Notes: generated by a model from the sequence alone, not told the origin. DNA of 64,000 nt from an uncultured Phycisphaerales bacterium (GCA_963755915.1 CAVWLP010000002.1:4160001-4224000), one strand, 5' to 3'. Counted from the stretch's first letter, positions 1-64,000 are shown. Numbers and translations: made by a program.

Positions 1-635
1 CCGATCACGCCGCCTTGCTGGAGATTCACGGCGTTGTCCCAAGCCATCGCCACTTCACTGGATCGCTTGATGGTTGGGGCGCTGTGCGGGGCAGCAAAGG
101 TGTCCTTATAGTTTGGCAGCGGGTTCGCTGGGGGATTGGTCGGTGCAAGCCAGTTATATACCATGGCGTTATCCGCGAAGATTCGGCTGTTGGCGATGTA
201 GTCGCAGGAGTGGAGCATGCGAGAACCCAATGCACTGACCTCAGGGTCCCATAGTGCGTGCGAGGTATCGGTGACCTGATAAATATCGCTGCCCGCGGCA
301 GTATTAAGGGATTGCCCCGCCATCTGACTGAACGTGTCAACCCACTCGTAATAGTAATACGCGGCTGTTTTCCCGCCGGGCTGCACCTCGTTTGTTCCCA
401 GCGGCAGGATACCGTTGTTCTCGGCTACGTATTCGTTCACCCACTGCCCGATGTTGCGCAGGTTGGAGGCGCAGGCAATCAGATTCGCCTGTTGGCGAGC
501 CTTTTGCAGTGCGGGCAGGAGGATGGAGATGAGCAGGGCGATGATCCCGATCACCACCAGCAACTCGACGAGCGTAAATCCGCAGCGAGATTGCCGAGGC
601 CCCGTCTCGCGTGAGTTTCGAATTTGTTGAAACAT
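1..635 (-). CDS. Prepilin-type N-terminal cleavage/methylation (DUF1559-like) protein, runs off the window edge
   Basis: Read manually on the minus strand from ATG at 635: [63 protein letters not shown], a typical planctomycete DUF1559 N-terminus; GGAGG RBS upstream. Not in the ORF track because the stop lies outside the window. Confidence 0.85.
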
Positions 636-662
636 GCCGCTATTGACCTCCCAATCGGTTCG

Positions 663-3212
663 CTAGACTTTCGTACCTCTGCGGCGACGTGCCAACGCCG
701 CGATGCTCGAGCCTAAGACGATTGACATGGTCGCCGGCTCGGGAACCGCCGCGATGACAGGCGCCGGCAACCCGTTGGCCGCCGCAAACGCATCAAGCGC
801 GGCGATGTCGGCGGGCGTAACCAGGCCGTCCGCGCCGCTGTCTCCCTGACCGAAATTCGCCGCCAGGGCGCTGAAATCCGAGCCATTCACAGACGAGCCG
901 TACAGGAAGTTCCCTTGGTCCCAGTTGGTGACGCCCAGGCCGAAGTTGGCGGCGAGGATCGAGAAGTCAGTCCCATTGACGGTGCCGTCGAGGTTGGCGT
1001 CGCCAACCAGCGTGTACTTCAGGAGGATTTCTCCGGTCGTCAGCAGGGTGTTGCCGACGTTGTGCACGCCGTCGTCGCCATCCGCCCAGCCAACGCCGTA
1101 GGACAAGCCATTGGTCTTCGTCTGGGCAAAGCTGGAAATGATGCCGTTTGTGCCGTTCCAGCCGCCGTTGTTGTAACCGCTCTTGAGGTAGCCGAGGATC
1201 GTGGAAACCGGATCGGTCCCGCTTCCATAGACGACGTACATATGATTGTTGGTGATGTCCAGAACTCCGCCGCCGCTGATCGCAAGGCTGGAGACCTTTT
1301 CACCTGTCGCATTCTGTGCCAGTTGCAGGAGTCCACCGGAAATATTGACACTGCTGTTGGTCGGCAGCGCGGCGCCCGTGGCGATGACGACCGTGCCGGC
1401 CGTCACATCGGTGCCGCCGCTGTAAGAGTTGCTGCCCCCCAGTACCAGCACGCCGGCGTCAGTCTTTTGCAGCGTATTGGTGCCGCTGATTTGGCCCGTC
1501 AGAGTCAGCGTGTTTCCCGAGCTCACATCCACGGTCGTGATGCCGTTGACCAAACCCTCGGTATCTTCGATGGTGATGTTCTGCGGCAGTGACGTCGTGC
1601 CGATGGCCATGAGAGTGCCGGAATCCAGCGTGATCGTGTTGGACGGACTGCCGTTGCCAAGGCTCGCGCCGGCGCCGACCTCAAGGGTACTCGTCCAGGC
1701 GGCGTCAATCGAGCCGCTGAAGTTGGGGCTGCTGGTTCCGAGGAATTCACCGATATAACCCGTGAGGCTCGAGGTATACGCGGTGTCGCTTCCCAGGTTC
1801 AGGGAGCCAGTGCCGCTTAAAGAGCCATTATACGTGAAGCCGTTGTATTCAGCCGTGGTCAGTGTCGTGCCTGAACCGAGGATAATGGTTCCGGGACCGT
1901 CGATGGAGTTGTTGTCGTAGGTGTTGCCCGTGCCCAGGTTGATCGTATCGGCCGCGGTCGCGAGGTTAATATCGTAAAGGAATGAGCCGCTCGGAATCGC
2001 CCCGGTAATGTCGACCGTCGTATTACCGGACACATCCAGATTCCCCTGCGGATCTGTAATTGTGCCAATGTTTACTATGCCACCGCCGGTGAACGTCATC
2101 CCGCTATATTGGGTGTGGGTGAGGCTGGTGATGTTAAGGACAGAGCCGGCGCTGGCGCTGACGGTCGCGGTGTTCATGCTCAGGCTGGCTATCGTGTTGG
2201 TGCCGGCGAGCGAGTTGACTTCGCCGGTTACGTTGACGGCTGAACCCGCCAGAACATAACCATTGGAACTATTGAAGGTGAGACTATTGACCTGCTCGCC
2301 GCTGGTTAGCGTAACAGTGGGCGTGGACGTGATCGTTCCGCCGTCGGTGTCAAAGGTCGCGTTCGATTGAGAAGTTGCGGGGGGGTTGGAGCCCACCCAG
2401 TCGGAAGGCGTGCTCCAGTTACCGTTGCCGTTAAATCCCCAGGTGGAGTTGCTGTTCGCGATCACCGTCAGGCTGCCATTGATGAAATACGTGTAATCGA
2501 CCCCCTGCACGTTATTAAGGGTCGGACTTGATCCATTATCAAGACCCACGGCCGAAACACCGGCCTGCGGATCGGCATTGCTTCCCTTCGCCAAACCGTA
2601 CCAGGCTTGGCCGCCGCCACTAGTGGTATTGGTTGAATTGTCCGACGTGATGGCGAAAAAGTAATCGGTATCAGCAGTCAGCGCGAGCTGATTCTGCAAC
2701 GTGAACATGTCGTAGTTCGTGGTGTTGCCATTGGCCACGTCGTTGGCGATAGGAGTTCCCACTGCGGTTTCCTGATCCAGGATCGTGACGCCCGCGCCCC
2801 AGCCCGGACTGTTGCCATTGACCGTCCCAATCGTGATGGTCCAGTTGCCTGCGAGGTTGTAGGGGGAGTTGGCGCCGGCACTCCCGGCGCCCTTGATGGT
2901 GATCGAATCGAGCGTGAAATTGGTCGTCGGATAGAAAACCTGGCCGGGGCCTCCGCTGTAGCCGCTGCTGCTGGAGTCGTTGTTGGTGTAGTCCTCCCAG
3001 CCAACGAGATTGGTATTGGAGAAATCCGGCTGAGAGATCGTCGCGCCGGAGACTCCTCCGTTTGAGGTGGTGATCGTCGCGGTGCCGCTGAGCTGAGCGG
3101 CGGCAAAGCTGCATGGAAGCAAAGCACTGCAGACCGCGGCGCCAAGGATCAACCTTCGCTGTTGTCGCAATCGAAGATTGCCGGATTTCCGAGTGCCTCG
3201 ATCGTTCTTCAT
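663..3212 (-). CDS. Secreted PEP-CTERM protein with autotransporter-associated beta-strand repeat and dockerin-like C-terminal module
   Basis: Signal peptide, LQKTDAGVLVLGGSNSYSGGTDVTAG repeat, GDANLDGTVNGTDF dockerin/EF-hand-like motif, C-terminal VPEP + TM + RRRR. Start placed at MKNDRG (3212); ORF extends to 3287. Confidence 0.85.
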   Translation of the reverse strand: MKNDRGTRKSGNLRLRQQRRLILGAAVCSALLPCSFAAAQLSGTATITTSNGGVSGATISQPDFSNTNLVGWEDYTNNDSSSSGYSGGPGQVFYPTTNFTLDSITIKGAGSAGANSPYNLAGNWTITIGTVNGNSPGWGAGVTILDQETAVGTPIANDVANGNTTNYDMFTLQNQLALTADTDYFFAITSDNSTNTTSGGGQAWYGLAKGSNADPQAGVSAVGLDNGSSPTLNNVQGVDYTYFINGSLTVIANSNSTWGFNGNGNWSTPSDWVGSNPPATSQSNATFDTDGGTITSTPTVTLTSGEQVNSLTFNSSNGYVLAGSAVNVTGEVNSLAGTNTIASLSMNTATVSASAGSVLNITSLTHTQYSGMTFTGGGIVNIGTITDPQGNLDVSGNTTVDITGAIPSGSFLYDINLATAADTINLGTGNTYDNNSIDGPGTIILGSGTTLTTAEYNGFTYNGSLSGTGSLNLGSDTAYTSSLTGYIGEFLGTSSPNFSGSIDAAWTSTLEVGAGASLGNGSPSNTITLDSGTLMAIGTTSLPQNITIEDTEGLVNGITTVDVSSGNTLTLTGQISGTNTLQKTDAGVLVLGGSNSYSGGTDVTAGTVVIATGAALPTNSSVNISGGLLQLAQNATGEKVSSLAISGGGVLDITNNHMYVVYGSGTDPVSTILGYLKSGYNNGGWNGTNGIISSFAQTKTNGLSYGVGWADGDDGVHNVGNTLLTTGEILLKYTLVGDANLDGTVNGTDFSILAANFGLGVTNWDQGNFLYGSSVNGSDFSALAANFGQGDSGADGLVTPADIAALDAFAAANGLPAPVIAAVPEPATMSIVLGSSIAALARRRRGTKV

Positions 3213-3394
3213 CTCCACTTCGCCAATCGTTTTCTGAAATGCAGACATCTTAAAACCCTCCGCAATGAGATTACGCATGATGCGCACAATTGGATGGACG
3301 CCAAAATCCGCGCATCATTTTTTGGTACTCCGCGACTCTACCTCTGACGCACCGGGCGATTTGAATGTCCTTCTACTGAGGTTCGACGACATAA

Positions 3395-3434
3395 ACTATA
3401 ATCGTGTCGTCCGCTGAATGCAAGCGCTTTCTGA
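3395..3434 (-). promoter_or_regulatory. Sigma70-type promoter (TTGCAT-N17-TATAGT) overlapped by a LacI-type operator
   Basis: Minus-strand -35 at 3418-3423 and -10 at 3395-3400; CAAGCGCTTTCTGA at 3421-3434 has a palindromic AAGCGCTT core and recurs exactly at 12339-12352. Confidence 0.7.
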
Positions 3435-3545
3435 ACGGTAAAAACTATTTTCTGCACCTTAAACCTCTGTGTGTCGCGCCGACGGTCTTCGACGGATGTT
3501 CGCCGAAATCTTCTTCCAGCTCCCACCCGATTGTGGCATCCTGAG

Positions 3546-4589
3546 TTACGTCAAAAGCCTCGGAGCTGAAGTGGACTCGCGAACGATCAACTCCTCGTCT
3601 AATCGTCGGCAACGCACCTCTACCGGGCCGTCGTTGCCCATTTCCCGTAAAAGCATCTCGGCGGCCACCTCGCCCATGGCTGCGGAGGGGAGACCCACCG
3701 CCGTCAGGGAAGGGATCGCCAGCGCCAGCATTGGTTCGTTGTTGAAGCAGACCAGGCTGAAATCACGTGGGACGGCCAGGCCGATGTCGTGGGCGCGGCG
3801 CATCAGCGACAGTGCCCCGTAGTGGGAATACGCCAGCACCGCGGTCGCGCCGCCTTCGATAACCATTCGCTTGAGGAACGGCTCGTAATACTGATCCCAC
3901 TCCACGCCAATCGGCAGTTTGGGGACGTCTTCGCTTGGAATTTCAAATCCCAGTTCCTCGCCCGCCTCTTCATAGGCCTGCCGGCGCGTGGCAACGCTGA
4001 TGTGAGAAGCACCGATGGTTGGATTATCGAGATAGGCGATACGCCTGTGGCCAAGGCCCACCAGATGCTCCAGGGCCTTTCGCGCTCCGCCGGCGTCATC
4101 GGAAATGACCTGCATTCCGCCGGGGCCGGCGATCCCGTCGAGGCTGACGTAGGGGACGCTGAGGTTCTGCAAGGCCGAAAGGTCCTCGGGATTGGTGGGG
4201 CCGACCGCCACCACCCCGTCAACCCGAAGGCCCGGCAGCTCGAAGGGGCGATGCCGCTGGCTCATGAACTGGACACAAATTTCGTAACCGGCCGTATCAA
4301 GGGCGGTGTTGAGCGCGCCAACCGCTTCTTCCAGCGGACCGACATGGTCGGAGGCAAGGCCGGCAAGGCCCAGGACAGCCACCAAATTGGTTTTGCTCAC
4401 GGTAAGGTTTCGGGCGGCAATGCTGGGGCGGTAATTCAGTTCGTTGGCAACCTTGAGGATCTTGCTACGGACAGCATCCGAGACGGAGAAGCGGCCATGC
4501 TTGGAATTGTTAAGCACCCGGCTGACGGTCGATTGGCTGACCGAACAGCGCTTTGCGACTTCCATGAGATTGCTGCCGGCCCTGGCCAT
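3546..4589 (-). CDS. LacI family transcriptional regulator
   Basis: N-terminal HTH (EVAKRCSVSQSTVSRVLNN...LNYRPSIAARNL) and sugar-binding domain ending LIVRESTS. Confidence 0.93.
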   Translation of the reverse strand: MARAGSNLMEVAKRCSVSQSTVSRVLNNSKHGRFSVSDAVRSKILKVANELNYRPSIAARNLTVSKTNLVAVLGLAGLASDHVGPLEEAVGALNTALDTAGYEICVQFMSQRHRPFELPGLRVDGVVAVGPTNPEDLSALQNLSVPYVSLDGIAGPGGMQVISDDAGGARKALEHLVGLGHRRIAYLDNPTIGASHISVATRRQAYEEAGEELGFEIPSEDVPKLPIGVEWDQYYEPFLKRMVIEGGATAVLAYSHYGALSLMRRAHDIGLAVPRDFSLVCFNNEPMLALAIPSLTAVGLPSAAMGEVAAEMLLREMGNDGPVEVRCRRLDEELIVRESTSAPRLLT

Positions 4590-4630
4590 TGATCGGATTC
4601 GCCTTTCTTCGGCAAGCGGTTGCTGAACCC

Positions 4631-4660
4631 ATTATAAGCAAATGGACGCGTTCATTGCAA
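4631..4660 (-). promoter_or_regulatory. Putative sigma70 promoter of the LacI gene (TTGCAA-N18-TATAAT)
   Basis: Near-consensus hexamers on the minus strand just upstream of the LacI ORF. Confidence 0.55.
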
Positions 4661-4672
4661 GATGATTCGGAT

Positions 4673-7600
4673 TCAGAAAAGCCATAATTCACGCATCCCG
4701 GCGCGAGTATTGGCCGGAACGGCGGTGATGACAACCCGCACAGATCTGACCCCACCCGCCGACAATTGTAACCGATGACGGCCTGTCAGGTAGGAATTTT
4801 TGGTTTCGTCGCAAACTTGCTTCCAATCGGTCCCGTTCTTGGAGATTTGGACGGTATATCCGTAACCGGCCTTTTCTTCCCCCCATAATATTTCGATTCC
4901 GGAGAGATCCTGGGGTTTATCGAAATCGAACTGCCACCACTGGGGAAGTGACTGGTCGGCGGCGTTCCACTGCGTATATTCGTTGCCATCCGCGGCCTGG
5001 GAGGGCTTAAAGTTCTGCCACCCGGGGTCGAACGACGAGGCGGTCGCTTTGCCGAGCATTGGGATGTGTGACATCAGCAGTTCCTGAAGCTGGTCGGGGG
5101 CAATGGAGGCGGTAGGGGAGAAATCCGGCGAAGCCACGTATTGCAAAAGTGAGTGAAGCAATTGCCGCGCGGCAGGATCGGATTGCATGGAGAGAAGATC
5201 GGAGGCGCAGACAAGCAGTTTTCCAGGACCGACGCGAAGACCGAAGACCAGGCCAAGCCGATCGACGCGCTCCATGTTGTCGATGACTTCAACCTCCGGG
5301 CGAAAGTCTGGCGGCAGGTCGTTGAGGACGACCGGCTGAGAGTGAAGGGCGATGTCGAACCACTGCCAGTTGGAGTGGAACTCGGTGGGGAAATCTTTCA
5401 AGGCGGGATTGGACGGATCGCAGAGCAGGCCCATGGTGCCGGGCTTGTTGTGAAACATGGGCCAGCACCAGAAGTCGGAGGCGAAACCTCCGCCAACGGA
5501 GTGGACCAGAGGGCGCAAGCCGTCGGCGATGAGCAAGACATTTCCGCCGGCGGCGAGAGATGAGAACGCGGCATGTGTGAGGGACCGCGCGATCATTACA
5601 TTCGCCGGGGGCGTGAGATCGACGGCTGGCGCATAGACCCAGAGGGGATAGCTGGTTTGGATCGCACTGTTTTCGAGGGAGAGGTTCAAGTTAAATTGCG
5701 CGGGGGCGGGGAGAGAGGAAAGGGGAATCGTGAGGGAGCCGACATCGCGAAGTCCGCCTTGCGGGAGATCAATCGGCGGGAGTTTGCCGGAGGAGATCGT
5801 CGCGCCGGATTCGGCGGTGATTTGCCAGTCAAGGACCGCGCTGGTCAAGTCGTGTTCGCCATAATGGGCGAGCTGGATTTCAGCGGAGAAAGATTCATCG
5901 GTCGTCCAGACGTATTTCTTGAACCGGCCAAGAAGGACGATGGGGGAGCAGAATTGCCGCCATCGCTGCGGCGTAACGATTCCCTTTGAATCCATGAAAG
6001 CGTCAAGGATTCCGACAAGGGCCGTGCCCTGGCCGGGGAAATCCTGCAGGTCCAGGAGCTGGAATCCGCCGAAGTTTGGCGTGCGCAGCGCCGATTCGAT
6101 CTCCTCGCGGTAGCAGATTTCGGCTAGCGCGCCCGAGGCACGGAAGAAATCGTCCGCCTGGTCGAACATGGGCGTCGACTTGAGGCGGTCGCGAAAATGC
6201 TCCAGGTTCATGGCCCGGGTGACGCCGGTATATTTGGGGATTTCGCGGAAATCGGGATAGACCGTGTACTGGCCAACCTCATGGCCGACGACGGGGCGGG
6301 CAATGGCCGCGATGGAGGCGGAGTAGTCGGTCATGGTGTTGGGCGGGCCGTACTGGACGTGTCCATCGCGGGCGTCGAGGTCGGCAAAACTGCCGCGCAC
6401 GGGGAGCGACGGGGCCGATTCATTGGCCTTGGCCCGCGCGGAGATAAGGAAATCGTCGCCGGGAGGAAGGATGGGGTCCCAGAGAAATGCGTTGGAGCCT
6501 TGCGCGTAAAGATGGCGGGGGTCTGCGGAGCGCAGTTCGTCGACCAGCGATGCAAGCACCGCGCGGCTGCCGCGATTCTCGTTCCCCATCGTGAACATCA
6601 CGAACGAAGGATGGTTGCCGTAACATTTGAGAATGCGAATGGCCTCAGGCTCAAGGGCCTTTTTGACGCCGTCATCGAAATCGCCCCAGAAGGGAAGCTC
6701 GGGCTGCATATACATTCCGAGCTGGTCCGCGGCGGTGAAGGCCGCATCAGGCGGAACGAACGTGTGGCAGCGGATCTGGTTGATCCCGTAATCCTGGCAG
6801 GTACGGAGATATTTGACCCAGCCGGCGACGTCCATAGGCGGATATCCGGTCAGGGGAAAGACGCAGGCGTTGTGCTTGCCGCGGAGAAAAGTAGTGCGGC
6901 CGTTGATGGTGAACTGTTTTCCGGAGGAGGAGAAATCGCGCAAGCCGAACGTGATCGTGCGGGCACCCGAATAATCCCCGGCGTGGAGATCGGCGGTAAG
7001 CGTGATGAGATTGGGATGGAATTCGTCCCAGGTGACGGCGGTGGCAAGCGGAAGATTAAGCTCGGGGGAACTGGGAGTGGAGGAGAAGGATATGGAAGCG
7101 TCGTAAGGTGTCATGCCGGGAGCGGCGACGTGAATACTGACCGTGCCGGCGGCGGATCGTTCGCCCTCAATTTTCAGTTTGACGAGAACCGAATGTTTGG
7201 CTGCGCTGGGATAGACCTGGAGGTCATCGATCCAGACCGCGTCGGTGGCCTGCAGCTCGATCCGCCCGATGATGCCGTTCCAGTTGGTTTGCGTGTTGTC
7301 CGACCACTGGTGGGCTTCGGATTGCACAGGCAGCCGGGTGTTATCGACGGCAATGGTAAGCTGATGCCGGCCGGGCGTAAGATGCCCAAGCGAAAATTCC
7401 TGCGGTGTGCAGAAGATCGTCCCCTGCCCCATCGATTTTCCGTCGAGCCAGAGCTGAGTGTACTTGGTGCGCTCCAGAAAAAGGTTGATGCGCTTGTTTC
7501 GCCAGGCGTCAGGGATGTCAATGTCGTGCTGATACCAGGCGGTTCCATCGAAGCGGTAAATGCGGGTGAGCTGGCCGTTCCATCCGGGGCCTTGGATTGA

Positions 7601-7805
7601 CCCTTTTTGCTGCGATTCGGTGGTGCCGGGGAGATTGATCGTGTCGTTGAGATTCAGCGTCGGCAGCGCGCCGGTGTGTCGGCGGTGGGGGGGCCGTCTA
7701 ACTGGAATCGCCATGTGCCGGCGAGGGAGATCACGTCTTGGGCGCCGCGCGCATTGCAATGACAAAAATGGTGATGCAAATCAGCGCGGCGCGGAGGCGA
7801 GGCAT
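4673..7805 (-). CDS. Glycoside hydrolase family 2 (beta-galactosidase-like) with C-terminal discoidin/CBM32-like domain
   Basis: GH2 sugar-binding N-domain, TFGLRDF, YGINQIRCH, GNHPSFVMFTMGNE catalytic motif, C-terminal WWQFDF F5/8-type domain. Signal peptide MPRLRAALICITIFV starts at 7805 (TGATG overlap with the upstream gene), with N-terminal frameshifts. Confidence 0.85.
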
Positions 7806-10800
7806 CAACGTCTGTCTCCATGGCGCGGCTTTTTCTTCAGCACGGGCTGGACAGGGTCGAGGATTTGGGAAGGGGGGCTGGACGGCGTCGATGTGGACGA
7901 CGTGCTCGTCGGAGTAGTTGGGGTTGTCGCGGCAGTTGTCGTCGTCGTTGTCACGACAGGGGCTGTCGGGGCTTCGACGAGTGCAACGGCGGGCAGGGTC
8001 ATGCCCTGACCAAAGTTCGCTGAAAGGGCGGAGAAATCCGACCCGTTGACGGACGAGCCGAAGAGGAAATTCCCCTGGTCCCAGTTGGTATACCCGAGCC
8101 CGAAATTGGCGGAGAGGATGCTGAAGTCCGACCCGTTCACCGTGCCGTCGAGATTCGCGTCGCCCAGGAGCGTGTACCTGATTTCGATTTGGCCGGAAGA
8201 GAGTCCGCTGACGATTCCGTCTATTCCATCCGAAAATCCCAGGCCGTAGTTGAGGCCATTGGTCGGTGTGTGCGCGGAGGTGGAGATGATCCCAGGACCG
8301 TTCCAGTTGCCGTTGTTGTACCCGGATTGGAGGTAGCTGTAGATGACAGACATCGGGTCGGAGCCGCTGCCGTAGGTGATGAACATTTCGTTGTCGCTAA
8401 GATCGAGGGTTCCGCCGGAAATGGAAATCCCGCTGACGAGGAGCTGGGTTTGGGTAGGGGAATTGACCGGAACCGCCGCCAGCCCCGTCGAATTGATGTT
8501 AAGAACGCCCAGCGCGATCGTAGAAGCGCCGGCGAAATTGAGTGTGCCAGTGACAACGTCGAGCGTGGAAGTGCCGGCGCCGGTGAAGCTAAATGGGCTG
8601 GTGATTCCGCCGAGGTAAGTAAGTGTATCGCCGCCGGAGCCCGAATCGGTGACGCTGATAGCGGAGACGCCGGTGAAGCTGGCCTGGAACCCGTTTTCGC
8701 TGGCGGTGATCGTTCCGCCCGAGCCCTCAATGGCGACTGGGCCGGCGCCGTTGAGGGTGATGTCCAGGGTAGAGCCGGACTGACTCGCGAAGGCGGCATC
8801 GACGATGACCTGAACTGAACTCGTTGTGGTCAGCGAAAGAGAATCGGCGATGGTGACGGTGAAGTTGTACGTTCCGGTCTGGGTGAAATCGGCGGTGATA
8901 TTTTGCGCAGCGTTCGTTCCGTTGGTGTTGCCGGTATAGGTGACGCCGGTTGGGCCGGTGTAGGCCCAGGTGTAGGTGAGCCCCGAGCCTGAGCCGTTTT
9001 CGGTGGCGGCGGCGCTCAGGGCGGTGGCAGCGGCCGTATCGAAGGGATCGACGGGGTTTGGATTCGCCGCCGCGGCCTGCGTGACGGTGGGGCCTGTGGA
9101 AACGACAAGGTTGGTGAATGTGGCGCTGGTGAGCTGTGCGTTGTAATCCGCGGTGGCGGCGAGGCCGACATTGGCAGTTGCCGACATGGCAGCGATGGTT
9201 ATCGTTGAACCGATCTGCGTCCACGAGCTTCCGTTGGAACTGTAATAGGCACTGAACCCGCTGCCGAGGCGTGCGAGCTCGACGTATTCGGAACCGACCG
9301 GAATGCCGGTAATCGTCTGTGTCGAGACGGTTCCACCGGCGGTGGTGCGGTATTCAAGCAAAAGGCTGCTTGCCGATGTTTGGACGAGGGCGATAAAGGG
9401 GTCGGTGTCCCCCGTGGCGGCACGGAACATGACGCCGGCCTCGGGCGTGCCGTTGCCGTCATCGGCGTCGGTGAGGCTGAGAAGCTCGACGGAAATCGCG
9501 ACGTTGCCGCTCATCGGTTCATAGGCAAAATTGAATTGGTCGTTGGTGGCGGCGGTGATGGTTCCGGTGGCGGTCAGGGATGTGGCGGTCGCCGAGCCGG
9601 GGACATCCATGTAGGTGAAGGTGGTGGAATTGACGATTCCCGAAACCTGAAAAGTTCCGTCGAAACCCGAGGGGCTGGCGCCGGCGATGGTTACTGTGTC
9701 GCCAACCGCAAGGCCATTGGTTCCGGACGTGACCGCCGTGACATGGAAAACTCCGGTGGACGTCGATCGGGTGTAGACCAGCGACGTGATTGAAAAGGTG
9801 TTTCCGGTGAGTTCCTCGCCGCCGCCGTTGAGAATCCAATCGGTTACGGTCGTGCCGTTGGAAAGCGTCGTGGAGCTGGTTGCCCAGCCGGGGTTGCCGG
9901 GCGTATTGATGTCTGTATCGGCCCAATTCGTGGGCAGGCTGGTGGCGGGATTGCCCATGATGATGCCACGGCCATTGATGCCGAGGTAGACGCGGCCGAA
10001 GACATTCGGATCGGCGGCCATGGTTTCAATCAAACCGCCCCATTGCTCGCTGGTGGTGTTGAGCTGGAGCCAGGTGTTTCCGCCGTCATCGGAGCGATAG
10101 ATGCCGAGAAAACCGCTGATGGTGCCGAAGACGTAAATGGCCGGAATGGTCTGCCCGGGAGCGGGTGCGCCCAAGGCGATGACGCTGTTGGTGGAGGTTA
10201 GAGCGGAACTTACTTTCGTGACGGTTGCGCCGAAATTTGACGAGTGATAGAGTCCCCCGGAGACGGCGATCCAGAGATCGCCGGTTACAAAGGGATTAAC
10301 GACCATATCGCCGCCGCGCGGCGCGGCTGATGTCTCAAGGGTGAAGGAGACGCCGCCGTTGCTGCTGAAATAGATGTCCGTGCCGACATGATAATAGAAA
10401 TCGCTGGCGTTGAGACCGTCGGCAATGATTTGGCCATTGTCGGCCATTCCGCCGGTGGAGGCGGCCCAGGTGGTGCCGTCGTTGGTGGTGTAATAAGGAA
10501 CGAGTCCCGACTGCGCCCAGACGATGGTTGCGCCGTTGGCGGAGACGGCGACCGTGTCGGTGCCGTAGCTGTCGCCCGTGCCCGGGGCGGTGGGAAAGTC
10601 TTCGAACGTCGAGCCGTCGTTGGTGGAATAGACGCCGTAGTAGGTTCCGCTGCTGGAATCCGGACTTCCGACGATGGCGATCACGTTGTCCCCCACGGCG
10701 ACATTATTGGCGCTGCCGTAGGGAGCCGCGGCGCCTTGGGCAGGAGAGGAGGTGAGCGTGGTGTGCGCGAATCCGAAAATGTCCCCCATCGCGCTGAAGA

Positions 10801-12217
10801 GAGCAACGCCCTGACCGGCAGTGGCGACGCCACCGACCGCGGTGAATTCAATTCCGTCGTTGGGGAAGTACCAGCTATTGGCGGCAGTCAGTTGAGTGTT
10901 GGCGCCGTTGTTGCTCGCGTTATTGGTGGCAAAGATACCCTCCCCGGTGCCGTACATGAGCTGATTGGAATTGAAAGGGTCGATGGCAACCGTGGCGGCC
11001 CAGTTGTTGATGCCGTCCCCAGAGAGTTCCGCGTAGGGAGAAGTCGATGTATTTCGGGTGGTGTTGTATCCTCCAAAACCGTTATTGTCCTGCACGTTGT
11101 TGGAGTCGTCGAAGAGCGTGGTCCAGGTGGGGGTGGCGGCGTTGGCGTTGACCGTGCGCCAGATTTCATCGGGGCCGCTGTAATAATCGATCGACGTGAC
11201 GACGACGGTGTTGGGATTTTCGGGATCGGCGGCGACGGCATCGTAGCCGAATTTTCCACTGGTGGCTACGGGCGAGATATTGGCCCAGGTGCCCGTGCTC
11301 AGCTGATATCTATAGACGCCTCCATTGGTGATGCTTCCATTCGGGGCCTCGGCGTTGGCATAGCCGAGATAAAGATACCCGTTGGAAAGGACGGCGTGGC
11401 CGGGGAGATAGCCGGTGGGCAAAGAGCCGGCGCCGGTGATCTCAGTCCAGGAGGTTCCCCCGGTGGTTGTTTCGTAGAGGTTGGTGCCGCTGGAAGTCGA
11501 GTCGACGCCCACGAAAAACGTCTGGCTGGGACTTCCCGCTGTTCCCGCGGGATCAAAAAGGACAAAGGTTGTGCTGTCATTTGAGCCGGTAAAGGTGCTG
11601 GTGGCGATCTGCGTGAAGGAATGTCCGGCGTTGGTGCTTTCCCACAATCCGTTGGCGTTGGTTCCGAGAAATAAGATATTGCTGTCGTTGGGATCGACGG
11701 CGATTTGCTCGCCGTCGCCGCGCCCGTTCGAATTGCCTCCAACGTAAAAGCTGAGATTGTCGATGCTCCAGGTTTGGCCCGCGTTGGTGGAATAGAAGAC
11801 CGCGCCGTCGGTTCCGGAATATTCGCCCACGTCGGCGTAAATGTTGTTGGAATTTTCGGGGTCGATGGCGAAGGAGAGGACGCCGATTTCCTGGGATTGT
11901 GTCCCATTTTGCGAGCCGCTGGTGTTGTTGCCAACGAAATCAAGGAGCTGGCTCCAATTGGTCCCGTCGTTGGTAGATTTGTAGAGGCCGCCGATGTCGG
12001 TGCGGGCATAGATGGTGTTGGCGTTTTTGGGATCGTAGAAGATTCCATCCACGAAACCGCCCGCGCCAATGTTGACGTTCTGAAACGTGTAGGGGACGGT
12101 GGTCAGCAATAGACGGTCTTCAAGCACCTCGATAAGGCGTGATCGCCGAACCGCCTGCTGGAGCCTGGATTTGGATACAGAATTACCACCCTGGGAGAAC
12201 CTCCGCCTGGCACGCAT
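7805..12217 (-). CDS. GH74 xyloglucanase-like multidomain secreted protein (LEPRxLL-type N-terminus, BNR propellers, ConA-like and Ig-like domains, dockerin-like tail)
   Basis: IEVLEDRLLL motif; GAGGFVDGI...YARTDIGG, GRGDGE and SAMGDIFG GH74 signatures; ADPNVFGRVYLGINGRGI; GDANLDGTVNGSDF tail. ATG at 12217 has a GGAGG RBS. Confidence 0.85.
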   Translation of the reverse strand: MRARRRFSQGGNSVSKSRLQQAVRRSRLIEVLEDRLLLTTVPYTFQNVNIGAGGFVDGIFYDPKNANTIYARTDIGGLYKSTNDGTNWSQLLDFVGNNTSGSQNGTQSQEIGVLSFAIDPENSNNIYADVGEYSGTDGAVFYSTNAGQTWSIDNLSFYVGGNSNGRGDGEQIAVDPNDSNILFLGTNANGLWESTNAGHSFTQIATSTFTGSNDSTTFVLFDPAGTAGSPSQTFFVGVDSTSSGTNLYETTTGGTSWTEITGAGSLPTGYLPGHAVLSNGYLYLGYANAEAPNGSITNGGVYRYQLSTGTWANISPVATSGKFGYDAVAADPENPNTVVVTSIDYYSGPDEIWRTVNANAATPTWTTLFDDSNNVQDNNGFGGYNTTRNTSTSPYAELSGDGINNWAATVAIDPFNSNQLMYGTGEGIFATNNASNNGANTQLTAANSWYFPNDGIEFTAVGGVATAGQGVALFSAMGDIFGFAHTTLTSSPAQGAAAPYGSANNVAVGDNVIAIVGSPDSSSGTYYGVYSTNDGSTFEDFPTAPGTGDSYGTDTVAVSANGATIVWAQSGLVPYYTTNDGTTWAASTGGMADNGQIIADGLNASDFYYHVGTDIYFSSNGGVSFTLETSAAPRGGDMVVNPFVTGDLWIAVSGGLYHSSNFGATVTKVSSALTSTNSVIALGAPAPGQTIPAIYVFGTISGFLGIYRSDDGGNTWLQLNTTSEQWGGLIETMAADPNVFGRVYLGINGRGIIMGNPATSLPTNWADTDINTPGNPGWATSSTTLSNGTTVTDWILNGGGEELTGNTFSITSLVYTRSTSTGVFHVTAVTSGTNGLAVGDTVTIAGASPSGFDGTFQVSGIVNSTTFTYMDVPGSATATSLTATGTITAATNDQFNFAYEPMSGNVAISVELLSLTDADDGNGTPEAGVMFRAATGDTDPFIALVQTSASSLLLEYRTTAGGTVSTQTITGIPVGSEYVELARLGSGFSAYYSSNGSSWTQIGSTITIAAMSATANVGLAATADYNAQLTSATFTNLVVSTGPTVTQAAAANPNPVDPFDTAAATALSAAATENGSGSGLTYTWAYTGPTGVTYTGNTNGTNAAQNITADFTQTGTYNFTVTIADSLSLTTTSSVQVIVDAAFASQSGSTLDITLNGAGPVAIEGSGGTITASENGFQASFTGVSAISVTDSGSGGDTLTYLGGITSPFSFTGAGTSTLDVVTGTLNFAGASTIALGVLNINSTGLAAVPVNSPTQTQLLVSGISISGGTLDLSDNEMFITYGSGSDPMSVIYSYLQSGYNNGNWNGPGIISTSAHTPTNGLNYGLGFSDGIDGIVSGLSSGQIEIRYTLLGDANLDGTVNGSDFSILSANFGLGYTNWDQGNFLFGSSVNGSDFSALSANFGQGMTLPAVALVEAPTAPVVTTTTTTAATTPTTPTSTSSTSTPSSPPSQILDPVQPVLKKKPRHGDRR

Positions 12218-12313
12218 TGACGCCTCCGTTACACACCCCGCGTTTGAGACCCTCGGAACGTACCACTTCCAGCCACAAAAACGCGCCAGCATTTCTAGCA
12301 CGGCGCGGCCATC

Positions 12314-12352
12314 ACAATACCATGCTTTTGCGTTGCATCAAGCGCTTTCTGA
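12314..12352 (-). promoter_or_regulatory. Promoter (TTGATG-N16-TATTGT, extended -10) with second copy of the LacI-type operator
   Basis: CAAGCGCTTTCTGA at 12339-12352 overlaps the -35 in the same register as at 3421; lies in the divergent GH74/GH31 intergenic region. Confidence 0.65.
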
Positions 12353-12398
12353 CGATATTATCACCTTTGGTTAAAAGCCGGAGATAAACCGGCAGCGG

Positions 12399-15257
12399 AT
12401 GGAGGCTCTCTTGGGCGGTCAGCGGATTTTTAGTAACTTTGTTCGGGCTGCGGGTTTACTGTTTGCGGCTCTGGTCGCCTGCGGGCCGCAAATGGCCCAT
12501 GATTCGAGCAACGTCATGCCTGAAAAATTTGCCTGGGAAGACAACGCGGTCGTCATTGCCCAGGACGACGGCTGGCTGAGAATCCAGGCAATTTCTGACG
12601 ACATTATCCGCGTTTCCTTTTGCGCGATCAGGGACTTCTTCAGACCTCAAGCCTTTCGGTTTTGCCGCAGGCGGGGCTGCGGCCAACCGTTAAGGAGGAT
12701 TCCACCACCGTAAGTATTTCCACCGCAAAGGTTACCGCGCGGGTCGATTTGAACACCGGGAATGTGACCTTCCTGGATCCGGCCGGAAAAGTCCTCCTCG
12801 CCGAGAAGGCCCGGAATCTCGAACCGGCGGATGTGCAGGGCCAAAAGACGTTTCACGTCCGCCAGCAGTGGGGCGGGGCACAGGACGAATCGCTCTACGG
12901 CCTGGGCGAAAATCAACTCGGCCTGACCGACATCAAGGGATATGACCTGGACCTCTGGCAGCACAACGGAACGATCGTCATCCCGCTTCTGGTTTCCAGC
13001 CGGGGGTATGGGATTTTCTGGGATAATCCGTCCTTCACCCGATTCGGGGATTTACGGCCATTTGCGGCCATGCCCGCCGCGACACTCCTCGATGCCTCGG
13101 GCGCAGGGGGGATTGACAGCTTCCTATTTCTCCGATTCCGAGTTTTCGGATCTGATTACCCAGCAGCGGGATGAGCGGGTTTCAATTGAGAGGCATCGAA
13201 GCCGAGACATCATTGCCTCCGATCCGCAGTCCCCTCTGGGGGATCTACCTGCTTCCGAGGGAAGCGTCAGGTGGGAGGGGTCTATCGCTGCCCCCACGAC
13301 CGGCGACTATCAGTTCCAGGCCTTCTCCGATGGGCAAATCAATCTCTGGATCGACGGGAAAATGGTGATGGACCAGTGGCGGCAAAGCTGGCTCCCCTGG
13401 AAGGACATCGCCAAGGTTCGCATGGAGGCCGGCAAGAAATATCCGATCAAAGTCGAGTGGTCCCGGCAGGGGGGATCGACGATTCAGCTTTTGTGGAAGC
13501 CTCCAGCATCCGATTCGGATTCGAAAAATATTTCCCTTTGGTCGGAAGTCGGTGGGGGGGTGGAATATTATTTCTTGAATGGCTCCCGCATCGATGACGT
13601 GATCGCGGGCTATCGCAAGCTCACCGGCCAGGCGCCCATGATGCCGATCTGGGCGCTGGGGCTCTGGCAGTCCCGGCAGAGATACGAAACCGCCCAGCAG
13701 AGCCTGGACGTTGTGGAGGGGTATCGCAGCCGGGGGATCCCGCTGGATAATATCGTCCAGGACTGGCGATATTGGCCCGAGGGGCAGTGGGGCTCGCACG
13801 CGTTCGATCCGGAGCGCTTTCCCGATCCGGCCGGATGGATTCAGAAAATTCACCAGGATCACGCCCGGCTCATGATCTCCGTGTGGGGAAAATTCTATCC
13901 GGGAACGAAGAATTTCGACCAGATGAAGAAGGGCGGATTCCTTTATCCGCGAACCCTCACGGAAGAAACCACCGATTGGCTGGGATTCAACTATGCATTC
14001 TTTGACGCCTTCAATGCCGGGGCGCGAAAACTTTTCTGGGAACAGATCAAGCCGGCTTTGTTCGCCAAAGGCGTCGACGCGTGGTGGCTGGACGCCACCG
14101 AACCGGACCTAATGCCGCGGCCCACGCTCGATGGCCAGCGCTCAAGTATGAATCCAACCGCGCTGGGACCGGGGTCGGCCGTCCTCAACGCCTATTCGCT
14201 CATGGAATGCGAGGCAATTTACGATGGGCAGCGGCAGGCCGCACCGGATAAGCGCGCCTTTATCCTCACCCGCTCGGGATATGCGGGCCAGCAGCGCTAT
14301 GCCGCCGCCAGTTGGTCGGGAGACACCAGCTCAACCTGGCAGGCGATGCACAAGCAGATCGCCGCGGGGATCGGATTTTGCATGTCCGGCGTGCCCTACT
14401 GGACCATGGACGTCGGTGGGTTTTCCGTCCCGCAGCGGTTTAGCAAGTCGGACGCAGACCCCGCCGATGTGCAGGAGTGGCGCGAGCTTATCACCCGCTG
14501 GTTCGAGTTCTGCACCTTCTGCCCGCTGCTTCGCGTGCACGGAGAGTTTCCCCATCGCGAGATGTGGGAATTCGGCGGCGACACCAGCGAGGCCTATCAG
14601 GCCCAGTTGAAGTTTGACCGCCTGCGCTATCGGCTTCTGCCGTATATCTATTCCCTCGCCGGATGGGTGACGCAACGCGATTACACGATTATGCGCGGAC
14701 TGGCAATGGATTTTCCCCAGGACCGCGCAGCGCGCGAATCAACGGATCAATTCATGCTCGGTCCCGCGTTTCTGGTGAATCCGATGACGGAATACCGCGC
14801 GCAGCCGGGAGGTCTATCTGCCGGCGGGAACGCGCTGGTATGACTTCTGGACGGGCAAAATGTTAGAGGGAGCCCAGACGATTTCAGCCCCTGCCGGCAT
14901 GGATTCCATTCCAATTTATGTGGCGCGGGATCGATCATTCCGTTTGGACCGGACCTGCAATATACCGGCGAGAAACCCGCAGATCCGATCGAGCTGCGCG
15001 TCTATACCGGCGCCGATGCACAATTCGATTTGTACGAGGACGACGGCGTGAGCAACGCCTACGAGAAAGGGGAGTTTTCGATCATTCCCATCCGCTGGGA
15101 TGAGAAGACGAGCACGCTGACAATTGGGAAGCGGCAGGGGGGATATCCGGGAATGCTGGATCAGCGGATGTTCAGCCTGGTGCTTGTATCAGAAAGAGGT
15201 GCTGGGGAGCCACGGAGCTTGAAATATGGGGGGAATGCGATTGAACTGCCGCAGTAG
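12399..15257 (+). CDS. GH31 alpha-xylosidase-like protein with PA14 insert (frameshifted in this assembly)
   Basis: Pieces 12399-12713, 12620-13174, 12942-14843 and 15030-15257 join into DUF4968/Gal-mutarotase, PA14 (VRWEGSIAAPTTGDYQF), catalytic WWLDATEPD and WSGD, and C-terminal LYEDDG domains. Confidence 0.85.
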
Positions 15258-15262
15258 GCGAT

Positions 15263-16183
15263 TCACTCCGCGCTGTCCGCCGGTGGCGCCGGCAAAACAC
15301 TGTCGATATCCCCCGCGTCGTCCGCCCCTTCAAAATCCATCAGGAAATGAATGTTCTTCGACTTCTTCTCCCCAAGCTGCCGGCGCAAAAGCTTTTGGGC
15401 CCGCCGAACCCCCGTGCGCCGGGAGACGTGAATCAAAACAATGTCGCGATTTTTCAGCTTGTCGATCGCGTCGATAAAGTGGTCGAGATGCAGATGACGC
15501 CCCGCCTTGGCCTTTGATTTATGATCGGCGTCGAAGAACGTAACCTCGGTAATGAGCACCTCGGCGTTCTGCACATCCGGATGGTCGAACACCTCCCCCA
15601 TTGTCGTATCGCCCAGGTAAGCCACGAGCGGAACCTCGACTCGGTATTGAATCTGCACCCCCTTTTTCTTCAGCGCGACAAGCTCATTCGACGTAGCCCC
15701 GATATATTCCTGCTTGAGCTTTTCCCGCACCGACACCAGCGAATATCCCAGGCTCGGCCCGCCATGATGCGTCGCGAAGCAGCGGATGGAAAAATCCCGG
15801 CGGACTTCGTGCACCTCCCCGGGCGACATGCCGACCAGCTCATACGGCGTCGCCTGCCGTTCAATGTCGCGCCAGCATCTCAGCAGCGTCTCCACCGGCC
15901 GCTGAAGCTCGCGCGGCAGCAAAATTGTCCCCGGCTTCATCCCCTGAAATGAGCGCTGCGAAAGGTAGTAGGGGAGCCCCGCGATGTGGTCCATATGCCC
16001 ATGCGTGATGCAGACAATATCGCTGGTCAACGCAAAGTAGGGGCTGCGGCCGATATCAAAGCAGACGTTCAGCTCAGGCACCTGCACCAGCGTCTCCTCG
16101 CCCGCCACGCTGTACCCGATCACGTGAATGTTCCCCAGCAAAAGCTTGGCGAACCGCTGAACCAGGAATGATTTTTCCGACAT
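15263..16183 (-). CDS. MBL-fold metallo-hydrolase, RNase Z-like
   Basis: GYSVAGEET...FDIG, THGHMDH metal motif, YLGDT, HLH and IHVSRR motifs. Confidence 0.75.
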   Translation of the reverse strand: MSEKSFLVQRFAKLLLGNIHVIGYSVAGEETLVQVPELNVCFDIGRSPYFALTSDIVCITHGHMDHIAGLPYYLSQRSFQGMKPGTILLPRELQRPVETLLRCWRDIERQATPYELVGMSPGEVHEVRRDFSIRCFATHHGGPSLGYSLVSVREKLKQEYIGATSNELVALKKKGVQIQYRVEVPLVAYLGDTTMGEVFDHPDVQNAEVLITEVTFFDADHKSKAKAGRHLHLDHFIDAIDKLKNRDIVLIHVSRRTGVRRAQKLLRRQLGEKKSKNIHFLMDFEGADDAGDIDSVLPAPPADSAE

Positions 16184-16206
16184 TGTTCTCTGCAAAAAAA
16201 GTGCGA

Positions 16207-16767
16207 TCAGAACCGGATGTGACGATCCTTGATCTGGCGCTGCTCGAGCAGGCGCGCCAGCAGGGCAATATATCCGATCGAGATCAGCCCGGCATCCTGC
16301 AGCCCCAGCGTCTGTCGGACCGCGGCGATCTCCTGCTCGGATTTTCCCTCGATTTCAACAAATTTGCCCAGCAGCGGCAGCTCGTCCAGATCGATCTCGC
16401 TGTCCCCCATTTTCCAAGTTTCCCGCCGTTTTTCGAAGGAAAGAGTGGCGGCATACCCCAGGTATTCAAACATTTCCCGCACCGCCTCGGCGTCATCCGC
16501 CACAAACTGGATCTCCTCCCGCGCCTTGAACTGCGACTTTTGCAGCGGACCCTTCATCGTCACCGTGCACTTTTTATGCCCCCCCTCATCCACCGCCACG
16601 CGAATCCGCAAACCCTTGTCCGCCGATCGCAGAACATTGCCCGGCGTGTCGAAAAACGTATTCGTCTCCAGCTCAGATTTGATCCGCGCCGCCCCCGCCG
16701 ATTTGAGCTTCCCGCGCACTGGCTCCAGATCGGCGACCTGCATCTTGGCTTCGAGTTCCGTCGGCAT
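16207..16767 (-). CDS. CYTH domain protein (class IV adenylate cyclase / triphosphate tunnel family)
   Basis: N-terminal ELEAK (ExExK), LRIR, KRRETW and FVEIEG motifs. Confidence 0.85.
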   Translation of the reverse strand: MPTELEAKMQVADLEPVRGKLKSAGAARIKSELETNTFFDTPGNVLRSADKGLRIRVAVDEGGHKKCTVTMKGPLQKSQFKAREEIQFVADDAEAVREMFEYLGYAATLSFEKRRETWKMGDSEIDLDELPLLGKFVEIEGKSEQEIAAVRQTLGLQDAGLISIGYIALLARLLEQRQIKDRHIRF

Positions 16768-16768
16768 C

Positions 16769-19694
16769 TTATTTCACTACCAGACTGACAAGCTTCTTCG
16801 TCGCGTAAATCTGTTTGACCACCGTTTTGTTCGCCAGCCACGATTTAACCGATTCCGCGTCCCGCGCCGCGGTAAATATTTCTTCTTCCGAAGCCTCCGC
16901 GGCAACCGTAATCGTCCCCCGGAGCTTCCCATTCACCTGCACTGCAAGCTCCATGGTCGATTCAGCAAGCTTCGCCGGGTCAAATTTTGGCCAGGGATAG
17001 CGCGCCAGCGACGGCTGATGCCCAAGCCGCGTCCATATCTCCTCCGCCAGGTGCGGCGCGAACGGCGCCAGAAGCAAAACGAATTTCTCCGCCAGCTCCC
17101 TAGGAACTCCGCCGCTTAATCGCCCAATCTCGTTGTTCAGCTTGATCAGCTCGGCAATCGCCGTGTTAAACCGCAAACCCTCGATGTCCTCACCCACTTT
17201 TTTAATCGTCCGCTGAAGCTGGCGATCCAGGGCCTCAGGAATTCTCTCGGCAGTAATCGTCGCAATCTTATTCGCCTCCTCATCGCCGACGAGATTCCGG
17301 TAAACCGCGCTGAGAAACCGCGACATCCCCACAATATCCCGCGTATTCCACGGCTTCTGCGCCTCCAGCGGCCCCATATACATCTCATAAAGCCGAAACG
17401 TGTCCGCGCCGTAGTCCCCCACGATTTGGTCGGGGTTCACGATGTTCCCCCGGCTTTTGCTCATCTTGAAGCTCCGGGCCTCAAGGACGATGTTGGGGTC
17501 CGATTTAAGCACATACCGCTCCCCGCGCTTTTCGACGAGCTCCGCCTCGATGCGGTTCGCAACGAATTTCTGCCCGCTTGTTTTATTCGTCCCGACCAGT
17601 CGTGGCCCCTCCGCGACAGCTTCTTCCACAATATCCTCAAGCCCCGCAGCGCTGACGTTCTTCCCGTCGGCTGTCGTGAAGAGATGAAACTCCATCTCCC
17701 CCAAAATCGTCCCCTGATTCACCAGCTTGGCAAACGGTTCCGGCGTGGAAACATGCCCCAGATCAAAAAGCACCTTGTGCCAGAACCGCGCGTAAAGCAG
17801 ATGCAGCACGGCATGCTCGGCCCCGCCGACATAAAGATCGATCGGCATCCAATATTTCTCTTTTTTCGGATCGACGAAGCGCTCGGAATTCTTCGGATCG
17901 ATGAATCGAAGATAATACCAGCAGCTTCCTGCCCACTGCGGCATCGTGTTCGTCTCGCGCACCGCCGGCTGCCCGTCGAAGGTAACCCTGGCCCAATCCC
18001 TCGCCTTGCTCAGCGGCGGCTCCAGCGTGCCCGTAGGCCGGAAGTCGTCGATCTCCGGCAGCTTCACCGGAAGCTCGCTCTCAGGCACCGGCCACGGATT
18101 ATTCTCACCATCGAGGATGATCGGAAACGGCTCCCCCCAATACCGCTGCCGGCTGAAAATCCAATCCCGCAGCTTATATTTCACCGACCGCTTCCCAACC
18201 TCCTCGTCATCGAGAATCTCCGGGATTTTCTCCTTCGCCTCCTGCGTCGTCAGCCCGTTGATAGGGGGGCTGTTTACGGCGATTCCTTCCTCCTCAAACG
18301 CTTTGCCGGCAGGGGGGCTCGATTTATCCGCCGGCGCCACCACCGTCCGCATCGGCAGCTTGAATTTCGTGGCAAAGTCAAAATCCCGCTGATCATGCGC
18401 CGGCACCGCCATGATCGCCCCAGTCCCATACCCCATCAAAACATAGTCCGCGATCCAAATCGGAATCTTTTCATTGTTGACCGGGTTGACGCAAAAGCCC
18501 CGGTGAATACGCCGGTCTTATCCTTCGTTTCCGCCACCCGATCGCGCTCGGATTTCGCCGCGACCGCCTGCGCGATACGCCTCAACCGCCGACTTCTGCG
18601 CGGAGGATGTAATCCGCTCCACCAACGGATGCTCCGGCGAAAGAACCATATACGTCGCCCCAAACAGCGTATCCGGCCGCGTCGTATAAACCGTCACAAA
18701 CGGCGGATCATTTTCCTCCGCCCCGGCGGGGGGGTTGCCGGGGAGATTGCCGCCGGAGATGCTGGCGGCATCAATCTCAAAATCCACCTCCGCCCCCACG
18801 CTCCTCCCGATCCAGTTCCGCTGCATTTCCTTCAGCGATTCGGGCCAGTTCAGCTTCTCCAGATCTTCTAGCAGCCGCTCGGCAATACGCCGTGATCCGC
18901 AGCACCCATTGCCGCATCGGCTGCCGCACCACCGGGAAACCGCCCACTTCGCTCTTCCCATCGATCACCTCTTCATTCGCCAGCACCGTCCCCAGCCCCG
19001 GGCACCAGTTAACCGGAATTTCATCCATGTACGCCAGCCGCTGATCGTCCACGATCTCCCGCCGCTCCCCCTCATCGAGTTCGCGCCAAAGCCGCCCAAG
19101 CCGATTGTCCCCCAGGATCGGCTCCAGGCTCGGATCGGTCGGATTGAGATGAATCGACCCATCCGGCCCGCAAATGTAATTGTCGTTCTGCAAGCTCGTT
19201 GATCAGGTGCGAGATCGGCTTCGCCTTCTGGTCCACCGGATCGAAATAGCTGTTAAACAGCTGCAAAAAAATCCACTGCGTCCACCGGTAATAGCCCGGA
19301 TCGGTCGTATCGACTTCCCGTTCCCAGTCGTAGCTGAGCCCCAGCATCTGGATCTGCTTGCGGAAGTTGGCGATGTTCTGCTCGGTCGTGATCCGCGGGT
19401 GCACATTCTGCTTGATGGCATACTGCTCCGCCGGCAGCCCAAACGCGTCCCACCCCATCGGATGCAGCACGTTAAATCCCTTCATCCGCAGATAGCGCGC
19501 AAAGATATCGGTCGCCGTATACCCCTCCGGATGCCCCACATGCAGCCCCGCCCCGCTCGGATAAGGAAACATATCCAGCACATACGCCTTGGGCATGTTC
19601 GCCGCCTCATTCGGCTCCAGCGCTGCGAAACGACCGGTTCTGCAAGCCAATACTGCTGCCATTTCTTCTCGATGGCGGTGAAGTTGTAACCCAT
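16769..19694 (-). CDS. leuS: Leucine--tRNA ligase (several frameshifts)
   Basis: [16 protein letters not shown] start, [15 protein letters not shown] (HIGH), [15 protein letters not shown] editing domain, KMSKS, QVNGKLR C-terminus across four ORF fragments. Confidence 0.95.
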
Positions 19695-20003
19695 GCCCGC
19701 CCAATATATGCGAAATTCCCAAATTGCCCCATGGCGAACCCGCAGCCGGAGGCGAGGAGCGGTACTCCGCATTGGCCGGATGCCGTCGGGCTGGAGGCCC
19801 CACTATCAGCCGAGGGGCAAACCCTCTTCACCCCGTTTAGCCGCGCCCCGCAGGGAAGCGCTTTTCAGTGCGGAAAAAGGGGGTTCCGAGCATTAACTCG
19901 CAACTCACAACTCATAACTCGCAACCCTTCCCATTTTCCCTCAACTCCCGAGCCCCACGTTCCGATAACTACCAATGCTGAAAGTTCGAACGGAGGTACC
20001 CCT

Positions 20004-20408
20004 ATGTTGACCCTCACGCAACGCGACACAACCGCGAACGACACAACCGCCCTCCCCGACGATTCCGCAGACAGCGGCATCGAACGCCGCCGCGGCCTGA
20101 GAATCCAGCAGAACCGCCCGATCAAAGTCTTCGAGCACACCGCCGCCCGATACTTCGGCGGGCAGACCCAGGACGTCAGCTCCACCGGCCTGCGCCTCGA
20201 ATTGCCCCGCTCCATGCCCGTCCGCCCCGGCAAACTCCTCAGCATTCACGTCGGCATCGGCGCCGCCGGCCAACCGCTGGCAAATCGCAGAAACATGATC
20301 CCCGCCCGCGTCGTCTGGGTGAATCCCCCAGTCCAGCCCGAAGCCCGCACCCAGGCGGTAGGGGTGGAATTCATGGCCAGCATCGCCTCACAACTCGACG
20401 CCGCCTGA
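20004..20408 (+). CDS. PilZ domain protein
   Basis: ERRRGLR (RxxxR), DVSSTG (DxSxxG), ARVVW and GVEF motifs; GGAGG RBS before ATG 20004. Confidence 0.8.
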   Translation: MLTLTQRDTTANDTTALPDDSADSGIERRRGLRIQQNRPIKVFEHTAARYFGGQTQDVSSTGLRLELPRSMPVRPGKLLSIHVGIGAAGQPLANRRNMIPARVVWVNPPVQPEARTQAVGVEFMASIASQLDAA

Positions 20409-20436
20409 CCAAAAAAGAAATTCTGGAGTGGGAGCG

Positions 20437-20462
20437 GAGCCCGGCAACGGGCTCTTTTTTTT
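20437..20462 (+). terminator. Rho-independent terminator
   Basis: GAGCCCG-GCAA-CGGGCTC followed by a T run, directly after the PilZ gene. Confidence 0.8.
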
Positions 20463-20487
20463 GCGCATGCGGCGGTGGGGCGGCAAT

Positions 20488-21852
20488 TCACACAGGGCAC
20501 ATCCCCACACGCCTGTACAACCGAATAGCCCCCGAAGGGTTGTTCTCCCGCACTTTAAGAGTGACCGCCGCCGCGCCCCGTTGTCGGAACGTCGCGAAAG
20601 CATGCAGCAGAAGTGCTTCGCCCAACCCGCGTCGCCGCCAATCTGGATGAACCACGAGATCCTTCACAAAAGCATTCGTCCAGCATTGCGCCACACCCAC
20701 CACAGGACCTTCGGCACACCGCGCAACGAAACAGACCGCAGGATCGAATTCCACATCCGACACGAGAGCGTCGCGCCAATGCGAAAAATCACCAACCTCC
20801 CCGCCCCCCTTGGCGTACCCGATGGTTAATAATTCATGGATTTCCGCTAAGAGGCTATTTCAAAACCCGTGTTAGTTTATGAATTCGTCGGAAACAAATC
20901 ATGCATGCGGCCAACTCGTTGTAGGCCTGCCAATGGGTCGCGGTCTTTTCGTAGCAGCTTCGCAATCGACGCCAGTTGCCGAACCATGCCATCGTGCGTT
21001 CCACGACGTAACGCACTTTTCCCAAACCGCTGCCATGCTCGCTGCCGCGCGGAGCCAGCAGGCTTTTGATCTTCAAGGCGACGACGGCGGCGATGATCCA
21101 GGGGAAGCCATATCCGCGATCGCCAACCAAAGCATCGGGTTTGCTGCGGGGACGACCTCGTGGCCCTTGAATCGGCGGAAGATTCTGGACCATTTCGAGC
21201 ACCGGCTGCTCATCGCGGATGTTGGCGGGTGTGGTGTGAACCAACAGCGGCAAGCCTTGTGCCTCCGTGATGACGTGACGTTTGCACCCGTTTTTCCTGC
21301 GATCTACGGGACTCGGCCCCGTGTGCGCCCCCAAAAATGGCGCGAACCGATTCGGAATCGACCACGGCTCGCCGCAGGTCGATCTCGCCGAGACGACCGA
21401 GCCCATTGAGCAGCAGCTGGTGCAATCGCAGCCAAACGCCGGCACGAGTCCAATCGCGGAATCGTCGCCAGACGGTCACGCCGCTGACTCCGAAAACCTC
21501 GGCTGGTAACAGGTTGTACGGCATGCCGCTCCAGAGAATGAAGATCAACGCGCGCAGACACAACCGATCGTCGGCCGGCGGACGTCCTCCTTTTTTCGAG
21601 ACGTGGTGCGGCGGCAACAATGGCTGTACTTCGTTCCAAAGTTCGTCGGGAAGCAGTTCCACTGCCATGACATCGCCTCCTTGCGATAGAATGGTCGGAG
21701 TTCATTTTACGGAAAAACACCGGTTTTGAAACAGCTTCTAAATCCCCCTCCCTGAAATCCACCAGGCCCACACCAGCCGGCCAAATCGGCGCAGCAACAG
21801 GATCGCGAAGATTGCGTCGCATAAGCAGCACCGTCGGAGGAATGGCATCCAT
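20488..21852 (-). pseudogene. GNAT N-acetyltransferase interrupted by an IS5-family element
   Basis: 5' part MDAIPPTVLLMRRNLRDP...FREGDL reads on in frame as AEIHELL once the IS and one TAA copy are removed; 3' part has VHPDWRRRGLGEALL and NPSGAIRLYRRVG. Confidence 0.8.
20851..21738 (-). mobile_element. IS5 family (IS427-like, two-ORF) insertion sequence, 888 bp
   Basis: TIRs GAGGCTATTTCAAAACC / GAAGCTGTTTCAAAACC (15/17), 3-bp TSD TAA (20848-50, 21739-41), ORFs 21210-21668 (DUF4096-like) and the ORF ending at 20855 (GDRGY, RYVVERTMAW). Confidence 0.92.
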
Positions 21853-22062
21853 GTAGGAAATCGTCCCGCGGCAACTCCTTGTCCCACACCTCAAGGCCGC
21901 ACCGAACGTCACCCGGCCAGCCATGTGCCCTCGCCGCGGAACCGAATCACCTTATACGAGATACCGACTTTTCTCGTCACCAACACCGTAACCGAAAAGA
22001 CTCTTTCCTCTCTTTTCGCTGCTTTTTTGAAATTCAACGCGATTGGAAATCAACCCCCTACT

Positions 22063-22090
22063 ACGTCCTATAATGTATGTTATGTTAAGT
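22063..22090 (+). other. XerCD dif-like recombination site
   Basis: ACGTCCTATAA-TGTATG-TTATGTTAAGT has the 11-6-11 layout; the right arm differs by one base from the E. coli XerD arm TTATGTTAAAT; AT-rich and intergenic. Confidence 0.85.
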
Positions 22091-22105
22091 TTCGTGGCAC
22101 TGGTA

Positions 22106-22930
22106 TCATTTGAGTAATCCAATCAAATCCTCCAGTTCCCACAGCCTATTTATCAATCCCGCTTCCATCGCTGGCGTCTGTTTAATGGTCGAGTGAATCC
22201 GGCACCAGTTGTAATAGGTCCAGAAAATCGCCGTCATCGCAACGTGATTCTCGAATTTCTTGCTGTGGGCGTTCGTCAGCCGCGTGTACCGCCGCACGCT
22301 CATCCGGGCGGTGAGATTCGACCGCTCAACAAAGCTGGTGGAGATATGCTTCGGATCGGGATTGCCGATGCGCGGCGTAACTTTGATGCCGATGCACTCC
22401 GGCGGGGAGTATTTGCCTTCCGCGTCTTTATCCGGGCCGTACAACTTCACCAGTTGGGCGAAATCAACCTCGCAATTGAATTGGTTAATCATCGCGCTCC
22501 AATAGGCGTGGAAGCCGTCTGTGGTGACCTGTACGCGATTCTTTAACCGCCATGCGACATCGGCGGTGATTACGTTCGCTACGCTGCCATCGCGGCCCCC
22601 TACCAGCCAAGCAACCATCAGCTTTGAATCGCTGTCGATGCAGGTCCAGGTCCAAGCATCGCCAATTCCGGCGGTGCCGCGAAGCTCCGGACGCACGTTC
22701 TTTTCTTTGCAATGAACGAAGTCCCAAAGCTCGTCAAACTGGAGACGCTTTGAATTGAGGTTGCAAACCTTGTCGTCATGGAACTGCTGGCAGGCTTCCC
22801 CAAGGTCGCGGATAAGGCGAAGGATGGTCGTTTTGGCGATACCCGTCATTCGGACGGTGCTATTGATGCTGCATCCCTCAACCAAGGCCATAATCACCCG
22901 GGACTGCTCTTGAATGCTTAACTTATTCAT
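22106..22930 (-). CDS. IS1-family DDE transposase
   Basis: N-terminal HTH (EGCSINSTVRMTGIAKTTILR), QFDELWDFV, WTWTCID, TTDGFHAY, STSFVERSNLTAR, RLTNAHSKK; stop lies inside the TIR. Confidence 0.9.
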   Translation of the reverse strand: MNKLSIQEQSRVIMALVEGCSINSTVRMTGIAKTTILRLIRDLGEACQQFHDDKVCNLNSKRLQFDELWDFVHCKEKNVRPELRGTAGIGDAWTWTCIDSDSKLMVAWLVGGRDGSVANVITADVAWRLKNRVQVTTDGFHAYWSAMINQFNCEVDFAQLVKLYGPDKDAEGKYSPPECIGIKVTPRIGNPDPKHISTSFVERSNLTARMSVRRYTRLTNAHSKKFENHVAMTAIFWTYYNWCRIHSTIKQTPAMEAGLINRLWELEDLIGLLK

Positions 22931-23013
22931 GGAAATCGGTGTAGGTACAAATTGTGGGCTTGTCAAGAATAAAACCTCTTGACTTGACCACAATTTGTCC
23001 GTACCATGCCGCC

Positions 23014-23241
23014 ATGAAACCGAAAAAGATGGGACGCCCAAGGAAGAAATCGGATGCCGTGAAAAGCTCTTGGTTAGAGGTTCGGTGCGAGGAATCAGAA
23101 CGCGAGGCGTTCCGGGCAGCGGCGGAAGCCCAAGGGCTGGGGATGAGTGCGTGGATTCGCCAATGCCTGCGCCGTGCGGCCCGTAAAGAACTTGAGGATT
23201 TAAATCTGCCGGTTGCATTTTTGGATCGTCTATCGGCTTAA
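23014..23241 (+). CDS. Small ribbon-helix-helix-like DNA-binding protein divergent from the transposase
   Basis: MKPKKMGRPRKK (AT-hook-like) then WLEVRC...FRAAAEAQGLGMSAWIRQCL, an RHH pattern; its 3' end is conserved in element 2. Confidence 0.65.
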   Translation: MKPKKMGRPRKKSDAVKSSWLEVRCEESEREAFRAAAEAQGLGMSAWIRQCLRRAARKELEDLNLPVAFLDRLSA

Positions 23242-23355
23242 CCGAATGTTCCAAGCCATGAAAAGAATCCCAAGCAAAAATCCAACGACAAAAGCAATCG
23301 CAATTACTCCAGCGATCAATTGAGATTGGGGCCAACCTTGCCTTTTGATATTCAT
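23230..23355 (-). CDS. Putative 41-aa single-TM small protein
   Basis: MNIKRQGWPQSQLIAGVIAIAFVVGFLLGILFMAWNIRLSR with GAGG RBS; below the ORF-track size cutoff. Confidence 0.4.
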   Translation of the reverse strand: MNIKRQGWPQSQLIAGVIAIAFVVGFLLGILFMAWNIRLSR

Positions 23356-24633
23356 CGCTTTTCCTCAGAAACCCTTTGGGGCGTGATCGTTTTCGGGCTT
23401 ATTCTCCTCTTTGCTGGTCTCGCATTGGTGGGAATGAGGCCGTGGTGGGCTGGCTATATTACTGTGATACTGATCGTAGACCTCGGCATCTTCGTTTTGT
23501 TTGCATATTTGGACCCCAAGGCCCATGCGCCCAGCGTCACGCCTATATCGTTTTCTGCCACGGCCAAATCGGTGACTCTCCCGCCCCCGGAAGCGGGCTG
23601 GAGATTCATTCGGTACTCTTACGTCGATTTGGACTCTGTAGGAGCCAAAAGGCGACACTTTGTCTCCGCTGCACTTTACCTGAATGTTGTGAATATTGGA
23701 ACGTCGCCCCTTACGATCCAAAATTATTGGATTGAACTCCGACCGAAAAATGGTAGTCACCAACTGCTTGATTCCGTTCCGATTGAATCTAAAAATGTTG
23801 ATCTTTATAGAGACGTGACCCCGGAGGAGATTGCGTCGATCAAGGCGAACAATCCGGACTTCGCATACATTCCGAACGCCCAACGTAAGGTGACGTTGAC
23901 CGATAAGCCGTTTAATACCGCGATAAATAATCAACCGATTGGTCCGGGCGATACGGCCAGTGGTTGGGTCTTCCTTGTTCTTAACGGGCCCACACAACCC
24001 CTCTGGGACTTTTGGTTGTGTATCCAGCCGACTGACGGAGAAGAGGTCGATGAACCGATTGCGCTTCCCAATCCACAGGAGAATCGCCCATTGTCTCCGC
24101 AGCTTGAGGTCACCGCGACTTTTCCAATTGAAGACTTGCGACAGATTCCGGTCGTAAACCAACTCGACATTTACGATGTTCCGAGGACGCTCGGAAATCA
24201 TCGCGCCGAACTTATTTCCGCGATAAATTTGCCGGAATTTCGAGGCCAGAAGATCTCGATTGGTTCTGCTCCTAATTCGGAGTGCCAGAATTTTGCATCG
24301 GAGCTTCTCGCTGCACTTAAAGACGGAGGATGGGATGCCACCAATCAGAGCTTTGTGGTGCCACCAGGTCGCGTTGGCGTAAATCTCTGGATTAGCGCTG
24401 CGGTCATCAATATGCCGATAGCTCCAAGCGCCACTGCCTTCCAAACCTTTTTGTACAAATATGGATACACGCAGGATACGACCCAAATTAATGGGTATGC
24501 TGGCATTCCTGCCGCAGAACTCAGGCTTTATGTTTATCCCGTGCTGCCCCAACTTCAACCCGCGCACCCAAACGCCGCCCGTAACAACGCCGTAGTACCG
24601 AGGTCAGTGATTCGTCTTCGTCCCATCGCTTAG
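23320..24633 (+). CDS. Element 1 cargo: membrane-anchored hypothetical protein
   Basis: Two N-terminal TM segments, beta-rich middle, C-terminal ECQNFASELLAALKDGGW domain; lower GC than the flanks. Start uncertain. Confidence 0.65.
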   Translation: MRLGPTLPFDIHRFSSETLWGVIVFGLILLFAGLALVGMRPWWAGYITVILIVDLGIFVLFAYLDPKAHAPSVTPISFSATAKSVTLPPPEAGWRFIRYSYVDLDSVGAKRRHFVSAALYLNVVNIGTSPLTIQNYWIELRPKNGSHQLLDSVPIESKNVDLYRDVTPEEIASIKANNPDFAYIPNAQRKVTLTDKPFNTAINNQPIGPGDTASGWVFLVLNGPTQPLWDFWLCIQPTDGEEVDEPIALPNPQENRPLSPQLEVTATFPIEDLRQIPVVNQLDIYDVPRTLGNHRAELISAINLPEFRGQKISIGSAPNSECQNFASELLAALKDGGWDATNQSFVVPPGRVGVNLWISAAVINMPIAPSATAFQTFLYKYGYTQDTTQINGYAGIPAAELRLYVYPVLPQLQPAHPNAARNNAVVPRSVIRLRPIA

Positions 24634-24771
24634 CTTGCCACCGATGATCCTCTCCACCATCGCCAGTGATTGCTGGGCGAAGTCCGGCGTCTCGCGACGG
24701 CGCTTGGGTTTGGGTTTGGGTTTGGACTTCTTCTTTGACTTGGCTTTCGATTTCCGTACTTTCGCTGGCAT
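24604..24771 (-). CDS. Small basic 55-aa protein of the element
   Basis: MPAKVRKSKAKSKKKSKPKPKPKRRRETPDFAQQSLAMVERIIGGKLSDGTKTNH; the C-terminal half recurs in element 2. Confidence 0.6.
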   Translation of the reverse strand: MPAKVRKSKAKSKKKSKPKPKPKRRRETPDFAQQSLAMVERIIGGKLSDGTKTNH

Positions 24772-24856
24772 ACGGAGAATCTTTGCAGGTAATCCCCCTC
24801 ATGTCAATGTCCCTCCAAAATGTGGACACCGCAAACGATACCAGTACCAGTTTCGT

Positions 24857-26030
24857 GGTACTGGTATCATTTGAGTAAATCGAAATGCGCAAAGAGCTTG
24901 AGGATTTGAATCTGCCGGTGGCGTTTCTGGAAAGGTTATCGGCGTAACCGCGCAAAGCCATTCCAAGGCGAAACTAATGCGGGCAAGCCCGAAATCCCAT
25001 AGGCTCAGAACGAAGGATCGTTCCAGTAACGAAGTAAAACGCATCCTTCGCGATCCTCGCGTGACGCTGGCAGTGGAAGCAGTGCGGGGCCTAAATGTTT
25101 TTCGGTGGCTGGTGGGAATCTGTGAGGCCATCGGCTTAACGCTTCCCCAAATATTTCCCGACCCTAAATGCGAAGATCATCGAAAAGAGCCACGTGTTGA
25201 TAACGACCATTTCGCGATGCCCGATACCTCGGAAGATCGGAAAATCGAGCGTGGAGATAGGCAAATCTACTGGCTCAAGCGAGGCAGCCATGCGACATTC
25301 GCTGTGGCGATAGTGTGCAATATCTATGGTCCGCTTAATCCCGACATAAACACAAGCGCATCGGTCATTGAGGGCATCTTCCTCGGTGTGTGCCTTATCT
25401 TCGAAATACTGGCAGCGTGGCGTGAGAAACAAATTAGTCGGCTTCGCGAACAGCGCCAAAACAAAAAAGATCAAGCACACGCAGCCGAGACGAAGTCGCT
25501 GCGTAGCGAGATCGCCGCAACTTCTAAGACGCTTGAAGAATCGAAGGCCGGACGATACGTGGACCTGGAAATGCGAAAAAAAATCAAAGAAGTGCTTTCT
25601 AAGTACATCGCGCAAAAGCAGGACTATATTGTTCGCGTTTACGTAAAAGACGCGGAGGCTCTGGGTTTTGCCGCCGACATAGATGAGACTCTTAGAGACT
25701 GCGGCTGGGAAGGCGAATCCGATCCGACGTTCAACAATCCGGATTTCGACAGAGGGGTTTCTATGTCCTAACAATTGGCCGACATGATAACTGCCGGGCC
25801 GGGCGGCAGGCCGATATATAGCCCTCCCGGTTACGCTCTGAAAGAGGCATTTGAAAAAGTTGGAATAAAGGTGTCCGCAATGCCAGTCTGGCGCGACGAA
25901 AGCGTCCCCTCGCACCACGTTGCGATCAACGTGGCGCAAAGCCCTACTAACGGCGTCTGGTCCCGTTGCTGAGTTTCCCCCCGATAACCCTCTCCACCAT
26001 CGCCAGCGATTGCTGGGCGAAGTCCGGCGC
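24857..26030 (-). mobile_element. Internally deleted, non-autonomous relative of element 1 (element 2); far end not clearly found
   Basis: Starts with TIR GGTACTGGTATCATTTG right after the shared 8-bp target; keeps the transposase's last codons, the RHH 3' end (24885-24947) and the basic-protein 3' half (about 25947-26028). Confidence 0.75.
25217..25972 (+). CDS. Element 2 cargo: membrane-anchored hypothetical protein with one in-frame TAA at 25769-25771
   Basis: ORFs 24977-25771 and 25775-25972 are in the same frame; TM segments, coiled coil, EALGFAADIDETLRDCGW domain. Confidence 0.55.
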
Positions 26031-26459
26031 GGGACACCCTTCGTCATTCGGGCATTCGGATTTGACCTGTCCTCGGCGCTGGGATTCGTCATTAAAGATT
26101 GAAACCACGGCCTCTGGCCGTGGACGCGAATAGGCTCTGCCGTTCCGGCGTGAACAACGTCTGCAAGTGAAAATGGTCCTCCGACCTTGAAGCCGGTTGG
26201 CCTTGGAAGGAGAGCCATATGCACGAATTCGAAGAGGTTTTCGATGCGCACACCCAAGCGGCCGAACACTGACCGTCTCTGGCACGGGAGTCGATGATGC
26301 CGTCGTTTGACCATCATGGCAAGGTGCGCTCAACGCCCCCCTTGGGGGGCATCCTGATACCACCCCCTATGGGGGTGGAGACTCATTCTGGTTTCGGAAT
26401 TCGGGTTTCCAGAGACCCTGGTTTCGGAATTCGGATTCCCCCCTGTTATATTTCCCCCC

Positions 26460-27542
26460 GTGACCATCACCGCCTATATCCCCTGCCACAACAACGAAAA
26501 AACCGTCAACGAAACCGCCGCCGCATTACGCAACCAAACCCGCCCGGCCGATCAATATCTCTTCATCAACGACCGCTGCACCGATCACAGTCCCCAGATC
26601 GCCCAGGAAAACGGATTTCAAGTCCTCGACCTAACCGGCTCGATGGGCCTCGGCGCCGGCCGTAACCTGGCCCTGCGAACCTGCACCAGCGAAATCCTCC
26701 TCGGCCTAGACGCCGACGTTGTCCCCGCCCAGGACTATATCGAAAAAATGCACGATGCCTTCGCCCGCAACCCCGACAAGGCCGCCATTGGCGGCCGCCT
26801 CGACGAAAAATATACCGACTCCCTCCCCGACCTCTGGCGAAGCATCCACATGCCCCAGCATCACGGCGACGCCGAGCAAATCGACCCGCGCCTGCTCTAC
26901 GGCGCCACCATGGCCTGCCGGGTCGATCCCGTCCGCCGCATCGGCGGCTGGGACATACGCTGCATCGCCAGCTTCGACGACCTCAACCTCTGCAACCGCC
27001 TCCGCCAGGCCGGCTTTCATCTCTTGTACACGCCCACCTGCCGCGCCTGGCACATTCGCCGCGACACGCTCGATTCCGTCCTACGCAGTTTCCACAACTG
27101 GCAGAGTTTCGAATACGAGCCCCCACCCCCGGACCTCATCCCTTGGCTGCACGACCGCATTTCGAAAATCTGGCGGGCCTATCGCTTTATGCGCGTCCGC
27201 GAGATCGATCACCCCGCCCTATCGGCAATCACCCTGCTGATGCCCTGGTCCTGCATGATTCGCGACATATTCGCCCTGCGGAAATCGGCACGATTCTTTG
27301 CCGACCCCACACCCCTGATTCACCTGGCCGGCGAAGTTTTCACGCGCTATGGAGCCCCGCAAAAGCTCGTCGCCGCCATTCAGACCTGGTTGTCCAGGCT
27401 TATTGCCACCCTGGAGCAAAACCCCGGCTGGCCGGCCCTGAATTCCGCAATCACCGACATCGCCCGCCATTACGCCTTCGAATCGATCCCCGACGCAGCC
27501 TATTGGCGCAACTGCGAAAGCGGCTCCCACCTGTTTGATTGA
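26460..27542 (+). CDS. Glycosyltransferase family 2
   Basis: YIPCHNNE, INDRCTD, GRNLAL, LDAD (DxD) motifs. Confidence 0.85.
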   Translation: MTITAYIPCHNNEKTVNETAAALRNQTRPADQYLFINDRCTDHSPQIAQENGFQVLDLTGSMGLGAGRNLALRTCTSEILLGLDADVVPAQDYIEKMHDAFARNPDKAAIGGRLDEKYTDSLPDLWRSIHMPQHHGDAEQIDPRLLYGATMACRVDPVRRIGGWDIRCIASFDDLNLCNRLRQAGFHLLYTPTCRAWHIRRDTLDSVLRSFHNWQSFEYEPPPPDLIPWLHDRISKIWRAYRFMRVREIDHPALSAITLLMPWSCMIRDIFALRKSARFFADPTPLIHLAGEVFTRYGAPQKLVAAIQTWLSRLIATLEQNPGWPALNSAITDIARHYAFESIPDAAYWRNCESGSHLFD

Positions 27543-27953
27543 TCCAGCATCGCCCCTGTCAGATTCTTTGCATTCTGCTCAATCGCGAAAATAAAATCCC
27601 CGGATTTTTGCAAAAATAGGTACAAAACGTGCACTTCCGGACCTGTATATAGAGGCGTAATGTTTCTTCTGCCGGAGGGTCTATGCCCGCTCGCGTTAAA
27701 TCTGAAATCTCAAATTTCAAATCCCCACCCCCCTGCCCAAAAATTGGGGAATCGTGCGGAATCGACTGAAATCGTTTCCCATGTCCCATTCTCGCGAAAA
27801 GTGAGATAATGTGAGATAAAGTGGGAGCTCAAAAATGGGTGCTGGGTTTCCTCCCCGAACGCCCACGGCGCCGCCGTGGGGAATTCGTATTTCGAGACGC
27901 AACCTAACCGCAAACTCTTCAGCGCCCTGCCCCGATCCCCAAATTCTCCCCGT

Positions 27954-28000
27954 GTAGCTGCCATGCTTGACTTCGGTGAGCTATGTCGAACCGCACGGCG
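27954..28000 (+). repeat. GTAG-type REP-like palindrome with an inserted GACTTCGG-GAGCT-GTCGAACC cassette
   Basis: Related copies at 47625-47647, 49580-49626, 56888-56910, 59424-59468; cassette also at 52604-52657. Confidence 0.55.
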
Positions 28001-28111
28001 CTTTGCGACCGCCCTGAAGAACGATCGCCCCTTCTGACATTTCACCTTTTAGCCCCCCACCGTTTGCGATTATACTTAAATCGACATTCCAAAAACCCCC
28101 AGGAGCCCCAA

Positions 28112-28522
28112 ATGGAAATCCAACCCTACCTCTTCCTCGACGGCCGCTGTGAAGAGGCCATCGAATTTTATCGCTCCGCCATCGGCGCCAAAAACATCCG
28201 CCTCGTCCGCTTCAAGGACAACCCCGAACCCAACCCGGGCATGACCCCTCCAGGCTCCGAAAACAAAATCATGCACGCCGCCATCGAAATCGGAAAATCC
28301 ACCCTCCTCCTTTCCGATGGCCGCTGCACCGGAAAACCAAAACTCGACGGCTTCGCCCTTTCACTCTCCGCCGACACCGAAGCAGATGCCGACCGCCTCT
28401 TCAACGCCCTCGCTCAGGGCGGAAAAATCCAGATGCCCCTCGGCAAAACATTCTTTTCCCCCCGCTTCGGCATGGTCGCCGACCAGTTCGGCGTAATGTG
28501 GATGGTCATCGTCCAGCGTTGA
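28112..28522 (+). CDS. VOC/PhnB family protein
   Basis: MEIQPYLFLDGRCEEAIEFY, KIMHA, FGMVADQFGVMWMV. Confidence 0.9.
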   Translation: MEIQPYLFLDGRCEEAIEFYRSAIGAKNIRLVRFKDNPEPNPGMTPPGSENKIMHAAIEIGKSTLLLSDGRCTGKPKLDGFALSLSADTEADADRLFNALAQGGKIQMPLGKTFFSPRFGMVADQFGVMWMVIVQR

Positions 28523-28543
28523 ACAATTTCCCGGGAGCCTTTC

Positions 28544-29659
28544 ATGAGCCGCGTCCGCGTTCTGGTCGGAACTCGCAAGGGGGCCTTCATCCTCACCGCC
28601 GACGGCAAGCGCGATCGCTGGGACGTCGCCGGCCCCTTCTTCGGCGGCTGGCAGATCTATCACCTCAAGGGCTCCCCCGCCGACCCAAATCGAATTTACG
28701 CCTCCCAGTCAAACGACTGGTTCGGCCAGCAGATGCAGCGCTCCGACGACGGCGGCAAAACCTGGCAACCCGTGGGAAACAAATTCGCCTACGACGGCTC
28801 CGCCGGCACCCACCAGTGGTACGACGGCACCCCCCGCCCCTGGGAATTCAAACGCGTCTGGCACCTCGAGCCTTCCCTCAGCCACCCGGACATCGTTTAC
28901 GCCGGTGTAGAAGACGCCGCCATCTTCCGCTCCACCGACGCCGGAAAATCCTGGCACGAACTCCCCGGCCTTCGTCAGCACGGCACCGGCCCCAAATGGC
29001 AGCCCGGCGCGGGTGGAATGTGTCTGCACACCATTCTCATCGACCCGATCAATCCCAACCGCCTCTTCATCGCCATCTCAGCCGCAGGCGCTTTCCGATC
29101 CGAAGATGCCGGCCAAACCTGGCAGCCCATCAATCAGGGCCTCCACTCCGAATACATTCCTAATCCCACCGCCGAAGTCGGCCACTGCGTCCACCGCATC
29201 GCGTTTCACCCCTCCCGGCCCGACGTCCTCTTCATGCAGAAGCACTGGGACGTCATGCGCAGCAACAATGCCGGCGATCTCTGGACCGAGATCAGCGGAA
29301 ACCTCCCCACCGATTTTGGCTTCGTCATCGACGTCCACGCCCACGAGCCCGAAACGGTTTACGTCGTCCCGATCAAGAGCGACGCCGAGCATTATCCGCC
29401 GGACGGACAACTGCGCGTCTACCGCAGCCGCAAGGGCGGCAACGAGTGGGAAGCCCTGACCAACGGCCTCCCCCAGCGCGACTGCTACGTCAACGTCCTC
29501 CGCGACGCCATGGCCGTCGACACTCTCGATCCCTGCGGCGTCTATTTCGGCACCACCGGCGGCCAAGTCTACGTCTCCCCCACCGCCGGCGACGATTGGA
29601 TCCCCATCGTCCGCGATCTTCCCTCCGTCGTTTCCGTGGAAGTGCAGACACTCTCATGA
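28544..29659 (+). CDS. BNR/Asp-box repeat beta-propeller protein
   Basis: VLVGTRKG start and repeated RSxDxGxTW Asp-boxes. Confidence 0.85.
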
Positions 29660-29957
29660 TCCGCGTCATCCTCCCCGCCCACCTCCGCGCCCTGGCGCAG
29701 ACCGACCGGGAAGTAACCATCGAAGTACCCGCGCCATTGACGCAGCGCACACTGTTGAATGCACTGGAATCAAAATACCCCATGCTCCGCGGCGCATCCG
29801 CGACCACGCCACCCAGAAGCGCCGCCCCATGCTCCGCTTCTTCGCCTGCGAAAACGACCTCTCCCACGACCCCCCCGACGCCCCCCTGCCCGACCAGGTC
29901 GCCGCCGGCAAAGAACCCTTCTATATCATCGGCGCCATCGCCGGCGGCCTCCCCTGA
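29656..29957 (+). CDS. MoaD/ThiS ubiquitin-like protein (one frameshift)
   Basis: [14 protein letters not shown]...[10 protein letters not shown], then [13 protein letters not shown]...[10 protein letters not shown] in the shifted frame. Confidence 0.8.
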
Positions 29958-30008
29958 GGCAATTACCTTTCACACTTTCACACCTTCTCACTTTCACACC
30001 ATCCCACG

Positions 30009-32368
30009 TCACAGCATCGCCACCGGATCCACATCGACCGCCACGGCTTCCGCTTTGCCGAATCCCCCCGCCGCCCGGACGGCCGCCAGGACCGCCTGCA
30101 GCGGCTCGGGACGCTGGCTTTGCAGCAAAATCTGATGACGATAAAACCCGGCAATCCGTCCGATCACGCACGGATTTGGACCGCGCATCGTGACCGCGGA
30201 ATTTTGCGCAATCGCAGCGGTAATCTTCTCGGCCAGCTCCTGCCCGATCTTGTGCAGCTCATTAACGTCCTGATGCCGCAGGATTATCCGCGCCATCCGC
30301 GAATGGGGCGGCAAACCGACCTCCTTGCGGCCCGCAAGTTCATCGCGCGCAAAAGCCGCGTAATCCTGCCGAAGCGCCGTTCGGATCGTCGGATCGTCCG
30401 GCAGAAATGTCTGCACGACCACCCGCCCCGCCGCATCTCCCCTGCCGGCCCGGCCGGCCACCTGCGTGATGAGCTGAAACGTCCGCTCCGCCGCACGGAA
30501 ATCCGGCAGCGCCAGCGCCGTGTCCCCGCTGATCACGCCTACCAGCGTCACGTTCGGAAAATCCAGCCCCTTGGCGATCATCTGCGTCCCCAAAATCACG
30601 TTCAGCTCGCCGCGCGCGAATCGGCTCAGCGTGGCTTCGTAATCCTTGAACGTCCGCATCGAATCGCTGTCCACCCGCGCGAATTTGATCTCCGGCATCT
30701 TCCGCGCCAGCTCCTCTTCCACCCGCTGCGTCCCCAGCCCAAATAAGCTCAGCTTTTTCCCGCAAATCGGACACTGATCCGGCAGCACCTGCGTCGCCAG
30801 GCAGTAGTGGCACAGCATCTGCCCCGTGTGAACCGCCTTCGCGCTCGCGGCCGAGCCAACGTGCTGGTCGACCGAGCGGTGATACGTCATCGTCGTGTCG
30901 CAATATTTGCACTTGATCGGCTCCCCGCACGAGGAGCAGAAGACGAAATTCGAATACCCCCGGCGATTCAGCAGCAAAATCGCCTGCCGCCCGGCGGAGA
31001 TGGTCGTCTGCAGCAGATGTTCCAGCCGCTGCGAAATCAGGTGTACGCCCCGGCGCATTTTGCGCTCGCGGTGCATGTCCACTAACTCCGTCGCCGCCAG
31101 GGCCAGCCCGCGCACCCGGTTCGGCAACGAAAGATAATGATTTCGACCGCCCACGGCTTCGTGCTCCCCACGATTCTCCCCATGACAAAGCCGGTAAATC
31201 TCCAGCGACGGCGTAGCGCTGCCCAGCACAATTGGCACATTTTCAATCTGCGCCGCTTGATCGCCACGTCGCGCGCGTGATAGCGCGGCGCGAGCTCCTG
31301 CTTATAGCTTGAATCATGCTCCTCATCGACAACGATCACGCCGAGCTTTTGCATCGGGGCAAACACCGCCGACCGCGCCCCCACCACCACATCCGCCCCG
31401 CCGTCGCTGATCTGCTGCCAATATCGATGCCGCTCCGTCGCCGTCAGCCCGCTGTGCAGCACCGCCACGTGCTTGAACCTCGCCTTAAACCGCAAAACCG
31501 TCTGCGGCGTCAGCGCGATCTCCGGAACCAGCACCAGGGCCCGCCTGCCCGATTTAATCACCTCGGCGATGAGCTGAAGATAAACCTCAGTCTTCCCGCT
31601 TCCCGTCACCCCATGCAGCAGATTAACGCTGAACCCCCCCGCCGCCACGCGCGGCGAAAGCTCTTCGAAAACCTTCCGCTGATCCTCGTTCAGCTCGATT
31701 TGCTTCTCATCCGCCGCCCCTTCGGCAATGCCGCCGGTCATCTTCGGCAAATCGATTTCCGACTTGATCGTTACGATCCCCAGCCCCACCAGTTTCCGCA
31801 CCGTCGGCGCTTTCACGCCCGCTTCCCCGGCCAGGCGATTCAGCTCGATCCCCTTCCCCTTTTCCACCTGCAGCATCCGCGCCATCACCGCCCGCCGCTT
31901 GCGTGATCGCGTCTTCTCCAAAATCTCCTGGATCTTCTCCGGCTCCTGCGCCAGCCGGACGATCGAGCTGTATCCGATGCCGATCTTCTTCTTCACCGCC
32001 GCCGGAATCACGCTCTCCAGCACCGCCCCCAGCGGCGCGCAGTAATACCGCCCGATCCACCGCGCCAGTTCCATCACCGCGGGAGCGATCAGAATGCGCT
32101 CATCATCAACGGCCAGCAAATTTTTAAGCCTCGGCAGCTCGCTCTTATCGCGCAGACCCGCCACCCATCCGCGCACCGCCCGATTGCCGCGTCCCAGCGG
32201 AATCCGCACCCGCATCCCGGCATGGACCCGTCCCACCAATCGCTTTGGAATCGCATAATCCAAAACCCGATCCAGCCCCTGCTCGAGCACGACCTGCGCC
32301 ACCGGCCCATCAACCGATTGGACCTCGGGCGGTTCAAGCTGCGGAAATAGCGTCGCCGATTCGCTCAA
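30009..32368 (-). CDS. priA: Primosomal protein N' (frameshift near 31250)
   Basis: GVTGSGKT, DEEH, SATPS, zinc-binding CxxC pairs, GTQMIAKGLDFPNV, QVAGRAGR, VDVDP. Confidence 0.95.
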
Positions 32369-32476
32369 TTTTCTCTCTCGTGCTTTGTGACTTTAGTCCT
32401 CGATGGCGTGTTAGGCAAATGTTCGCATCGCATCCGTCGAGACATTTCCCCTCTTGCCAGATAAACTTGCCCGCTT

Positions 32477-33373
32477 ATGACCGATTCAACCACGCTTCAC
32501 CTCGACGACCGCCCTTTCAACCGCTGGGTCCTCACTCTCTGGACGCCTCACGGCGTGCGCGCCCGCGTGGCCATCGCCCTGGCCCTGATCGCCAATTGCC
32601 TGATCTTTTATTTCGCCTCCCGCTGGTTTGGGTTTCCCGTGCTTCCGGGATTCGATGGCAGCATCTTCTGCCAGCCTTCGCCTATCACCGCCTTTCTGCT
32701 GGTCGCGATCCTTCTGGCCATCGGCGCGTTCGTCGGCACCTTCATCGCCGGCGCAGTGCGCTTCGAGGCCGGGCTTTTCGCCGCCTGCTTTGCCATGACC
32801 ATCCTCTCCCAGCGCTGCGGAAACATGCAGGAAGTGCTTTTCGAAGCCGGCGGCGATTCATCGGTTTTTTACCGGCTGGCCGCTGAACTCCTCGTCCTGG
32901 GCCTTCTCCTCGCCGCGATCTGGGCCGGTCTATGGGCGATGGCCAAGGCCGCCCATTCTGAGGCGCCTCCGCCTCCGGCTGTCGGCTCCACGCTTGTGAA
33001 CAACCTCACCGCCACGATCGCCCAGACCGTCGCCACCGCGATCATCGTCTTCGTCCTCTGCCAGGCCCCGGCAAAAAATCAGGTCCAGGCGTCGATCGGC
33101 ATCGCCTCCTGGCTCGGCGCAATGATCGCCTACAAATACGCCCCCGCCCGGCCCAGCTTCTGGTTCTGGATCGGGCCAATTCTCGTCGGGCTCATCGGAT
33201 ACATCCTCGCCGCCGCCGGGCAGGATTCGACCCTCCAGATCGGCGTCCCCACCGGCCCCTACGCCCCATTCGCGCGGCCGCTGCCGCTGGATTATGCCGG
33301 CATCGGCGTCGCCGCCGCGATCCTTGGCTACTGGATGATGCGCAAGGCCGACATCGGCGTTGGCGTGAGTTGA
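32477..33373 (+). CDS. Multi-pass membrane hypothetical protein
   Basis: 298 aa with many hydrophobic segments and host-like codon use. Confidence 0.7.
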   Translation: MTDSTTLHLDDRPFNRWVLTLWTPHGVRARVAIALALIANCLIFYFASRWFGFPVLPGFDGSIFCQPSPITAFLLVAILLAIGAFVGTFIAGAVRFEAGLFAACFAMTILSQRCGNMQEVLFEAGGDSSVFYRLAAELLVLGLLLAAIWAGLWAMAKAAHSEAPPPPAVGSTLVNNLTATIAQTVATAIIVFVLCQAPAKNQVQASIGIASWLGAMIAYKYAPARPSFWFWIGPILVGLIGYILAAAGQDSTLQIGVPTGPYAPFARPLPLDYAGIGVAAAILGYWMMRKADIGVGVS

Positions 33374-33377
33374 ACCG

Positions 33378-34019
33378 CTATCCCAAAACCATAAACATCG
33401 TAAACATCGCCAGCCACACCACGTCCAGAAAATGCCAGTATCTGGCCACGAACTGCACCCCCAGGAAATTCTCGTGGTCGTACTTCCCCCCGCGCATCCT
33501 CGCCGTCACGACCGCCAGCGCCACAATCCCCCCCAGCACGTGAAGCGCGTGCACCAGGATCAGCACGAACACCAGCCCATACGCCGACACCGGCGCGAAT
33601 TGCCCCGGCGACTTTCCCGCCGCCGATTGCTCCGCCAGCGCCTCGTGCTGCTGAAGAATCGTCGCCATGCAGGGCGACTGAACCGCGAGGAAGAGCACCG
33701 CGATCACGCACGTCACATAGAGGAATTTCAGGCACAGGTCCTGCTTCTCCCGCCGGATTGCGACCACCGCGCGATGGATCGTAAAGCTTCCCGCCAGGAG
33801 CACAGCCGTGCTCAGCCACGTCAGGTAGGGGAGGTGGATTTCGGCGTTTGAAAGCTGGTTTCCAAAAAAATGCAGCCGCAGCAGGATGTACAGCCACATG
33901 CTGGCGATAAAGAGCATCGCCAGCGCGGCCAGAACCAGCCACAATCCGATCGCGGATGCGCGGGGCGGAGGGCGAAAACCACCTTTGGAGTTGAAGGTCA
34001 CAAGAAATCCGCCGGACAC
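33378..34019 (-). CDS. Cytochrome c oxidase subunit III-like protein (second paralog)
   Basis: STAVLLAGS, HALHVLGG, YWHFLDVVW. Confidence 0.88.
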   Translation of the reverse strand: MSGGFLVTFNSKGGFRPPPRASAIGLWLVLAALAMLFIASMWLYILLRLHFFGNQLSNAEIHLPYLTWLSTAVLLAGSFTIHRAVVAIRREKQDLCLKFLYVTCVIAVLFLAVQSPCMATILQQHEALAEQSAAGKSPGQFAPVSAYGLVFVLILVHALHVLGGIVALAVVTARMRGGKYDHENFLGVQFVARYWHFLDVVWLAMFTMFMVLG

Positions 34020-34037
34020 CCCGCAAAGCGTGTCGTG

Positions 34038-34421
34038 CTATGGCGCTTTCACCGCCATCGGCGTCGGTTTCAACTGCGGCTGGTAGGAATTCGAATCCAG
34101 CAGCGCCAGCCCGATGAACAGGGCCACAAAAAACAGCGCCGAAACCAGGGCCAATCCGTTAAACGGGCTGTCCCATCGCAAATGCATGAAATAAAGGCAG
34201 ACCAGACTCCCCTTGATCACCGCGATCAGCAGCGCCACCCAGATATTCGCCTGCCCCAGGTCGACAAATGACACCGCGACGGTGATGACCGTACAGATGA
34301 TCAGCACCGAATAGACCGCCAGGAGTATCCGCCGGGGCACGGCGTGAACGCCGTGCGGCGCTTCGGGACCGACATCGTCCGCGACCGGGGCGGGAACATC
34401 ATGTGAATGTGGCAGGCTCAT
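34038..34421 (-). CDS. Cytochrome c oxidase subunit IV (caa3-type)
   Basis: IAVIKGSLVCLYFMHLRWD motif. Confidence 0.88.
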   Translation of the reverse strand: MSLPHSHDVPAPVADDVGPEAPHGVHAVPRRILLAVYSVLIICTVITVAVSFVDLGQANIWVALLIAVIKGSLVCLYFMHLRWDSPFNGLALVSALFFVALFIGLALLDSNSYQPQLKPTPMAVKAP

Positions 34422-34431
34422 AAATCGTCCA

Positions 34432-35379
34432 TCAGTGAATCAAGTAAAGCAGCGGAAAGAGGAATATCCAGATCAGATCGACCAGGTGCCAGTAAAGTCC
34501 GACCAGATCGACCGGCGTAAAATATTCCGAGCTGAATTCATTTCGCAGCGAACGGATCAGGATCCAGGTAATCAGCCCCATCCCCACCAGCACGTGGATC
34601 CCGTGCAGGCCGGTCATCAGAAAGTAGCAACTGAAGAAGGTGTTCACCCGCCACTGGTCGGAATCGGAAAGCTCGCGATAGCGCTCCTCGCGCAGCTCCT
34701 CGGGCGAAAGCTTTGGCTCCTCCGACTCGCTCGCCGAGGTTCCCTGGACGATCGTCTGGCTCAAATCGAAGTTATACCTCGGCCTGATCTGGCTGATGTC
34801 CACGCCGATATTCGCGTCTGTCAGGGTCGGATCGGGCCGGGTGCTGGGAATCGCAATCTGCACCGCCGGCATCGTCGCCGGCTGGGCCGGAGGCGCTTCG
34901 CTGTAAGGATGCGTAAACTCCCCGTTATACATGTTCCATTTGCCCACCCAGACGTTCTCCTGCAACTTCGCGGTGTATTCGATCGACTTGACGATCATGA
35001 ACCCCAGCCGCCCCAGCAGCGTCATGGACAGGCATGCGATCAGGAGTTTCCTTTGGTTGAGCTGGGCCGCCCGCACGCCCCAGGCCATCGTCAAGCTGCT
35101 GGTGATGAGGATGATCGTGTTCAGCGTCCCCCACTTGGTGTTCAGATACGATTCCGCCGCGAATTTAAAGACCAGCGGATGATTGTGCCGGTAGATTGAG
35201 TACACGCAGAACAATCCCCCGAACATCAGGATTTCCGTCCCCAGAAACACCCACATCCCCAGCTTGGCCGAGGTAAACTGCTGCTCCGGCGTATCGAAGT
35301 GATGCGCCAGGTGCGGATCGTGGTGGGCGTGTCCGTGTCCGCCGGCCGAAGGTTGAGATGCTGTCGATGCTGTGCTCAT
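34432..35379 (-). CDS. ctaE: Cytochrome c oxidase subunit III
   Basis: GMWVFLGTEILMFGGLF, MTGLHGIHV, GLYWHLVDLIWIFLFPLLY. Confidence 0.9.
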   Translation of the reverse strand: MSTASTASQPSAGGHGHAHHDPHLAHHFDTPEQQFTSAKLGMWVFLGTEILMFGGLFCVYSIYRHNHPLVFKFAAESYLNTKWGTLNTIILITSSLTMAWGVRAAQLNQRKLLIACLSMTLLGRLGFMIVKSIEYTAKLQENVWVGKWNMYNGEFTHPYSEAPPAQPATMPAVQIAIPSTRPDPTLTDANIGVDISQIRPRYNFDLSQTIVQGTSASESEEPKLSPEELREERYRELSDSDQWRVNTFFSCYFLMTGLHGIHVLVGMGLITWILIRSLRNEFSSEYFTPVDLVGLYWHLVDLIWIFLFPLLYLIH

Positions 35380-35397
35380 TCCTTTTCGCTTCTCCCC

Positions 35398-37170
35398 TTA
35401 ATAATGAATCGGCCGGGTCCGGTCCGACGCACGCGCCAGTTCCGGCGTCGTGCGCGGCACCCAGTTCTCCGTGGCCGCGTCATATTCCCACGCCGCAAGG
35501 TTATACGGATCATCCGCAACCGGCGGCAACCGGGAAATTATCGTGCGGCGGCGGCGAGGACGTATGCCATTCCAGCGTGTTCCCGCCCCACGGATTCGAC
35601 GGCGCTTTCTTGCCCCACTTCAGCGCGTGCATCCAGTTGAACAAAACCGTGAACAGCGAAATCGCCATGATATAGGCGCCGACGGTCGAGATATCGTGAT
35701 AGATCTGGAACTGCGCCGGATACGTCGCCCAGCGTCGCGGCGAGCCGTGCGCCCCCATCACAAACTGCGGGAAGAACGTCACGTTGAACCCGATGAACAG
35801 CATAATCGCCGCCGCCCGGCCCCAGAACTGGTTGGTCATCTTCCCGAACATCTTCGGGAACCAGTGATACATCCCGGCAAGGAACGCGAAGACCATGCTC
35901 CCCACCATCACGTAGTGGAAGTGGGCGATCACGAAATAAGTGTCATGCAGCGGCACGTCCGTCTGAAGAGCGCCGAGGAATAATCCCGTAAGCCCCCCCA
36001 CCGTGAAGAGAAGAATGAACCCCATCGCAAAAAGCATCGCCGGCGTGAAACGGATCGACCCGCGATAAAGCGTCCCCAGCCAGTTAAACACCTTCACGGC
36101 CGATGGAATCGCGACGCTGAAAGTCAGCAGGCTGAAGATCGAATCGGCCAGGTTCGACTGGCCGGCGACGAACAGATGGTGGCCCCAGACCAGGAAGCCC
36201 AGCAGCGCCAGAGCGATCGAGCTGATGGCAATGAAGCTGTATCCGAAAATGTGCTTGCGGCTGTGGACCGAAATCACTTCGCTGATGACGCCCATACCCG
36301 GCAGGATCATGATGTAAACCGCCGGGTGGGAATAAAACCAGAAGAAGTGCTGGAACAGCACGGGATCGCCGCCGAGCGAGGAATCGAAAATTCCCACGTG
36401 CAGCAATCGCTCGCAAACCAGCAGCAAAAGCGTAATCGCCAGCACCGGCGTCGCGAGGATCTGGATGATACTGGTCGCATAGAGTGCCCAGAGAAAAAGC
36501 GGCATGCGGAACCACGTCATCCCGCGCGGGCGAAGAGTGTGGATCGAGGCAATGAAGTTCACGCCGGTCAGAATTGAGCTGAAGCCCAGAATAAATGCGC
36601 CCAGGACGCCGGCCACCATTCCGTCCTCCGCCTTGGAGGTGCTGAAAGGAGTATAAAAGGTCCATCCGGTATCCAGGCCGTAGCCGAACGGAAGATGAAT
36701 GCCCCACAAAACTCTTAAGAATTCCGCCGAATAATACCCAAAGGAAGAAGCATGCCCCCGCCACGTAAATGTAAAAGCTCAGCAGGTTGAGCCTTGGAAA
36801 TGCCACGTCCTTGGCCCCAAGCATCAGGGGCAAAATCAAATTCCCGAGTATTGCCGGGACCGCGGGAATGATGAACATGAAGACCATCACCGTCCCGTGC
36901 AAGCTAAACATATTGTTGTAAAACAGCTTTGCCTTTGCATCGCTGGCGGGATCGCTTCCAAACATCCAGTGGTTCGGCGTCAGCAGTGAAGTGCGTAGAA
37001 GCACCGCAAACATCCCCCCAATGCAAAAATGCCGTGAGCACCGCCCCCATGTACATCAGCCCGATGCGTTTGTGATCGAGCGTAAACAGCCACGACTTCA
37101 ACCCCCGATCGTGCGTCAGATAGTTATCTGGCTGCGAATCTCCATGCGATACTTCATGTGCTAGCGACAT
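35398..37170 (-). CDS. ctaD: Cytochrome c oxidase subunit I, type A2 (frameshifted)
   Basis: [39 protein letters not shown] (YS motif of A2 oxidases), [17 protein letters not shown]. Confidence 0.93.
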
Positions 37171-37188
37171 ACGACACTCCCGGGCGTG

Positions 37189-38226
37189 CTATGGTTTGGC
37201 CGCCCCACCACTCGGTTTGGTTGCCGGTGAACTCGCCGACAAAACCGCCGGGTGATAATACTTACTAATCGACTTTATGTACGCGATGATGTCCTTCACA
37301 TCTTTTTCCTGCAAGAGCCCATCCGTGGGCGGCATGATCGGATTGAAGCCCGCAATCGGATGGATATTCGGGTGCGTGATCACCGTGTGCAGGTAGTTCT
37401 CGTCAGCGGTGTAGGTGCCGTCGAGGGCCACGACGGTACTCATGTACAAATCCTTCCACGTCGGCGCCTTGCCTGTCGCCGCTCCGTCGACACTGTGGCA
37501 CTGCTGGCAACCGCGCGTCTCCCACAAATAATGCCCGCGCTCCACCGGCGGCAACCCGCCTCCGCCGAGCTTGCCCAGCCAATCCACAAATTCCGCTCGC
37601 GACTGAACCACCACATGGTTCCGCATCGATGAATGGTCCTGCCCACAATATTGCGTGCAGTAAACGTCAAACGTGCCCAGCATCGTCGCCTGAACCCAGA
37701 TCTTGTTATACCGCCCCGGAACCACGTCCTTCTTGATCCGGAAGATCGGCATGTAAAAACCGTGCAGCACGTCGTCGCTGGATAATACGAACACCACCGG
37801 CGTGTTGACCGGAATGTGCAGCTCGTTCGACTGCTCCCCATTGGGATACCGGAACGTGTACGACCACATCCGCGCCGTCACATCCACTTCATACGAATCC
37901 GGCGGCGGAACCGCCAGCGCCAGGTATCCCTTGAACCCATAAAAGAAAATCACGATGACGATCAGCGTGGGAATAAACGTCCACGTCAGCTCAAGGGCCG
38001 TGTTGTGCTTGGGCGCATCCAGCATCGGCTGGCCTTCGCGATAGCGATATTTCCACGCAAAGCCCACCAGAAGCACAAGGATCAGCATGAAAAAGAAGAC
38101 GCAGATCCAGTAAATGAAGAAGAAGAGCCAGTCAACGCTGGCGGCGTTGGTCGACCCTTGCGGCGGCATCCAGAATCCGCCCCAGGTGTTGTCGTCAGCG
38201 AGAATGTTCAACAACATTGCGCTCAT
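37189..38226 (-). CDS. ctaC: Cytochrome c oxidase subunit II with fused cytochrome c
   Basis: DVLHGF, CuA motif CTQYCGQDHSSM, heme motif CQQCH. Confidence 0.93.
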   Translation of the reverse strand: MSAMLLNILADDNTWGGFWMPPQGSTNAASVDWLFFFIYWICVFFFMLILVLLVGFAWKYRYREGQPMLDAPKHNTALELTWTFIPTLIVIVIFFYGFKGYLALAVPPPDSYEVDVTARMWSYTFRYPNGEQSNELHIPVNTPVVFVLSSDDVLHGFYMPIFRIKKDVVPGRYNKIWVQATMLGTFDVYCTQYCGQDHSSMRNHVVVQSRAEFVDWLGKLGGGGLPPVERGHYLWETRGCQQCHSVDGAATGKAPTWKDLYMSTVVALDGTYTADENYLHTVITHPNIHPIAGFNPIMPPTDGLLQEKDVKDIIAYIKSISKYYHPAVLSASSPATKPSGGAAKP

Positions 38227-39098
38227 CAGGCCGTTCCCTCTTCTGGCTTTTGCCGCGCCTTCGCTTCCAGCATGTGCGCATGAACGTTGCGCTTGGACAT
38301 CCAGAAAATCGCGCCGCCCAAAATCATCACCGTCAGGACTCCACCCACTCGCATTGAATTCATCGCCACCATCGAATATTTCCCCGCCTTCGGATCCCAA
38401 CTGCAGCAGATCAGTAGGATCTGGTCCATGGTCGTCCCGATCTGCTCGTGCGATGCCTCCACCAGCGACAGCCGCAGCGTGAGCGGCGCAAACGTCACTC
38501 CATAGAGGTATCGGGAAATCTTCCCCTCCGGCGTAATGACCATGATCACTGCCGGGTGGGAAAATTGTCCGTTATTCATCGTCTGATAGCGAAAGCCCAC
38601 TGTCGTTGCCAGTACGCCGATCTCGTTGGGCTTGCCGATAAGAAGGTGAAACCCGGAGGCTGCCTGCGGTTTGCCGTAGGCGGTGATGTAGCTGTTGCGC
38701 TTGAGGGTCGCGAGGGCCGGTGTGTCCGTCGGGTCGATGCTCACGAATGTAAAATCCCAATCTTTGCCGATTTCCAGATCGATTTTCTGTGCCGACTCAA
38801 CCACGCTGCGCGAAACCGCGTCGCAGAGCATCGGGCAGTCGAGGTATCCCAACTGCAAAACCATCGGATGCCCGGGGCGGAGAATCTTGCCGAGCGTTAT
38901 ATATTGCCCGTTTTCGTCATAAAAGCGTGCGTCCAGCGGGAGCTGCGAATTGAGGTGCTCGTCGACACCGACGTTGCGGTAGACCGCCGGAAGCTGCGTG
39001 CCCGCCGCCGCGCTCGGTACATCATCCGCACGCGCACCACCGCACAAGGCCGTCATCACAGCGGCCATCGCCAGCGAAATTGTCAGCATCGTTTTCAT
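38226..39098 (-). CDS. SCO family copper chaperone
   Basis: CPMLC (CxxxC) and FSHPA; signal peptide and C-terminal TM. Confidence 0.9.
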   Translation of the reverse strand: MKTMLTISLAMAAVMTALCGGARADDVPSAAAGTQLPAVYRNVGVDEHLNSQLPLDARFYDENGQYITLGKILRPGHPMVLQLGYLDCPMLCDAVSRSVVESAQKIDLEIGKDWDFTFVSIDPTDTPALATLKRNSYITAYGKPQAASGFHLLIGKPNEIGVLATTVGFRYQTMNNGQFSHPAVIMVITPEGKISRYLYGVTFAPLTLRLSLVEASHEQIGTTMDQILLICCSWDPKAGKYSMVAMNSMRVGGVLTVMILGGAIFWMSKRNVHAHMLEAKARQKPEEGTA

Positions 39099-39099
39099 G

Positions 39100-39426
39100 C
39101 TACGGCAGATTCCCGCCATGCGATTCCAGGTATTCCATCGACACCTTGATCGGAATCGCCACTTTGTCCTTCTTGGTCGCATCCACCCAGTGCGGCTTGG
39201 CATCGAGGGCCAGCTTCTGTCCCTGCTGAAGCTGGGCCAGCGTCGTATCCGGCGCGTCGCCGTCCAAGGCTCTCTCGGCCGCCTCCTGGGACTTGACGGT
39301 AAATTCGTTCATCTCTTCGCTCTGATACCACGCCTGCATTCCGATCACGATCACCAGCACCATCAGTGCGGAGATGACTCCGATCGTGAGCAGCAGCGCC
39401 ACATTGACTTCCTGTTTGAACGCCAT
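39100..39426 (-). CDS. Small single-TM protein of the ACIII operon (ActG-like position)
   Basis: MAFKQEVNVALLL...IPIKVSMEYL between actF and SCO. Confidence 0.6.
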   Translation of the reverse strand: MAFKQEVNVALLLTIGVISALMVLVIVIGMQAWYQSEEMNEFTVKSQEAAERALDGDAPDTTLAQLQQGQKLALDAKPHWVDATKKDKVAIPIKVSMEYLESHGGNLP

Positions 39427-39436
39427 GTTCCAAATC

Positions 39437-40679
39437 CTAGAAGTTCTCGAACGCCAGCGAATCCGCCAGCCGCGGGTCGTGCGTCGGCCGCACCGGATTG
39501 TGCATCGCCCGCCGCAAAACAAACGCCATAAAAATCCCGCCCATGCCCAGCATCAGCGCAGAGTCGATGGTCAATCGATCCAAAATGCAATGTCCCGTTG
39601 TCATATTCCGGCATCACCAGCCAGAACATATCCAGCCAGCAAAACGCCAGGCACCACACCGCCCAGAACGATATCCCGGCTTGCTCCGCTTCACATGCCG
39701 CGAGAGCAATCCCGGGAACGGAATCAGAAAATGCCCCGTCAACAGCGACAGAACACACAGGAGAGAAATCGTTGGGCTGCAGCGTCGATGCTCCGTGCAA
39801 GAGAAACCAGCCGGTTTCGTCCGGAATATTTCCATACCACTGGAGCATGAACTGGCTGAACGCGATGTAGCCCCAGAAAAACGTAAACCCGAACATGAAT
39901 TTGCCGAGGTCGTGGTAATGTTCGGTCGTAACGCTCTCAACCAGCAATCCCTTGCTTTGCAGAATACCGCACGCTGAGCACCAGCGTCGAAAAGAGCGCC
40001 AGCGCGCTGCCGCCAAAATAATAAACCCCGAAAATCGTGCTGTACCACACCGGGTCGATCGACATGATCCAGTCCCAGGCGGCAAACGTCAGCGTCAGCC
40101 CAAAGAGCACCAGCCCAATCGGCGCCCGGTGCTGCATTTTGAGCGTCAGATTCATGTCGCCGGTGCTGTCCTGCAGGACCGACGTCTTCCAGTACCACAG
40201 CCCGTAAATCGTCCAGACCAGCGAAATAAATCACCGCGCGGATAACGAAGAATCCCGGCTGAAGCCACCACCCCTTGAACCCTGCGCCCGCCGACCATCC
40301 CGGAACCGCCCAGTGATAGAGCGACCCATGCCCCATCAGCAGCGACGCGAAGATCGGCAGCGAGAGCAGCGCCAAGAGCCACAGGCTCGATCCATACCAC
40401 TCGGCAATTCGCCGGACGCTGACGCTCCACCCGGCCTTGGTGACGTGCTGGAGCATCACGAAGAAGAGGCCGCCCAGCGCAATTGCCAGGTAAAACAGGA
40501 ACGCGACCAGTAGGAATAGAAAAATCGCTTGAAATTCATCCCCTTCGAAATATCCCAGCAGCACCGCCCCCGCCAGCCCGATTACTCCCAGGACCTGCGC
40601 CGCGAGGTAAAGCCCCCCGACATGTTGCCGAAGCTCCAGCTTCTCAGGGGCGGCGGAATTGTGAGTGTCCCGATTCCAA
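39437..40679 (-). CDS. actF: Alternative complex III subunit ActF (frameshifted)
   Basis: AGWSVSVRRIAE, DWIMSIDPVWYSTIFG, HDLGKFMFGF, WYGNIPDET, DPRLADSLAFENF. Confidence 0.85.
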
Positions 40680-40682
40680 GGT

Positions 40683-41508
40683 CTATTTTCCTTCCAATGT
40701 CTGCATGTCCTGCGGCGACAGAACCGAAGGCGGCACGCCGCCCTGGCTGAGCTGCAGCGCCCGCACATACGCCACGATCGCCCAACGGTCTTCCACCGGA
40801 ATCTGCGGGCCATAAGCCGGCATGGTCCGGATCCCGTTGGTGATCGTATTGAAAATCTTCCCGTCCGGCTCGGCGCGGATCACATCGCTGTAAAGCTGCG
40901 CCGCCGGTGTCCAGCTTACGCCGATCGGATGCTGCGGGTCGGTATCCATCGCCTTCAATTCCAGAGCCTTCTGGTTCACCGGGCCATGCCCCGAGCCGTC
41001 GTACCCGTGGCACGGGTAGCAATAAATATTGAACCGGTTCTGGCCCCGCTCGATCAGCCGGGACATCCGCTCCTTCGAATCCGAAAGTTGCTCCGGCAGC
41101 GACGTGACAAAGACCACCGTCCACTTGCCTGAGCCGTCGTTCTGCCGCACGAACCCGTGATAGTAATTGTCGTCCGTTTCCAGCGTGTGATACGCCACCG
41201 TCCCCGGAATGATCGGCCTCATCGCCCGGTCATCCGCGAACAGCGAAAACGATCATCTGCGTCCCGCAGCTTCGGCTGCTTGCCCATGTCCTGCAGAAGC
41301 TGAATACGCGGCTCCGCCGATGTGGTCACCCGCGCCGCGCGATGATCGCCAGCGGAAGCCACGTCGCCACCACCCCGATCAGCGCCATCGCCACCATCCA
41401 GAACGGCGGCCGCGGCAGACGCGGCGACGGCATCTCCACCGGCACGTAATACGTCGGGCCGTATTGCGGTTCGTCATCCGGCTCAGGATGTGACGCCTGC
41501 TCGCTCAT
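40683..41508 (-). CDS. actE: Alternative complex III monoheme cytochrome c ActE (frameshifted)
   Basis: FADDRAMRPIIPGTV, FNIYCYPCHG, TITNGIRTMPAY, DRWAIVAYVRALQ. Confidence 0.85.
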
Positions 41509-41511
41509 TCA

Positions 41512-42105
41512 CTAGTCCTCAATGCGCTCAACGGATGTCGCTCCGACCGATTTCAAAAACTCTTCCGTCTTCGTCTCATCAAACTTCGCATCGTCTTTGG
41601 AGATCCAGATGAAAAACCGGTCTTGCGTCACGCGCTGGAACTTCGCGCTCTTGAACATCGGATTGTAAAGCAGCGGCAGCCGGTTCAATCCCAGCATCCC
41701 AAACACCGCCGTCAGCGAAGCAAACAGGACCGTACACTCGAAAATAATCACAACGTTCGCCGCGAAGCTCCACATCGGCTTGCCGCTGACGATGAGCGGA
41801 TAGTCATACGCATTGCAAAACCACTGCAATCCCATGCCGGTCAGCAGCCCCGCCAATCCGCCTCCCAGCACCAGCCAGGGCAAAATCGTCGGCCGGATGC
41901 CGATCACCGCATCAATGCCGTGAATCGGGAAACGGGCTGTGGACGTCCCACACCTTGTAACCCGCCGCCCGCGTCTTCTGCGCCGCCGAAACCACGGTGG
42001 AAAGGTCCGTCGAATTCTCCCAGCATGCCCATCAAAACCGGGCCGGAATCCAGCACGCTCCTTGCGGCCGTGTGCGTCTTCAATTTCTGTCAGTTCGGTC
42101 GACAT
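41512..42105 (-). CDS. actD: Alternative complex III subunit ActD (DUF3341)
   Basis: FPIHGID, YPLIVSGKP, FECTVL, DRFFI. Confidence 0.85.
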   Translation of the reverse strand: MSTELTEIEDAHGRKERAGFRPGFDGHAGRIRRTFPPWFRRRRRRGRRVTRCGTSTARFPIHGIDAVIGIRPTILPWLVLGGGLAGLLTGMGLQWFCNAYDYPLIVSGKPMWSFAANVVIIFECTVLFASLTAVFGMLGLNRLPLLYNPMFKSAKFQRVTQDRFFIWISKDDAKFDETKTEEFLKSVGATSVERIED

Positions 42106-42111
42106 AAAACC

Positions 42112-43623
42112 TCACCGATTCGAAAACCGCGGGGCATCATTATCAGGATCAAGATGCTCATCCGGACGATAATCCGTCCGCTTCGAATCCGCATCGTGCA
42201 ACTGATGGGCATGCTCATGGGCCTGCGGCATCACCGTCTTCACTTCCGCCATCGCTATCGTCGGCAAAAACCGGCAGAAGAGCAGGAACAGCGTCATGAA
42301 CAATCCAAAGCTTCCCGCCAGCGTGCACAGATCGACCCAGGTCGGCCAGAAGGCATGCCAGCTCGACGGCAGAAAATCCCGCGTCAGAGATTCAGGAATA
42401 ATTTCAAACCGCTCAAACCACATTCCAACATTGCCCAGCACGCCGATCACCCAGATCCACCACATGTTCATCCGCAGCTTTTTCGACCACAGCGTCTGCG
42501 GCGCCACCACGTTGCAGAAGACCATCGTGCACCAGCTCCAACAATACGGGCCAAATGCGCGATTATAGAACGTGAACTGCTCGTGCGGGTTGCTGCTATA
42601 GGCGGCGATGAAGAATTCCGTCATGTAGGAATAGCCCACCATCATGCTGGTCGCCAGCGTGATCTTGCACATGTTGTCCATGTGCCGCAGGGTGATGACG
42701 TCCTTAAGCCCAAAAAGCTGCCGCGCCGGAACCGCCAGGCAGATCACCATCGCAAACCCGCCGAAGATCGCCCCCGCCACGAAGTAAGGCGGGAACACCG
42801 TCGTATGCCAACCCGGAATCTGCGACACCGCCATGTCGAACGACACCGTCGAGTGCACCGAAAGCACCAGCGGCGTCGCCAGCGCCGCCAGCATCAGGTA
42901 GGCCCGTTCATAGCGGTGCCAGTGCCGGCTCGACCCGTTCCATCCCACCGAAAGAATCCCATAGGCAATCTGCTTGATCTTCGACTTCGAGCGGTCGCGG
43001 AACGTCGCGATGTCAGGGATCATCCCCATGTACCAGAAGAGCAGCGAAACCGTCGCATACGTGCCCACCGCGAATACGTCCCACATCAGCGGCGAACGGA
43101 ACTGCGGCCACAGGTCCATCTGGTCCGGAATCGGAAAGAGCCAGTAAGCCAGCCACGGCCGCCCCACGTGAATCCCCGGAAACAGCCCGGCGCAGCAGAC
43201 GGCGAAAATCGTCATCGCCTCCGCCAGCCGATTGATCCCCGTCCGCCAGTTTTGCCGGAAAAGGTAAAGAATCGCGCTGATCAGCGTTCCGGCGTGACCA
43301 ATTCCCACCCAGAAGACGAAATTAACGATTCCAAATCCCCACCCCACCGGCTGGTTATTTCCCCAGATGCCAATGCCGGTCAGGAACAGGTAGCCGACCA
43401 TCGACCCCAGCAACCCCAGCAGCGCCAGTGAAATCCCCAGCCCCACATACCACGCCTTCGGCGGCGCCGGGCGCTCCATCACGCTGGCGACCAGGGACGT
43501 CACCGTCGTGAAATCACGCCCGCCCGTCACCAGCGGGGCGCGAAAACGCGGATCTTCCGTCGTGTTGTCGGCTTCTTTCGTCGCTGCGATGCGTGAAAAT
43601 TCTGTTGACGCGATACTTGCCAT
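42112..43623 (-). CDS. actC: Alternative complex III NrfD-type subunit ActC
   Basis: [66 protein letters not shown]. Confidence 0.95.
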
Positions 43624-43626
43624 CTC

Positions 43627-46600
43627 TTAAACCTGCGCTTCCACGGGGTTACTGATCTTGGCCAGATATTTATTCCGCGGCTTTGTCGCCAGCGCCTCAT
43701 CGAGCAGGCCGTACGACCGCGAATCCGCGTGCAATTTCGACACCTTCGATTTCTTGTCCGCCAGATCGCCAAAGACGATCGCCTGCGTCGGGCAGGCCTG
43801 CTGGCAGGCGGTCAGGATGTCGCCGTCGTTAAGCTTTTCATGGCGCGCGCCCTTGGCGATGGTCGTCGTGTGAATCCGCTGGATGCAGAAGGTGCATTTC
43901 TCCATCACGCCGCGCATCCGCACCGTCACCTCCGGATTAAACATCATCCGCTCGACTTTGGGAATCTGATCCATGTCCTGCTGGTCCGGGATATTCAGGT
44001 AAGGCTTCGGATATTTGTCATGCCGCGGGTCCTGGCAGTGCCAGTCGAGATAATTAAACCGCCGCACTTTGTACGGGCAGTTGTTGCTGCAATACCGCGT
44101 CCCCACGCAGCGGTTGTAAACCATCACGTTCAGCCCCTCGGTGTCGTGCGTCGTCGCCCCCACCGGGCAAACCTGCTCGCACGGCGCGTTCTCGCACTGC
44201 TGGCACGCCACCGGCTGGAAGACCACTTCCGGATTCGGATCGTCGGCGTCTCCCTTGAAATACCGGTCGATCCGGATCCAGTGCATCTGCCGATTCTTCT
44301 GCACGTTGTCCTTGCCGACGATGGGAATATTATTCTCCGCCTGGCAAGCCACCACGCACGCCTGGCACCCGATGCACTTCGACAAATCGATCGACATCCC
44401 CCACTTGTGCGGCCCAATGAATTCCTCCGGCGGCGGCACATACAGCGACAGCGAAACCGAGCCGTCCTCATTCTCCTTGAACAGGTCCGGATTGCTCTGG
44501 AGTTCGCTCGCGGTCGCTTCGCGGATGATTTCAGCGGTCTGATACTTTTTCTCTCCGACTTCCTTCTGTCGCATATCGATGCCGATGGTGTCGAAGAGAT
44601 GGTGGTCCTGCGTCGTCGCCAGGTCGTAATAATTCCCCGACGCCTTCACATCCCCAGGCGCGAAATACATCGCGCCGCTCGTCCGCAGGACGTAGGTATT
44701 CACCCCCACGTTCGATCCGATGTGTTCCCCCATCGTGCGCCCATATCCCAGCGGCAGCCCAATCACCCCCACCGGCTGCCCGGGCTGCACGAAGCAGACG
44801 ATTTCGATCGACTTCCCCCCCACCGTGACCGTCACCATGTCATTGATCGCCACCCCCAGCGCCGTCGCGTCCTTCGGCGAGATCAGCGCTGCGTTGTCCC
44901 AGACGATCTTCGAAAACGGATCGGGAATCTCCTGCAGCCACCCGCTCGTCGCGAATCGCCCGTCGTAAAGCTTCCAATCCTGCTGGAACCGGATCGTATA
45001 TCCCGACTCCGCCGGCGTCTCCTTAAACTGCGGCGGGTTCGCCTGAACAGTTATTTCCCCAAAGCGCGTTCCCGTCGATCATTCCGTTGTTCAGCGCCAA
45101 CTGCCAGGCGATATCATCGAAATTCGTGAAGGTCTTTTTCACGATATCATCGCTGGCAATCTCGCTTTCCCCCGCGATCAGCGCCAAAAGCTGCTCCGCC
45201 GTCACCCCGTTATAAAGCGGTTCAATCAGCGGCTGGCAGATGCTCGCCGTCCCATCCCACGTCCGCGCATCGCTCCACGCCTCAAGGAAATGCGCCCGAT
45301 TAATATGCCACGACGCCGCGTGTGACGTTTCATTGTCGTAAAGGCTCAGATGAACCGACGTCGCCGCCCCTTTCATCGCCGTGCCAAAATCCAAATCCGC
45401 CGGCGCATCATAAACAGGATTCCCGCCGATGATGATCAGCGTCTTAACCTGATTTGCCTTCAACTTATTCGTCAGATCGGTAATCGCCTCAAGATGGCTG
45501 GGCCGATCCCCGTCCGGCTCATCGTGCAGCGTCACCGTCGATCCCACCGCCCCAATCTTCGCATTAATCGCATACCCGAGCGACTGAAGATCGGGCGAAA
45601 CCTGCGGCCCCACCGCAACCACGCTCTTCCCCGGATTGGCGTTGATGTCCGCCATCAGGTTCTTGAGCATCGCCAGCTCCCCCGCGGTCAAAACGCTCGA
45701 TTTATCCGCCCCGCCCGCTCCCAGTTGCGACGCCAGAGTTGCCAGAAACGCCGCCACATGCGACGGCGTTGCCCCCAGCCGGCAATCCGCGACGCCCCCC
45801 GAAATCGTCATCGCGCTTTCAATCGCGTAAACCCGATTCCACTGATGCTCTTTGTTGGGCCGATTCGACGCCCATTCCCCCGCATATTTCACGTGGGATG
45901 GATGCGTTCCCAGCGGATCGGCATCGATCAGCGCCACCACCATTGCCTTGTCCAGGTGGAGCACCTGCCGAACCGCTTTTCCAAACGCGGCCTTCGACGC
46001 CGCGATTTCATTATCCCGGCTCAGCGCTTCGTATTCATAAATCGCCGCGCTGTTGAACCGCTTTAATATTGCCGCTTTCAGCCTTGCCGCCGTCTGGCTC
46101 GAAGTCGATTCACTGAGAATCGCCAGCCCATCCCCGGTTATCGTCGACCCAACCATCGCCGCAAACGTCGCCCAATCGCTGGCCACATCGCTCCCGTGCG
46201 ACCGGTCGATCACTCCCTGGCTCCGCTCCGGATCGTACATTTCCAATATCGCCGCCTGCGCCAGCGCATCCGCCGACCCCGCCCGACCCTTCACCGTCTG
46301 CGAAGCCGGGTGCGTCGGATTCCCCTCGATCTTGATCGGCCTGCCGTCAAAGCTCGTCACCAGCAACGGGCTTCCCACGCCGCCGAGTTCCATGATCGTC
46401 GCATATTGAACCGGCACCCCCGGATCGCGATTCGCCGGCCGGCTCGTGTACGGCGCAATCTTCTCCTCCGGCCACCGCCGGCAGCTCGTCAGCGTCAGCC
46501 CCGCCAGCGCCATCGACGCGCTCGCCAGCTTCATGAACCGCCGACGCGTCACCCCGGACATATTCAGCATCTCATTCGGGTCATACGCCGCGAATTCCTT

Positions 46601-46684
46601 CTCCGCCGCATCGCGCACCGCCGGCTCATCCGCCAGATGCGCCAGACTTCGCCAGTATTCACGTTGCGCCGAATGATGCTTCAT
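43627..46684 (-). CDS. actB: Alternative complex III subunit ActB (molybdopterin-like plus Fe-S domains; frameshift near 45040)
   Basis: YWRSL, TAT motif TRRRFMK, GRPIKIEGNPTHP, CIGCQACVVAC, CQQCENAPCEQVCP, CVGTRYCSNNCPY, MEKCTFC. Confidence 0.92.
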
Positions 46685-46689
46685 ATCTC

Positions 46690-47380
46690 TCACCGATGAC
46701 ACGTTGAACAACTCTGCATGTACGCCTTGTCGTGAATGTGATACGTCTCCATGCACTCTTCCGCGAGCGTCGCCGCCTCCGCCGGATCCGCCGGCGGCGT
46801 CCAGTTCATATCCGTCACAGAAACACCCTTCGGCCTCAAATGCGACCCCGGATCGCGATGGCAATCCAAACACCACCCCATGCTCAGGGGCTTGGCCTGA
46901 TAAACCCGCTCCATCTGGTCGATCCTGCCGTGACACTCAATGCACCCCACGCCATGCGTCACGTGCGCCTGGTGGCTGAAGTAAACGTATTCCGGCAGAT
47001 CATGCACCTTAATCCATTCCACCGGCTTCCCCGTCGCCCAGCTCTGCCGAATCGGCTCCAGCGCCGTCGCTCTGCGTCCGGATATTCGTATGGCAGTTCA
47101 TGCACGTTTCCGTCGGCGGAATAGCCGCGAAATTGGCCCGCTCCACTGTGTTGTGGCAATACCGGCAATCTATCCCAAGTTTCCCCGCATGAAGCGCGTG
47201 ACTATATGGAACCGGCTGCACCGGCGAATACCCCACCGCCGTCGTCTTCGGCGACGCGCCCAGCCCCACCACCGTCGGAACGTAGAAAACCCCGCCCAGA
47301 ACTCCCATCACAATAGCAGGCAGCAAATAGTTCGCCCATTTGGGGAACACAAACGGCTGCTCATACCATTCCTGCGTCAT
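46690..47380 (-). CDS. actA: Alternative complex III pentaheme cytochrome c ActA (frameshifted)
   Basis: Five CxxCH motifs (CRYCH, CMNCH, CIECH, CLDCH, CSTCH) across two ORFs. Confidence 0.92.
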
Positions 47381-47494
47381 CGTAATTGTTCTGCTGTTCC
47401 AGCGCCCCTGGAAACATCACCAAGTAGCGCCATCGTCCATGACCAAGGCGAGCAGATATTACTTACGACTTGCTCGAACGCGATGCCGAGAGGG

Positions 47495-47511
47495 TGCGGC
47501 ATTTGGTCGCA
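47495..47511. promoter_or_regulatory. RegA/PrrA-type binding box upstream of actA
   Basis: TGCGGC-ATTTG-GTCGCA fits the GCGGC-N5-GTCGC RegA/PrrA/RegR pattern; about 115 bp upstream of actA and next to regA. Confidence 0.65.
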
Positions 47512-47680
47512 TAGTTGGAACTCTCTCAGAGATGTTTTCGAAATGCAAGAGACGCGCGCCCACTTTCATTGCAAAAATTAAATCCCGAAAATCAAAAACA
47601 TTTGTGCGCTCAGCGCTTTCCCGTGTAGCCGGCCGGCTTGCCGGCCGCGCGCTTTGCAAGCAGGCGCCGCATCGCGCCCC

Positions 47681-48216
47681 TCACTCCTCCGGCGGATACT
47701 TCTGCAACTTCCTCTGCAGCGACCGCCGGTGAATCCCCAGCACCCGCGCCGCCTTCGAAATGTTCCCCCCGCAATCGGTCAATATTCTCTGAATGTGCTC
47801 CCACTCCACCCGCGCCAGCGACGGTGCGCTGGATGATTCCATCGCCCCGCCATTGATCGCCGTCTTCTCCCCCTTCTTGCCAAACGCCGCCAGGATCTGA
47901 TCCGCATCCGCCGGCTTGGTGAGATAATCCCGCGCCCGCGCCGCGTCGCTTCCAGCGCCGTCGCGATGCTCCCATATCCCGTCAGTACCACGATCGCCAT
48001 CTCCGAATTGATCCCCAGCAGATCGCTCACCAGTTCCAGCCCCGATCCCCCCGGCATGCGAAGATCCAGCACCGCCCGCATCGGCTTCTGCTTCGCCGCC
48101 AGCTCCTTCGCCTCCTGCGGCGAACCCGCCCCGCACGCCTGCATCCCCCGCGCCTCCAGCGCACTGACCAGTCGCGACCGAAACGTCACATCGTCATCCA
48201 CAACCATGATGCTCAT
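47681..48216 (-). CDS. regA: RegA/PrrA/ActR response regulator (frameshifted)
   Basis: VDDD, LDLRM, LTGYGSIATA, YLTKPAD, SLARVEWEHIQRILTDCGGNISKAARVLGIHRRSLQRKL. Confidence 0.9.
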
Positions 48217-49515
48217 CGGCTCTCTCCATTCACGCTCGCCACAGCCGCCGTCGGAAGCTCCAGCGTCGCACGCGTCCCTCTTCCCGGCTCCGACTCCAGC
48301 CGCAGCGATCCGCCCAACTTTTCCGCCACCAGTCTAACCAAAAACAATCCCATGCCCATCCCCTTGCCCGGCGGCTTGGTCGTGAAAAACGGCTCCCCCG
48401 CCCGCCTCACCACTTCCGCGCTCATTCCCGCACCCTGGTCGCTCACCTCAAAAATAATCTGCCCGTTCCAGGCCGAAATCCACAGCCGCACCCATTTCCC
48501 CTTTGGCGAAGCTTCCAGCGCATTATCCACCAAAATCCCCACCGCCTGCTCCACCGCGCTCAGCGGCAGCGATATCTCCGGCAGATTCGCCGAGTGCTGA
48601 ATTTCCAAACTCTCCCCCCCACCGCTTTCATCTCCTCCGATAATTTCTCGACGAACTCTTTCGCCCCCATCGGCGCGCTCTTCGGTGAATCCCCATGCAA
48701 AACATCCACCCGCATCCGGCTCAGAATCACCTGGCATCGGTCGATCTCCCGCCGAATCAGCCGCGCGTCCTCCGCCATCGACTCCCCATTCCCGCGCTTT
48801 TCCGATTGCAGCTCCAGCTCCCGCGCCACCACCGCGATCGTGCTTAGCGGCGTATTCAGCTCATGCGCCGCCCCCGCCGCAAGAGTTGTCAGCGACGCCA
48901 GACGCTCGTTCCGCGCCCCCCTTCGCGCTCCGCCTCCAGCGCCTTCTCATGCCGCCGCAATGACTGCGTCATCCGCCCGACGAAGTATGCGATCACAATC
49001 GCCACCAGCGCCAGCGCTATCCACTGAATCGCTTCCTGCGACCCCCGCCCCAGCACCAGCTTCTCATTCCGTGGCCAGAAAAACAGCAGCCCGTAACAAC
49101 CCGTCGTCGCCCCCACCAGCACCCACTGCCACCCCTCCTGAAGCGTCACCACTGCCATCGCGACGTGCACCAGGTACAAAATGCAAAACGGATTCGCCGC
49201 CCCGCCCGCGCAAAGCAGCAGCGCCGTCAGCAGGCAGACGTCGAGCATCAGCACCGCCGGCACGATCCACCCCGCCACGCGCCGCCGCGGCCAAGCCTGA
49301 AGGATTAGATTGCTGAACCCCGTAACCGCAATGATCGTCCCCATCCCCCGCAGCGGCAGCGGCAACTCAAGAATCCCCACCGCCGCCAGCGTCGCCACAA
49401 TCTGCCCCGCCAGCGCCAGCCACCTCAGCCGCACCAGCCACTGAAGCACAATGGCCGGCTCCTCCACCACTGGAGAAGACAGCCCAAGCCGACGACCCGC
49501 TCCTGCCAGGTCCAT
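48213..49515 (-). CDS. regB: RegB/PrrB/ActS sensor histidine kinase (frameshifted)
   Basis: LVRLRWLALAGQ, GGAANPF quinone-site motif, AAHELNTPL H-box, DRC cysteine, EPFFTTK, GMGMGLF. Confidence 0.88.
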
Positions 49516-49646
49516 CCCGCTATCGTCGCGTTTCTATTCCCGACGGCAAGGGGCGCCCGTACCGCGCGCTTCTCCCCGTGCAGCCGCCCCGCTTGACTTC
49601 GGCGAGCTCAGTCGAGCCGTGGGGCGCGTCTTCCGATCCGAGAAAC

Positions 49647-50207
49647 CTACCGCGGCTCCTTATAAACCGACGCATCCTCCGATTCCCCAATCGACCCCAC
49701 CATCGCGTGCCCCGTCGGCCACTGCGTCACATAAAACATAAACGCCACCAGCGCCGGCAACAGGCTCGGCAGCAGCGAATTCGTCACGAAGCACCCCAGC
49801 AAACTGATGATGCCCCCAAACTCCAGCGCCACCCACATCGCCAGCATCCCGTAAAGATATTTCGTCGGCTCAATCGGATGCCCCGAATAGTACGGCTTGA
49901 AAACCCGGCTCCGCCAAAAGAAAGCCACCGGCACAACGACGATAAGATATCCCGAAGCACCCAGGAACCAATTCGGCGTCGACGTGAGCGTCCGAACCGA
50001 CTCATGAAACGCCGTCGCCCACACCGCGCCCAAAAAAAGGAAAAACGGGATCACCAGAAAAACAACCCAGGTAAGCCAAGCCAATCGAAGCGCCGTTCGC
50101 ACGGTAATCTGTCCACCCCTCAAACTCACCGAGCCCATCCCAGTGCCCAGCTCATTCGGGATCGGCCCATTCGGGAGCGCGCCATCCTGGATCGCAACAT
50201 TGGCCAT
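49647..50207 (-). CDS. Membrane hypothetical protein
   Basis: 186 aa, about 4 TM segments, AGGAG RBS. Confidence 0.7.
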   Translation of the reverse strand: MANVAIQDGALPNGPIPNELGTGMGSVSLRGGQITVRTALRLAWLTWVVFLVIPFFLFLGAVWATAFHESVRTLTSTPNWFLGASGYLIVVVPVAFFWRSRVFKPYYSGHPIEPTKYLYGMLAMWVALEFGGIISLLGCFVTNSLLPSLLPALVAFMFYVTQWPTGHAMVGSIGESEDASVYKEPR

Positions 50208-50357
50208 ATCGTTTCTCCTTATGTTATTTGGCCTATTGGTTCGTCTGTAATTCTAGCCGCCTCCTTGAATAAACGCAGTAGAAATAATGCTGAATTTCGA
50301 GGCCTTTTTTAATTTCCTCGTGACAAATATCACAATCCCATTCAATCGTGTCACCAT

Positions 50358-51733
50358 TCAATTCGGTGGAATCAGCGGATTCATCGGCTGCGTCAGCACC
50401 GCGCCCGGCAATCCCGTCTTGCTATACAACGGCGGCATTGCCACGCGCCGCGGGATGATCCCCGTATACGATGCCGTCGCCGCTTCAACGTGCGTCCGCC
50501 ACACCCACGTTATCGGACAATCGCTTCCGTCCCTCCGCGTATATCCCCCAATAAACAGCGTATCCAGTGATTCATTCATCGAAGTAACCGCCGGCCCCTC
50601 CCGATACGCCGCCGGCTCCGCCGGAAGATTCACGTTCACCCTCCGCCTCCCCTGCATGTCATCGACCACGGGGCTCAGCCATATATCAACCGCCAGCTTC
50701 ACCAGCGCCAGATTATTGAAGTGCCTCGGATCGATCACGCTGAAATTCGCCTCGTCCACGTCCTGCCGCAGATACTCCGCTTGAAACTCCACGGCTTGCT
50801 TGCCGTGATAATCCACCAGCACTGGAAACAGCACCGCGTTCCAATCGAACGCCGATTTATACATCGTAAACTCCAGCACCTGCCCGATCTGCCGCAGCGC
50901 CGCATCCGCCATGGCCCCCGTATCATCCTGCGGCGTCGGCGTCAGCTCCACCGTCACAATCTCCCGTGCCGAGTCCAGCCGCACCGCCTGAACCGCACAC
51001 CCATCCCCATCCGCGCACCGCAAAACCGCCTTCCTGATTTCCCCGCAAAGCTGATCCTCGACCCGCTGCTGATCCGCAGAAGTCCCCGCGACGATTCTCT
51101 GCTTCTCCGCCACGGCCGAATCGCTTGCCATCCAATCGTTCTCGACCTGCGTCAATTTTGCCGCCGCAGCAATCCACTCCTTTGAAGCCGAATCCAAATC
51201 CGTCTGGTCCTGGTTGATGTCCAGCCCCGCCCGGTCATCCTCATGCAGCTTCTGGACGGCGACATCCTTCTGCTGACGCTTTGCGTCCGCATCCGCCTTT
51301 GCCTGCAAATAATCCGCAGACCCGTGCAGCCGTTCGACGCTCTGCTTCCTCGCCGCCTCCAGGTCAACTTGCGCCGCCGCATTCGCCTCCCGCGCAATCC
51401 GCAGTTCTTCCTCCAGCTTCTTACACTCCGGCATCGCCGGCGGCGCATGCGGCAGCGTCGCCACCGAAAGCTCCGACTGCGCCGCCGCCGGCGGCGGCGT
51501 CGCCATCACCGGTCTAACCGGCGCCACCGGCGCCGCTGGAGGCGCCACGGGCATTGGGGGCGGAGCCGGCGCCTGCACAACCACCGGCGCGGCGCAGCCA
51601 CCGGCTTCTTCGACGCAAAATAAAATTGCGCGACGATCACCGCCGCGGCCAGAAAGGAAACCAGAATCAGAAATTCCCAAAACCCGGCGCCCCTGCGCCG
51701 AGAAAATCTTCTTCTGGTTGTAAACGCCTCCAT
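50358..51733 (-). CDS. Hypothetical protein with N-terminal TM/prepilin-like segment, Pro-rich linker and coiled coil (frameshift near 51600)
   Basis: MEAFTTRRRFSRRRG-AGFWEFLILVSFLAAAVIV joins the long downstream ORF after one shift. Confidence 0.55.
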
Positions 51734-51834
51734 GCTCTTTGGCGTCTGGATCATTGGGGTATGCAGTCAACTGTAGCCTTTGCCGCAGTTTCGTACAAAT
51801 GCTTAATGATTTCCCAACATTCGGCAATCGCCGT

Positions 51835-51921
51835 TCGGCATTTCCTAAGACCGCATATTCCCCGCCGCCTCCATCAGCACGTACACCGCATAAAGCGCAA
51901 TTAAAGCAATCCCCTCCGGCC
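51835..51921 (-). repeat. Diverged duplicate of the 3' end of the downstream Na/Ca antiporter gene
   Basis: About 87 bp matching 52662-52748; encodes RPEGIALIALYAVYVLMEAAGNMRS versus RPEGLTLIAIYAVYVLMEAAGNMRS. Confidence 0.85.
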
Positions 51922-52345
51922 GTCCCACCCGATCTCCGCGCCCCCACTCCCCCACCGACCTCCCTATCAAAGCTGTGGGGTGCTTGCACCCACAGAAAAT
52001 CCCCCCGCGCAACTCGCCCCCATCCCGAAAGCCCCAGCATGGCCATGCTGAGGCCTCCCGCACATTAACCTCGCCACTTAAAACCCCACGGGAGCCTTTC
52101 CCCCCATCCCGTCCACCCCGCCCCGTGCACGTTCCTTCCCGGCCGCAATAGCTCGCGATGCTTCGCCCGCTGTCGCATTGCTGCCGAACGATCGACTGCC
52201 AGCCGAAACACCGCCGCTATTGGGATTCGCTCACCTCGCCCAGTTCCCGTTATTGAGGGCTGGAAAACGCATTAATTGACCGGAAACCCACCAGAACCGA
52301 TCTCTCTATTCTTGGACTGCACGCGCTTGTATTCCCCCCTCACCA

Positions 52346-52570
52346 TCAAATACCAGGGAAAAATAGCAACCACAAGCAAAAACAACCAGCCGCCCAACCA
52401 GACGGGGTTTGAGGTCCAAGGGGCGAAATTTTTCTTCGTTGTTCCTTAGAAATGCCGGTCATCACGTTGGGTACATCTGAAGAAACCCAGACAATTGAAA
52501 CAACAAAAATCACCAGAACAGCGGTACCCATCAAATAATAAACGATTGATTCTAAAGCTTTATCATTCAT
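52346..52570 (-). CDS. Small low-GC membrane hypothetical protein or fragment
   Basis: MNDKALESIVYYLMGTAVLVIFVVSIVWV...; AT-rich segment between the duplicated gene ends. Confidence 0.45.
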   Translation of the reverse strand: MNDKALESIVYYLMGTAVLVIFVVSIVWVSSDVPNVMTGISKEQRRKISPLGPQTPSGWAAGCFCLWLLFFPGI

Positions 52571-52671
52571 TACGGTTTCCCACTATTCGGCATTTGGCAA
52601 TCGGACTTCGGTGAGCTCCCTTCGGGTCTGAGCCTCAGGGTCGAAGACAGTCGAACCGCAATCGGCATTTC

Positions 52672-53731
52672 TCAAGACCGCATATTCCCCGCCGCCTCCA
52701 TCAGCACATACACCGCATAAATCGCAATTAAAGTAAGTCCCTCCGGCCTCCCCATCCGCCACCTCCCCAGCGCCGCCGGAAAAAGCGGAAACGCCAGCAG
52801 AACCAGGATCACATTATCCACCCGCCAGGTAACCCACGAAAACGGCAGCGCCTCCGCCCTTCCCAGAACATGAATCGCATTCCCAAGCCCCATGTTCGGC
52901 GCACTTTGCAGCGGATACCAAAGCAAAATAACAATCGGCAGCAGCACGCAAAGATTCAGCAGCACCACATTCACCCCCGACGTAATCGCCGCCCACCCCC
53001 GGTCGCTCTGCGCAAGTTGCACCCGCTCAAAAGCATCGGCAGCACCAGCAGCGGACCCAGAACCGCCACCACCGTCGCCACGTCCGAAACCGCCGGAATC
53101 CCCTGGCTGATCCGCTCCGCCCCCAGAATCCCCGCAATCCCCCCCACGATGGAAAGCAAAATGCACACCGCCACCACCGCCCACCGCAGCGCCGCCGGCT
53201 GACGCTTCTCACTCGCCGGCACGTCCACATCCGTCGGAATAATCGTCTGCCTCGAACCCAGCTCCTGCCACGCAAAAAAAAGCGCACCCCCCTCGATAAA
53301 AAACATCAGCGCCTGCCGCCAAGAAAGGCTCCCCGCAAATCCAGCGAGCAGCGTGAGCAATCCCGCCGGCAGCACAAAGGGCCAAAACCGCCGATACTCC
53401 CCCGGCGCATCGAAGCTCGGCTTCACGATGCAGATCGATCCCACCAGCAACGACAAACACCCCACGCTGCTCGTAAAAATAATCGAAAGCGCCAAATCCC
53501 CGCGCCGAAAATAACCGCCACCACCGCCGTCGCCGCGATCGGAATCCAATGCCCCACCGCCCTCTGCCCCGGCGCTGATTCCCCTCCCGCCAGCGCCGCC
53601 ACCGCCGCCCGCGACGCCGTATAAAGAAGAATCGCGCCGAAGATCAGCAGAATCCGCCCCGAAAACAAAAACTCCATCAAGCCCGCCATCAGCCCGGAAG
53701 TCTGCGGGAGCGGCGCGGAAATGTAAAGCAC
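52672..53731 (-). CDS. Na/Ca exchanger-like membrane protein (frameshifted)
   Basis: Three overlapping hydrophobic ORFs forming a multi-pass protein with a C-terminal GRPEG-TM typical of CaCA-family proteins; assignment tentative. Confidence 0.5.
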
Positions 53732-53734
53732 GAC

Positions 53735-55146
<1,412 letters not shown>

Positions 55147-55176
55147 TCAAATATGCCCTGATTTGCGAATGATGCT

Positions 55177-56260
55177 CTATTGAAACCGCGAAATTTCATC
55201 TTCCGTCCGCTGATGCTTCGCCGTCGCCTTCCGCAGCGCCCGACGCTCCGCCCATTTCAGCGATTGCATTCCGCCCGTCGAAACCTTCGCCAGGATCGCG
55301 TCGATCCGGTCCCGCGCCGCCTTCTCCGCCTGCGCGATCTTCCGCGCCCGCCGGATCACCCGCCGGCTCAACCGCCGCCGCCGCCGCGGCTTCTCATCGC
55401 TCAGCAAGCTCCCGCTGAAATCAAACGACTCGCTCCAATCCTCCGGCCCGCTCTCGTGCAAAACCATCCGCCGCTGATACGCCTGGAAGCAGCAGCACAT
55501 CATCGCCGCCGCCACCAGCCACAACTGGCACGCCAGCGCGATCAGCCCCAGCATGATCGCCCCCACCAGCCCAACATTCGCCTCCACCAGCGTCGAGCGG
55601 AAATTCCCGATCATCGGCCACAGCACCGCCTGCATCATCCGCCCCCCGTCCAGCGGATAGATCGGCAACAGGTTCAGCAGAAACAACCGCCAGTTCGCGA
55701 AGAAAATCCACCAGCAATACATCGCCGGGTCCGACCACTTCCACCCCACCTCCGGAATATTCATATGCAGCGGATCCATCGAAACCGCCACCCGCGCCGC
55801 CCCCACCGCGTGCGGCCCAACCACCGGCGAAAAGAAATAAACCCCCGCCGCCGCCCCCACGCACAGCGCCAAACTAAGCAGCGGCCCGATCGCCGCCGTC
55901 AAAAAAGTCGGCCCCGGTCGATTCGGCGGCTCCGCCGGCACCAACCCCCCCACCGGCCAAAGCAGCGCCTCATCCCCGCATCCTCCCAGCCTCCGCGCCA
56001 CCAGGCAGTGCGCAAACTCGTGCACGAACACCATCCCCGTCCAAATCCCCACGCACATGCACCGCGCACGAAAACGGAAACGCTTTGTCCCCCCAGATCG
56101 GCAGCAGAATCCACACCACAAAAACGATCAGCGACGAATGCGCGCGGAACTCAACGCCAAAAATGTTGAACAGCCGCACCGATCCGCTCAGCAACCAGGA
56201 GAGTGGATTAGCCGATGCACCCCGGCGATCGCGAAAATGAGGTCGGTCTTCCCATGCCAT
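55177..56260 (-). CDS. Site-2 protease (M50 family), frameshifted
   Basis: HEFAH (HExxH), AIGP, NLLPIYPLDGGR; C-terminal IDAILAKVSTGG DUF6576-like tail. Confidence 0.88.
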
Positions 56261-56271
56261 ACGTGCTTCCT

Positions 56272-56811
56272 TCACGTTCGGGCGCGGTGAAATCTTTCAT
56301 ACATCAACAGAGTCGCGATGGTCTTACCATCCATGATCTCGGCACTGTCGATTAATTTCAATGCATCATCAAACAGTGTAGGCATTATTTCTATCTCTTC
56401 TCCATCCTCCAATGCCTGTTCTTTCTTTTCCAGACCAAACGCCGCAAAGGCGTACAATTTTTCCGTCAAAATCCCCGGCGAAGAATAAAAAGCCCCGATC
56501 CGCTGCAGACGACCCGCCAGATACCCCGTCTCTTCCAAAAGCTCCCTCCCTGCGCAGTTCATCGGGTCTTCCCCTTTTTCCAATGTTCCCGCCGGCAGCT
56601 CGATCAAAACCTGGTGAACCGAATACCGATGGTTCCGGATCAGCAGCACCCTCCCATCTTCCATCACCGGCAAAATCACCACCGCCCCCGGATGGATCAC
56701 CATCTCCCTGCTGTATTCCTTCCCCGTCTCTTCATCCTCCACCCGATCGACCTCTACCTGCACCTTTTTACCCTTGAAAACATGCTGTTTCTCGATCAAG
56801 CGGTAATGCAT
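56272..56811 (-). CDS. NUDIX hydrolase (ADP-ribose pyrophosphatase-like)
   Basis: HPGAVVILP and Nudix box ELPAGTLEKGEDPMNCAGRELLEETGY, SSPG. Confidence 0.92.
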   Translation of the reverse strand: MHYRLIEKQHVFKGKKVQVEVDRVEDEETGKEYSREMVIHPGAVVILPVMEDGRVLLIRNHRYSVHQVLIELPAGTLEKGEDPMNCAGRELLEETGYLAGRLQRIGAFYSSPGILTEKLYAFAAFGLEKKEQALEDGEEIEIMPTLFDDALKLIDSAEIMDGKTIATLLMYERFHRART

Positions 56812-57263
56812 CGAACGCGATCTCCCAAATCAAGTATACCGAACTACCGCGCATTTCGAACCCGCAAAATGTGGGCCAGATCCCTGTGTAGCCGGCGAGC
56901 TTGCTCGCCGCGTTTCCCCGCTGCCTTATACGCATAGTCTGCCCAGCCGGAAGCTGATAAGGTTGTCCCCAGATTGAAGATAAGCATTCCTGAATCGCTA
57001 GTTATTTGGGGCCTTGGAGCCATCGGATGCACCTTAATCACGTCAGCTCGATCTACCTCTGCATCTTCCTACTCTTCGAAGCGGCAATCTGGGTCATCCT
57101 CGACCTCGCCTCCCCCCGCCTGACCATCACCCCCCCACTCCCTGAATCTCCCCTTCCACCCCCCTCCCCCCTCCCCCACCCAATACATATCAACCCCAGC
57201 GAATGGGACACCCGGCCCCGCCCCTTATACAATCCCCCACCCGCTCCAAATCATCCTCCCCCG

Positions 57264-59412
57264 ATGCACTCCGCCGATTTCATCCTCCTCCTCGTCGTCC
57301 AGACAGGCCTGATCCTCGCCCTCAGCCGGATCATGGGCTACCTCTTCGTCCGCTTCCGCCAGCCCCAGGTCATGGGCGAAATGATCGCCGGCATCATGCT
57401 CGGCCCCAGCCTCTTCGGCTGGCTCGCCCCGCAAATATTTCACCAGGTCTTCACCTCCCAAAGCATTCCCTATCTGGAAGCCCTCAGCCAGATCGGCGTA
57501 ATCTTCTTCCTCTTCCTCATCGGCCTCGAACTCGACCCCAAGCTCATCCGAAACCGCGGCCGCACCGCTCTGCTCATCAGCAACGCCAGCATCATCGCCC
57601 CCTTCCTCATGGGCGTGCTGGTCGCCCTTCTTCTCTACCCCAAACTTTTCAACGCCCGCCGTCCGCTTTTCCTCCGTCGCGATGTTCTTCGGCGCCGCCA
57701 TGAGCATCACCGCCTTCCCCGTCCTGGCGCAGGATTCTAACCGAGCGAAATCTCCACAAAACTCACGTCGGCGCCATCGCCATCACCTGCGCCGCCGTCA
57801 ACGACGCCGTGGCCTGGTGCATGCTCGCCCTCGTCATCGCCGTCGCCCGCGCCACCGGCGTTGGCCCCGGCCTCATCACCGCCGCCGAAGCCGTCCTCTA
57901 CATCCTCGTCATGTTCTTCCTCGTCCGCCCCTTCCTTCGCCGCCTCCAGCTCGCCTTCGAAGGCCGCAGCGGCATGAACCAGAACCTCCTCGCCGTCATT
58001 TTCGTCCTCGTCCTCGCCTCTTCCTTCGTCACCGAATGGATCGGCATCCATGCCCTCTTCGGCGCTTTCGTCATGGGCGCCATCATGCCCAAGGGAACGC
58101 TCTTCGTTAAAACCCTCACCGAAAAACTCGAAGACTTCACCGTCGTCCTCCTCCTCCCGATCTTCTTCGCCTACACCGGCCTGCGCACCCAACTCGGCCT
58201 CCTCGACCACCCCTCCCTCTGGTTTTACACATGCATCATCATCCTCGCCGCCAGCGCCGGAAAATTCGGCGGCGCCGCCCTCGCCGCTCGCGTCGCCGGC
58301 CTCACCTGGCGCGAATCCTCCGCCATCGGCATCCTCATGAACACCCGCGGCCTCATGGAACTCGTCATCCTCAACATCGGCCGCGACCTCGGCGTCATCA
58401 CCGACTCCGTCTTCGCCATGATGGTCATCATGGCCATCGTCACCACCGCACTCACCACCCCCATCCTCCATCTCGTCCATCCCAAAGTCGAAGCCGAAGC
58501 CGACCAGCTCGCCGAAGCGGCCGAGCAAAAACCCTTCTCCGTCCTCATCCCCGTCGCCTTCCCCGCCAGCGGCGGCCCCCTCGCCCAAATGGCCGCCCTC
58601 CTCACCCCCCCCATCGACGCCGGCCGAAGAATCATCGCCCTTCACCTCCAGCGCCTTGCCGACCGCGACCCCTATTCCGTCCGCATGTCCGACACCATCG
58701 ACCAGCCCACCGAAACGCTCGAACCATTGCTCGCCGCCGCCAAACGGCTGGAGATTCCCGCCGAGCCCATCGCCTTCGTCAGCCGCGACATCCCCAGCGA
58801 CATCGCCCGCATCGCCCGCCTTCGTTCCGCCCAGATCTGATCCTCATGGGCTTTCACAAACCCGTCTTTGGCCAGGCCATCCTCGGTGGCACCGTCCACC
58901 GCGTCATGACCGCCAGCGACAACGACGTCGCCGTCTTCGTCGACCGCGGCATCAAGACCGAAATCCGCACCGTCCTCGCCCCCTACCTCGGCGGCAAACA
59001 CGATCTCCTCGCCCTCGACTTCGCCGGCCGCATCGCCCGCAACGGCAGGGCCGAGCTGACCGTCCTCCACATCGTCCCCCCCGCGCGCTCCCAAACCGAC
59101 GCCGTCCTCCACGCCCGCACCGCGGTCGACCGCACCTTCGCCGACCCATCCCAGCCCACGCCCGTCCACTTCCAGGTCATCGAAGACCAAAGCCCGGTAG
59201 ATGCCGTCATCCAGCAAGCCGGCCAATACGACCTGGTGGTGATTGGCGTAGAAGAGCAATGGGGCATGCAATCCCAACTCTTCGGCTTCCGCCCCGAACG
59301 CATCGCCCGCGAAGCGACAACGTCGCTCTTGATCGTCCGCAAATACGCCGGGCCGGCGGTTCCCTCAAACCCGACCCGCGCAGAAATCTCAACCCTTCAA
59401 CCATCCACCTAG
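57264..59412 (+). CDS. CPA2 cation:proton antiporter with C-terminal USP domains (frameshifted)
   Basis: QPQVMGEMIAGIMLGPS, SITAFPVLA, HALFGAF, LLPIFFAYTGLRT, LMNTRGLMELVILNIG, USP-like tail. Confidence 0.9.
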
Positions 59413-60048
59413 TTTCCCCCCGTGTAGCCGGCGAGCTTGCTCGCCGTGAGCCTGTCGAACGACTCGCCGCTTCTCTCCCACTAAATTCTCCTCCGCTCCT
59501 CCCCAATTTTCCCCTCGCCCGGTAATCCGGGGGAGCCCCCCTGTCCTCTTCCGCCAGTTTCGGCACGATGGGTGAGGGCCGAGGAACCGAGCGCAACCAC
59601 GCTCAACAATCTTCTTCCGCCCCCTCACTGCACCTCACGAAGCCCAGATTCGACGATTCTCCCACATTCCGGGCCGCGTGACGGAGAACCGCGGAGGTCG
59701 TACCCACACCAGCGGCAGAGGCCGAGGCGCGCGTCCGCCACGGAGTTTCCTTCGCCCCTCGATTTTCAGCCAGCCGATCATGATGAAGCTGAAGGCGGCG
59801 AAATATCCCAATAAGCACGTAATGTTGGCCCATCGTGGAGTGAGACGTCCGCCAGCCGCTTCAATCACCAGCATATCAATTAAAGGTTCATATCAATTAA
59901 AGGCTCACGTCACTTTTATTTGCGCTTTTATTTGCGCCCGATTCAGTGAAAATGCTTGAATTAGCGAACACTCATATATCTCTGGACGTCCCGCATTGCT
60001 CTGGTATTCTCTGTCCGTCCGGAGCTTGTTAACGCGACTCGTTGGCTA

Positions 60049-61074
60049 ATGCAAAACCTCGTCTGTAATCTACCTCGCGGCGGTCAGATGCCAGAAGACA
60101 GCGATCCTTCACTTCAGATCCCAATTTGTGAGATGCCTGAGGGCTGCAGTCGAATTTCATCCATATTCAAATTTACTGCCCGCGTTTTGATCATTTGCGC
60201 CTGTTTCGTGCTTACAGGGTGCGTCGGTGGGCAGCTGATACCACCCAGCGAGACACTGGTCATGCCAACCGGCACAGTTACCAAAATAAGCTATGTGTAC
60301 ATGGCCGAATTATCCCCCGATGGCAAGCACCTCGTCTACTGCCGCGCGACGGATGACGAAAAGGTATCACACGTTTACATTTCTAACGCAGACGGAACTA
60401 GTCCGCAGCAAGTCACAAATTCGCCGGGTGCGGATAGCGAACCCTCCTGGTCGCCCGATGGTAAACGGATCATTTTTATCCGAGCGGCCAGATTTCGACC
60501 CTACAGCCTGGGAGGAATGGTCTGGGATGACATGGATTTGTGGACTGTTGGTGCTAATGGCAATGGTGAGATTCGCGTAACCGTAAGCGATTTTTATCAG
60601 GCAGGAAGTCCGCACTTTTCACCCGATAGTCGGCGTGTAACTTTCTGGGCCGATCGCGATCCCCCAGCAAATGCTCCCCTCGGCCAGCCAGGAACGACGG
60701 ATATCGCGATTGGAGACCTCGATCGAGATGGCCCTATGCATGTAATAAAGTGGATGCCCACAACGGCCGGCCCCGATGGGAGTGAATATTTTTCCGCCTT
60801 GAACCGCGATCCGTCTTTTTCCCCGGATGGTTCGACCATCGCGTTCGTTTCAAATCGCGTTGGGAATGTTTCTCCCTTTGATTATGAAATCTGGCTGACA
60901 GATCCGGCATTTGATCGAGTCATTCAACTCACACACCTACACATGGTTTTGGCGTCACCAACGTTCACGTCCGATGGCCAACATATCCTTTTCACCGCTG
61001 GGTTCACTGACGGCGGGAAGTATCTGCTATGGCAGGTGAACCCAAACGGAAGTGGCAGAAGGCAGCTAAGGTGA
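60049..61074 (+). CDS. TolB-like PD40-repeat beta-propeller lipoprotein
   Basis: LTGC lipobox and repeated SPDG motifs (PSWSPDGK, PSFSPDGS); lower GC; start uncertain. Confidence 0.8.
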   Translation: MQNLVCNLPRGGQMPEDSDPSLQIPICEMPEGCSRISSIFKFTARVLIICACFVLTGCVGGQLIPPSETLVMPTGTVTKISYVYMAELSPDGKHLVYCRATDDEKVSHVYISNADGTSPQQVTNSPGADSEPSWSPDGKRIIFIRAARFRPYSLGGMVWDDMDLWTVGANGNGEIRVTVSDFYQAGSPHFSPDSRRVTFWADRDPPANAPLGQPGTTDIAIGDLDRDGPMHVIKWMPTTAGPDGSEYFSALNRDPSFSPDGSTIAFVSNRVGNVSPFDYEIWLTDPAFDRVIQLTHLHMVLASPTFTSDGQHILFTAGFTDGGKYLLWQVNPNGSGRRQLR

Positions 61075-61707
61075 ACATCCGTTATGCGATCCGAGAAGAG
61101 TGAAGGGACGTGAACCTTAATATTAACGGTTTACGTCCCCTTTGATTCCCGCTGCCCCCAAAAGCCACACCAGACCGGAAATCTCAACCGTCCACGCGTG
61201 ACGGCGGCTGGACGCGGCCGGGCGGTACTCCGCGCAGGCCGGATGCCGTGAAGCCGGAAGCGAAATAATTTGTTGCTCGCCGCCGCCGCCGCAGGCAGCA
61301 AACTCCAATCAGCGTGCCCAATCCAACTAAGCTGGAGGGTTCAGGCACCGAATACGTATACCGGGGCTTCGCGCGACCGATTGCTCCGTCGTCACGCCCG
61401 GGCGGCTACACGGCTAACGGGTCATTCCATGGTGAACTCCTTTCAGTTCACAAGACAAAACCGGTTTCACTGACGCACCAGAGGCGCTGAGCGCGGAGAT
61501 GGGAAAGAAATAACCGTCGAATGGTCTTTGCTCGGTCCTCTGCGAGCTCCGCGCCTCCGCGTGAGGTCCGCTTTAATCCCACAATCCATTAAGTTAGCGA
61601 TTACTAATTTAAATCGTAAAACTGTCAGATTTTGTCAGATTCTGTCAGGTCGCTCCCACCCCCTGACTTGACTTTTCCCCAAAATCCGCTCTAATAGCCT
61701 GCTTAAT

Positions 61708-61782
61708 ATGACTCAGGTAAACCCCCTGCTTTCGCTTCAACTTACTCCGACCCTTCCGGGCCTTGGTAACGCGCGATCGTAG
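61708..61782 (+). CDS. Leucine attenuator leader peptide
   Basis: MTQVNPLLSLQLTPTLPGLGNARS has 6 Leu codons, 5 of them CTT; lies just upstream of a terminator and leuA. Confidence 0.75.
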   Translation: MTQVNPLLSLQLTPTLPGLGNARS

Positions 61783-61812
61783 GAAGCCTGACTTTTAACG
61801 TCGATTTTCAAG

Positions 61813-61843
61813 GCCCTGCGATCGAAATCGCAGGGCTTTTTTT
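61813..61843 (+). terminator. Attenuator terminator upstream of leuA
   Basis: GCCCTGCGAT-CGAA-ATCGCAGGGC then T7; GGGCCTTG (61758-65) can pair with CAAGGCCC (61809-16) as an antiterminator. Confidence 0.8.
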
Positions 61844-61882
61844 GTTGTCTCGGTTTTGGTTCTATTCTTTCAGGAGTCCGCC

Positions 61883-63443
61883 ATGGAACCCATGGACACC
61901 GTGCGAATTTTCGATACCACCCTGCGCGACGGCGAGCAATCGCCCGGCGCCACCCTCACCATGCCCGAAAAACTCGAAATCGCCAAACTCCTTGAATCCA
62001 TGGGCGTGGACATCATCGAGGCCGGCTTCCCCATCAGCTCCAACGGCGACTTCGAATCCGTCCAGGCCATCGCCGCCGAAATCGGCCGAAGCGTCGTCTG
62101 CGGTCTGGCCCGCTGCGTCCCGGGCGATATCGACCGCGCCGGCAACGCCGTGAAATCCGCGGCCAAGAAACGGATTCACATCTTCTGCGCCACCAGCAAG
62201 ATTCACCGCGAGCACAAGCTGAAAAAAGGGAAGGAAGAGATCATCCGCATCAGCGTCGAATCGGTGAAACAGGCAAGGGAATTTACGGATGACGTGGAGT
62301 TTTCGCCGGAGGATTCGAGCCGGACCGAGCTCGATTTTCTGCAGGAGATCGTTCACGCCGCGGTGGAGGCCGGCGCGACGACCGTGAATCTCCCCGACAC
62401 CGTCGGCTACGCCACGCCCAAAGGGTACGGCGAAATCTTTTCCTATCTCTTCGCGAAGCTGCCGATTCTGAAGCAGAAGAAGGTCGTTCTTTCCTGCCAT
62501 TGCCACAACGATTTGGGCCTGGCCGTCGCCAACTCCCTGGCGGCAATCGAAAACGGCGCGCGGCAGGCCGAATGTACGATCAACGGCATCGGCGAGCGCG
62601 CGGGCAACGCCGCGCATGGAAGAAATCGTCATGAGCCTGCGTACGCGGCGCGACCATTTCAAAGTCGATACGCACATTGACGCGACCAAGATTTATCCGG
62701 CCAGCCGGATGGTCAGCACCCTCACCGGCCTGGTCGTGCAGCGCAACAAAGCCATCGTCGGCGAAAATGCCTTCGCCCACGAAGCCGGGATTCACCAGGA
62801 TGGAATCCTGAAAAAGCGCGAAACGTATGAGATCATGGACCCCGCAAGCATCGGCATTCCCAAGACGTCGCTGGTTCTGGGCAAACATTCGGGCCGCCAT
62901 GCGTTTCGCGACCGCGTCAACATGCTGGGTTACAGTCTCAACGAAACCCAGCTCGAGGCCGCGTTCGAACAGTTCAAGTCGCTGGCCGACAAGAAAAAGG
63001 AAGTCTTTGACGAAGACCTGGAAGCCCTGGTGGACGACCAGTTGGAGCTGAAGGACGGACTCTGGGAACTCGTCGGCCTGCAGGTGACAGCAGGCGGCAA
63101 GACCATCCCGACGGCGACCGTCACCATGCGCGACACGAACGGGGAAACTGTGCAGGACGCCAGTGTCGGCGACGGGCCTGTCGATGCCATCTATTCCGCG
63201 ATCCAGCGAATTACGGGAATAAAGATGGTGCTGACTGATTACCGCATCCGATCGGTCACCAAGGGCAAAGAAGCCCTCGGCGAAGCCCACGTGGAGCTGG
63301 AGCACAGCAACCGCAAAATCCGCGGGCGAGGCGTGAGCACCGACATCCTCGAAGCCAGCGCCCTCGCCTACGTCGCGGCGGTCAACCGGCTGCGGAGCCT
63401 CAGCAACCGCGAAAAGACGGTGACGCAGCATTCGGGGCTTTGA
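61883..63443 (+). CDS. leuA: 2-isopropylmalate synthase (frameshift near 62615)
   Basis: [73 protein letters not shown] regulatory domain. Confidence 0.95.
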
Positions 63444-63486
63444 CCGAATTTGAAGTTTAGACGCGGCATGTTATTGTGCGTCAGTC

Positions 63487-63562
63487 CGGGGTGTAGCTCA
63501 GCTTGGTTTAGAGCGCTTGGTTCGGGACCAAGAGGTCGCAAGTTCAAATCTTGTCACCCCGA
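63487..63562 (+). tRNA. tRNA-Pro (CGG)
   Basis: Acceptor CGGGGTG/CACCCCG, D arm GCTC/GAGC, anticodon arm CTTGG-TTCGGGA-CCAAG, T loop GTTCAAATC; CCA not encoded. Confidence 0.95.
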
Positions 63563-63732
63563 TTTTTTCGCGGAGCGAAAAAATAGAGCGGAGAGTGTTG
63601 AAAGTAGAAAGTAGAGCAGAATGCAGAAAAGGCCTTCGCGAACCAACCGGGTTCCAAGTTAGCTCTCCGCGGTCTACTTTCTACTCTCTACTTTCTTGTC
63701 TTCTCCGCCCGCAGCCCAAAATAGAGCCCGCG

Positions 63733-64000
63733 TCATTTCGCCAGATTGCTCAACCGCGCGTCCATGGCGTACCAAAACCGGCGACCTTCGGGCGTTTGCA
63801 TATCCGCCATGAGCCATAGGGTTCGCGCGATTGAGGCGTTGTCGATCGCATCGACGGGGGGCTTGTTCGTCCAGGAATCAAATTCATAATCGGAATTGTT
63901 CGTCGCCCGGAGAAGAAAATGCGGATCGCCGGTCGCGCGGAACATTTCCAGATCGGCCTCCACCAATAAATGGGCCCATTTCACAGGATCGCGGTAGGCG
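63733..64000 (-). CDS. C-terminal part of an unidentified protein entering from the window edge
   Basis: Open frame to the edge, HLLVEADLEMFRATGDPHFL (possibly an alpha/alpha-toroid GH76-like fold, unverified). Confidence 0.45.
   Translation of the reverse strand, partial: AYRDPVKWAHLLVEADLEMFRATGDPHFLLRATNNSDYEFDSWTNKPPVDAIDNASIARTLWLMADMQTPEGRRFWYAMDARLSNLAK

Follow-up and report, generated by a model that had tools for sequence, protein, structure and literature searches.

Cargo-bearing DDE transposons of the IS1 family very probably prefer one spot in the chromosome, 5 bp past the XerD arm of dif; we put the probability of this reading at roughly 85%. The geometry is fixed, it recurs at many different dif sites, and the XerD half-site is sufficient as a target. 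An initial annotation of the window (the whole stretch of 64,000 nucleotides analysed here, from an uncultured Phycisphaerales bacterium) had suggested that an IS1-type transposase targets dif, and the proposal is now supported by 12 distinct sites among homologous loci, three (possibly four) congeners and one genome of another genus. The relevant features of the window are:

22063–22090, plus strand: chromosomal dif (XerC arm 22063–22073, central region 22074–22079, XerD arm 22080–22090)
22088–22095: target-site duplication, copy 1, AGTTTCGT, comprising the last 3 nt of the XerD arm and 5 nt more
22096–24848, minus strand: element 1, an intact IS1-family cargo element (transporter IS) of 2,753 bp with a terminal-repeat pair and identical 8-bp flanks
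22096–22120, plus strand: dif-proximal terminal inverted repeat, GGCACTGGTATCATTTGAGTAATCC, overlapping the transposase stop codon
22106–22930, minus strand: IS1-family DDE transposase, 274 aa, a single ORF transcribed toward dif
22931–23013: divergent intergenic region between the transposase and ribbon-helix-helix (RHH) genes, with an inverted repeat, GGTACAAATTGTGG ... CCACAATTTGTCCGTACC, and TTGAC boxes; putative operator and promoters
23014–23241, plus strand: RHH protein, 75 aa (Pfam NikA-like PF21983, E 9e-7; RHH_1 weak)
23320–24633, plus strand: cargo ORF, 437 aa, with a hydrophobic N-terminus and an uncertain start codon, of no known family
24604–24771, minus strand: small basic protein, 55 aa, a short form of the subfamily's hallmark small protein
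24824–24848, minus strand: dif-distal terminal inverted repeat of element 1, reverse complement GGTACTGGTATCGTTTGCGGTGTCC
24849–24856: target-site duplication, copy 2, AGTTTCGT, the spacer shared by elements 1 and 2
24857–26030, minus strand: element 2, a decayed relative with no transposase and no right end
24857–24878, same orientation as that of element 1: terminal repeat of element 2, the third copy of the repeat
about 24880–24947: RHH-gene tail of element 2
24977–25771 and 25775–25972: cargo ORFs of element 2, which differ from the cargo of element 1
25989–26029: small-protein gene fragment of element 2

The site at 22063–22090, ACGTCCTATAA-TGTATG-TTATGTTAAGT, is a genuine chromosomal dif; direct reading of the sequence bears out what had been annotated as a dif-like site. 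It has the canonical 11-6-11 form, is the only match at up to seven mismatches in the whole 6.63-Mb genome and is found in one copy per genome at the syntenic locus in 18 of 18 relatives compared. The genome has an xerD gene scoring above the curated cut-off and, as a local sign of the terminus region, the GC skew switches from plus to minus ~8 kb to the left of dif. Genome-wide, the skew is noisy. In this assembly the best xerC-like gene is broken over three frames. Neither Rfam nor tRNA scans of the surroundings of the site gave a match. The XerC-side flank is the part that is syntenic among the relatives; in the window an IS5-family gene and a 140-bp repeat add further mobile DNA on this side.

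Both copies of AGTTTCGT and the intact element between them are present as first annotated. The terminal repeats of element 1 (left GGCACTGGTATC..., right GGTACTGGTATC... as the reverse complement) are ~25 nt long and start with GG[CT]ACTGG. In the window's genome the repeat is found at three places only, both ends of element 1 and the start of element 2, and the element itself is present in one copy, so that its own target range there rests on one insertion. Paralogous IS1-family copies in the same genome (~50% identity) have ends with neither dif nor the shared repeat and are therefore uninformative on the target of element 1. The GC content of element 1 is 0.517, compared with 0.59–0.60 in its neighbourhood. 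Its RHH protein has a copy 90% identical in the element of the congener G011, and an N-terminal fragment 61% identical to the 437-aa cargo ORF lies to the right of dif in G006; this ORF gave no Pfam or PADLOC match and weak leads only in the Atlas. The gene for the hallmark small protein is located at the transposase-upstream end of the element. Most elements, of all classes, have a form of ~80 aa, and short forms like the 55-aa protein are also found at loci L036 and L074.

The transposase matches the NCBIfam model NF033558 below the curated score (E 1e-14, 55 bits, cut-off 100 bits), and a Pfam search of the protein itself gave no match. Many of its homologues at 54–72% identity have PF03400 or bear the name IS1 family transposase from their sources, as do many of the 8,000 scored candidates, 7,989 of which pass E ≤ 0.001. 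The sub-cut-off score and the IS1-labelled homologues together identify it as a divergent member of the IS1 family, and the short terminal repeats and 8–9-bp duplication are also those of that family.

The main evidence for targeting comes from the flanks of homologous elements, the test that the initial annotation had proposed. Among 160 loci fetched by transposase homology alone, which the closest homologues (65–86% identity) enter by one short contig (L081, 68%), the terminal repeat lies exactly 5 nt past a TTATGTnnnnn arm at 17, representing 12 distinct sites. A full XerC arm, 6 nt and XerD arm are present at 11 of the 12; the twelfth, L089, lacks the XerC arm. In L109 the repeat likewise lies 5 nt from an arm, here a degenerate one, ATATGTCAACA. 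In the 158 flanks of 79 unique two-ended elements, a TTATGT-arm occurs at offset 5 eight times, against 0.04 expected, and at all other offsets combined three times. A repeat pair with an 8-bp duplication was found in 87 of 161 loci, and the duplication consists of the arm's last 3 nt plus 5 nt at both ends in L043, L086, L089, L108, L114, L116, L125, the window and G011. The genomes of L043 and L037 each contain a single match to the dif pattern.

Insertion might instead be random, the adjacency to dif reflecting coincidence or purifying selection elsewhere. The variability of the XerD-side flank among relatives and the IS5-family gene and 140-bp repeat on the XerC side would suit this explanation. 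It is nevertheless highly improbable, given that 16 different full dif sites and two half-sites share the same 5-nt spacing and that eight flanks were observed where 0.04 were expected; a single-base register cannot be set by selection.

A second alternative is suggested by IMEX elements (CTX-phi, TLC, the gonococcal island GGI), which are integrated by XerCD, have dif-like sites at their flanks and form arrays at dif. The present elements likewise adjoin dif, in arrays, but that they are islands of this type is very hard to credit. No second dif-like site occurs at any far junction (the window's genome has a single dif motif), the junction falls 5 nt beyond the arm, whereas Xer exchanges strands in the central region, and the elements end in terminal inverted repeats, are flanked by identical 8-bp direct repeats and encode a DDE transposase.

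In the transposition mechanism that we propose, strand transfer would be staggered by 8 bp, one cut lying within the XerD arm, 3 nt from its outer edge, and the other 5 nt beyond that edge. Since the stagger spans the arm edge, repair would duplicate AGT+TTCGT and thereby regenerate a complete dif, and because the target survives, the next element could insert between dif and the resident copy. A polar tandem array would result, whose dif-distal members decay, as may have happened in the window, where element 1 is intact and element 2 lacks its transposase and far end. Such an array, with the newest copy next to dif, had been predicted, and decayed distal copies in L125, L037, L093, L086, L116 and the window support it. 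The arrays stand, but not a fixed orientation relative to dif: the transposase points toward dif at 10 sites and away at four. L125 contains three elements, with separators ACTGATGT, ACTGATGT and ACTGTTGT; repeat remnants lie directly past the duplication in L093, L086, L116 and L037. L037 departs from the pattern in that its two elements are parted by an 8-mer which, but for 1 mismatch, is the expected repeat in reverse complement.

Element 2 begins at 24857 with a terminal repeat in the same orientation, as annotated, and resembles element 1 in three patches only, the terminal repeat, the 3' end of the RHH gene (24891–24919) and part of the small-protein gene (25989–26029). Its 264-aa ORF has a relative 36% identical to the right of dif in G008; it gave no PADLOC or Pfam match and weak leads only in the Atlas. 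The palindrome reported at the junction exists and is the right repeat, 8 bp and the left repeat, nothing more. Misassembly of one element, a caveat raised from the start, could mimic such a junction, and the assembly does differ by small indels from short-read contigs at 25932, 26075 and 26343. We used Logan contigs of public short-read runs (four runs of one study, possibly the source samples) to check the junctions. That between dif and element 1 is spanned by X2 record 8 (21978–22134) and X3 record 16 (21800–24448, gapless), and that between the two elements, at 24849–24856, by X1 record 5 (24629–25091) with no mismatch. The tandem junction is thus not an artefact of this assembly alone; the two elements also differ in cargo, the tandem form recurs in L125 and L037, and the chance of misassembly is negligible.

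The same geometry is seen among relatives of the window's genome. Three congeners (G011, G006 and G005) have GG[CT]ACTGGTAT at +5 from dif behind three different 5-nt spacers, a possible fourth (G003) has a degenerate repeat at +5, and G538, from another genus, has the 5-nt spacing though the pattern permitted gaps of 3–11. Fragments of element genes lie to the right of dif in G011, G006, G010 and G008. Unoccupied sites, for which a search had been suggested, exist as relatives with a syntenic dif and no adjoining IS1-type repeat. In broad genome samples searched by exact pattern the geometry is rare, occurring in 2 of 121 genomes of the window's family (many of them incomplete) and in 1 of 401 genomes, again many incomplete, of the phylum of L043, that one being the central genome itself.

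The transposase's relatives are mostly located away from dif: the 161 loci divide into 18 dif-type, 52 "other", 23 "promoter-type" and 68 undetermined. L129, a member of the main dif clade, is inserted at an unrelated site, and L008 has a XerD-like arm 3 nt away, not 5, with no XerC arm. In a tblastx comparison of outer flanks with the interior ends of other elements there was one match in 174 flanks, indicating that the "GTCAA" flanks are not old elements. The AU test does not reject a tree that unites all dif-type transposases in one clade (p-AU 0.45), and we therefore make no claim of independent origins of the dif trait.

What marks the spot may be XerD on its arm, read by the transposase or transpososome, a reading that we regard as plausible at a little short of even odds. 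A complex prediction for the window transposase (alignment A1) with the genome's XerD gave no answer (score 0.00), which counts neither for nor against this reading. Alternatively, the transposase or an element-encoded DNA-binding protein could read the DNA of the XerD arm directly, without XerD protein. The inner half of the arm, TTATGT, is invariant at the 16 full dif sites, and residue 187 (window-transposase numbering) is K or R in 15 of 15 dif-type rows and in 7 of 72 others, both as direct reading would have it. The wider subfamily has a second preference, for TTGAC at a distance of 15 nt from the repeat, seen in 20 of 158 flanks, which suggests that these transposases can measure from a short motif. 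However, the outer half of the arm is highly variable among the sites used (TAAGT, AAACT, CAAAT, GAACT, AACCT, CGCCT), and TTATGT alone is expected thousands of times per genome, yet insertions gather at the single dif. The use of sites with a XerD arm but no XerC arm (L089, L109) also suits direct reading; XerD binds its half-site alone, so half-site use fails to separate the two. On balance we consider direct reading possible but doubtful. A small accessory protein of the element had also been proposed as the guide. The small basic protein occurs in dif-linked and non-dif elements alike and so is not by itself the specificity factor; the zinc-ribbon ORF, rejected as a candidate with it, is likewise common to both types. 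Cargo differs among the dif-type elements.

If XerD is the landmark, a wider scheme can tentatively be drawn, though we would sooner bet against it than for it: a minimal IS1-type DDE transposase, with no Tn7-like selectors, would be steered by a DNA-bound host protein, XerD in the dif-linked lineages. Elsewhere in the subfamily this part may fall to the transcription machinery at −35/UP regions, as suggested by insertions 15 bp upstream of host-promoter TTGAC boxes. Were this true, a large IS1 subfamily of soil bacteria would consist of "landmark-guided" transposons, and dif homing would have been invented a second time, independently of the IS1202 family.

Taken together, the data point to a previously undescribed group of dif-homing IS1-type transposons, with related elements in many other soil bacteria; our literature searches found no report of dif targeting by the IS1 family. 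For such elements dif may be a harmless "safe harbour", and in uncultured soil phyla a general one, where passenger genes gather, which would account for the variability of these genomes on the XerD side of dif. Being compact and reliant on a single transposase, the system could serve as a tool for site-specific integration at a near-universal bacterial site.

Classical IS1 (E. coli IS1A) is 768 bp long, has no cargo and a loose AT-rich target preference, and obtains its transposase through a −1 frameshift that joins insA to insB'; single-ORF members of the family are listed in ISfinder. The present elements have in common with it a homologous DDE transposase, repeats starting with GGT, the 8–9-bp duplication and a small ORF of DNA-binding type upstream of the catalytic ORF. 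They depart from its ~770-bp frameshifted layout in their length of 1.4–5.7 kb, single-ORF transposase, cargo and site-specific subset, element 1 having three further ORFs beside that for the transposase. Tn7, which needs TnsABC and a target selector, TnsD/TniQ, inserts in one orientation at attTn7 and, with its target immunity, forms no tandem arrays. The safe-harbour strategy is common to both, as are the fixed distance from a conserved, protein-recognised site and the sparing of that site, but in the 2.75-kb element 1 none of the four ORFs is of TnsB, TnsC or TniQ type (Pfam, NCBIfam), TnsABC/TnsD/TniQ genes are lacking and arrays are common.

The closest precedent is the ISAba32/ISAjo2 subgroup of the IS1202 family, so far the one family of simple insertion sequences described as homing to Xer sites. 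According to its description, the subgroup inserts ~5 bp from a Xer site, chromosomal dif included, and leaves that site intact, copies can be stacked in tandem and parted by the same direct repeat (ISKpn21), and interaction with bound Xer protein was proposed as the guide (Harmer, Pong & Hall 2023, PMC10132070; Siguier et al., bioRxiv 10.1101/2022.12.17.520857). The same text gives a transposase of ~440–470 aa, Tn7 TnsB-like ends, insertion always on the XerC side and in one orientation with a 5–6-bp duplication, and hosts among Acinetobacter and enterobacteria (PMC10132070; bioRxiv 10.1101/2022.12.17.520857). Measured against that description, the elements reported here are alike in the ~5-bp distance, the intact Xer site and the tandem stacking. 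They are set apart by the size of the transposase, 274 aa, and its match to the IS1 model, by insertion on the XerD side with an 8-bp duplication overlapping the arm by 3 nt, by the use of both orientations, by passenger genes as the rule, and by hosts from soil Acidobacteriota and the window's lineage. An unrelated second family that approaches from the XerD side, staggers its cuts differently and inserts either way round thus offers a natural comparison for the recognition of Xer sites.

The dif-like site noted in the initial annotation is present as a canonical 11-6-11 site and is unique in the genome: a search of the 6.63-Mb, three-contig assembly that tolerated seven mismatches matched its motif a single time. 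The features beside it, read from the sequence, are as follows.

22063–22090: dif site, ACGTCCTATAA-TGTATG-TTATGTTAAGT
22088–22095 and 24849–24856: two copies of the octamer AGTTTCGT (target-site duplication)
22096–24848: element 1, 2,753 bp and four ORFs, between the octamer copies, with terminal inverted repeats GGCACTGGTATC.../GGTACTGGTATC...
22106–22930, minus strand: transposase, 274 aa, its stop codon within the dif-proximal repeat
22370–22372: codon of transposase residue 187 (alignment column 197)
23014–23241: ribbon-helix-helix (RHH) gene, divergent from the transposase gene (Pfam NikA-like, E 9e-7)
24604–24771: basic 55-aa ORF, reading inward from the dif-distal end
Within element 1: 437-aa ORF of no known family
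24857: start of element 2, a third copy of the terminal repeat in the same orientation as the first

The octamer repeats, the intact element 1 and the co-oriented repeat of element 2 are thus all where they had been described, and tandem IS1-type elements beside dif are confirmed. Contigs from four public short-read runs of one study, possibly the source samples, span both the dif/element 1 and the element 1/element 2 junctions with no mismatch, which makes the misassembly that had been considered for the tandem junction very unlikely. The same contigs carry 1–2-nt insertions relative to the window at 25932, 26075 and 26343, in and after element 2. Small indel errors are probably present in the assembly, and frameshifts in it therefore need caution.

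Similarity between the two elements is confined to three stretches: the terminal repeat, the end of the RHH gene and a portion of the small-protein gene. Element 2 has cargo unlike that of element 1, and it has neither a transposase nor a right end. The window transposase matches the NCBIfam model 'IS1 family transposase' at E 1e-14, under the model cut-off, and has no match in Pfam. In a homologue search with it, 7,989 of 8,000 scored candidates fell at E ≤ 0.001, and many of the best homologues listed carry PF03400 or the source name IS1 family transposase. Between the transposase and RHH genes (22940–23005) lies an inverted repeat, GGTACAAATTGTGG ... CCACAATTTGTCCGTACC, flanking two TTGAC boxes, probably an operator for the RHH protein; there is a faint likeness between its outer halves and the element ends.

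The dif part of a 216-nt probe, with dif at its end, matched once in each of 18 relatives, and every one of their fetched loci has one dif-like site. Eight of these relatives are syntenic with window 17,000–20,400 on the XerC side of dif; on the XerD side their flanks show no conservation. XerD is encoded in the window genome, above the curated cut-off, and the best XerC-like gene is broken over three frames (C2:3827107–3828010). GC skew turns from positive to negative at ~14–15 kb, ~8 kb left of dif, and is noisy at whole-genome scale. A search near dif found no RNA genes or tRNAs. Directly left of dif (~21880–22020) is a ~140-bp repeat that looks like a MITE or other dispersed repeat, with 19 matches here and 19 in the congener G001 at 76–84% identity, and none in Rfam. 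On the same XerC side, ~400 bp from dif, an IS4/IS5-type transposase (20855–21668, minus strand; DUF4096, E 2e-21; DDE_Tnp_1, E 6e-14) lies in two overlapping frames; either a programmed frameshift or an indel in the assembly could account for this.

We aligned 32 homologues of the window transposase and fetched 160 loci, 80 from species-representative genomes and 80 from metagenomes, picked on transposase similarity alone (~45–68% identity). Scanned for a XerD-type arm with an IS1-type end after it, the 160 loci yielded 14 matches. A dif-core scan gave 22, in 13 of which the repeat GGTAGTGGGTCAG... begins exactly 5 nt past the arm. With L116 and L118, whose arm is TTATGTCGCCT, the dif-type set comprises 17 loci representing 12 distinct sites, of which 11 have the full site ACTTCCGATAA-N6-TTATGTAAACT; the twelfth, L089, has a XerD arm only, without a XerC arm. 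A degenerate arm, ATATGTCAACA, stands at the identical 5-nt spacing in L109. The dif pattern is single in the genomes of L043 and L037.

Transposase gene orientation at distinct sites (identical loci in brackets). The 12 dif-type sites are all those listed except the window and L109.
Toward dif, 10 sites: window, L037, L043 (L093, L094, L158), L086, L089 (L092), L095, L109 (L059), L114, L115, L145
Away from dif, 4 sites: L108, L116 (L118), L125, L134

Both ends could be placed in 87 of 161 loci, on the criterion of paired repeats whose 8-bp flanks agree exactly or with one mismatch, giving 79 unique elements of 1.4–5.7 kb, a size from which it follows that all of them carry cargo. In 8 of 158 flanks, where 0.04 were expected, an 11-nt arm that begins with TTATGT has its end precisely 5 nt from the element; such arms at every other offset combined number three, and the reversed hexamer, used as a control, occurs once. 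Enrichment of dif beside elements with homologous transposases, on which the initial annotation had made its reading depend, is therefore found. Wherever a dif-type element has both ends, its duplication is made up of the final 3 nt of the XerD arm and the 5 nt that follow. The reading of these IS1-type elements as aimed at dif is supported by this fixed register, which recurs at 12 distinct sites.

The geometry is rare in broad genome samples; dif adjacency is recurrent wherever dif-type lineages of this IS1 subfamily occur. Within the window's own lineage, the window-type repeat GG[CT]ACTGGTAT is found at +5 of dif in three of the 18 relatives, with 5-nt spacers that all differ (G011 tgtgc, G006 ttcaa, G005 tatgt; window ttcgt), and G003 has a degenerate IS1-type end there. 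The G011 element, 1,729 bp with AGTTGTGC on both sides, keeps a transposase fragment (75% identical) and an RHH gene (90% identical); fragments of element genes are also present to the right of dif in G006, G010 and G008. An even sample of 121 family genomes added one case, G538, of another genus, in which the spacing is again 5 nt though gaps of 3–11 were permitted, and the opposite type of end faces dif. In G010, G007, G008 and G003 the five nucleotides following the XerD arm are all ttcat, and divergence is complete from +6; this one register seems to have received different DNA on repeated occasions in the relatives. A longer right flank of dif is shared only by G012 and G004 among the 18 dif loci.

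The array proposed for the window, with the intact copy at dif and the decayed copy distal, is repeated elsewhere. L125 carries three consecutive elements, set apart by ACTGATGT, ACTGATGT and ACTGTTGT, with a transposase gene in the dif-proximal element only; L037 has two elements, and repeat-like remnants directly follow the distal duplication in L093, L086 and L116. These arrays match that of the window. With ten transposase genes toward dif and four away, orientation relative to dif is not fixed. The two octamers of L037, at 4322–4329 and 6713–6720, do not form a direct repeat: CCTTATGA, lying between the elements, equals with one mismatch the reverse complement of CCATAAGG, the dif-adjacent octamer as read on the same strand, possibly reflecting an inversion or a different history.

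A second target pattern is seen in the subfamily: in 20 of 158 flanks a GT[CTA]AA motif stops exactly 15 nt short of the terminal repeat, with ~0.5 expected per offset (L012, L021, L024–L026, L029, L034, L045, L052, L060, L069, L074, L088, L100, L117, L119, L133, L135, L153, L155), and at 16 nt in four more. In the outward direction it reads as a TTGACx −35 box, which is frequently followed 17–18 nt further on by a −10-like hexamer, and the genes beyond include lexA (L100), rpsT (L105, a 16-nt case), rpsO (L026) and rplU (L069). Judged from these flanks, the elements concerned seem to insert ~15 bp upstream of host promoters; they are dispersed over the transposase tree.

In that tree, built with FastTree on 138 transposases, a single clade of 18 rows (support 99) takes in the majority of the dif-type rows; of its members 11 are dif-type, 4 are 'undetermined' and 3 are 'other', two of the last being the identical L109/L059 pair. 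L086 and L116 lie near this clade and the window protein elsewhere. The AU test (p-AU 0.45) does not reject monophyly of the dif-type rows as a whole, so that one origin of the dif-type is possible. At residue 187 of the window transposase, in the motif P-[K/R]-IGNPDPKH, all 15 dif-type rows have K or R, against 7 of the 72 determinable rows outside that class (L109/L059 being two; most others have I, V or L). These counts are inflated by kinship, and the residue is a candidate for target selection as a lead only.

At their transposase-upstream end almost all subfamily elements encode a small basic protein of about 80 aa (55 aa in the window), mostly within their first 60–350 nt (L001–L160), a position that is that of InsA in IS1. 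Its motif is ...KRPRDPNQLAxxIVDxATG...GRLGGLKGGKARAxxLSxxxRxEIAxKAAxARW, and the L043 protein matches no Pfam family. A zinc-ribbon ORF is also frequent. Small accessory proteins had been suggested as a possible guide to dif; both occur in dif-type and other elements alike and therefore cannot alone explain the specificity. Cargo varies. The cargo ORFs of the window belong to no known family, and elements of the main dif clade all encode a protein of ~290–360 aa with weak similarity to proteasome subunits (Ntn hydrolase; PF00227, best E 4e-6), at L043 5737–6825, L108 6761–7777 and L125 6795–7736 and also in L089 and L114. Its gene adjoins one element end, convergent with the transposase gene; the L043 and L108 proteins have no match in PADLOC.

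Elements with a DDE-type transposase and an 8-bp stagger thus insert at a single register relative to the XerD arm, in both orientations and with reuse of the site; dif is regenerated intact, and the XerC arm is dispensable (L089, L109). The XerD half-site would position target capture. XerD is the factor known to read XerD arms, and we favour, at a probability of about 45%, the protein itself as the landmark, because the outer half of the arm differs widely from one used site to another and the inner TTATGT, by itself, occurs much too often to account for the concentration at dif. Direct reading of the XerD-arm DNA by the transposition machinery, which we hold somewhat less probable, has to contend with the same two observations.

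In our search of the literature on homing to dif or Xer sites, the IS1202 family was the only one found, and none of the listed matches to 'IS1 family' and 'dif' concerned dif homing; a Tn7-like paper naming XerD is about a XerC-like recombinase, not targeting. Harmer et al. 2023 (PMC10132070) place IS1202-family insertions 5 bp from the XerC arm in one orientation, with a 5-bp duplication and a transposase of ~441 aa. Siguier et al. (bioRxiv 2022.12.17.520857) give 5–6-bp repeats with the left end always at the XerC arm, and describe ISKpn21 in tandem at dif, with a speculative mechanism. The window elements fall outside the IMEX and Tn7-like definitions. They resemble the IS1202 subgroup in mode of action, yet are not members, differing in their IS1-type transposase, the XerD side, both orientations, cargo and an 8-bp duplication that overlaps the arm. 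Homing to dif is itself already known; dif-homing transposition in the IS1 family would be a new form of it.
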